64,000 bases of DNA from Bugula neritina (Eukaryota > Animalia > Bryozoa). The translations under genes were made by a program, and so were the position numbers. The notes beneath the pieces are model-generated. The model ran no database searches. It was not told the DNA's origin and was given only the letters and a program-made list of their open reading frames with translations. Location of the stretch: positions 383,628 through 447,627 of the forward strand of contig OZ037771.1 of the NCBI GenBank assembly GCA_964035545.1, given 5' to 3'. This document shows, one piece after another, positions 1-64,000 of the stretch; the stretch's first letter is position 1, and each line of letters opens with the position of its first letter.

Positions 1-311
1 TCATGAATCTATAAATAGATTTAATTTGTTAGAATTAAGTATATTGTTACTCTGGTAAATAATGGGTAAAGGAAGTTACATCATTAGAGTCAGCTGACAG
101 GCAGGGCTGCTGGTAATTATGTAATAATCAGGTGTGAAACTTTCCCTCACTTTCTTAGCTGTTACTAGGGCTTTAATTAACTCAATAAAAGCGGTTACCA
201 AGAGAACTCTTCCATAAACAGCTTGCAACTCGGCAAATAGTACCTAAATACATGCACTACAGACTAGAATACAACTGTCACATCAATTACCAGGAAATAT
301 TAAATACTCAC

Positions 312-2801
312 GATTTCTGCTTCAATACTTTTCCTTTTCTCTGCTCTGCAAGGAGTTTTCCTAGAGAGATCAGCTTTGAATTCTTTAAGAGGCAGTGAAG
401 TGTCGCTGTCTAAGGCATCCATCAGGTGCTGAATGTAACTACAGGCAGCAAACAACAGGACTTTGTAACCACTCTCTACCAGTGTGTAACCACTTTCTAC
501 CAGTGTGTAACCACTCTCTACCAGGGTGTAACCACTCTCTAGCAGTGTGTAACCACTCTCTACCAGTGTGTAACCACTCTCTACCAGTGTGTAACCACTC
601 TCTACTACTAATACTAAAAGCTGCCATATTATCTAGAGACTCACCCACATGCCAGACGTAAAGTTTTGATTTTGGACAGTTTGGTATCCTTAGGGACATT
701 GGGGATACAATCTCGAAGGTTAGAGAAAGCTCCATTTATGCTGATAGTCCTCCTACGCTCCTTTTTGCTGCTGGTACCACTTCTTTTCTTCCCCTCTGTT
801 GATGTGTAGGAGTTATACACATTTCCTGTCAGCTGTAAAGTAAATATAAAACTAACTTGAAGTGACAATGAGAGATGAGACATACACATGGAGCTCTGTA
901 TACACGCCTACTCAGCTACAATTGTAATTTATTTCTGAGTTTAAAAAGCTTTTTAATTGGAAAATATAATACTATATTATACTACTACTACTACAAAATA
1001 TGATATTACAATAAAATATACTACTATATTATACTACTACTACAAAATATGATATTACAATAAAATATAATACTATATTATAGTACTACTACAAAAACAA
1101 ATAAAAGTATTTTTCAGTCACCTGTGAATAAAATGGATCAGTTGTGCTAGGCCAGTAACTAGCACTGTCATAGCTCCTAGGGCTAGGTGTGCCTGTAGAC
1201 GGGCTGGCAGTGGCGGTGTACCGACCTGGGAGAGGGGAGTAAGTGGGGTAACTGTAGTCTGCTACGTGTACAGAGTTGCCATAGCAATCCGAGAAGACAT
1301 TCTGTATACCTGTGACATTGTAATATATCCTGTGACATTGTAATATATACTGTGACATTGTAATATATACTGTGACATTGTAATATATACTGTGGCATTG
1401 TATTATATGCTGTGACGTAATATATACTACATACTGTGACATTGTAATATATACTGTGACATTGTAATATATACTGTGACATTGTAATATATACTGTGAC
1501 ATTGTATTATATCCTGTGACATTGTAATATATACTATACTGTGACATTGTAATATATCCTGTGACATTGTAATATATACTGTGACATTGTAATATATACT
1601 GTGACATTGTAATATATACTGTGACATTGTAATATATCCTGTGACATTGTAATATATACTGTGACATTGTAATATATACTGTGACATTGTATTATATACT
1701 GTGACATTGTAATATATACTGTGACATTGTAATATATCCTGTGACATTGTAATATATCCTGTGACATTGTAATATATACTGTGACATTGTAATATATACT
1801 GTGACATTGTATTATATACTGTGACATTGTAATATATAGTGTGACGTTGTAATATATACTACATACTGTGACATTGTAATATATCCTGTGACATTGTAAT
1901 ATATCCTGTGACATTGTAATATATCCTGTGACATTGTAATATATACTGTGGCATTGTATTATATACTGTGACATTGTAATATATACTGTGACATTGTAAT
2001 ATATACTGCTACATTGTAATATATACTGTGACCTTGTAATATATACTGTGACATTGTAATATATACTGTGACATTGTAATATATACTGCTACATTGTAAT
2101 ATATACTGTGACATTGTAATATATACTGCTACATTGTAATATATACTGTGACATTGTAATATATACTGCTACATTGTAATATATACTGTGGCATTGTAAT
2201 ATATACTGTGACATTGTATTATATACTGTGGCATTGTATTATATACTGTGACATTGTAATATATACTGTGACATTGTAATATATACTATACTGTAATATA
2301 TTGATACTGTATTAATATACTATACTAAGTTTGAAGTTCTCCATTGCAATTCTTTTAAAAAATAAATGTTGAAAGTGTGTTGATTTAAACTTGAAATAAT
2401 CTCAACACAAACTGATGAAATCAAATATTTAGAGTATTATAATAGTATATGAATTCTACAAACACATTTTGTCTAAAAATATAACATTTATAGCCAATGA
2501 AATGTTAGTCAACAGAAACCAAAATAGAATAATACAATATATAATATATTATATAATAATATAATATATAATAATATAATAATACAACATATAATATATT
2601 ATAATATAATAATACAATATATAATATGATATATGAATTATATGGACACGTTTAGAATCCTAAGTATAAGTTTGGTGAAGACTTACCATGATTGTGAGTC
2701 CAGGGGGAGGGAGAGGCAGCATGGGCAGCCACTGCTGCCGCACCTCCACCGCTGTGACTGTAGTAGGAGTGAGTGGAGTATATCGAGCTGCTGCAGTTCA
2801 T
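312..2801 (-). CDS. HAND: HAND-family bHLH transcription factor, 3'-partial; exons 2801-2687, 1309-1122, 832-645, 438-312, last exon beyond window start
   Basis: Spliced frame [14 protein letters not shown]...[50 protein letters not shown]...EFKADL matches the HAND bHLH signature. All junctions are GT-AG with consistent phases (1,0,2). Confidence 0.93.
464..605. repeat. 21-bp tandem repeat (GTGTGTAACCACTCTCTACCA) in HAND intron 3
   Basis: About 6-7 copies read directly. Confidence 0.95.
1310..2290. repeat. 20-bp minisatellite (TGTGACATTGTAATATATAC) in HAND intron 1; unit contains the acceptor CAG on the minus strand
   Basis: About 48 copies abutting the exon 2 acceptor at 1310. Confidence 0.95.
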
Positions 2802-3059
2802 TCTAACACAAGTCTGCTTGTCCTCAACTTCAAAATACAGAATTCCAGATCACAGGGGCAGCAGCAAAGGGAAGGCAGCAGTAGTAAAGCAGATATAAAG
2901 CAGATGAAGGTTGTGGCAGAACAGCTGAGGGGAGTAAACAAGCCAGTGCAATGTCCAGACTCCGAACTGAATGCAGGGCTGCTCTAACCATTCATTAAAA
3001 GTAAACAGATGGGGTAATAACTGCATTGATGCTGCCCGTGACCAACAGATAATACTCGG

Positions 3060-3105
3060 TTTCTGATTGGCTTATCTATTTATGACAAGCTGTGTGATTG
3101 GATAA
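3060..3105 (-). promoter_or_regulatory. Two CCAAT boxes upstream of HAND
   Basis: Minus strand AGCCAATCAG (about 3063-3072) and TCCAATCAC (about 3095-3103), roughly 270-300 bp upstream of the HAND ATG. Confidence 0.4.
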
Positions 3106-3504
3106 TATCAAGGAAATTGAATTTAACAAATAATAACCAAATTTTTCTTCCAATACAATTAAAAACAAAATATTTCTATAAAAAGTAGGAAAAATTTACA
3201 AAAATAAAGTGTGGAGTAACAAACGGCATTCGTGGAGTAAAATGCTGCCAGTTTAAAGTAGCTGCCTAGACAGCAGAGACAGCTTGTCTATTTTTAGCTT
3301 ACGCATACTCACTTTGTTTAGAAATTTGACCCCCTTTGCTTTCTTCTTATGTTTAGATGTAATTACATTAAAGGCTTTGATAAAATGGATTTGGAGTTAA
3401 CAATGTGGGACATTTAGTCACTGCTGCGTCTTTACTTTCCTTCATGTCTTCAGTGAGAGAGAAAACTTTAACTTATTACCCAACACCTGCAGGGAGACTT
3501 CTAG

Positions 3505-3775
3505 TGGAGAGAGACTGCAGGGAGAGACTGGAGGGAGAGACTGGAGGGAGAGAGACTGGAGGGGGAGAAACTGGAGGGAGAGAGGCTGGAGGAAAAGACT
3601 GCAGAGAGAGAGACTGGAGGGAGAGACTGGAGGGAGAGAGACTGGAGGGAGAGACTGGAGAGAGAGAGACTGGAGGGAGAGACTGGAGGGAGAGACTGGA
3701 GGGAGAGACTGGAGGGAGAGACTGGAGGGAGAGACTGGAGGGAGAGAGACTGCAGGGAGAGACTGCAGAGAGAGA
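3505..3775. repeat. GA-rich polypurine repeat (GGAGGGAGAGACT)n
   Basis: 13-15 bp units, strongly purine-skewed. Confidence 0.9.
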
Positions 3776-4544
3776 AATAAGTAGATTTTCCCAATCAGCA
3801 GTACATAAAGCTATGAATTTAAAAGAAAGGCCATCTTATAAAATATAAACATTCATGTAGCTTTGGCTGGTAATTAGCATGTAGTTTCAGTGTGATCTCT
3901 TAGCCCTTCTCGTGTAGAGACATGAGTTGATGAATAAATGAAGTCATGGAGCACGCAGTGTGCAGTGTTTAGTGTCCACATGGTGTAGAAATATCCTCTC
4001 AGTCCAAACCTTCTGGAATAAAACTAGTCTGGAAGAGAAGTAACCATCAGAAGAATAATTCTGTTAAACTAAAACAAAGTTAGATTTATGTTTCATGGCA
4101 ACAAGCACTTCGGTTAGTAAGAACAGCAGCAGTAGCAGCAGCAGCAGTACAAACTAATCTTATGACAAGCCAACTCTTAATACATCTTAACTCACAGTGA
4201 CAGCTTTTATGACGAGTTTTCATGAATTGTGAAAGATTTCAAAGTACGAGTTGGTTAGATCTGGGAATTTGATACAAAATTTTATTACCAGCTAACATCT
4301 TAATTAAATAATAATTTCTTACAAACTAAAGCCAAATATTTTCTTGTAAACTCACTTTATTACTGGTTAGGAAATGCAACAGAATGTGATGTCACTTTAT
4401 AGAAGATTATTTTCTAAAATATTCACTACAATTAGATAGATATTGGTGTGAGAATTGAAGGTGTTTCACTGTATCCTGAAAAACTATTAATTTTAAACTT
4501 TAATTATGTTTACTTAATTTGAAGCTATGTGGATTAATAAACAG

Positions 4545-5200
4545 AATAATATATAATATAATAAACAAGGTAATATATAATATAATAAACAAGGTAATAT
4601 ATAACATAACAAACAAGGTAATATATAATATAATAAACAAGGTAATATATAATATAATAAACAAGGTAATATATAATATAACAAACAAGGTAATATATAA
4701 TATAATAAACAAGGTAATATATAATATAATAAACAAGGTAATATATAATATATAATAAACAAGGTAATATATAACATAACAAACAAGGTAATATATAATA
4801 TAATAAACAAGGTAATATATAATATAATAAACAAGGTAATATATAATATAACAAACAAGGTAATATATAACATAACAAACAAGGTAATATATAATATAAT
4901 AAACAAGGTAATATATAATATAATAAACAAGGTAATATATAATATAACAAACAAGGTAATATATAATATAATAAACAAGGTAATATATAATATAATAAAC
5001 AGGGTAATATATAATATAATAAACAAGGTAATATATAATATAACAAACAAGGTAATATATAACATAACAAACAAGGTAATATATAATATAATAAACAAGG
5101 TAATATATAATATAACAAACAAGGTAATATATAATATAACAAACAAGGTAATATATAATATAATAAACAAGGTAATATATAATATAATAAACATGGTAAT
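4545..5200. repeat. 24-bp minisatellite (AATAAACAAGGTAATATATAATAT)
   Basis: About 27 copies. Confidence 0.95.
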
Positions 5201-5774
5201 ATATATATATATATATAGAGTGAAGAGTGTGAAGTTTACTGGAATTGCATGGCGGCCAGGTAGCTATATTTAAAGTAAACAGTTTACACTAGGCAGACCT
5301 GCTTCAACCTTTTATAAGAACAACAATTTGTTAAGTGAGATAAATAAGCAGCCTGCGAATGAGGCAGTCCGTAGAGTCAGCAGAGTGAGTCGGCAGCATT
5401 TATACAAAGTAAGAGTAGGTCATATCATTTAACAACACAAAAGAACTTCTCATACTCTCCCAAACATTAGATGATTTTCTGTGGCCAACATTAAACAACC
5501 AGCAGCAACTTATTAACATGAAATACCACCAACACCCCTGTTAGTTTCACTCCCAGTGTATAATATACATAGCTGTACAATATAACTATATAATATAACT
5601 CTATATTATGTTTATATATATGTAGCCTATATATACAGTATATATATATATCATATAGCTATGAGCTAGCAAGAACAAGATCTCTATACAGTGTAGGCAT
5701 CACACAGCTCAATACTTTATGTTAATATGTCAACTATAATACACCATTCTTAGGACACTCACTAGAACGAAGTA

Positions 5775-6122
5775 ATATTTCTAGAGCTCAATGTAGTAAG
5801 TATAATATTTCTAGAGCTCAGTGTAGTAAGTATATTTCTAGAGCTCAGTGTAGTAAGTATATTTCTAGAGCTCAGTGTAGCCAGTATAATATTTCTAGAG
5901 CTCAGTGTAGTAAGTATATTTCTAGAGCTCAGTGTAGCAAGTATAATATTTCTAGAGCTCAGTGTAGTAAGTATATTTCTAGAGCTCAGTGTAGTCAGTA
6001 TAATATTTCTAGAGCTCAGAGTAGCCAGTATAATATTTCTAGAGCTCAGAGTAGCCAGTATAATATTTCTAGAGCTCAGTGTAGTAAGTATAATATTTCT
6101 AGAGCTCAGTGTAGTCAGTATA
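5775..6122. repeat. 27-30 bp minisatellite (ATTTCTAGAGCTCAGTGTAGTAAGTAT)
   Basis: About 12 copies. Confidence 0.95.
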
Positions 6123-8669
6123 ACAAAATAATGCTTCCAGAGGCATGTTTGTTATTGACAAGACTAAAGACTAACATTTGATGTGGTTAGTCTAATTGAG
6201 ATGTTACAACTACCCACAGAGCAAGGGCAGCAGCTGCCTCTATCCCAACCAACCACCACCTGGGGATGTTACATAACATGTGTCTGCTGCCCCTGCTAGG
6301 GAGTCTCCCACTTCTTTGCTCAGCCACGAAGTGTGCCCCAAACCACCTCGAAATTATGATTGCACTGAAAAACAATAATTTATTAAGATGTGTGCTGTGG
6401 AACATGATGGGGTTATTAATAGAAACCAGCTAGTGGACAGTTGATACGCCTAAATTGCACTAAGATCATATCCAACAGCTGAGATGAAACTTTAAAAAGG
6501 TGTTTATAGCTTTGATAAGTGCTGCCAAAATATTGACAGCGAGGCCTCTCTCTTTCTATGCTTATGAAGTTGGGGCCACTCTACAAACTAATGTCATCCC
6601 ATAATTCTCTGTCTAATAAAATATTTACTATTCTTTATTTCAAGGTCATTGCAATGTCAAAACCCCCTTCATAGTTTCCAGAATGCTTCCATAGTTCTTG
6701 ATGAACATAGGAATCCTAAAGGCAAAGTCCCCTTTTTGTGAAATATTTACACTTCAGGTTTCTTATTACCACCCAAGTACACATATTGGAAATTATTGAC
6801 TGACTGCAATTTCTTTTCACAAAACTTTAAATGAAAAGCATCATTGGATAAAAACCTTTCGGAATCCACCATGTTGGTTGTATGAAAAGTAACCAAAAGT
6901 CTACATTATAGTAAATATGTAAGGCAAAGAGAGTGGTTGAAACAGGATCAAAGAGAGAAATATCAAAGAGTGTAAGCAGCGAGAGCAACTGTTAGTTTAT
7001 TACCTTCTTACAACAAGAAGGTGCTGTACATGCAGAGGTGAGCTTATGAATGGACATCACAGAGTAATTAAAGTGAATTAACTTGGAGACAAGAATGCAT
7101 AATCCTGTCAGCGTGTGGAGACTGGAGTGATGACTGAGTGAGCGGCTAGTGGCAGCGTTTAGTGGCAGCATGACATGTTTGTAATATAGGTGCAGGACAA
7201 TATGACTGTAATATATGTGCATGACAATATAACTGTAATATAGGTGCATGACAATATGACTGTAATATAGCAGTAATAAGTTTCATGGTGTTTGGTACAG
7301 CGTATAAAATAAATTATCAATATAGATAATAAATAATTTCATGAGAAAATAATCATAACAGCAAATCTAAACTGATTTGAATCTAGAGCAATTAAAAATG
7401 ATATTTTAAGAGTTAAAATCAAAATCAAGTGCCAATCGAATGACAAAACACGAAGGATACGAATTCAGCAGAAAGTGTTTACTAAGTGAAGTTTCCGTTG
7501 ACTATTATAGTTAAGGGTGAGTCACCCACACAGAAATACTGACAAAACTATTGGAGTGCGGAGATAAGAGTGCACTTGATGACCGGCATCATGACGAAAG
7601 CAGCGGCACAAGAGAGAGAAAATAGCTGATGCAATAGCGCAGTGAATGTATAGTGTAGTAATTATATGGCAGCCTTGCTGGCAGCTTATTGGGCTCTGTT
7701 AATCTATTTTATGTGCTAAAAAATCTTCTTAAATTCTTTTCTGGATAACAGAAAAAGTTTTTATGGAGAAGAATGAAGTTTTATGGAGGCAAACGGGTTT
7801 GAAAGGGAATCATCAAATTCTCCAGATCCTCTTGGAAATTGAATTAGAGGGAAATTGGCAGCTATAAAATATGTAATCGTGCTGCTAATATGAAAGGGAG
7901 AATGAACTTATTCAAGTTAATGATATTGATAGATGAATTCAGGATTATAGCCTTGAATTTGAGTAGAAGTGAAGATGCTAAGCATACTGCTTGTTTGTAC
8001 TGGGTAGGAAGAAGGATAATATAATTACAGCTCTGTCTTGTGTCAATGACCAACTCATGTAGAATATCCACTTCTAACAAACAACATGCAAACAGAATAA
8101 AGTGGAATATAGCAAGCGTTATGTAATCATCAGGAAAGTTAATTTAATAGACCACAAGCTTCCACCCCATTGGGGGCTGATGAGATTTTATATTGCATGT
8201 CATATCATATCATAAATTATATTGTATGTTATATCATATCATCAATTATATTGTATATTTTATCATCTCAATTATTAAGTTGCCTAAACATATTCTTACA
8301 AAATATTAGTTTACTTTAACAAATGAAGTAATAAACCAATAAAATGTTTCTCCATTACTTATTCTTAATTATATGGTATGTTGTATCATATCATTTTAAT
8401 ATATTATTGTAGATTATCCTGTATCTTACATCATTGCATTATTCATATTGGATATTATATAACATGTTATAAAACACATATTAGTAATATAAGGGTATTA
8501 AAATATTTTACACACACTTTTTTAAAATTCAACCCAAATGCGTTTAATTATATAAAAAGTCAGAATTATTTTGCAGAGTTTTTTCTACGCATAAAGAGAA
8601 AGGAGAATATAAAAACAACTGTTACAAGTAGCGAGATGTGCTTAAGGAGCTATAATACTGTACTGTATA

Positions 8670-8892
8670 TAATGTGTATTGTATATATTGTATGTGTTGT
8701 ATATATTGTATGTATTGTATATATTGTATGTATTGTATATATTGTATATATTGTATATATTGTATATATTGTATGTATTGTATATATTGTATATATTGTA
8801 TGTATTGTATATATTGTATGTATTGCATATACTGTATGTATTGTATATATTGTATGTATTGTATATATTGTATGTATTGTATATATTGTATG
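8670..8892. repeat. 9/18-bp repeat (TATTGTATA/TATTGTATG)
   Basis: Read directly. Confidence 0.9.
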
Positions 8893-9318
8893 ATGAACCA
8901 TATATATGGCTAGTAATTCCATCAATAAATTAAGTTATTTGCTGGAGTAGAAAAAAGATATTGTCCCTATAATATAATTGTATATAAAAGAATTAAAACA
9001 GGGCAATAGATTGAGCACCAGGGTATTGTAAAATCACAAGAAAATATAAGTATATAATTAGTCAGTTTAACTATTGACTAAGGGCGTGTCACCAGTCTAT
9101 CTCTTCCCTCCAATCAGCAGAGAGTACCACAAATCACTCAACTAGAGAATCACCATGTACAGAGCTGCTGGGAGTAATAGTGTGAGGATAAATACCTGAA
9201 TACTTTGCAGGTAGGAAATACTACAGCGTATAGGGAGTTGTCATACACTTGACCTTAGGAGCTACACTAATAGAGTTGTCCACTCTTCTTTTGTATAATA
9301 CTTGTTGGGAGTTATCCT

Positions 9319-12300
9319 TCACATGTTGGGACTCGGTACAACGAGTAGATTAGAGCCACGGAGGACAGACAACCCCTTGTGAAGGTAGCAGACCTTGGAA
9401 TAGCCGAGTGCCACAAGTTTAGCCGCAAACTACAATAAGAGAACACATTACTCAGTCACTACATTACTCAGTCACTACATTACTCAGTCACCGCATTACT
9501 CAGTCACCGCATTACTCAGTCACTACATTACTCAGTCACCACATTACTCAGTCACCGCATTACTCAGTCACTACATTACTCAGCCACTACATTACTCAGT
9601 CACCACATTACTCAGTCACTACACTACTCAGTCACTACATTACTCAGTCACTACATTACTCAGTCACTGCATTACTCAGTCACTACATTACTCAGTCACT
9701 ACATTACTCAGTCACCACATTACTCAGTCACTACATTACTCAGCCACTACATTACTCAGTCACCGCATTACTCAGTCACTGCATTACTCAGTCACTACAT
9801 TACTCAGTCACTACATTACTCAGTCACTACATTACTCAGTCACTACATTACTCAGTCACTACATTACTCAGTCACTACATTACTCAGCCACTACATTACT
9901 CAGCCACTACATTACTCAGTCACTGCATTACTCAGTCACTGCATTACTCAGTCACTGCATTCCTCAGTCACTACATTACTCAGCCACCACATTACTCAGT
10001 CACCACATTACTCAGCCACTACATTACTCAGCCACTACATTACTCAGTCACTACACTACTCAGTCACTACATTACTCAGTCACTACATTACTCAGTCACT
10101 ACATTACTCAGCCACTACATTACTCAGCCACTACATTACCCAGTCACCGCATTACTCAGTCACCGCATTACTCAGTCACCGCATTACTCAGTCACCGCAT
10201 TACTCAGTCACTACATTACTCAGTCACTACATTACTCAGTCACTACATTACTCAGTCACTACATTACTCAGTCACTACATTACTCAGTCACCACATTACT
10301 CAGTCACCACATTACTCAGTCACCGCATTACTCAGTCACCGCATTACTCAGTCACCGCATTACTCAGTCACCGCATTACTCAGTCACCGCATTACTCAGT
10401 CACTACATTACTCAGTCACTACATTACTCAGCCACTACATTACTCAGTCACTACATTACTCAGTCACTACATTACTCAGTCACTACATTACTCAGTCACT
10501 ACATTACTCAGTCACTAGTCACTACACTACTCAGTCACTACATTACTCAGTCACTACACTACTCAGTCACTACATTACTCAGTCACTACATTACTCAGCC
10601 ACTACATTACTCAGTCACTACATTACTCAGTCACCACATTACTCAGTCACTACATTACTCAGCCACTACATTACTCAGCCACTACATTACTCAGTCACTG
10701 CATTACTCAGTCACTACATTACTCAGTCACTAGTCACTACACTACTCAGTCACTACATTACTCAGTCACTACACTACTCAGTCACTACATTACTCAGTCA
10801 CTACATTACCCAGTCACTACATTACTCAACCACTACATTACTCAGTCACTACATTACTCAGTCACTGCGGTGAGGGGCACAGAGTATAATCAGTCTAATC
10901 AGACCGATCAAATGATAGGAGTGTAATACAATGACCTCTAAGAGTGTGAACACAGACCTCTCCAGAGTGAGTGTTGTTTGAGTCCACAACTACTTTCACT
11001 TGGTACTTGTGATCATCGAGGAAGTCTTTCAGGTTGGGAGAGCAGATGTGACCGTCTTTGGAGAAGGAAGTCTCACAGGGAGAGTGAAGAGAATCTGGAA
11101 TTGTCCCCTTCTGATATCTGATGATGCGTTGAGGTAGTAGCGTGCTGACAAGTCACATTACTTGAGTAGTCAAGTAGTGCAAGTCACAATACTTGAGTAG
11201 TCAAGTAGTGCAAGTCACAATACTTGAGTAGTCAAGTAGTACAAGTCACAATACTTGAGTAGTCAAGTAGTACAAGTCACAATACTTGAGTAGTCAAGTA
11301 GTGCAAGTCACAATACTCGAGTAGTCAAGTAGTGCAAGTCACAATACTTGAGTAGTCAAGTAGTACAAGTCACAATACTTGAGTAGTCAAGTAGTACAAG
11401 TCACAATACTTGAGTAGTCAAGTAGTGCAAGTCACAATACTCGAGTAGTCAAGTAGTGCAAGTCACAATACTTGAGTAGAAGACAAAGGATACTCGTCAG
11501 TTGATCTGATGTCAATAACAATCAGCTTGGGTTTCCCTGGTCTCCAGTCAGCAGTTGGTGTGAGTATAGTCAGCATTTCATCAGCTGATATCTTCAGACA
11601 TCTCTGACCTTTCAACTCTGACAGCTGCAGAGGTTCAGCTGCCTAGAAAATATACTCTATAGTCTATATAGTCTATAACACTCTGTAGTCTAAAACACAC
11701 ACACAGGGCATATGAACTTGGCATTAGAGAGGAATAAGTCACTGAACTGAAACTATAGTTCAATGGGATATAGTAAGAGACTATTAGAAAGGATATAGTA
11801 ATAGACTATTAGAGGGGATATAGTAAGGGACTATTAGAGAGGATATAGTAATAGACTATTAGAGGGGATATAGTAAGGGACTATTAGAGAGGATATAGTA
11901 AGGGACTATTAGAGAGGATATAGTAACAGACTATTAGAGGGGATATAGTAATAGACTATTAGAGGGGATATAGTAAGGGACTATTAGAAAGGATATAGTA
12001 AGGGACTATTAGAGAGGATATAGTAAGGGACTATTAGAGAGGATATAGTAACAGACTATTAGAGGGGATATAGTAAGGGACTATTAGAGAGGATATAGTA
12101 AGGGACTATTAGAGAGGATATAGTAACAGACTATTAGAGGGGATATAGTAAGGGACTATTAGAGAGGATATAGTAAGGGACTATTAGAGAGGATATAGTA
12201 ATAGACTATTAGAGGGGATATAGTAAGGGACTATTAGAGAGGATATAGTAAGGGACTATTAGAGAGGATATAGTAACAGACTATTAGAGAGGATATAGTA

Positions 12301-15300
12301 AGGGACTATTAGAGGGGATGCAGTAATAGACTATTAGAGGGGATATAGTAAGGGACTATTAGAGAGGATATAGTAAGGGACTATTAGAGAGGATATAGTA
12401 ACAGACTATTAGAGAGGATATAGTAAGGGACTATTAGAGAGGATATAGTAACAGACTATTAGAGAGGATATAGTAAGGGACTATTAGAGGGGATACAGTA
12501 ATAGACTATTAGAGGGGATATAGTAAGGGACTATTAGAGAGGATATAGTAAGGGACTATTAGAGAGGATATAGTAACAGACTATTAGAGAGGATATAGTA
12601 AGGGACTATTAGAGAGGATATAGTAAGGGACTATTAGAGAGGATATAGTAAGGGACTATTAAGGGGGATATAGACCTACCAGGCCTTTCTCGTGAGACGA
12701 CTTGTGTCCTTCACTGACTGGCTTAGCGGAGGGAGGAGCGTGAACTCTAACTGTAGAGCTCTTTGGAGTTGAGCAGAATATCTTGACTGAGTCAGTTACA
12801 CACTGCTCTATGTTGATCTCTACACATACCACATTGATGTCTACACATACCACATTGATGTCTACACATACCACATTGATCTCTACACATATCACATTGA
12901 TGTCTACACATACCACATTGATCTCTACACATATCACATTGATGTCTACACATATCACATTGATCTCTACACATATCACATTGATGTCTACACATATCAG
13001 TTAAGAACTAAATGAAGACTGTGACCAAGTAGAGCTAATGTACCTGGTAGATCGGAGAAGAGCAGAATGCATTCATTGAATCCATTGGTGAGCAGCCTAG
13101 ACTTGAGTTGCTGCAGGATGGCTATGCCAATACAGAGGGGGAAGACTGACGCCCCCAACAGAAGGGTGTCCCACAGGTGAAACAGTCTATGTAGAGGAAA
13201 CACGTGAGCGTACATGGTGAGAAACCACGGGATAGCGTAGAGCTGAAGAAATACAGTGTAGAGTATACAGTATTACAGTGTAGAATATACAGTATTACAG
13301 TGTAGAATATACAGTATTACAGTGTAGAATATACAGTATTACAGTGTAGAGTATACAGTATTACAGTGTAGAGTATACAGTATTACAACAAGTAAACTCA
13401 CATCTGGAGAGAAGCCATCCTCTTCAAGGTGATTGCTCAGTTCAGGCTCGTGGAATGCAAGGAGTTGCGAGAACATTGCTAAGTATTCCTGGATGACTGC
13501 GGAGTTGTCTTTCAGAAAGAAGTTGTAGAGGTACTTTGATATGAACTTAGACAGGCATGCGTACGCCATAGCTGCAAGACATTGTGTACTGGAGCACATA
13601 ATACAATACTAAATAGCTGTAATACAGTATCAGATACATATAGGACAATATTGCTCAGATATGATGGTGTTATATATATATCACCTTCATCATTAAAGTT
13701 GAGGTAGATGAAGGGGGCAGACAGGGAGTCTAAGCCTTGCCAATAGACATATTGAGGGTGGCTGGTTACCCAAGCCTTCAACACTCTCTTTAGTCTGCAA
13801 AACAAGGGCCACTGAGAATTCCCATTCTACCATTGCAGCTGATATTCAGAAGGTTATACTTCCGTAAACATCTACTTCTTGTGTCGACAATACTAATACA
13901 TGAGATGCATTGAGTCGCTGTTGCTAAAATATTGAAATCTACTTTCTGAGAACAAGTTCTTCATGTGAATACCTACTTCCTGTAAACACCTACTTCCTGT
14001 AAACACCTACTTCCTGTAAACACCTACTTCCTGTAAACACCTACTTCCTGTGAGCCTCCGGAGAAGACATGAGTTCGTTATATTGATGGCATCTTGGCAC
14101 ATCCACCTCTATCTGTCTGTCTATTGGCTGAGCAGAGACCTTGTCTATCCTATCGTATTGCTTATAGATATCCCCCTGGCACAGACAGACAACAAACTGT
14201 ATCGTACCATATTATATTATGCATTATCTCACTGTACATTATTATTATACTATATAATATATATTATCATACTAAACACACACCCACACAGAACTCACGT
14301 TTATAAAACTGAGACTGAGGTTACCTGAACATCCAAGATGGCTGCCCAGGCAGCGGGGCGTACTAGGGGAGGGATATCTGTCCTCGACTCCTTCATTATC
14401 ATGTTCTTAGTGTGAGGGTAGCCTGTGAGGAGACGCTCAAACAGCACAACTCTGTGGAACTGGTACTCCACGTCCCTCTCCCGGATGACCAGAGGTAACT
14501 TGGCAGTCTCAGTGACTGAGCTGTTGACTGCATGTTGCTCTCTGGAATATACAGATAACACCTTATCTATTCCCTCAGTCTACAGATATCACTTTATCTA
14601 TCCCTTCAGTCTACAGATATCACTTTATCCTGTAATATTTGACATGACTGACAGCCTACACCACTGTGAACATAACCTGGGTTCACTCACTCAGAAATAA
14701 TAAGAGGGTAGTAGTCCTCAGGGTTCACTTCCGACAATCTCTCACACAGTTGAGTAAGATCTAAGACTACAGTCCGATCACTATACATTGTGCTCAAGTC
14801 ATGGGTGGCTCCATACGCGTCCCCTTCCTCAGATACATAACTGTAAGATACCTGTACATGTTAATAATAGGAGGTGTTATACCTGTACATGTTAATAATA
14901 GGAGGTGTTATACCTGTACATGTTAATAATAGGAGGTGTTATACCTGTACATGTTAATAATAGGAGGTGTTATACCCGCACATGTTAATAATAGGAGGTG
15001 TTATACCTGTATATGCTAATAATAGGAGGTGTTATACCTGTATATGTTAATAATAGGAGGTGTTATACCTGTACATGTTAATAATAGGAGGTGTTATACC
15101 TGTACATGTTAATAATAAGAGGTGTTATACCTGTATATGCTAATAATAGGAGGTGTTATACCTGTATATGTTAATAATAGGAGAGGTTAAACCTGTACAT
15201 GCTAATAATAGGAGGTGTTATACCTGTACATGTTAATAATAGGAGGTGTTATACCTGTACATGTTAATAATAGGAGGTGTTATACCTGTACATGTTAATA

Positions 15301-18300
15301 ATAAGAGGTGTTATACCTGTATATGCTAATAATAGGAGGTGTTATACCTGTATATGTTAATAATAGGAGGTGTTATACCTGTACATATAAATAATAGGAG
15401 ATGCTATACCTGTACATGTTAATAATAGGAGGTGTTATACCTGTACATGTTAATAATAGGAGGTGTTATACCTGTACATGTTAAAAATAGGAGGGATTAT
15501 ACCTGTACATGTTAATAATAGGAGGGGTTATACCTGTACATGTTAATAATAGGAGGTGTGTTGGTGATGAGTCCATTAGCCTTCAGCACAGACTCCAAAT
15601 CTCCTCCAGCCAACTTCCACAAGTAGTATATCTCTGAGAAACTTCTCTCCTTCAGGTGGAAGTAGTCTACCAACAGTTCTGTACTTGTGAGATGATGTAA
15701 TACTGAGAGATGATGTAATACTGAGAGATGATGTAATACTGTGAGATCATGTAATACTGAGATATGATGTAACAACAAATGATGATGTAATAGAAGTTAC
15801 CATCTTCAACAAGCTCCTCAGTAAAATCGTGTATTTGTTGAATGGTAAGGTCTTTACACCTCAGTCCATCGTCTAACCTCATTGGTTTGTACGTGGGGAT
15901 AGTCGATAAAACAGGAAGTGGTGGAACAGCAAAGAGACGGTGAGAAAGAAGTGTTGCTGCAGCAGGTCTACAAAATATTAAACAATATATCAGTGAAGGA
16001 GAGAGAAAGTTGGAGGGAAAATTTGGGAAAGTGGTGAGAGCTGGTGGTAGAGGTGAGAGCTGGTGGGAGGTGGTGGTAGAGGTGAGAGCTGGTGGGAGAT
16101 GGTGGTAGAGGTGAGAGATGGTGAGATATGGTGGTAGAGGTGAGAGCTGGTGGGAGGTGGTGAGATATGGTGGTAAAGGTGAGAGCTGGTGGGAGATGGT
16201 GGTAGAGGTGAGAGCTGGTGGTAGAGGTGAGAGCTGGTGGTAGAGCTGAGAGATGGTGGTAGAGGTGGGAGATGGTAAGAGCTGGTGGGAGGTGGTGGGA
16301 GATGGTGGTAGAGGTGTGTAATGAACTAATAATACAGATACATGACTAACCGTTTGGTTGGGTTGACTAGAAGACACTCTTTCACCAGGTTCATGAGGTC
16401 ATTATCAGCAGACTACAAAGGTCAAACATATAATAGCTCTTTAACTAACAGTGAAATATGATTTACATTCACACTTCAACGTAGACTACAACTACTAACC
16501 AGGATGTTCTGTTGAGCCTGTGGAGCCAGACCTTGCACCAGTTGGTCAAATGCACATTCGACACCAGCAGAGAGAAGCTGTATTCGTGAATGTATAACAT
16601 CCGTTACTAGCAAATCCTTACATAACTCCTCACCCTGTAAAGGTGTACCCACACTACTATATACTACTATATACTACTATATACTACTATATACTATATA
16701 CTACTATATATTACACTGTATATACTTACACTACACAGTATATACTTACACTGTATACAGCTACACAACACACCGAGTATATATAAGGTACACATACAGC
16801 AAGATACTGGAGCAAGACAACTCCTAAGGACCACGTATCCACATTGGGAGGAGATGAAGGATTGACCATCTCAGTAGCATCACTAGTAGACAGAGTGCGT
16901 CTCTTTGTTGTCCCTTCCTCAGCCAGCAGTTGCAAGTCTAGAAGAAACACTTCTGGTGCCATGGAGTTGTAATCTCTATAGAATGAATATAGGCTAATGA
17001 GCTGCAAATTATGTGCGGGCGTATGTTTATATCGGCTTCTACATTTCATAACTCATTATACAGTGTGTTTTATTTCATAACTTATTATACAGTGTGTTTT
17101 ATTTTATAACTTATTATTCAGTGTGTTTCATAATAAAATTTGATAAAAATGCCCAAAAGTACCATTTCGAAACGTAACAGATAATAAATAATCTATGCAG
17201 ATCCAAATCCTTACATATACATATATATTAAAAGATTCTTAGCATTATTTCATAAGAGTTTAAATATGAGATGGAAATCTCACCCAATAGGAAAGCTAAC
17301 AGTAGCACCATTCTCTGTCATGTAATATAGACCAAAATTGGACAACTTCACTGTGCCCTGGAAAAACAAAGTAAAAAATTGCAGTGTACTAGTAGGTGTG
17401 ACAAATTACCTGCATTAATAGCAGCGCATAATACACAGGCATGTAGAAGGTGTGTGTTAGTATGTGTGTGAGTGCACACGCGTGCGACTGCAGTGTGTAA
17501 AGTGACATAGTGTGTGTAGTGTTAAAAAGGAACACTTGAGCAAGGAGAAGACAATTCTTAAGTCACTCACATAACTATCTAGTAGAACATTGCGGAGAGA
17601 GAGATTTCTATGAGTCACTTTACGACTGTGTAGATACGAGAGAGCGCACAGCATTTCATAGGACAGTCTCTTAGCTGCTTGCAATCTGAAACAGACGCTG
17701 AATATGTATAGCGTTTTATATTCTATACAGTAAATAGTAAAACTTACATTGAATATGTATAGCGTTTTATATTCTATACAGTAAATAGTAAAACTTACAT
17801 TGAATATGTATAGCGTTTTATATTCTATACAGTAAATAGTAAAACTTACACTGAGTATTTAGAGTGTATTATAAACTATACAGAAAATAGTAAAACCTAC
17901 ACTGAATATGTATAGCGTATTGTAACTATACATTTGATAGCAAAACATATAATCTAGACTCACTTTGAAGCAGCCAATAGCAAACCAACAGCATATGCAT
18001 GCATGTAATAATACATTGAGTTCAACAGATCTTACCTGCAGTCTAGTGACTCTGCTAGCTTAGAGATCAATGTGTTCTTGTGACCAGCAGATACGACCAT
18101 AACCTGCTCTACAAACAGGTAACCTTGACCATCTAGTAATGAGAGCTATTAGAAGTTGTATACTATAATCCTGGCAACTATGACCACAACATGCACTGAT
18201 GAGTGATAGTTGACAGAGTTATAAAGCAGAGTTACTAAGTTATTCTGTCTAGTAGTAGACACACAGAAGGACTGGAGTTGTCCCACCACTTATCAAGTGT

Positions 18301-18525
18301 CGCAACACTTCAACAGATAGCATACAACATACCGTGCTTGCCTCTTTGCATCTCAATGTAGGAGCAAAGGTTAGCATGCTCCAGCAAGGTGAGGTACTGG
18401 AACCTTCCAAACATTCGGATTGAGTTAGGAGTGAGAGGCAGGCCATTGGAGCCGCATTGGTCGTTGTCATGTGATGAGGCGTGGAAGGCTGTGGCATGCA
18501 GCTGTCCTGAATCTAAGGGCGCCAT
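9319..18525 (-). CDS. TBCK: TBC domain-containing protein kinase-like protein (pseudokinase + TBC + rhodanese); about 19-20 exons
   Basis: N-terminus [45 protein letters not shown]; TBC motifs [43 protein letters not shown]; C-terminus [19 protein letters not shown]...PSPNM* (stop 9319-9321). Exons include 18525-18333, 15678-15534, 14840-14679, 13242-13044, 12819-12680, 11642-11494, 11117-10958, 9429-9319; some middle exon edges are approximate. Confidence 0.95.
9445..10868. repeat. 16-bp minisatellite (ACATTACTCAGTCACT) in the last TBCK intron
   Basis: About 88 copies with point variants. Confidence 0.97.
11118..11493 (-). other. U12-type (minor spliceosome) GT-AG intron in TBCK
   Basis: 5' site GA|GTATCCTTTG matches the U12 consensus. 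Branch-like TACCTCAAC lies about 12 nt before CAG, with no polypyrimidine tract. Splicing restores [11 protein letters not shown]. Confidence 0.85.
11149..11478. repeat. 31-bp minisatellite inside the U12 intron; each unit has a TACTTGA/TCAAGTA inverted repeat
   Basis: About 10.5 copies of CAAGTCACAATACTTGAGTAGTCAAGTAGTR. Confidence 0.95.
11765..12672. repeat. 25-bp minisatellite (TAGTAAGGGACTATTAGAGAGGATA) in a TBCK intron
   Basis: About 36 copies. Confidence 0.95.
12820..12996. repeat. 21-bp in-frame acceptor-duplication array in TBCK
   Basis: 9 TGTGTAG acceptors spaced 21 nt apart, from 12988 to 12820. Confidence 0.9.
14851..15560. repeat. 31-bp donor-duplication array forming almost the whole TBCK intron 14841-15533
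   Basis: 22 intronic copies of (minus strand) GTATAACACCTCCTATTATTAACATGTACAG plus the exonic source copy. Confidence 0.95.
16030..16315. repeat. G-rich degenerate repeat (GGTGGTAGAGGTGAGAGCT) in a TBCK intron
   Basis: Read directly. Confidence 0.85.
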
Positions 18526-20771
18526 GCTGAGCTCACAAAACTAAGAATATGCGTGCATAGTTATTGGCCTGTCAAATCTTCTTTCTATCAACTGTGATAA
18601 TCACAGTAATAAGGCTTTGTTTTTATTTTAAGAGCTATAATAGCCATAAAAAAAGAAAATTAAGTTTTTTCCATTATGAGCACACTTATTCTTACAACAA
18701 CTTTAAGGCCATAGTTATCGTAATCATTATAGTCATACCTTTATCACTTGACTTAAAGGATGTTGCTGACTTAATTTCAGTTCTAGTTTGGTAGTTGGGT
18801 ATTACTGAATGTGAAAACCACAAAGTAAGTCACAACGTAAGCAAGCCACTAAGTGTTGCATAGCCCATAACTATAACTATAACTATAAGTATAACTACTA
18901 CTACTACTAGCACTAGTAGAAGTACAAAGAATTAGCTTACTCACTAATAGTAATAGTACTAGTAGTGATGGCAGTAGTACTACTTTTACTATTACAAATA
19001 AAAGTAAACAATCACAATAAAATTGAATATGATTCACAATCATAATGATTTGTGTTAAAGATGTTGATATTCATATTGTCATTGATAATCATAAATAGTA
19101 TTACAATTACATTTACTCGAACTCGAATACTACTAATCAATAATCAAGATGTAATATTAATTATTATTATATCATTGAATGTCTTGTGTTTGTAAGCAAG
19201 TTCAAAAGCTATGAAGCATGGTAAACCACACTGATCAAATACAATGGGGCAAAACCATTCAAAATATTCTGCAGTGAGACGAAAGCAATCAACTCAAACT
19301 GCAACAATTTGGCTATATAAATTCCGGAAATCAAGAAGTCCTGCTGCAACATTAAAACTGGTGAATACGCACATTTTATTACCTGCCCCACACCCTCGCA
19401 TTTCAAAATAAGTCAACTATGCAGTATGCTTACAATTTGGGCAGTTTATTTGAAAAACGGTTTGTCAAATTACTGTGAGAAAAAATTATGTACGCCACAA
19501 TTGCCAAAATCCTAAGCAATATTATACAAGTATCTCTTCTTTTAATCGCGACCCTGCATATGATAAATAACATAAACTCCTTTATTTGAACTTGTGTGAA
19601 CAGTGGTTATTCGCTGAAATCATACTAAAATCAAAGATGAAATATTTATATTAATAATATAAATAATAGTTTTCTTAGTTTTAATTCAGTTTGTGTGTAC
19701 AAATTAAAATTTTTGTTGGCAATATTAATACGGAAGTAGCAGTATATCAATATGCTTTAGTATTGAAAGTTAGTAACACTATGTAGTATTTTAAATTGTT
19801 TAAATTTTTTATTTAGATTTCAGAATTACTATTAGTATTACTTATTAGTTATTACTATTAGTATTACTATTAGTATTAGTATAAGTATTACTATTAGTAT
19901 TACTAATACTAATACTAATAGTACTAGTAGGTTTAGTTTTTACTATTTAAATACTACTACTAGTAGTACTAGTAGTAGTACTACTAGTACTTCACCACTA
20001 CTACTTTTAGGACCAGAAGTAGGCTTGTACAGTTATAGTAACACTAGCATTATCGGTGTGAGTATCAATATGACTATGACTATGAGTACTACTAGTACTA
20101 CTAATTTAAATTGTAATAATATTAGTAATAATAATAATAATTACTATTGTTAAGTTGATGAGGAGTAAGACTGCTTTATCTATAAGATTAAGTATATCTG
20201 GCATCTCTCTTGTTAAGCTTAGGCATCAAAATTGTTGTCTTTTAACTTAAACTTAATATATTATAATTATTATTTTCAATAATAACTACAATTGAAAACA
20301 CTGCCAGTGTCATTTTGTTTTTAGCATAATTTGAATTATGTCTCTAAAAATCTATCTTTATTTTGAATATAAGTATAATTGTGATTGTATCCACTCTCAT
20401 TTTTTCAGAAAAAAAGTTTTAAAATTTAATAATAATTTGTTAACAGTGACATAAAGTCTTACACCCCTTTATAGCTAAATTTATAATTAATTGTGAAATT
20501 GTGATTTTTTGATGTTCTTTAATATAAGTAATAAATATAATCATTATGATCATCATAAGACTTTAATCCAATAAATTTAATGGCAAGTTGACAATATCAA
20601 TCTTTGAGTTGTCCTCTTTCTTAGACTTGATTCCGAATCCTTAACTGTGTAGCTTTTGCAAATGTTACAGGCTCCTTTTTGCTATCGCTTAATCATTTAC
20701 TATTCCGTGTTTGCCATGCAGTGTCAACAAATATGTTGCATCTAACAAACTAAGGTTTGATGTAGCTTAGA

Positions 20772-21765
20772 ATGGGGAATTTATTTGGAAAGTCAAAGCC
20801 GAAGCAATCCACAACATCCAGAGTTACAGAAGCTGATAAAGCTGTGTTGCAGCTTAAACAACAGAGAGACAAGCTGAAACAGTACCAGAAAAAATTGACG
20901 TTGTCACTAGAACGAGAACGGCTGTTGGCGAAATCTCTTTTACAAGATGGTGAGTTGAAAGTAAGGAGCCACTTGATCAGAGTTCATTCAAACACAAATT
21001 TATTTATATCATATTTTTTTTAAAGAGCATTTCTTTTTTAAATTTGTGAATTGTTTTAATTAGGCAAAAGAGAAAAAGCAAAGCTGTTGTTAAGGAAAAA
21101 GAAGTTTCAAGAGGGATTAATTGATAAAACCGAATCGCAGCTGGAGACAATAGAGCAGCTGGTTCACGACCTAGAGTTTGCTCAGATTGAGTCTCAAGTG
21201 CTCAATGGGTTGAAGAGTGGCAATGAATCACTGAAGAAGATGCAGCAACTCGTGTCACTGGAGGATGTAGAGAAGATAATGGACGAGACTGCAGATGCAG
21301 TGGAATACCAGAGACAGATCAGCGACTTGCTGTCAGGAGGATTGTCGGATCAAGACGAGTCAGAGGTAGGTCAACTCTAATGTCTTGCTAAACATCAATA
21401 GCGTGTAATATAGAGAGACGTCAAGTAAGTTTATCACGAGCATGCTATTAATGTTGAACCAGGGCTTGGTTTGCTGGTATTTATTCTGCTTCAATATGCC
21501 ACCTCCATAATGCCAATGTTTTAAAGAGCAATATTGTAAGAGGTCTTGTTGCTAGAAAGTTTTGGTAGTTTATGTTGTGCTATTCGTTCTGCTATTTTAG
21601 GTATTGGATGAGCTAAACGAACTGCTAGCAGCCGAGTCTGAGCAGATAGAAGAGGACGTGCAGCTTCCTGATGTTCCTCACACTGAACTTCCTGCGGCTG
21701 CCTCAACAGAAGCTACGACAGCGAAAGAGAAGTCATCGACCAGACAGGCTGTGTTGGCTTCATAA
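20772..21765 (+). CDS. CHMP6: Charged multivesicular body protein 6 / VPS20 (ESCRT-III); exons 20772-20949, 21064-21365, 21601-21765
   Basis: MGNLFG myristoylation motif, SRVTEADKAVLQLKQQRDKLKQYQKK, LEFAQIE..VLNGLKSGNE, QLPDVP; phases consistent. Confidence 0.96.
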
Positions 21766-22390
21766 ACGACTCATCACACAACATCGAGTCAAGAAATTAC
21801 CTCTTGAGCTAATAGTATAGAAAGGAGAAATTGGTTGGGAAATAGTGTATCACAAGAAGGTTTTATTGAACTAATATGTTTACCAACATTCTCATTTGAC
21901 ACAAGGTCACGAACGGAAACTTTGTAACAGATCTGTATATTTATTATAAAAACAATCAGTAAATATTTTTTATACTAGATCTTAATAATCATTTTTTAGA
22001 AATAACCTGAATTGAATTTATACACCACATTTGTATAGTACTATGAAGTGTTTGTACACATTATATTATACAATGCTTTAACAAATCTAACATCAGAAAT
22101 AAACCAAGTACATGCATTCTGTACAGTCAGCAGATAGCGTGTGTTCTAACAGCAGGAAACTGTTAAGAGGGGTTATGGGAGACCATCCCAACCAGTATGA
22201 GAGGAGTAACTGAAATATTTTTTCACACCACTGTTTGTCACTAAATGACTCAAGATGCACAAATATAACAAATCTGGCCAATCACAGAAGCCTATACAAG
22301 TTGCTACTGGAAGCCTGTCATTACAATATATACAGAGAGGCTTATTTTAATCATAGAAAGGATGTGTGTTGGGCAGCAGTAACTAAGCAA

Positions 22391-25300
22391 CTATGCTTTA
22401 TAGATGTAAATGTTAGTATTATCATTGTCTCTTTCCATGTAATCTCTTTCTATCAAACTCTCTATTCGCTTCTTCAAGTCCTGAGCCTGAAAACACAGGA
22501 AAAACGCAGTTGACCAAATACTAAATTATACCTAACACTGTTCATACTATATGTCTAACACTGTTCATACTACATGTCTAACACTGTTCACACTATATGA
22601 TGTCTATAGAGTAAATCAGGCAGTGTCTAGACCTCACTGTGAAGAGAGAAGACGGGACCCGCTGGAGTTACCCTACCTTGACGGGGAACTTCAGTTGTTC
22701 AAAGAGCTCCTGTATGAGTTGAGTGTGCTGCAGAGTCTTTCTCATCTTCATGATCCTGACTATGGCTGCGTCTACCTGACACACTCTGTCAGTGAAAACT
22801 CTCTCCGTAGTAGCATCCTGCTCTTCTTTCTAGAGAACAATGAGAAGTCTAACGAGTAACAGACCTACCATGTGACCATACAATAGCAGCTTACCATGTG
22901 ACCATACAATAGCAGCTTACCATGTGACCATACAATAGCAGCTTACCATGTGACCATATAATAGCAGCTACTCTAATGAAATGACAAGAGCGGTGCTCAC
23001 ACCAGCGTATGTAACAGAGTAATGACTGGTTCAACCTACAACTACAGCCTCCGCTGCGTGTATTGTGGGTACTCCTAGCTGCACTGTGAACAGGGCATAA
23101 CTCAACTCACCGTTTCTCTCATCTGAATCTGGTTGATCTTGATTCTGTAGAGTTTGTGTTTGAAGTCATCAGCAAAAACAAAAGAGTCTGTAGTGTTGAT
23201 TTCTTTCCCTTTGGGTACTTTGTGGAGAACTCTAGCTTTACCACAGGCCAGTGACTGGAGGGTTCTCTTCAACTCTAGATCCTCTGCAACCAGTAGCTAG
23301 TCAGTACTCTATCACTCTGTCACTAACTCTATCACTCTATCACTATGCAACTCTGTCACTATGTAACTCTGTCACTATGTAACTCTATCACTCTGTCACT
23401 ATGTAACTCTGTCACTATGTAACTCTGTCACTATGTTACTCTATCACTCTGTCACTATCAGTGACATATAGTTATGCTAACTTATCACACCACTTAGAGT
23501 CACATATTTAGCATGCATCAAGTTAGTGCACATCAACCTTTATTTCTGTTCAGTATTTCCCACACACTAGTCTCACGGAGGGAGTCTCAATGTTAACTAA
23601 TATTAGAATATTTATTAGTGGAAAGTGAGAATAGTTCTCGTGACTCTAATAGTACTAGTAACACTGACCTATGTTGGTAGCCTGTCTAATGGACTCATAA
23701 CTCTAATAGTACCAGTAACACTGACCTATGTTGGTAGCCTGTCTAATAGACTCATAACTCTAATAGTACTAGTAACACTGACCTATGTTGGTAGCCTGTC
23801 TAATAGACTCATAACTCTAATAGTACTAGTAACACTGACCTATGTTGGTAGCCTGTCTAATAGACTCATAACTCTAATAGTACTAGTAACACTGACCTAT
23901 GTTGGTAGCCTGTCTAATAGACTCATAACTCTAATAGTACTAGTAACACTGACCTATGTTGGTAGCTTGTCTAATGGACTCGTAACTTTGCTCGGCCCCC
24001 GTGTTGAACAGCATGAGAACGAGGGTCTGGTAGAGGGAGACGTGAATTTCCTTGAGTCCCTACAGCACAAGACAAGCACATTGTGCAACAGTTGCAGTAC
24101 CTTAGAGCTATATCTCAAGCACACAAACACACCTTAGAGTACACAGACACACCTTAGAGTATACAGACACACACCTTAGAGTATACAGACACACCTTAGA
24201 GTATACAGACACACCTTAGAGTACACACACAAACACACCTTAGAGTATACAGACACACCTTAGAGTACACAGACACACACCTTAGAGTATACAGACACAC
24301 CTTAGAGTACACAGACACACCTTAGAGTATACAGACACACCTTAGAGTATACAGACACACACCTTAGAGTATACAGACACACCTTAGAGTACACAGACAC
24401 ACCTTAGAGTATACAGACACACCTTAGAGTATACAGACACACCTTAGAGTATACAGACACACCTTAGAGTATACAGACACACCTTAGAGTACACAGACAC
24501 ACACCTTAGAGTACACAGACACACCTTAGAGTACACAGACACACACCTTAGAGTACACAGACACACACCTTAGAGTACACAGACACACACCTTAGAGTAT
24601 ACAGACACACCTTAGAGTATACAGACACACCTTAGAGTATACAGACACACCTTGGAGTACATAGACACACCTTAGAGTATACAGACACACCTTAGAGTAT
24701 ACAGACACACCTTAGAGTATACAGACACACCTTGGAGTACATAGACACACCTTAGAGTACACAGACACACCTTAGAGTACAGACACACACCTTAGAGTAT
24801 ACAGACACACCTTAGAGTATACAGACACACCTTGGAGTACATAGACACACCTTAGGAAAGTAGGCCTTAAGCAAGCAGTGACCCAGTGATGGCTGCCAGT
24901 GCAGCTTCCTGCCGCTGTGTTTGCTGAGATAAAACCTCTTGAACATGTCCTGGTACTGCTCCATCTCTGGCAGCAGGTGGATGGCCATGGTGGGGTAGGA
25001 GGGCCAGTAGCTCAGCATCAGCACTGACACCGTCATGTCCATGCCACCCGGGGACTCCCTGCTCTCCATGTACTGCTTGAAGGACACCATAATATCCTTG
25101 GAGATGTCAATGTCTTTGAACATTCCCTCCAGCTTGTTGGTGAAACCAGCTCCACATTCTACCAACACAGTGGAACTCATGTATAGTCTTAGATGTCACA
25201 ACATCATCTATCTGTAGACTTTATAACATTGACCTCTATGTACACCCTCACCTTGCTTTAGTTTAGACAACATTGACTTCTCCGCATCTACCGAGGCACT

Positions 25301-28300
25301 TTTCCCTAGTAGAAGACGTTTTGCCAAGTCTTTCTTATAAAATGCTTCAAATACATCTTTTCCTACAAAACAGTTACGATACAATCAGTTAAACTCTTCA
25401 ACAACAACAACGTTAGGAGTACACAGCTGTACTGTAAGAGTATAGGAGTATAAGAGTACACAGCTGTAGTATAAGAGTACACAGCTGTAGTATAAGAGTA
25501 CACAGCTGTAGTATAAGAGTACACAGCTGTACTATAAGAGTACACAGCTGTATTATAAGAGTACACAGCTGTAGTATAAGAGTACACAGCTGTACTATAA
25601 GAGTACACAGCTGTAGTATAAGAGTATAAGAGTATAAGAGTATAAGAGCGTGGCACTCACCTTGAATAAACCGAAACAAGACCATTATCTTGTCAAGGGT
25701 TCTCTCCAGCTCGTCTTCTGTCAGCTCCTTGTTGCCAGTCTTTAACTTCGTATCAACATACCTACATCACATTATAGAGAGTGTATACTTACACATAGTG
25801 TATACTTACACACAGATAATGTATACTTACACATAGATAATGTGCACTTACACACAGATAATGTTTACTTACACATAGATGACATACTGTAGGTAACCAT
25901 GATAAAAATAACTCACTTGGCTATTAATTCTGCAGGTTTGCTCTGCCGTTTGTTGATAAACTCTTCAAAAGCATCTTTTCGCTTGTTGACAAACAATTCA
26001 TCATTTCTAAAGTCATCCATGACGATGTAGTCGATCTTGTCTTTGAAATCTAAACAGTCAAAAATAACTACACTGACACTGTTACTAACACTGACTATTA
26101 ACAGTGACTACACTGACACTGTTACTAACACTGACTACTAGCAGTAACTACTACCAGTGACTACTAACATTGACTACACTGACACTGTTACTGACAGTGA
26201 CTACTAACAGTGACTACACGGACTACTAGCAGTGACTACTAGCAGTGACTACTAACACTGACTAATAACACTAACTAACTGAAGCAAGGCAGAGGAGAGC
26301 AAGGCAGAGGATGGTAAAGCTACCCACCAAGCAGACTCTGCACCAGGTTCCTGTCCTTCTCAAGGTCAGCCGAAGGATTATTGACAAGCTCTGTGCCGGC
26401 TGCCTTCACATATTTGCCGAAAGCCATGGCCAGCTCCATCTTGCCGTCCTTGACCTTCTCAAAGAGCGAGTACATGAGTGTGAGGTCGGGATGTCTATTG
26501 TCGGCCATCAGACTGCCCAAACCCTTGGCTAGTATTGCCTTTACGTGTCTCTCTATCAAGTTACACTCTACTATCAGGATGAGTTCCTTTCTGTAACACC
26601 GAGAATACAGGCTCTACATAACTTACTCTATCTACACAGTACGCACTTTCTCTGTCAGCATAGTAATGTGGGCGGTACTCACACTGTCAGTATAGCAATG
26701 TGGGCGGTACTTACTCTGCTAACATAGCAATGTGGGCGGTACTCACTTAGTTGACATGTCGAGGTAGTGATGCAGTCGCTCGTGCTCCTCTATGATTCGC
26801 TGGTTGACATGCGCCAAGTACTGTGGAACCTCCAGCTCTGAGCTCAGCTTGTGACCTTCCAGTTTGTAGAGCTCATCAGTTGCGTTCAGGAAATGCCTTT
26901 CAAATACCTTCCCGTATATCTACAGCACACTGATTTCTACAGCACACTGATTTCTACAGCACACTGATGTCTACAGCACACTGATATGTCTACAGCACAC
27001 TGATATGTCTACAGCACACTGATGTCTACAACACACTGCTCTCTACAGCACACTGATGTCTACAGCACACTGATGTCAACAACACACTGATATCTACAGC
27101 ACACTGATGTCTACAGCACACTGATGTCAACAACACACTGATATCTACAGCACACTGATGTCTACAGCACACTGATGTCAACAACACACTGATATCTACA
27201 ACACACTGATGTCTACAGCACACTGATATGTCTACAGCACACTGATGTCAACAACACACTGATATCTACAGCACACTGATGTCTACAGCACACTGATGTC
27301 AACAACACACTGATGTCTACAGCACACTGATGTCAACAACACACTGATATCTACAACACACTGATGTCTACAGCACACTGATATGTCTACAGCACACTGA
27401 TGTCTACAGCACACTGATGTCTACAGCACACTGATGTCTACAGCACACTGATGTCTATAACACACTGATATGTCTACAGCACACTGATGTCTACAGCACA
27501 CTGATGTCTACAGCACACTGATGTCTACAGCACACTGATGTCTTGGAGCAACTCAAAGCAAGTAGTCAGTGAGCTAACCTGCAGGTCTGTCAGCATTCGG
27601 AGAAGATTTTTGATGAGACTTCTGTCAATGGTTTCCTGTTTACGCTCTCGGGCTATGAGGAGGAGAATGCCGTCTAGAAGTCGCTTCTGTATGGAGGAGG
27701 GAGTTAGGATGTGCAGTCTGAAGAGATCGAGTCCCATGTCCCTGTGTCATACCAAGACAGAACCATACATTGGGAAGATAACTCTATGTACCAAGAATTT
27801 TATAGTACAAGCACTTCACAAGAAGACTATTTGTCACTCACCAAATAGATGCAATGTGAGAATTCTGCAGAACATAATTTCTATCCAAGACGAGAAATAT
27901 ACTTCTTATGAGAATCTGCAACAAAATGGTTTACAATATACCGTTATAATATATTAGCATATATTATTGTAATACATTAACAATTAACATATATTATAAC
28001 GTATAATATAGGTGACTACCATCTGGTCACAGTGACTTTGCCAAGTAGAGTTGATGACTTTAAGGAACTGCTCAGTGTCTGCAGAATGGTAGAGGAATCT
28101 GTCTGTACAGGTGAGTATGTACGTCTCACACTGACTTCTCAACTTGTCATACAGCTGGGAGGACATGTTGTGAGTACAGAGACTGTCCACTCCCTGGTAC
28201 AGCTCCTCCAGGCTGCTGCTAACTGACCTCTGGTGGTGAATCGCGTCCACTGCATCCTTCAGTTTATTCCACGTGTCATCCTGATAATTGTCTGGTAGTC

Positions 28301-28624
28301 TTGGTCTCTCTGTACAAACAAAGTAGCACCGTGAGCTTGCTTATTGTCAGTAAACAACAGTATAACTATTACTACTCCACCATCAGTCATGTAACAGTAT
28401 AAAAACTTATGTAACAGCATAAAGATGGAGATAGGTGGAAGGAACTGATACAAGAATATGAGTATTGGTGAAAGTTCTTCACCTAACTCAGAAATACTTT
28501 CAACTGTTACGTTACCTTTAAACCCTTTGATAACCAGTTTCTTTATTCCAACTTGCTTGTTAACTGCAGGCTGTTTTATGGCATTATTATAAGACTCAAA
28601 GTTAGCCAATCTTCCATTACTCAT
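22391..28624 (-). CDS. CUL4: Cullin-4; about 14 coding exons; an additional upstream exon is possible
   Basis: [95 protein letters not shown]...YKA*. Confidence 0.96.
23640..23987. repeat. 57-bp donor-duplication array in CUL4
   Basis: 5 extra copies of about 34 nt of exon end plus 23 nt of intron start. Confidence 0.95.
24100..24855. repeat. 20-22 bp donor-duplication array in CUL4 (minus GTGTGTCTGTATACTCTAAG)
   Basis: About 36 copies starting at the donor at 24850. Confidence 0.95.
26920..27540. repeat. 17-19 bp acceptor-duplication array in CUL4 (minus ACATCAGTGTGCTGTAG)
   Basis: About 36 copies ending at the acceptor at 26920. Confidence 0.95.
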
Positions 28625-30293
28625 CTTAGTTGCTTTACATATAATATGAGACAAATGTTAACAATGTATCAACTACTGTTACTGTAAAACTACAGGTTAA
28701 TAACTTTAATTGGCAGCAAACACTAAATATTTTAATGCTGCTGTTATGTTATGCAAGATAATATGAAACAAAAGTTTTTTATCAAATTTTCAAAACACAT
28801 TTTAACTAGTTATACAATTTATCACAATATTTTTTGTAAATCCACAAACACATTGTCCCATGGCTCAAAGAGTCTGAACGGATTCTAATTCATACTAAAT
28901 GACAATGAGCTACCACTATAACTGAATTCTTAAACAAACAGTTAAACATCAAACATCTATTACACTAACAGTAATTACTAATTAGTAACAAATGGGCTAA
29001 AATCAAGGTAAAAATAGTGACTTACTGAATGGTTGTGATTGCAGAACAAATATAGATCTTTTATACTGACTAATAATCAGTGATTGCGAGTGAATGTATC
29101 AGTACGATTATTATAATCATTCATTGGCTGTAAATGTAATGGTCATGTTGTGTTGCATCAGTCTGTGATACCCAAAACTCACTGGTGAATTGCATTAAAT
29201 GTAACTAGCACAACGAGTGTAACAAGTAACACCAACAAGCAACAATATAACTGTAAGTAAGTACTGGCAACGAAAGCAAATGATAATCAATATCAATATG
29301 AATCGTCACTTGTCAGGGTCAGCGACAATCACAATAATGGAATTGGGTAACAATTAATCCCTCAGATTTTATGACTTAATCAAATTAAGAAACCGAGTCA
29401 CTGTCACTGCGACTGAGTAAATCTTAGTCAATCGAAAGAAGTGAATCACTGAAAGTGAGTGATTCAACGGGTATCAAATAATTATAATAATATTAATAAC
29501 ATTAACTATCACTATCAGGATCTATCACTGATCAACTCTATCACTATCACTATGTGATTATAAATTATCTAATAGTAATAATAAAATTATTTGATATCAT
29601 ATTAATTATTCTTCTTATCCTAAACTTTTACTCCAACTTTGAAACCACTCGGAGACAGTATGACTATGAGTATGAGTACCACAGTGACACTGACTGAGAG
29701 AGACCTGACAGTTACTGGTTAGTGTTACACTTTGACTTTCACTTACAGACTCGGAATATGATTCAGTGAGATTGAGTGGGCATTGCAGGCTAGAACACAC
29801 CCATGTCATATTTTTAAATGTCTAAATTCAAGATCAGAAGCTCAATTTATATATCACTCGTTCTAACTCTATAGACGCAGAATGTGAATGGTCAAGTTCT
29901 CAGCTTCTCTTCTCACTTGCAGCTGTGACTTTGCCTAGACGTCTTCTTAGACCGGAGGTGGGGGTTCAACTTTAGTCTTCACAGAAATGCCAAGAGCCGT
30001 GGAAAATTCGTCAAATTGTTTTATTTAGAGCTTTTGTGAATTCAATAGTTATCATCTCTTGCTCAACAGTTTTACTCAAAGGGAAGACAACTTTCACTGT
30101 GCACAAACTTGAGAGGTACATTGAAAGACCGACAAATCTATTATAAATTTCTATTTCAGGGGATGTGGCAATACTAAATTAAAACTATTCAAACTATTAA
30201 ATTCGTACACATGAACACATAATTTTAGATTTCCTGAAATTGGCTGGTGCAGATAAAAAGACAGGAACATAGGTTTCTCAACATTTATTAGGC

Positions 30294-31269
30294 TTAAGCA
30301 ATGAATTCATAAGGAATTGGCTCGACTATTTCAGGTTTAGTTTTCTTAGAGCTGACAAAGTGAGCTGGTCTTGGCCCGACAGGCTGTCTCTTCAACTCAA
30401 CCTTGCTTCCCTCTGCACGAGCCTTTGCCTTCAGCTCCTCATTCTGCTGCATCCTCTTGATGAAGTCCAGGCGGCAGTTGGAGTGTTTGATGTGCTCAAT
30501 TCTGACGTTGATTTGTTTGGGCAGAATTCGTCCACTGTAAAGTGGAGATTAAATAATTGAACGTTGGCAATAATGTTTGCAAGTGTGAGTAGAAAACTAC
30601 TAACTTAGTGTACAATTAGATAGAATTAACTTGCTGGCCCAATCACTCACCGAACTCTTTTGTTGACTACCACACCAACAGCATGTTTGGTGACATTGAA
30701 CACACGCCCTGTTCTGCCATGGTAAGACTTATGAGGCATGCCCTTTTGAATAGCTCCATCACCCTAAACAAAGTCAAACAAACTGGCGTTAGAATATTAC
30801 AAACAATCATTCAGGTCGACATTGAACACAGTACATGACTACATCAAACTCCTATTGGATAATTTACATTTCTTATATACTCTACGAGCCAATTCACTTC
30901 TGCACCTCCATTGATTACATAAACTTTGACTAGCAAGCACACCAAAACAGCTGTTCCAACGGGCTTTCACCTCAATTGTTTTTATCAATATATGTAAATT
31001 GGTCTACTTGAATACTTGAATAATTTCTGACCTTGAATATAGTAATTGGTTTTAGCTAGGACAATTTTTCTAAATAACAAAGAAAGTCAGTTCTTTCAAC
31101 TAATAAACTCACAATGAAAAATGACAATTTAAAAGCTAACCTTGATGTCGACATAGTCACCGACTTTATAAACTTTCAAATAACGTGATAAACCAGTGAC
31201 TCCATGTCTCTTGAAGTCTCTGCTGAACATGTACCTGGTACCACGTCTATATCCTTTTGTGTTCGTCAT
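30294..31269 (-). CDS. RPL21: 60S ribosomal protein L21 (eL21); exons 31269-31141, 30763-30651, 30534-30294
   Basis: [23 protein letters not shown]...GDYVDIK|[24 protein letters not shown]...[11 protein letters not shown]...PIPYEFIA*. Confidence 0.98.
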
Positions 31270-31784
31270 GGTGCCTACAAAGTACAAATGTTTAATCTTA
31301 CACACACATATATATATTATTATTATACAACAAACAGCTTTTTGACAAAACAAAATTTTAACCTTGCAAGTGACATTGTTATCCTCATAGTTATTGTTAG
31401 TGGAACTGTATAATTACAATAATTACATCCATGAACTATACATTAAAATACAATAAAATGAAAGTGACATATACTAATAAAAAAGTTTAGATTGTTCTCA
31501 CTCTGCTGTACTAGTTACTACTAGTACTATTTGTAGTTGTACTACTACTAGTACTTGTATTTGAGTTTGACTATTACTATTAGTATTAGTATTTCACTCA
31601 ACTCACCTCGTAAAAATACAAAATCAAAATGAAAATGCTTGCTATATCAAAACACGATGCTTTTGAATAAGTATAAACAACACAAAAAAATTACTAATTT
31701 TACTTATGGACAGTTTAGGAGCGCTAAACGCGACTAGAATAGCGCTCATTTAATTTAATATAGAGAAAAAAAGCATGAACAAAC

Positions 31785-31820
31785 CTCGTTTAAATGGTGA
31801 CCACCTGGAAAAAGAAATAA
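31785..31820 (-). promoter_or_regulatory. Probable RPL21 TCT/5'TOP start and non-coding first exon
   Basis: Minus strand TTATTTCTTTTTCCAGG...AAACGAG|GTTTGT: a pyrimidine initiator typical of ribosomal protein genes followed by a donor; acceptor TTTGTAG just before the ATG. Confidence 0.7.
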
Positions 31821-32757
31821 CCTCGTATTTTATCGGCTATCCGAGAACAACACAGGACCTTTTTTAGTACAAATTTTTTTTTGTTTTTTATAAAAACAAA
31901 CATTTTGCTTAATTATCAAAAAAATGTATGTCTATAATCAAATTTCCTAAACAAAGTTGCAGTAGCTTTGAATAGGTAAAGTGTTGCTAAGCCACTTCGG
32001 TTTCTATATTTCCGCTAATAATATTCTATTTCGACTTCAAGTTAATCATTCAATTATGCTTATGGTTAGGATTAACATTGTGATTGTGCAACACATTGAC
32101 TTGCATTATGCATAATAAAACTTAATTAATTGAAATCAACAAAAAATTGTTTTTCTCTTTTTTAGTCAGCCTGCAAGCGTTGGGTACTAATACTAATAGT
32201 AATAGTAATAATCATGGTGTGAATTTAGTTTCATTTTGATATCGTCTAACATTAACAAATTGAAATACTAATAGTAATAGTAATACTAATAGTAATACTA
32301 ATAGTAATACATCTACAATAAGTATAACAATATTTTTAGTTTCCCATAATGATTTTGATAATAATAATTATTGCTGTTATATACACTTATAGTCGTGCTC
32401 ATCCGGACACTAATTTATGCTTTTATGCAATAAATTAAAATAGTAGTCATAATTAATAATAATTCTAAGATTTCGTTTTTTCTTCACCATAAGTCTAAAC
32501 TGTAAAGTAAAGTGGTAAAACAAAGTCTAGTTGTTAAGACAGAGAGTGAAAGTAGTAGTAGTAGTAGTATTAGTCAATTTTTTATTGAGTTATAGCAACT
32601 TACACTAATAACATCTCTATAAAGTTAAACTGTTATTGTATGTTGTTCAGTCACACTGATTTAATTAATAGATGTTCAACTTCATTGCAGATAATTACGG
32701 AATTTGCTAAATGACGTCTATGCATTTGCAGCAAGAAAAACTTAATTCACCCATATA

Positions 32758-35700
32758 ATGGTAGGCACTGTATTTATTCACCCATCTATTTATAATGTTA
32801 GTTGCTGTGTATGGTATCTGCCATGACCCATGTAATTGCAATATCTAACTCAGCAGCTTGGATATTATTGTTATTTGTTCTACATATCAGGTTAAGTATT
32901 ATATAACTAACTCTAATATTCTAGACTTGAATTTCTGTCAATTTAGTTTAATACAATTCTTAAATTAGTAACAATGTTTTAACTATCAGACAGAAGTCTA
33001 AATATACTATGTATTTATCAAGTATAGTCTTGGAATTTCTAATAGTTTGGTTGTTGTATTTAGGGTGCGGGTGCATCACGTCTCGTTGATGAGATAGGAG
33101 ACAGATTCCCTGAGAATGAACACTTCTTTGGTCTAGTTAATGTATGTATAATGTTACCATTCTTGTTTACTAAATAAACTTATGTTGTATTTCACTAGAA
33201 AGTCTTGCCTCTGGTTTAACCTCCTTCATAAATTGCTGTAAATAAATTCACTCCATTCATTCTCAGAAGCCGTGTTGATTTTCAGAAAAAATAATATATT
33301 GGAATATATGTGCATATATGTTATACACTGCAGTTTGGCAACACGTGTTACTGTAACTCTGTCCTACAAGCCCTCTATTTCTGTGAGCCGTTCAGAGAGA
33401 AGGTTCTGGTCTATCGGCAGCAGCAGAAGAGCAGCAAGAAGGAGAGCTTGCTCTCCTGTCTCTGTGACCTCTTCCATCTCATTGCTACTCAGAAGAAGAG
33501 AGTTGGTAAAATCGCACCAAAGAAGTTCATAGCCAAACTACGTAAAGAAAACGGTACCAGCTTTTTACTTAGATTAGGTTAAGTTGTTGATACAAACAGT
33601 CATGTTGATACAAACAGCCATGTTGGTACTAACAGTCATGTTGATACAAACAGTCATGTTGATACTAACAGTCATGTTGATACTAACAGTCATGTTGATA
33701 CTAACAGTCATGTTGATACAAACAGTCATGTTGATACAAACAGTCATGTTGATACTAACAGTCATGTTGATACAAACAGTATTGTTGATACATACAGTAT
33801 TGTTGATACAAACAATGCTTGGAATATTCCAGAATGCTTTGACAACTATATGCAACAGGATGCACACGAATTCCTCAACTACTTACTCAACACCATAGCA
33901 GAGACAGTGGAAGGTTAGTCTTGAATCTAAACATCTAAACATCAAATATTATGTTGCTGTAATATACATATCACAGCTGATATTAGGAGCTATTCTCTCT
34001 ATCCAAATAGTTTCAATGTTCTTGTTTATTTAGAGTCAAGATTTTTAAGTAGAAGTAATATTTTATAGAAAAAGTTCTATTGGCCTTTTTTCATTTTTTA
34101 GACAAAATTTACATTTGAAATAGAATCACTTTAAAAAAAGTGATGAGCCTTGCAAGTGTGTGTGCCGTAATAATATAGCACAGGTGTTATCTTCTCAATG
34201 TAAACATGATTAAGTCTGTACTGTAGTTATGTAATGCAGGAGTTATCACCTCTATATACACATGCACTGTATTATTATACTGCAGGAGTTATCACCTCTA
34301 TATAATCATATATTGTATTATTATACTGCAGGAGTTATCACCTCTATATAAACATATACTGTATTATTATACTGCAGGAGTTATCACCTCTAAATAATCA
34401 TATACTGTATTATTATACTGCAGGAGTTATCACCTCTATATAAACATATACTGTATTATTATACTGCAGGAGTTATCACCTCTAAATAATCATATACTGT
34501 ATTATTATACTGCAGGAGTTATCACCTCTATATAATCATATACTGTATTATACTGCAGGAGTTATCACCTCTATATAATCATATACTGTATTATACTGCA
34601 GGAGTTATCACCTCTATATAATCATATACTGTATTATACTACAGGAGTAACTAAAGAATCCGGCTCTACTAAAACAGGGGAGACTTCATCTGAACCTGCT
34701 GACGCAGACAGTAGCAAGAAGAAGAACCCCACTTGGGTTCATGAACTCTTCCAAGGCACGCTGACCAATGAGACACGCTGTCTCAACTGTGAAACTGTGA
34801 GTAACAAAGACGAAGACTTCCTGGACCTGTCAGTTGACGTGGAGAACAACACGTCCATCACTCACTGTCTGCGAGGATTCTCCAGCACCGAGACGTTACG
34901 TAGTGAGCACAAGTACTACTGTGAGGTGTGCTGTAGCAAACAGGAGGCCCAGAAGAGGTGATCATATAGTAATGTAGTGATATAGTGTAATATAGTATGT
35001 AGTGATATAGTGTAATATAGTATGTAGTGATATAGTGTAATATAGTATGTAGTGATATAGTGTAATATAGTATGTAGTGATATAGTGTAATATAGTATGT
35101 AGTGATATAGTGTAATATAGTATGTAGTGATATAGTGTAATATAGTATGTAGTGATATAGTGTAATATAGTATGTAGTGATATAGTGTAATATAGTATGT
35201 AGTGATATAGTGTAATATATTTGCTGAATAACAAAATAATATGTTATATGCTGAATAATATAATATATCTGCTTGTAGAATGAGAATTAAGAAACTGCCC
35301 CACATATTAGCTCTTCACTTGAAAAGGTTTAAATACGTCGAACAGTTACAGAGGTTCACCAAACTGTCGTATAGAGTTGTCTTTCCTTTTGAACTGCGTT
35401 TATTCAACACTGTAAGTGCTCTCTGCTCACTCATACAGCTATTATGTGTTGTTTGTGTGTATACAATGTATTGTATTGTGTGTGCTGTATTGTGTGTACT
35501 GTATTGTGTGTAATGTATTGTGTGTACTGTATTGTGTGTACTGTATTGTGTGTACTGTATTGTGTGTACTGTATTGTGTGTACTGTATTGTGTGTACTGT
35601 ATTGTGTGTACTGTATTGTGTATAATGTATATTATGTACACTAGAATTCTCTATTGCAGTCAGACGATGCGTATAACCCAGAGAGACTGTACGACCTGGT

Positions 35701-36330
35701 AGCTGTGGTGGTGCACTGCGGTGTCGGCCCAAACAGAGGTCACTACATCAGTCTAGTCAAGAGTCACGGGCTATGGCTCTTGTTTGATGATGACAGCGTT
35801 GAGGTGTGTGTGTGTGTGTATGCTATACACGTACATGTATATATACTATTCTACACGTACATGTGTATGCTACATACTATTCTACACGTACATGTGTATG
35901 CTACATACTATTCTACACGTACATGTATATATATTATACTATTCTACACGTACATGTATATATACTATACTATTCTACACTTACATGTGTATATACTATA
36001 CTATACTACACGTACATGTGTATATACTACATACTATTCTACACGTACATGTGTATATACTATACTATTCTACACGCACATGTATATACACTATACTACT
36101 CTACACGTACATGTATATATACTGTACTATTCTACACGTACATGTATATATACTGTACTATTCTACACGTACATGTATATATACTATACTATTCTACACG
36201 TACATGTATATACTATACTATACTGTAGAGAGTGCAGGCCACTCAACTGGAGGACTTCTATGGCCTCACGTCTGGAGATCAGAGGAACACCGAGTCCGGC
36301 TATATCCTGTTTTATCAGTCTAGAGAGTGA
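32758..36330 (+). CDS. USP12: Ubiquitin-specific protease USP12/USP46 orthologue
   Basis: M|[26 protein letters not shown]|[17 protein letters not shown] (Cys box), [39 protein letters not shown] (His box), [11 protein letters not shown]. An alternative ATG|GT first exon is possible at 32056-32064. Confidence 0.95.
33585..33812. repeat. 18-bp repeat (TGTTGATACAAACAGTCA) in a USP intron
   Basis: About 12 copies. Confidence 0.9.
34235..34648. repeat. 43-46 bp acceptor-duplication array in USP12/46
   Basis: 9 TGCAG|GAGTTA decoys precede the real TACAG|GAGTAA at 34644. Confidence 0.92.
34972..36225. repeat. Three separate intronic minisatellites in USP12/46 (34972-35218, 35470-35622, 35825-36225)
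   Basis: 25-bp, 15-bp and about 30-bp units respectively. Confidence 0.9.
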
Positions 36331-37749
36331 ATAACCTTGACCTAGCCATCACTCTGCAGAGTGAATGACCTTGACCTAGCCGTCACTCTAGAGAGTGAAT
36401 GAGTATTTTATACTGATACCCAGCATGAATTGGGAGTTGATCAAAGGACTAATAATAATTTAAACTCTAATTTACTTTATTTCTATATTTATACCTCATA
36501 ATTTGTTCGTGGGAACAGTTTTCACATTATGCTTGCTGTCATCGTATCTATACACAACCTTCCAATGCAATATTCTTATATATCTTTTCACTCCACCAGT
36601 CCTCGTCCCCTAGTTAGATGTAATTCATAGTGCTGTGTTATGTAGAGCCTTACTGTCTGATAGTAACAGTACTACTGGTACTATCAGTACTACTAGTAGT
36701 ACTGATACTACCAGTAGTACTGGTACTAATAGTACTACCATTACTACTACAACTGAACTAGTAGTACTGTTGAGTACATTGGCATTAGATCACCCTTTGC
36801 AGCTCATTCTAGCCAAATTTGTTTTAAAACATTTTTATAGAGTTTAACTGAGACTTTTAGATTTAGTGCCTAGGTTTACCTATGCATACTAATTACTATT
36901 TACCTGTAATATTCTATTTGACTATTTCAAATGGTTTTTCTTGTATATACATATATTTTGTTGATAATATTATTATAATTTTGTTATAGAGAAGCATGTG
37001 CAAGTACTTATTAAATATATACATACTAATGTGCACCAACTGTACATGAATACTATGCCTTGTTGGTGGACTTATTTTTGCTTAATAGAGTGTAAATGTT
37101 AAGTTAGATTCACTTACATCTACAGCGGTTTACTAACCTTTACTGTGAGTTACTGACGTCAACTGTGGTTTACTTACGTCTATTGTGAAATTGAGAAATT
37201 TTAATAGACTGAAGTAATTTTTGTTATTTGTATCCAATGTACAATATTTATAAAATAACAAACCACGTTGTTAGAATACAATATTTATAAACTAGTGGAC
37301 TATATTGTTAGAATACAACAATTTGGTATTTCAACATGAGGTGAGTACAGTGTGTCGTCAAGAGAGTTGAATGCGTTACCCACCTGTTTCCTGTAATTGA
37401 AAGTGTTGTTGTTGTATCAGCTTCATGGTGAATGTTAGTATAGTATACCAGGATTTCTATCTAATAATATCTCCTGGTTTGTATGATTTAGTCACAACTC
37501 ATCAATATTGATGTATTTGATAGAATATGCAATATGAGCAATACTGACAAGTCATAATTGCTTTGCATTTATTAACAAAAATAAGATAATAAACTACCAA
37601 TAATTGACAAGTACTAAATCAATACCACCAGTGATATATAAATCTTCTGCAACTGCAGTTCTAGCCATAGTATGTGGTCCACCGATTCCCAAGAACAATA
37701 TTACATATTACTAATTTGATAAGATTGTCTGCCCATAGACTGTGCTCCC

Positions 37750-40884
<3,135 letters not shown>

Positions 40885-41437
40885 CTCACGGATATATGGT
40901 TACTCGTATATGCTTACACCCTGGGAGCTTACACAGTTGTATACTCACACACTTGGATGCTGTCCAGCGATAATGATTGAGGAGTTAATGAGGTTTGACC
41001 AGTGTCAACCTACTATTTATATTATATACTATTGCATCACAGCCGTGATCACGTGACCGAGTTCGTTGTCAGTGAGCAACGACCAGTTGCCATGGTTACT
41101 GCATTCTATACTGGTGAAGGAAACACAGTTATTTAAAGTATTTAATGTGCATACTCACAACTTATTAATATGTAGGTGCAGATAATATAATACAATAATA
41201 TAATATATTATATATATTTATAAGAAGCACTTATATACACATCATACAAAATATAACATACACAAATTCATGTACCATGTAATATATATAACCATTTTAC
41301 ACAGGAATTCACCATCCATGTTAATCATGAGGTGTAGTTTGACAATAATAAAGTTCAGAAGCTGTTCCCAAACTTCCCGATGCCTCCTGAATTATATTCG
41401 ATTGGTTGAAAGCTTCAGATCTAGACAGAGTCGCAGC

Positions 41438-44400
41438 TCACAGTGGTTTCAGAAGATTAGAGGAAATTATGGCAGCCAGAAAAATTAGACCGAGATTTCT
41501 GTTAGACTTGAACTTTTTTAGACAGTCATTTGGATCATCCAGATTTACTGAGTAAATCTAAAACATCGCAGTCACATGACATAAGAGAGAGTCACATGAC
41601 ATAAGAGAGTCACATGACATAAGAGAGTCACATGACATAAGAGAGTCACATGACAGAAGAGAGTCACATGACAGAAGAAATAAGTCACATTACCAGAGAG
41701 AAGTCAAAACGGCTTACTTACCTGGTGGGAGAGGTGACCAATAACTGCCGCTACACCCGCGTAGTACGGCCACGTCTGATCCGAGGCTATGCCAGTTAGC
41801 AACAGTCCAGGAAGCATTGCGGCAGTGAATCCACTCAACCAGAACTTGCTGTTCTCACCAAATCGGAGAGCCGTTGACTTCACCCCAACCTTCACATCAT
41901 CTTCCTTGTCCTAGAATATCTAGTCTATTAGCACATCAGAATATCTAGTTTATTAGCACATCAGAATATCTAGTCTATTAGCACCTCAGAATATCTAGTC
42001 TATTAGCACATCAGAATATCTAGTCTATTAGCACATCAGAATATCTAGTCTATTAGCACATCAGAATATCTAGTCTATTAGCACATCAGAATATCTAGTC
42101 TATTAGCACATCAGAATATCTAGTCTATTAGCACATCAGAATATCTAGTCTATTAGCACATCAGAATATCTAGTCTATTAGCACATCAGAATATCTAGTC
42201 TATTAGCACATCAGAAATCATCACCACAAACAGGAAGATTGAATAAACAGGAAACATCGGCATGTTACATTAAGGAAACGAAAGGCTGAGATGGGATATC
42301 TAAGTATGACTTTCAACACTAACAAACAACTAACTGTTTGAACATACAGCACCAGGACTAGTATCTAACAACCAGTGTATGTGTGCTGCAACCAGTATAG
42401 AGCACTTACACAGCCTGCCACATTTGACAGTCTAACCATCAGGGTAGACATGCTATAAATACAAATACAGATGCCATAATCTCTCTCTGGTCAGAGGAAA
42501 TTAGCCACCCCAGTGTAAACAGAAATTAGAATGACTACATATCCTACGAGAGAGAGATATTACCTGTTCGGGTAGATATATTACCTGTTCAGGTAGATAT
42601 ATTACCTATTCAGGTAGATATATTACCTGGTGAGAGTATATCGAGTCAAATATCATTGTCCAGCACACGGCGGCTGAGTAAAGAGGAAGCACAACAAGCC
42701 AATCACATTGACCAATCACAGCACTGCTACCAAGTAGTATACCCCAATTCAACGTCACACCTAAACAAGTGGCTGCAGTTAGTTATTCCAGCATGTTTGG
42801 GAGAGAAATACCTGATGGGCGTATATAGTGTCATATGCTAAAGTCCAGAGTATACAAGAGCAATAAAGAGGTAAGACAGAGCTAACATCTATACTACTCT
42901 GAACAGCGGCCCATCCCAACACAGCTCCCCAGTTGAATGTTAAACCTATAACAAAAGTATAGCCTATAGAGTGGAGAGCTCAATGAAGTTAGGGGGGGGG
43001 GGAGCTCACTGTACTGAGCTATTCTCCATTAAAATAGTCTGTGTTGAGTGTTTCATTTTTGAGTGAGTTCAACCAATGAGATTGCAAGCTGGCCGACAGA
43101 GCTAGATGCTAGTGAATCTGTAATTATTAAAAGAAGGGAGCTTTTTGGCAGAACTATATGCAGAAACAATAAAACTTATCGAAAAAAGCTGCTGTTGTAT
43201 ATAATATATATACATTGCGACATGTACATAGATATACATTGTAACTTGTACATGATATACACAGTGAAGTGTATGAATACATGGTATACGTACCCAGAGC
43301 AATCTGTGGCCAATAAGTGAATCTTTTAAACAGAGGATAAGTTGTTACAAACAGGAGAGAGGCAGCACCGACAGCAATACTGAAACACATGTTACAAGTT
43401 TAATTCAGTATTGTAAGTTGTCTGCCCTAAAGTAGAGGTGACATGTAAGTTGTCTTCCCTAAAGTAGAGATGACATGTAAGTTGTCTTCCCTAAAGTAGA
43501 CACATAATGTAAGTTGTTTTCCCTAAAGTAGACATGTAATGTAAGTTGTCTTCCCTAAAGTAGAGATGTAATGTAAGTTGTCTTCCCTATAGTAGACATG
43601 TAATGTAAGTTGTCTTCCCTAATATAGAGATGTAATGTAAGTAAAACGCACACCTGTACATGTTGAGCTGAAGAAGTATCCCTAAACCAGCCGTCATCTG
43701 TACAGCAAGGAATGTCCAGGCTTGTGGGTAAGTTATTTGACCAGAGGCTAGGGGGCGGTCTTTTGTTCTTGCAACCTAAGTCGTATATGTAGATATCACG
43801 TTATTCCATACATTAATACACATGTTATGGGTAGCAAGATACATCTATAAAAGCGACATTGTAAAGTGTATACAATACCTACATACCTGGGTGTCAAAGT
43901 CCCTGTCCCACATGTCATTAATAGTACAGCCAGCCCCTCTCATGATGAGGGAGCCAGCGCCAAACAGAGATAGAAGGTACAAGTCAGGTAGGGAGCCTGG
44001 AGCTGCAGCTAAGGATATGCTCCACGTACAAGGTAGGTATAACAGCCATGTTCCTGGAGTATGTACAGTACTATGTATCATATAACATCATGTAATACAC
44101 AGCTTGTTGAATACATTATTTGTAACCATCACACAAAAACTTAAGCAAAGAAAAAACATTCAAATGATAGTACATTTGTAATGTAGACAGTGCAGAAAGT
44201 ACAAGTAGTGCACGCAGTACAGGCAAGTTTTACCAATGGGTCGGTCGATTCTCATTAGCTTGAGGTATGGCTGGATAGCCTGAGGTGCTGTGTCAACTAG
44301 GTCTTTAGCTTTGTATGAGCTGATACACCTTGAAGATTTCTGGTGGTGTGATGAAACATTTTTGGAGGAATACTTACATTTAATACAACTAGATGTATTA

Positions 44401-44537
44401 CGGCAGTAACTTGAAGACTCGAGAGTAATATTTAGTTTTGATATCAAATAATATTTATCAACATCAAGTCGAGCAAATGAATTGAGAAATAATTTACTCT
44501 GTGCCTTTTGGAAGCACCGAAAAGAGGATATCATCAT
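41438..44537 (-). CDS. COQ2: 4-hydroxybenzoate polyprenyltransferase, mitochondrial, with mutually exclusive exons 42945-42812 and 42760-42627
   Basis: [13 protein letters not shown]|[53 protein letters not shown]|[28 protein letters not shown]...LLKPL*. Confidence 0.96.
41570..41677. repeat. 18-bp repeat containing GTCACATGAC in the last COQ2 intron
   Basis: 6 copies. Confidence 0.9.
41912..42215. repeat. 25-bp minisatellite abutting a COQ2 acceptor
   Basis: About 12 copies of AGAATATCTAGTCTATTAGCACATC. Confidence 0.95.
42627..42760 (-). CDS. COQ2: COQ2 alternative exon, rhodoquinone (coq-2e) type
   Basis: 134 nt; [15 protein letters not shown]...[10 protein letters not shown]; intact TTTAG|G and CAG|GTAATA sites. 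Confidence 0.9.
42812..42945 (-). CDS. COQ2: COQ2 alternative exon, ubiquinone (coq-2a) type
   Basis: 134 nt; [15 protein letters not shown]...[10 protein letters not shown]. Confidence 0.92.
43412..43642. repeat. About 31-34 bp minisatellite in a COQ2 intron
   Basis: About 7 copies of TGTAAGTTGTCTTCCCTAAAGTAGA... Confidence 0.9.
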
Positions 44538-47030
44538 AATACAATCAAGTAAAGTCACGCTTTTGTTTTTATTTGACAGTCAAGTGACACCTTGAGATAC
44601 ACGGCTCTGTTTTAGATACTTCTACTTCATTTTTCTACAACAAAACAAAGAGTTTAGGCTAAAAATAACAAAGCTCAGAGCTGAGGGTATAGCATTAGCT
44701 TTAGTTTACATATATCATTCATTATGATTATATGATTATCATCATGTCTGCAGTTTGAAATTGTGACTCAGAAAATTGTTTAAATCAGCATCAAAGAAAA
44801 ACTAAATATAAATTTTGAGAAAAAAACACCAAGTCAATAGGCATAGCATACTGATAATTATAGTTAATGTTATACTTATAGTCATAAACATGGTGATCCT
44901 GATCATGCTGATGGTGATACGCCTACGATTTCTTTTATAATAATTATAATAACATGATAATGATAGGCTTATTTAATATTAAAAAGTTTTTGTAGTAAAC
45001 AGTTAACATCTTAAAAATACTTAAATGCTGATAATTTATGGAAACAAGAATTAATATTAAATAATATTAATAATTCAAGTCAAGTAATTAGCTTTACACC
45101 TCTTTCTAAACTGAGCACTGAGCGGAACGGTAGTTAATAAGAAATGTATAAACTTGCACGAGTTGAATGAAAACCAGAAAATCCTATGCTGTCAAAGTGG
45201 TTCGTAGAGGTATTAATCGGAACTTTCTGTCTACAACTAACTAAACAATAATTAGGAAAATTGCTAGAAACTAGCTACTAATTTTTTTTTCCACTCGAAG
45301 CTTCCTGTTACAAAATGCAATAATAAAGCTACTGCAGAAGGCTTAGAGAGTAATTATTATATTCAATTTTTTATTATGCAACAGGAAATAATGATCAAAC
45401 CAACAAGTGTAATACTATGAATCAGAATTCAAATCTGTTTTTGTGATTATTTCAATGAAAAAGTTGTAGTATCTGAAAAAAATGTAAGTATAAGTATTAG
45501 CCTTAGGATAGTCTAGTATAACTATAACTTTAACTAATAACTATAAGTATTACTTTTACTTTTAGTACAACTAATAAACTATAGTATTAGTATTACTATT
45601 AGTATTACTATTACTAGTAGTATAAGTATAATTTTAAGCTGAAGTTGTATTACTGTTGGTGTTACTATTTTAGCTTGAAGTTGGGCACATAATGATGATC
45701 AAATTGATATTGATGCTTATTACTATTACTATTAGTATTGCTAATACTAATACTAATAGTAATAAGCATCAATATTAGTTATTAACTACGATTGTCATTA
45801 TGATTATGATTGTGTGAATCAGAATGCTTGTGACTCTAACTGTGATTTACTTAACAGTTACTGTGCGACTGCGTTTTGAGTTATGATATTGAAATAGTAA
45901 TTCAAAATTGAGTCATTAATAGTATTGCTATTACTATTACTATTAGTATTAGTATTACTATAAGTATAAGTATAACTATAAATATTAGCCTAATGTAATT
46001 AAACTAAAAGACAAAAAATTATAGTGGCTACGATGTGAAAATGATTTACTATAAATTTTTGTTTAAATTTTGTTTTAGGTAAATTTAAATGTGCAGAAAT
46101 GTAAGTTCGAAATTTTTATTGGAATATAGAAAATTCGAATTATAACTAATACTAATGATTGAAGAAAAAGCGTTCAATTAAAATTAAAAAGTGGCTGTTT
46201 CAATAATGCTTATTTATGTTTATATTGTTCAACTAAAATTTAGTCTTATTATTTTTGTTAATATGGTGATCATAATAACAGCTAAAGCCAAACTATGTTT
46301 TGTTTTAGCTGATATTTTCATTTAATTGTTATTGTATGTAGATTTTTGTATGGATGTGATAATCTTATTGTTAATGGTTAATTGAATACATAACTCAAAT
46401 TGCTTTCTGGTTAAACACAAATAAGTTCTCACCAAGCTAACAACAGACACTTTGCTGTCAATCATTCACAGCTTTGTCTGGCTGCTGTGGACCTTGTCAA
46501 TAGTTTTTATCTTTTTTCACTAAATAATCTTTTTCTGCATTCAACTAAAAAAATAAGCAAAATATATTTCACTGTATAACAAGCATTGCTTGTTCAGCCA
46601 CCAACACACTTTCTATTAAATCTTAGAGATTTAGTGAGTGTAGCTAAAGCTCTTACATAGCTAAGTTCTCTATTAGGTAGCTAAATAGATCTGTCACTTA
46701 AAACATGCACAACAGTGTCACCTACTTGCTGTCTTGTATTTAATCATTTGACATCAGATGAAATATCTTTACATAACACACAACTAAGTATCTCTACATA
46801 ATAAACAACTAAGCATCTTTACATAACACACAACTAAGCATCTTTACATAACACACAACTAAGCATCTTTACATAACACACAAAGTATTATTAGTTATTC
46901 AGCTCATCTTTAAAAGAGAGGCTTAAAGTTTTATAGCTTTTATAAAAGTATTTTAATGTATGTATTTAGGAAAAGTTTCAGCATGAATAGGTAACCAATT
47001 GCAAGAGTTTGTAACCATGTAACTTGTCTC

Positions 47031-49960
47031 TAAGTATATATCTACTCTGTCACAGGTATATTATAAGTATATATCTACTCTGTCACAGGTATATTATAAG
47101 TATATATCTACTCTGTCACAGGTATATTATAAGTATATATCTACTCTGTCACAGGTATATTATAAGTATATATCTACTCTGTCACAGGTATATTATAAGT
47201 ATATATCTACTCTGTCACAGTTATATTATAAGTATATATCTACTCTGTCACAGGTATATTATAAGTATATATCTACTCTGTCACAGGTATATTATAAGTA
47301 TATATCTACTCTGTCACAGGTATATTATAAGTATATATCTACTCTGTCACAGGTATATTATAAGTATATATCTACTCTGTCACAGGTATATTATAAGTAT
47401 ATATCTACTCTGTCACAGGTATATTATAAGTATATATCTACTCTGTCACAGTTATATTATAAGTATATATCTACTCTGTCACAGGTATATTATAAGTATA
47501 TATCTACTCTGTCACAGGTGTATTATAAGTATATATCTACTCTGTCACAGGTATATTATAAGTATATATCTACTCTGTCACAGGTATATTATAAGTATAT
47601 ATCTACTCTGTCACAGGTATATTATAAGTATATATCTACTCTGTCACAGGTATATTATAAGTATATATCTACTCTGTCACAGGTATATTATAAGTATATA
47701 TCTACTCTGTCACAGGTATATTATAAGTATATATCTACTCTGTCACAGGTATATTATAAGTATATATCTACTCTGTCACAGGTATATTATAAGTATATAT
47801 CTACTCTGTCACAGGTATATTATAAGTATATATCTACTCTGTCACAGGTGTATTATAAGTATATATCTACTCTGTCACAGGTATATTATAAGTATATATC
47901 TACTCTGTCACAGTTATATTATAAGTATATATCTACTCTGTCACAGGTATATTATAAGTATATATCTACTCTGTCACAGGTGTATTATAAGTATATATCT
48001 ACTCTGTCACAGGTATATTATAAGTATATATCTACTCTGTCACAGGTATATTGTAAGTATATATCTACTCTGTCACAGGTATATTATAAGTATATATCTA
48101 CTCTGTCACAGGTATATTATAAGTATATATCTACTCTGTCACAGGTATATTATAAGTATATATCTACTCTGTCACAGGTATATTATAAGTATATATCTAC
48201 TCTGTCACAGGTATATTATAAGTATATATCTACTCTGTCACAGTTATATTATAAGTATATATCTACTCTGTCACAGGTATATTATAAGTATATATCTACT
48301 CTGTCACAGGTGTATTATAAGTATATATCTACTCTGTCACAGGTATATTATAAGTATATATCTACTCTGTCACAGGTATATTATAAGTATATATCTACTC
48401 TGTCACAGGTATATTATAAGTATATATCTACTCTGTCACAGGTATATTATAAGTATATATCTACTCTGTCACAGGTATATTATAAGTATATATCTACCCT
48501 ATCACAGGTATATTATAAGTATATATCTACTCTGTCACAGGTATATTATAAGTATATATCTACTCTGTCACAGGTATATTATAAGTATATATCTACTCTA
48601 TCACAGGTATATTATAAGTATATATATACCCTATCACAGGTATATTATAAGTATATATCTACTCTGTCACAGGTATATTATAAGTATATATCTACCCTAT
48701 CACAGGTATATTATAAGTATATATCTTCTCTGTCACAGGTATATTATAAGTATATATCTACTCTGTCACAGGTATATTATAAGTATGTATCTACTCTGTC
48801 ACAGGTATATTATAAGTATATATCTACTCTGTCACAGGTATATTATAAGTATATATCTACTCTGTCACAGGTATATTATAAGTATATATCTACTCTGTCA
48901 CAGGTATATTATAAGTATATATCTACTCTATCACAGGTATATTATAAGTATATATCTACTCTGTCACAGGTGTATTATAAGTATATATCTACTCTGTCAC
49001 AGGTATATTATAAGTATATATCTACTCTATCACAGGTATATTACTCGTATAAGTATATATCTACTCTGTCACAGGTGTATTATAAGTATATATCTACTCT
49101 GTCACAGGTATATTATAAGTATATATCTACTCTGTCACAGGTGTATTATAAGTATATATCTACCCTGTCACAGGTATATTATAAGTATATATCTACCCTA
49201 TCACAGGTATATTATAAGTATATATCTTCTCTGTCACAGGTATATTATAAGTATATATCTACTCTGTCACAGGTGTATTATAAGTATATATCTACTCTGT
49301 CACAGGTATATTATAAGTATATATCTACTCTGTCACAGGTATATTATAAGTATATATCTACTCTGTCACAGGTATATTATAAGTATATATCTACTCTGTC
49401 ACAGGTATATTATAAGTATGTATCTACTCTGTCACAGGTATATTATAAGTATATATCTACTCTGTCACAGGTGTATTATAAGTATATATCTACTCTGTCA
49501 CAGGTATATTATAAGTATATATCTACTCTGTCACAGGTATATTATAAGTATATATCTACTCTGTCACAGGTATATTATAAGTATATATCTACTCTGTCAC
49601 AGGTATATTATAAGTATATATCTACTCTGTCACAGGTATATTATAAGTATATATCTACTCTGTCACAGGTATATTATAAGTATATATCTACCCTGTCACA
49701 GGTATATTATAAGTATATATATACCCTATCACAGGTATATTATAAGTATATATCTTCTCTGTCACAGGTATATTATAAGTATATATCTACTCTGTCACAG
49801 GTGTATTATAAGTATATATCTACTCTGTCACAGGTATATTATAAGTATATATCTACTCTGTCACAGGTGTATTATAAGTATATATCTACTCTGTCACAGG
49901 TATATTATAAGTATATATCTACTCTGTCACAGGTATATTATAAGTATATAGCTACTCTGT
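47031..49960. repeat. 33-bp minisatellite (TAAGTATATATCTACTCTGTCACAGGTATATTA), about 89 copies
   Basis: 2.9-kb array upstream of the KIDINS220 ATG exon; source of the spurious 975-aa and 814-aa ORFs. Confidence 0.98.
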
Positions 49961-50090
49961 AGTTTGGTGTAATGCTAACTCACAATATAGTAATTAGTGC
50001 TACTCTATCTCCTTGTAAATGATTGACAAGCCAGTTCTCTTGTTAAATTAGGTGAGTTTTCCACTTTTGTAGCTTGTGTACTCAGTAGTG

Positions 50091-53000
50091 ATGGATAGTA
50101 ACATGGAGATGGTAGAAGTAAAGCCCACTACTGCCAGACTTCATGTACCCAAGTCTAGGTTTCATGTCAAGAAGATTTACAGCAGGTAAGTCTAAGTTCT
50201 TTACTGACTGGAAATATGCTGCTCAAGTTGGCTGAGATTAACTTAGACTTAGATCTATAGAATTATTCATCCAATAAAAGGAAGAACGCCAACCGATATA
50301 GTAAAGTTGTACTATGTGTTAGCTATAGTCTGGGCTTATGCTAGCCCAAGTTCTGTGAGAGTTTTAATACTATGTAACCTGATATGTCTCGTAGATCTAC
50401 TTCCATGTGATGTTAGCCTAAGTTCTACTTAGGTTCTGCTTTATTACCTGTTAATTAGTTTCTCTAATATTTATCTTATTATACATTATATACTGTTTCA
50501 TAGCACAGGCTTTAGTTAATTTACAATATAATGTAGTGTGTGCTATTATATAATGTAGTGTGTGCTAATATATAATGTAGTGTGTGCTATTATATAATGT
50601 AGTATGTGTATATATATAATATAGTATGTGTATATATATAATATAGTATGTGCTATTATATAATGTAGTATGTGCTATTATATAATGTAGTATGTGCTAT
50701 TATATAATGTAGTGTGTGCTAATATATAATGTAGTGTGTGCTATTATATAATGTAGTATGTGCTATTATATAATGTAGTATGTGCTATTATATAATGTAG
50801 TATGTGCTAATATATAATGTAGTGTGTGCTATTATATAATGTAGTGTGTGCTATTATATAATGTAGTATGTGCTAATATATAATGTAGTGTGTGCTATTA
50901 TATAATGTAGTGTGTGCTATTATATAATGTAGTATGTGCTATGTTGTAATAGTGCAGAAAATAGTCAGAAAGTTTGACACATTCTCCAAACCTATACAAT
51001 TAATTTTGTATGCAAACATTCCAAGGGGCTGTAATTATGTGTATTTATTCCTTCTACCTCCTTCTACCTTCTACCCTGGTATGAATATTTAGTATTTACA
51101 CTATACTAAACTGTCTACTACACTCTATACTATATACACTATCTATACTATATACATTCTACACTATATACACTATCTCTACTGTCTACAATATATAATA
51201 CACTATCTACACTATATACACTGTCTATAATATATAATACACTGTCTGTATTGTATACATTATCTATACTACATTATCTAGACTCTAGAGAGAGGTGTAA
51301 CAGTGGCCCATACTCTAACTCAACTGGTGTAATGCTAATTTTATGTATAACCACAATGGGAGGTGCCCCACTGCCTCCACTGCCTCTATATATACTCAGT
51401 ATACTATATATATACATACAGTATACTATATAGAAACATGCAGTCTAGTGTGTGACACATGGGAGGGTGGCCTGCCCTGATCTTCTACTCAACTCTACAT
51501 TAAAATTCAACATACGTATTCTCTCTCAGGGGTGTGAATGAGTCTTTTTTATTTTTAACTTCACTTTTACTTCTGGCGTTGAAGAGGTTTGATGGTAAGT
51601 TGTGCTGGTGAGCAGCTCTACAACAGAGAGGTTTGCTTTTTATTAATTTTGAAATAAATTTAGAAATAAATTTAGAAATAAAATCCATTTATTAGAATAA
51701 TATAAACTAATGTTTGGATAACATCTTCAACCCTCCGATTCTTTACTATGTCATGTTATTCTTACATGTTATTCTTACATGTTATTATGTTAATATTATA
51801 TTGTATTATATTATATTATATTGTATTATATTATATTATCTTATATTGTATCATATTATATTATATTGAATTATATTATGTTGTATTATAATATTATGTT
51901 GTATTATAATTAATGTATTACATTGTATTATATTGTATTATATTGTATTGTATTGTATTGAATTATATTATGTTGTATTGTATTATATTATGTTGTATTA
52001 TATTGTATTATATTATATTGCATTATATTGTATTACATTGTATTATGTTATATTATTATGGCATTGCTGTGTTAGTGTACTAAGCAATTGGGTCGTTTGT
52101 GAGTACATTTATTGCATGTGGTTTTTATATAGTTAATTAGTTTATATAATTTATTTGTTTATTTATATAGTATTTTGTTTATTAGTTTATATAGTGTATT
52201 AATTTATATAGGTTTTTTGATAGTTAGTCTATTAGTTAATATAATCTATATATTTATATGCCTATATAGGAGTAGTTTAGAAACTAACGAGCTAAGCTGA
52301 TGTATTGAAGCTGTGCTGTTGGTTAGGCAATGTGTACTAGAATCTAGTATTTTGTTTACTTTAATTTGTTAGTAAAATTCTATTGCAGTTGAAACATGAA
52401 CTCCAACATAATTATATTTTAATAGATTCTAAATTTAGAAGAAGTTATTTATCTATAGAAACAAGCTACTAGCAATATACTTTCTCCTACTTTCTACCAG
52501 AGTGTTCTCACTAGATGATATGATCTGGTGGTGGTTGGGTACATGGTAGATAATATACAGAGTCAACTCAGGGTATTATAATTTTCTCTGTGTGTTGCAG
52601 GCTGCACCAGGAGCTGGTGACTCACATTGAGAAAGGCAGCACGGAGGTGGCAGCTAACCTCATCAGAGGTCAGCAGGGAGAACTCAACCATGTGGATGAG
52701 GTACACTTGAGTATTTTATTATGTAACTGATGTGAGAATATAACTTAGCTCTTACCTAACCCATCTTCTTATAACTTTTCTTAAGGCTCTTGGTTTGGTT
52801 TGACAATCTAGGTGAAGTAATTATTGGTGGAGTTTTCTAACTATTACAATATACTGTGGGATTATCTTCTCATCGGAACCCAATTTCTTTCAATTCATCT
52901 TTTAATTTTAGTTCTTATATTCGATCTTTGAGAAAAGTAAAAGATAAAAAGTCTACAGATAGTAATGATAATATAATGTAAGTAGCTCGCAGGCTGGGCT

Positions 53001-56000
53001 TACCCCTCTACCCCCCTCTTTCCCATCTTAACAACCTAAGGCTAAAGCGGCTAACTCGCTCAGTAATTTGTTGCTCGAGTGCCAATTAAATGAGCTATGA
53101 TGTAGTTGACAACGTGTATATTTTTAAACAATGCTATGGGAATGACGTAAGCTAAGAACACATCAATCTCTAAATATTCATGTGAATTAATAACTCTGGG
53201 CGTAATCACGGACAGGCCTACCACAAAAAACTCATCTCCAAGGTGTTTCTATTTAATCCAATTGTCTTTTGGTGCTAATTGGTGCATTAATACTGTTGTC
53301 TTTATGAAGCCATTATCTAGTAGCATGGCAGTCTGCCTGCTCTCTGGCAACTACTCTCTGGCAACTGTATAAAATTAAAATTAGTCTGACTAATGATTGG
53401 TGGATGGCTATTACAACCTCCCAGGAACTGTCTGCGTTGACACACCCACACTGTGTGAAGGGCAGAACCTATCTGCAAGGGGATTAATCATGTTCAAGGG
53501 TCAGCAATTAATCTGCCTACATCTGCTCCTTCCCATTAGCTATGTTCATCTCTCTATCTTCTTCTCCACCACTCCTCCACTTACTGCTCACTAGTCAAGA
53601 AGGCACTATCAAACATCATTGTACACCCAATTCTTTCGTTCAGATTATTGTTTACCATACATCTGTGCATAATTCATCAAATATAAATTCATATGTCCTC
53701 AGCCAAACTCCCCCCCTCTCCATATGGGTTTCCCCCAGACCTGACATGTCGTCCCCCTCCATATGGGTTTCCCCCAGACATAACATCATAACATGGGCAT
53801 TCCCTTCCATATGGGCATTCTCCAGACACAGGCATTCCCTGCCAATTCTGCTACAGTCTCCTGAACACTATATTCCTGCCCTCATCTGCTAGCTTATGAT
53901 CTGATTGCACTTGTATATGTTATGGTTATCTCTAGTTTATTTCCTGTAGCAAAGGTTAAAATGCTGAAACTAGTAACATCATCATCGCCATTTTCTAAAC
54001 TTCTTGTCTGATGTATGCATAAATTAGGAGTTGTCTCTCCACCTCCTACTTAATCTGTGTACTGGGAGTTGTGTTCTTCCTCCATATCTTACGTTGCTTA
54101 CCTAGAAATGTTATTGATGTATTTCTTGCATTTCCTCATTGTTGATAGTGTTTTGCAATGAGCAATGGTTTGTTTACAGTAGTAAAAGATTCACCAGGGT
54201 AAGTTGCTCAGCTGCTATTCCTCATAAACTGATTTCTGAAACTCTGTAGCCTGTGCTCCAAACAAAAGCACGTCTAGGCATATTACGTAGTACAACACTT
54301 AGAAGTCAGTTTATGGTAGCAGGTGCTTGGGTTAGATGGTGGGAGACGCAGCATGTCTAGTTCTAAATAGCCCAAGTTTCCTTAACGCTAGTTGCAACAG
54401 CTTCAGGCAGGGCTATGCAATCCTTCTTACTGCTTCAATTTTACTAATTATCTACTATCCACTAATTCTTGAGATTTATCTAGTTACTTCTGCAACTTTC
54501 TGAATTATTCATTACAGTATATTACTGTATTACTGTATTACAGCATAATACAGTATATTACAGTATTACTGTATTACAGCATAATACAGTATATTACAGT
54601 ATATATTACAGTATATTGCAGTATATTACAGTATTACTGTATTACAGTATCTTACATTATCTTACAGTATATTGCAGTATATTACAGTATATATTACAGT
54701 AGTATTTTATTACAGTATCTTACAGTATATTACAGCATATTACAGTATATATTACAGTATATTACAGTATATATTACAGTATATATTACAGTATATTACA
54801 GTATATATTACAGTATATATTACAGTATATTACAGTATATATTACAGTATATTACAGTATATATTACAGTATATATTACAGTATATTACAGTATATATTA
54901 CAGTATATTACAGTATATATTACAGTATATTACAGTATATATTACAGTATATATTACAGTATATTACAGTATATATTACAGTATATATTACAGTATATTA
55001 CAGTATATATTACAGTATATATTACAGTATATTACAGTATATATTACAGTATATTACAGTATATATTACAGTATATTACAGTATATATTACAGTATATAT
55101 TACAGTATATTACAGTATATATTACAGTATATATTACAGTATATTACAGTATATATTACAGTATATATTACAGTATATTACAGTATATTACAGTATATAT
55201 TACAGTATATTGCAGTATATTACAGTATATATTACAGTATATATTACAGTATATTTTAGTATATTACAGTATATATTACTATATTACTTTCAGATAGGAG
55301 TAACATTGCTGATGACTGCATGCATACACGGCAACCCTCTGCTGGTCAGAACTCTCATAGAGGAAGGTGCTGCCGTCAATGCTGCTGATAACGTAAGTCA
55401 GCCTCAGTACCTCTCTTCAGGTTAGCTATCAGCTAGCTAGTTTACTCAGTAGGGAGTTGTTGTCTCCATGCTATACATAACCCACTTTACAATAGTCAGC
55501 TGTAACCTTCTCTGTCCACCTTAGGTCCAGCCTACTTGCTCTCTTGTGTTGAATATATCATATATATGTATATATAACACTCCCTGAGGAAAACCAAACT
55601 CCTGCATTATATAGACTGGTTAATCTATTGGCTTTTTGCTGTGACTTTTTACTGTGACTTTTCAGTATGACCTTTCAGTGTGACCTTGACCTGTGGTTCT
55701 CAGTGTAATAACATACTCCATACATGTAACTAACTAATACTACATTCTAATCTTGTCATTTCCCTGCTGTCCATAAAAGAGTTTTCCTAAATTTACTAGA
55801 ATCATTCATGCCTAGAAGAACTTTATGCAGCTGGTTATCCTATTGGTCAATCACTAGCCAATCAAGTCACTTGAATATGGGATGCTCATTGCAGCTAAAT
55901 ATCACAATTATTTGCTAACTGACTGGAGACCACACTTCTCTTTATTTATATTTTTTGTGTAATGAAATAATTCTCAAATTTAAAATAAAAATTAAAAATG

Positions 56001-59000
56001 GACGCTGAGCGTAAGCTCAACACAATATCTGCTGGGATAGGATCCTTAGCTAAGGGCTCAACTGATGCTATCATAAATATCAGCTTAAAAACTAATCAGG
56101 TATTCTATCACTTGGCTCATCTCTTAACTGGGCGTAATACAGATATACAATACACTTCACACGTTTATCTTATATAATCTTGTAATACATCATATTGTAT
56201 TACTGAATATGTATATTACTGAATATATATTACTGAACATGTATATTACTGAACATATATTACTGAATATGTATATTACTGAACATGTATATTACTGAAT
56301 ATATATTACTGAACATATATTACTGAATATATATTACTGAATATTGCTCTCTGCAGGACCATTGGACTGCCCTCATGTATGCCTGTAGAGATGGGAAGGC
56401 GGAGATTGTGAGTCAACTTCTCGACTCTAACGCAGACACCGAGAGGCGTGATCTTGTATGTTCTAGTATATTCTAGTTTTATAACTATACATACTGTATT
56501 ACTAGACGCATTACTAGACGTATTACTAGATGCATTACTAGACGTATTACTAGACGTATGACATTGTGTGTACAGGGCGGCTGGACTGCTCTCATGTGGG
56601 CCTGTTACAAGGGTCATGCAGACTGTGCTGGAGAAATGATCAGACGAGGTGCAAACGTCAACATCAAAGCCATGGTAAGTGCTGCTCATTATGTTATATA
56701 TTATAATTATTATGTTATGTATTATTATGTTATATGATGTTATGTTACATTATGTTATATATTATATTATGTTGTATTAGGTTATTGTATATATTATGTT
56801 ATGTATTATTATATTATGTTATTTTATATTGTTTTATATTTTGTTATATATTATATTACGTTATATTATGTTATGTTATGCTATATTTTGTTATATTATG
56901 TTATACTGTGTTATGTTATAATATATTATATTATGTTAAACTATATTATATTTTCCCAACATCTCACAATTACTAGTCAGCTCTCTTCTAACTCTATAGT
57001 GTTGCTGTTTTACTATTTTATTATATCTCTCAGCATAACATGACCTGTCTCCACTGGGCTGCCGGCAGAGGTCATCTAGAGATTGTTGATCTGTTGCTGA
57101 GTAACGATGCCAAGGTCGACTCCACTGATAAAGTACGTTATACATATACTGCATACGTATATTATATCATATGCTGTATACATATATTATATGATATACT
57201 GCATACATATATTATATCATATACTGCATACATATATTATATCATATACTGCATACATATATTATATCATATACTGCATACATAATTATATTATATCATA
57301 TACTGCATACATATATTATATCATATACTGCATACATATATTATATGATATACTGTATACATATATTATATCATATACTGCATACGTATATTATCATCAT
57401 TATTATTGAAACTCTTTGTTGTCTGATTTCTCTGGTTATTCCTTTGATGCAGTTGGCAGTGTAACTTCTGCTTTCCTGCTGTATCACTGCTCTTGTCATG
57501 TCTCACAGAACTGTAGATAAATTACCAATATAGCATAATTAATTATACTTTATTCTTCTAATCATGAGAGTTATTGCCATTCTTGTCATACCTTGTTTAC
57601 TTTATCTTCTTGAAATATACGCTCCTATACCAGCTAGAACTCCTATACCAGCCAGAACGGCTTTTTATAAGAAAATATTAAACCATTTAAACTTATTTTT
57701 AGTGCTTAAATGGTGACAGGTGTCTAATTCATCAAAAATCCTAATTAATTGTGTTATGAAATATGAATTTGTAGATAGATTTGACTGCAGCAAGAATCTC
57801 ATTAGAACAAGTGTACACGTTTTTCGGTGTCAATATAAAATTGTTTGTGAATTTCTGATGCAATTGAAAACATATTTTGTATTTTGCTTAATCAAATCGA
57901 GTATGTGAATCCTCAGCCAGTACCTGCTGTGTGTCGCCAACAAGTACCTGCTGTGTGTCATCAACAAGTGCCTGCTGTGTGTCATCAACAAGTACCTGCT
58001 GTGTGTCGTCAACAAGTACCTGCTGTGTGTCACCAACAAGTACCTGCTGTGTGTCATCAACAAGTACCTGCTGTGTGTCATCAACAAGTACCTGCTGTGT
58101 GTCACCAAAAAGTACCTGCTGTGTGTCGTCAACAAGTACTTGCTGTGTGTCACCAACAAGTACCTGCTGTGTGTCATCAACAAGTACCTGCTGTGTGTCA
58201 TCAACAAATACTTCCTATCTGTCATCAACAAATACTTCCTATGTGTCATTTCGGATGTAATGTAATATTTATCTCTGCCGTAACATGTTTTAGTACGGAA
58301 GCACACCCCTTATATGGGCATGTAGAAAAGGTTTTACTGGAATAGTTACAGCTCTGATCGCACTGGGAGCCTCAGTAGATGCTGTAGGAATGGTGAGTCA
58401 GCTAAAAATGCTGCCAGTTTGCCTCCTACTTCTTTTTCACAACGTGCTTTAAGGTTTACGATTATCTAAGCTGCATTACAGCTGGATACTGGAAGAGAAA
58501 TGTTCAAGTGTTGAAATTGTTTGTACACAAGTTTTGTATAGCAATGGGATTTCATTTTTGCTATATGCTCTGGTAGATCGTCATATGTTATGATATCATC
58601 ATATAATTGTCATATATCCTGATATATTGTCATATATCCTGATATATTGCCACAAGTTATGGTATATTGTCATATAGCAAGATGCATACTTTTAGTAATT
58701 CTGTTGAAATGTTGAATGGTGTTGTTTACCCTTCAGTACTCCTGGACCCCTCTCTTACTCGCCCTCCAAGGTGGTCATATAGACGTAGCCAAGTGTATTC
58801 TCCAGCACTCGCCTAATCTAAATGCCACTGATAAGGTGAGTGTAGTACACGTGTACTGTGTGTACATACATACACAGTACACCTGTCTCTCAGAACTGCA
58901 CCAGATGATGGATTGTGGGAGATGAAAGCTGATAATGGGTTTATTGACACCCGACACTGTCTAACAGGTGTTAATACTCCGTTTACTGCTCCTTTAGGGT

Positions 59001-62000
59001 CACATTTATTATATCTACAGCTAATGCAATCAGGATATATCTTACCCATATCTATGTGTAACTTACTCTTGTGTCGGTGTGTAAGTTACTCTTGTCTTTC
59101 TGTAACGTACTCTTGTCTTTCTGTAACGTACTCTTGTCTTTCTGTAACTTACTCTTGTCTTTCTGTAACTTACTCTTGTCTTTCTGTAACTTACTCTTGT
59201 CTTTCTGTAACTTACTCTTGTCTTTCTGTAACTTACTCTTGTCTTTCTGTAACGTACTCTTGTCTTTCTGTAACTTACTCTTGTGTCGGTGTGTAAGTTA
59301 CTCTTGTCTTTCTGTAACGTACTCTTGTCTTTCTGTAACTTACTCTTGTCTTTCTGTAACTTACTCTTGTCACTCCGTAACTTACTTTTGTCACTCCGTA
59401 ACTTACTCTTGTGTCTTGCGCAGCTTTATTTTTATAATAATTTTATCAATCATGTCATCTATTCAACCCCTGCCTGCTCATCTATATTTCAACTAAGTTG
59501 TTGAATTACATTCACTTTTCCTTATTGAAGGTATGCAATTTTTATTGAATTGATCTTTTATTACAAATCAATAGGAGATATTTGAAGCATGCCCCAGCCT
59601 ATCTCTCACAATAGCTGAGTGATCACCAACTAAGCAGCTGATAATGGCTGTTATGTAATGCTGAGCCCAGATAAAATCTGTTTTGTAATTTGCTCCAGCG
59701 ACTCAAGTGTTGCAGGTTTTGCATCTCTTTGAAAATTACTCGGCAATCAAAGAGAACTCAGATTTCTAATAAACAATTTTTCCTGCTATTATTGTGACAT
59801 GTATATCCTATATATATAGGATATACATGTCACATGTCCTATATATCCTCATGTATATCCTATCATGTATATCCTATATCTATTATCTACCCTGGAGTAT
59901 AAGGAAGTATAGCTCTACATATATTTCCTAACTCTGTTATATATTTCATACCCGGACAGAGGCTACCTGTAACTTACCTGTACGTTACCTGTAGCTTACC
60001 TGATGGTGTTACTAGCGGCTTTAGGTAACTGTAGTGTGTATGTGAGAGAGAGCTGTAGTGTGTATGTAGTAAGAGATAGCTGTAGTGTGTCTGTAGTAAG
60101 AGAGAGCTGTAGTGTGTATGTAGTAAGAGAGAGCTGTAGTGTGTATGTAGTAAGAGATAGCTGTAGCGTGTATGTGGGAAGAGCTAGCCATAGTGTGTGT
60201 ATTCTATATGTAGGCTGGAATGACAGCCCTGGCGTTGGCAGCGAAGGGTGGCTACGATGAAATTGTCACAGAGCTGCTGGACCAGGGAGCCTACCTCAAT
60301 GTCTTAGACAAGGTGAACAATTCACACGCTCTACCATTGTGTTGTTTCTGTAGAAATTATAATTATTGTAACAGTACTGTGTTATGTTGATGATACTGTT
60401 GTGGTATATTTATTTGTATAATATTATTCTGTATCACGCTGGCTGCACATGTGTTATGGGGACCTGTATCTGGTAGTTTATGTGTTACAGAATGGAGACT
60501 CTGTTCTACATCACGCAGTCAAGGGCGGCCATATTGATATCGTAAAGGTTCTCCTTAGAAAGAATCCAGATATTGATGCTGGCGGGCAGGTTAGCTGTTT
60601 ATATGCACTCACTACTTTGTATACTCTACTCTGTATACTTTGGATACTCTACTCTGTATACTCTGTATACTCTACTCTGTATACTCTCTACTCTGTATAC
60701 TCACTACTCTGTGTACTCACTACTCTGTATACTCACTACTCTGTATACTCTACTCTGTATACTCTCTACTCTGTATACTCTACTCTGTATACTCACTACT
60801 CTGTATACTCACTACTCTATATACTCACTACTCTGTATACTCTACTCTGTATACTCTACTCTATATACTCACTACTCTGTATACTCACTACTCTGTATAC
60901 TCACTATTTCACTGTTACTATTTCACTGATACTATCTCACTATTGCTATTTCACTGTTACTATTTCACTGTTTCATCTCTTTCTGTTTGTAGGATGGTAA
61001 AACAGTTTTACATTTAGCTGTAGAGAAAGGAAACACAGTTTTGGTAAAACTTCTCCTCTCAGTTGATGCTGACAAAGAGGTTTCTGACAAGGTCTGTAGC
61101 CTGTGGTCTCTCTATACTGGCATCTCCCTGTAGCCTGTGGTCTCTCTATACTATTATCTCTCTTTAGCCTGTGGTCTCTCTATACTGATATCTCTCTGTA
61201 GCCTGTGGTCCCTCTATACTGGTATCTTTCTGTAGCCTGTGGTCTCTCTATACTGATATCTTCTAGCAGTGGCAGTAATAATAGTTGTGTATGTTATGTC
61301 ATATGTTGTGTATTTACTTTTTATTTACTTTGTTTAGGATGGAAACACCCCTCTATTACGGGCTGTTCGGAATCGTAATTGTGAGATGGCGGCCATGTTG
61401 GTTGAGAAGGGGTCAAGGGTTGCTGCTGCTGACTCGGTGTGTTCACAATATTACCGACCTACCAATGGTTACCATGGTTACATATTACTAGTGTTTATCT
61501 TATGTCACAACAGTGCTTACTAACCAATATACTCTGTATAACTGGTGTTTACTGCTGCTCATTGGCTGATATAGTATGTTATCAGAGTGCTGATTGGCTA
61601 ACAGGATGTATAATGACTTGTAGAAAGGCGACACTAGTCTACACGTGGCAATGAAGGCGAGAAACCGTAAGATGTTGGAGGTGCTGTTGAAGAACCCCAA
61701 ACACTCGCGATATCTGTACATCCGTAACCACTGTGGTGAAACCCCGTACAACATAGACAGGGGCTACAAGAAGAGCCTCCTCTCTCATATCTTTGGTGCT
61801 CGTGAGTTCTCAGGCTACCAGTATCTACAGTGTATCAGTCAGCAGGTAACTTCCTGTTCGTATGCTCAGCACAGGACCATGACGTGCATTGTTTTGTAGG
61901 CTCTTTGAACTCCCAGAATGCGGTAGAGTCGCAGCTAGGCTACGAGCTATACAGCTCAGCGTTAGCGGACATCCTCAGTAGCCCCACCCTCAACACCCCC

Positions 62001-63891
62001 ATGTCCGTGGGTCTCTTTGCTAAGTGGGGCAGCGGCAAGTCTTTCCTGCTCAACAAACTTAAGGGTGGGTTACAGTTATTAGTACTTATATATGATATAA
62101 TAATACTTTAGAATGTAATATGAAAGTATATATTAGTTCTATCTGTTTCTATAACTATTTCTGCAGTGGATATGAAGGTGTTATATTTGTGCAGTGGATA
62201 TGAAGGTGTTATATTTGTGCAGTGGATATGAAGGTGTTATATTTCTGCAGTGGATATAAAGGTGTTATATCTGTGCAGTGGATATGAAGGTGTTATATTT
62301 CTGCAGTGGATATAAAGGTGTTATATTTCTGCAGTGGATATGAAGGCGTATATGAAACACTCTCCCCAGGTCTACTTCCAGTTCTCTTGGCTCGTGTTTA
62401 TCATCAACTTCACTCTCAGCATGCTGATTGGTCTGCTGCTTGCTGGTGCCATTGGCTGGCTGGTGGGGCTGAGTGTTGGCAGCGGTCTGTTTCTTCTACT
62501 CTACGTACTGCAAGGTAAGTGTCTACTCTACGTACTGCAAGGTAAGTGTCTACTCTACGTACTGCAAGGTAAGTGTCTACTCTACGTACTGCAAGGTAAG
62601 TGTCTACTCTACGTACTGCAAGGTAAGTGTTTACTTCACGTACTGCAAGGTAAGTGTCTACTCTACGTACTGCAAGGTAAGTGTTTACTTCACGTACTGC
62701 AAGGTAAGTGTCTACTCTACGTACTGCAAGGTAAGTGTCTACTCTACGTACTGCAAGGTCAGTGTGTATAACTGTATATGAATGTTGTAGGAGTTCTCTA
62801 CTGTCTCAACACTAAGAAGAACTGGGAGTGGGTGAATCACATCTCACACTCCGTAGCCAAGAAACTTCAGAAGCTAAGGCTATTGATGTACCTGTTCTTT
62901 TATAACAGGCAGCCGGCAGCTCTGAGTGATGACGCTGACTACTCTTCCATCAGGTGTGTACATTACCTGTACCTGTAGAGTTAGTAGTTGCATTACCTGT
63001 ACCTGTAGAGTTAGTAGTTACATTACCTGTACCTGTAGAGTTAGTAGTTACATTACCTGTACCTGTAGAGTTAGTAGTTACATTACCTGAACCTGTAGAG
63101 TTAGTAGTTACATTACCTGTACCTGTAGACTTAGTAGTTGCATTACCTGTACCTGTAGAGTTAGTAGTTACATTACCTGTACCTGTAGAGTTAGTAGTTG
63201 CATTACCTGTACCTGTAGAGTTAGTAGTTACATTACCTGTACCTGTAGAGTTAGTAGTTACATTACCTGTATCTGTACCTGTAGAGTTAGTAGTTACATT
63301 ACCTGTACCTGTAGAGTTAGTAGTTACATTACCTGTACCTGTAGAGTTAGTAGTTGCATTACTGTAGTCACACATGTGCGCTACAGCTTCATATACAATT
63401 CTGCAGCTTTATATTTGCTGAGAGCACGAAGCTGACCAGCTTGGGAGGAGAGCAGTCTCTCTCGTCTATGATTGGCTCGTTGTTTGACGAATTGGAAAGG
63501 AAGTATGGAACCTGGGTTACCAGATTATACAAAGTATTCAGTTCAGATAACGGTAAGTGACAACTGAAAGGTTAGTTTCATTCAACATAATATGCTCTGT
63601 ATCAACATTTAACTTGCTCTATTCAACGTATAACTTACTATACTCAGTCTATAACTTGCTCTATTCAACGTATAACTTACTCTATTCAACGTATAACTTG
63701 CTCTATTCAACGTATAACTTACTATACTCAGTCTATAACTTGCTCTATTCAACGTAATACTTTATATTGTAGAACAAAAAGGACGGTTCAAAAGTCTATG
63801 CTGTATCCCATATTTTGTTATTGTCATATTTGTTTTGGCGTGCTTTGTGTCTGGGATTGGACTTATTTGGTCTCATCCTAATATAAAGAAA
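50091..63891 (+). CDS. KIDINS220: Kinase D-interacting substrate 220 kDa (ankyrin repeats + KAP P-loop NTPase + transmembrane segments), 3'-partial
   Basis: Exons 50091-50185 and 52601-52700; ten 99-nt phase-0 ankyrin exons (starting 55294, 56357, 56576, 57034, 58294, 58737, 60214, 60491, 60993, 61338); then [66 protein letters not shown] segments, [18 protein letters not shown]. Confidence 0.94.
50527..50942. repeat. 22-bp minisatellite (TATATAATGTAGTGTGTGCTAT)
   Basis: About 19 copies. Confidence 0.93.
54510..55285. repeat. 11/13-bp repeat (TATTACAGTAT[AT]) abutting the KIDINS220 acceptor at 55293
   Basis: About 60 copies, each containing TACAG. Confidence 0.95.
57918..58250. repeat. 24-bp minisatellite (CAACAAGTACCTGCTGTGTGTCAT)
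   Basis: About 13 copies in a KIDINS220 intron. Confidence 0.95.
59058..59412. repeat. 21-bp minisatellite (TGTAACTTACTCTTGTCTTTC)
   Basis: About 16 copies. Confidence 0.93.
62161..62346. repeat. 28-bp acceptor-duplication array in KIDINS220
   Basis: GCAG|TGGATAT at 62166, 62194, 62222, 62250, 62278, 62306 and the real site at 62334. Confidence 0.95.
62495..62760. repeat. 27-bp in-frame donor-duplication array in KIDINS220
   Basis: CAAG|GT at 62515+27n (n=0..9). Confidence 0.95.
62960..63362. repeat. 30-bp minisatellite (CATTACCTGTACCTGTAGAGTTAGTAGTTA)
   Basis: About 13 copies filling a KIDINS220 intron. Confidence 0.95.
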
Positions 63892-64000
63892 GTAAGTGAA
63901 ATGTTAAATATATTCATTCTGTTTTATATAATTCTGTATTTTGAGAAATATTTTATCTATAAACAGAAGCTAGTGTAGTATATGTACTATCACCTTTTAC

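Follow-up and report, generated by a model that had tools for sequence, protein, structure and literature searches.

A COQ2 exon switch in the bryozoan Bugula neritina: either of two 134-nt exons is spliced in, their order is reversed, and the e form probably serves rhodoquinone synthesis

In the window, by which we mean the whole 64,000-nt stretch of DNA analysed here, we found a COQ2 gene with two homologous exons that are joined separately to the same upstream exon, one (a) of the ubiquinone type and the other (e) of the rhodoquinone type. RNA contigs show that transcripts of Bugula neritina COQ2 take either a or e. We consider it quite likely that COQ2e is directed toward rhodoquinone, and, with less confidence, that exon e is ancient, with the order of the pair swapped. 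The a/e system and its biochemistry are already known in nematodes, flatworms, annelids and molluscs. What is new, as far as the papers searched go, is Bryozoa as the fifth phylum with the switch and the first reversed exon order.

On the evidence of its mitochondrial sequence (15,248 nt), the source of the DNA is B. neritina or a member of the B. neritina species complex, a cheilostome bryozoan. The mitochondrial gene order (nad3, nad2, cox2, cob, nad4L, nad4, nad5, nad1, cox3, rRNA region, nad6, cox1, atp6) is that published for Bugula neritina (PMC2678162), five gene lengths are identical to the published ones (nad2 936, cox2 672, cob 1107, nad1 936 and atp6 690), the base composition is nearly equal, and two Bugula-specific primers match with 0 and 2 mismatches. 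The window is linked to the same group by its COQ2 exons, which resemble those of the bryozoan Watersipora subatra at 76-84% identity. The first-pass annotation had stated that the record would extend the system to a new lineage if the animal lay outside nematodes, flatworms, annelids and molluscs, and a bryozoan does lie outside them. The features of the locus, in order of transcription, are:

44234..44537, minus strand: first coding exon of COQ2, predicted from an open frame leading to a conserved LMRIDRPI motif and a GT donor
43887..44053, minus strand: coding exon 2, 167 nt, Pfam UbiA E=3.9e-11, AG/GT flanks, phase 1 to 0
43654..43775, minus strand: coding exon 3, 122 nt, Pfam UbiA E=1.1e-9, phase 0 to 2
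43294..43379, minus strand: coding exon 4, the common upstream exon, 86 nt, with joints to a and e in RNA contigs of 4 runs
42812..42945, minus strand: exon a, ubiquinone type, 134 nt, Phe in TFNWG and Ala in YAHQ, the 5' member of the pair
42761..42811, minus strand: intron between a and e, 51 nt, read from the sequence and retained in contigs
42627..42760, minus strand: exon e, rhodoquinone type, 134 nt, Leu in TLNWG and Ser in YSHQ, the 3' member of the pair
42553..42629, minus strand: 21-nt tandem repeat, 3.7 copies, which repeats the exon e donor site; its first unit has an in-frame stop
41722..41910, minus strand: common downstream exon, 189 nt, Pfam UbiA E=1.1e-8, matched by the loose ends of the a and e contigs
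41438..41557, minus strand: last coding exon with the stop codon, 84% amino acid identity to Watersipora COQ2, phase 0

The gene lies on the minus strand, which the first-pass annotation had not mentioned; a plus-strand reading of the locus gave no coding match. The naming of the gene as COQ2 in the first-pass annotation holds, as four exons carry Pfam UbiA and the exon order is colinear with known COQ2 proteins, among them those of Macrostomum and Watersipora. The ESM Atlas returned the COQ2 name and nothing further. We compared the model exon by exon, and its length derives from exon lengths and phase arithmetic: a frame of 373 amino acids results when one of a and e is included, with the remaining exons all in phase. 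The start ATG is putative, and the N-terminus resembles a mitochondrial presequence. The 216-Mb genome yielded no other COQ2 locus.

The pair itself had been described beforehand as two homologous 134-nt exons with an entry phase of 1, an exit phase of 0 and 51 nt between them, and all of this was borne out, with AG and GT flanks on both. Exon a reads G-LTFNWG...DTIYAHQ and exon e G-VTLNWG...DSIYSHQ, again as claimed; read along the coding strand, exon a precedes exon e, a point that the first-pass annotation had missed. The two exons are identical at 21 of 44 amino acids (48%) and 70 of 134 nucleotides; none of 100,000 residue shuffles reached 21 matches, the maximum being 14. The choice between them exchanges a 44-residue stretch of the enzyme's core. 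The two changes regarded as diagnostic, F to L and A to S, were located in a gap-free alignment to flatworm e/a exons and to single-exon COQ2 sequences. Among about 330 COQ2 segments scanned, Leu and Ser occur together in e exons only.

Splicing was followed in assembled contigs from four runs, each belonging to a different study; the contigs carry no condition labels and show the presence of a form, not its level. Three of the four runs were only guessed to be RNA, and the spliced joints argue that they are. The contigs were placed on 42230-43430, a stretch picked to sidestep a 300-nt repeat at 41913-42216, and the downstream joints were hence read from loose contig ends. In all four runs, contigs join exon 4 to exon a across a 348-nt intron and, separately from a, exon 4 to exon e by a skip of 533 nt. 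The loose ends of the a and e contigs equal the start of the downstream exon at 25 of 26 letters, also in 4/4 runs. Spliced transcripts that include exon e are thus present in four runs from four studies, and no spliced a-to-e joint was seen among their contigs, so that the mutually exclusive use proposed in the first-pass annotation agrees with the RNA data. Tandem repeats fill several of the COQ2 introns and abut splice sites (41570-41678, 41913-42216 and 43408-43642, with units of 18, 25 and 32 nt). The 21-nt repeat at 42553-42629 provides three extra copies of the exon e donor, and use of a later donor would bring in an in-frame stop; contigs over this repeat exist in three RNA runs, but can be placed at more than one position.

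Inclusion of both exons had been expected to shift the frame. Indeed, after an a-to-e splice exon e would be read in the wrong frame and meet a stop at codon two, and skipping of both exons likewise leads to a stop, as read from the sequence. In C. elegans, double-inclusion transcripts of coq-2 go to nonsense-mediated decay (PMC4165533), and exclusivity in Bugula would similarly arise from the frameshift. In Bugula alone, it may arise also from an intron that is probably too short to splice, in which case double inclusion would surface as a retained-intron form with a stop. Such a form does exist: one contig (42732-42840) in three of the four runs (X1, X2, X6) retains the 51-nt intron, which has an in-frame stop at intron codon 11. 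The intron upstream of a has almost no cover, and the read-through contig thus looks like a specific retained-intron form, not DNA. A branch-point-like TAACTAAC lies in the 51-nt intron about 32 nt from the donor; a branch point-donor spacing of 50 nt is the steric limit used in humans (PMC5740500), and C. elegans splices introns as short as about 40 nt. A steric block of a-to-e splicing in Bugula is therefore plausible from the layout of the intron, and agrees with the retained-intron form. It is not general, because the spacers in the three other bryozoan-type loci are longer: 2,945 nt in Watersipora subatra as against 51 nt in Bugula, and 431 and 317 nt in the other two.

Watersipora subatra provides the direct orthologue (XP_067950081.1, XP_067950083.1), with the same pair, the same order and the same marker residues. 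Its two forms are RefSeq isoforms X1 (a) and X2 (e), which are automatic annotations that carry neither the a/e naming nor a link to rhodoquinone. At the amino acid level, a matches a at 77% and e matches e at 75%, and the COQ2 exons of the two species are 76-84% identical. We considered whether exon e might be a non-functional copy, an error of assembly or DNA of a different animal, given that the assembly does contain some foreign contigs, as seen from a bacterial COX1 on C17. Against this, exon e sits in one gene together with exons that match Watersipora COQ2 at the level just given, is spliced in four independent studies and is conserved in Watersipora, which refutes such a reading, and we give it practically no weight.

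Exon e is under constraint at the protein level: between Bugula and Watersipora, 19 codons of e have a silent change only and 11 an amino acid change, with 17 and 10 in exon a. A metagenome scan brought up the same pair, in the same a-then-e order, in two more genomes (L026; L027/L028). Their exons group with bryozoan ones and both genomes are probably bryozoan, although L026 could come from another lophophorate. In none of the four bryozoan or bryozoan-like genomes has either marker residue changed. Full-length protein searches matched mainly fish, with Watersipora and Octopus as the only lophotrochozoans and with brachiopods, phoronids, nemerteans and rotifers outside the sample; a search with the e exon region among full-length proteins gave few relatives. 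Farther afield, Bugula exon e is closer in amino acids to the e exon of Macrostomum (70% identity) than to its a exon (55%), and exon a shows 70-75% identity to single-exon COQ2 genes from octopus, fish, jellyfish and a green alga. In Octopus bimaculoides and Daphnia carinata, COQ2 has the same 44-codon block with Phe and Ala, and no second exon. In Octopus bimaculoides (L020:7458-7589), a cephalopod, the single exon is of the a type and e seems to have been lost, while it is present in other molluscs.

The closest known system is the coq-2 6a/6e pair of C. elegans, other nematodes, flatworms, molluscs and annelids (PMC7434440). It shares with the Bugula pair the gene, the exon position, the 134-nt length, the Phe/Ala versus Leu/Ser residues, mutually exclusive splicing and the frameshift if both exons are included, and the Bugula lengths of 134/134 nt fall inside the 131-140 range of a/e switch exons. 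Apart from the phylum, they differ in spacing and in order. The spacer of 51 nt in Bugula compares with 117 nt or more in the species of that study. Bugula has a first and e second, and each of the 17 species in Tan et al. 2020 (PMC7434440) has the reverse, as taken from their supplement 3 with strand considered; having e first is a trait common to these species, and the authors did not define the switch by it. Our own survey repeats this split: a lies upstream of e in four bryozoan-type loci (Bugula, Watersipora, L026 and L027/L028), and e upstream of a in L019, L022 and L025, which together comprise Macrostomum, Echinostoma and a mollusc- or annelid-like contig.

A reversed order can come about in two ways, by reshuffling of an old pair or by a bryozoan exon duplication of its own, in which the downstream copy converged on e-type residues and took on the same function. 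The second explains the order in one step, and the order is a-then-e in 4/4 bryozoan or bryozoan-like loci and in 0/20 others; the marker changes need single-base steps only, and Tan et al. point to mrp-1 as an earlier case of origin more than once (PMC7434440). In exon trees, however, bryozoan e groups with e exons of flatworms and of mollusc/annelid-like type (support 95/86 in the protein tree, 78/90 and 82/89 in DNA trees), and e pairs with e across phyla in every informative tree. A clade of bryozoan a and e is 8-15 log units worse in every test. It survives approximately unbiased (AU) testing with protein (p-AU 0.21 and 0.14), with all codon positions (0.065) and with the marker codons dropped (0.08-0.18), and is rejected in one of the eight AU tests, that with codon positions 1+2 (p-AU 0.012); third positions carry no signal. 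These trees rest on 44 codons, with functional convergence possible, and are weak for the question of origin.

Single residues point the same way as the trees. At a site that is Cys in most e exons and in most single-exon COQ2, Ile/Leu is found in the a exons of bryozoans, of two flatworms and of L022; this looks like one derived state that they have in common and hints at a shared origin. The e exons have in common Val/Ile7 and mostly Met35. Since e groups with e across phyla, the sequence data favour a single old duplication followed by a swap of order over a separate origin of the bryozoan pair with the same function, which we consider unlikely but a serious contender. The fuller version of the latter, with a bryozoan duplication that converged on both the residues and rhodoquinone synthesis, seems to us a little less likely again; if true, it would speak directly for more than one gain of rhodoquinone synthesis in animals. 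Under the old duplication that we prefer, bryozoan e would go back to the ancient exon that other spiralians also have, and one more tandem duplication, together with a loss, may have reversed the order in the lineage of bryozoans.

By analogy with C. elegans genetics, COQ2a would prenylate 4-hydroxybenzoate toward ubiquinone, and COQ2e would prenylate 3-hydroxyanthranilate from the kynurenine pathway toward rhodoquinone. Rhodoquinone would let mitochondria use fumarate or other acceptors at low oxygen, or while sulfide or cyanide inhibits complex IV. In C. elegans, deletion of exon 6e abolishes rhodoquinone and survival in cyanide (PMC7434440). On this analogy we infer that Bugula makes rhodoquinone and reduces fumarate. 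Kynureninase and the kynurenine pathway, to which the first-pass annotation had drawn attention, were looked for by a genome search that reports presence only, and the following were found:

C2: TDO gene
C1: kynureninase gene
C3: HAAO gene
C3: KMO, at least one exon

With these four genes present, Bugula can probably make 3-hydroxyanthranilate. Domains of alternative oxidase, opine dehydrogenase and pyruvate:ferredoxin oxidoreductase were not found in the genome; these are weak negatives in a genome this rich in introns.

Exon e could also be real and spliced but serve to tune ubiquinone synthesis, or to accept another aromatic substrate, in place of making rhodoquinone. The Leu and Ser residues are markers, not proven determinants of substrate choice: the Ala/Ser marker sorts poorly in annelids (PMC12403961), Leu alone occurs also in single-exon animal COQ2 genes, with Ala at the second marker (L023:10124-10258, L029:628-759), and a distant 4-hydroxybenzoate prenyltransferase, PDB 4OD4, also has Leu and Ser in the two marker columns when aligned. 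Nor is the link between exon and product one to one, as siboglinids keep exon e and have lost most of the kynurenine pathway (PMC12403961), while rhodoquinone has also been reported in animals without COQ2e (10.64898/2026.04.08.717022). The RquA route of bacteria, protists and freshwater sponges arrives at the same end product by direct conversion of ubiquinone, with an enzyme unrelated to COQ2 (10.64898/2026.04.08.717022). On the other side stand the constraint on the exon, the retention of both markers in four genomes and the presence of the 3-hydroxyanthranilate pathway genes, and a role apart from rhodoquinone thus appears improbable to us. Rhodoquinone synthesis by COQ2e is the reading that we prefer.

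We found no paper on rhodoquinone in bryozoans or lophophorates, with most subscription journals outside the search, and no bryozoan quinone measurement in the literature searched; the papers of 2025 and 2026 that we consulted say nothing of bryozoans in this connection. The finding of the switch in another lophotrochozoan is no large surprise, because a single origin would predict such an extension. Whether the COQ2e route arose once or several times was left open by Tan et al. 2020 (PMC7434440), and the reversed order offers a usable character for this question, as it implies either the reshuffling of an old pair or two gains of the switch. The question becomes more testable by this, and is not settled. 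A further prediction is that fouling bryozoans, which are widespread, have mitochondria that are facultatively anaerobic.

Lastly, some observations concern other parts of the assembly. At least 4.1 kb of mitochondrial sequence lies in a large nuclear contig (C6:11172572-11176912, L004), 98.6% identical to the mitochondrial contig C321, and is either a recent nuclear insertion or a misassembly. The bacterial COX1 mentioned above (C17:12213-13505, L005) is on a small contig, has a best match of 84% to named genomes and derives from a symbiont or contaminant, and C214 and C73 carry further mitochondrial-type COX1 copies, perhaps from other animals. In the window, 47015-49959 is a 3-kb tandem array whose plus strand has long frames without stops; it is probably a simple repeat and no gene.
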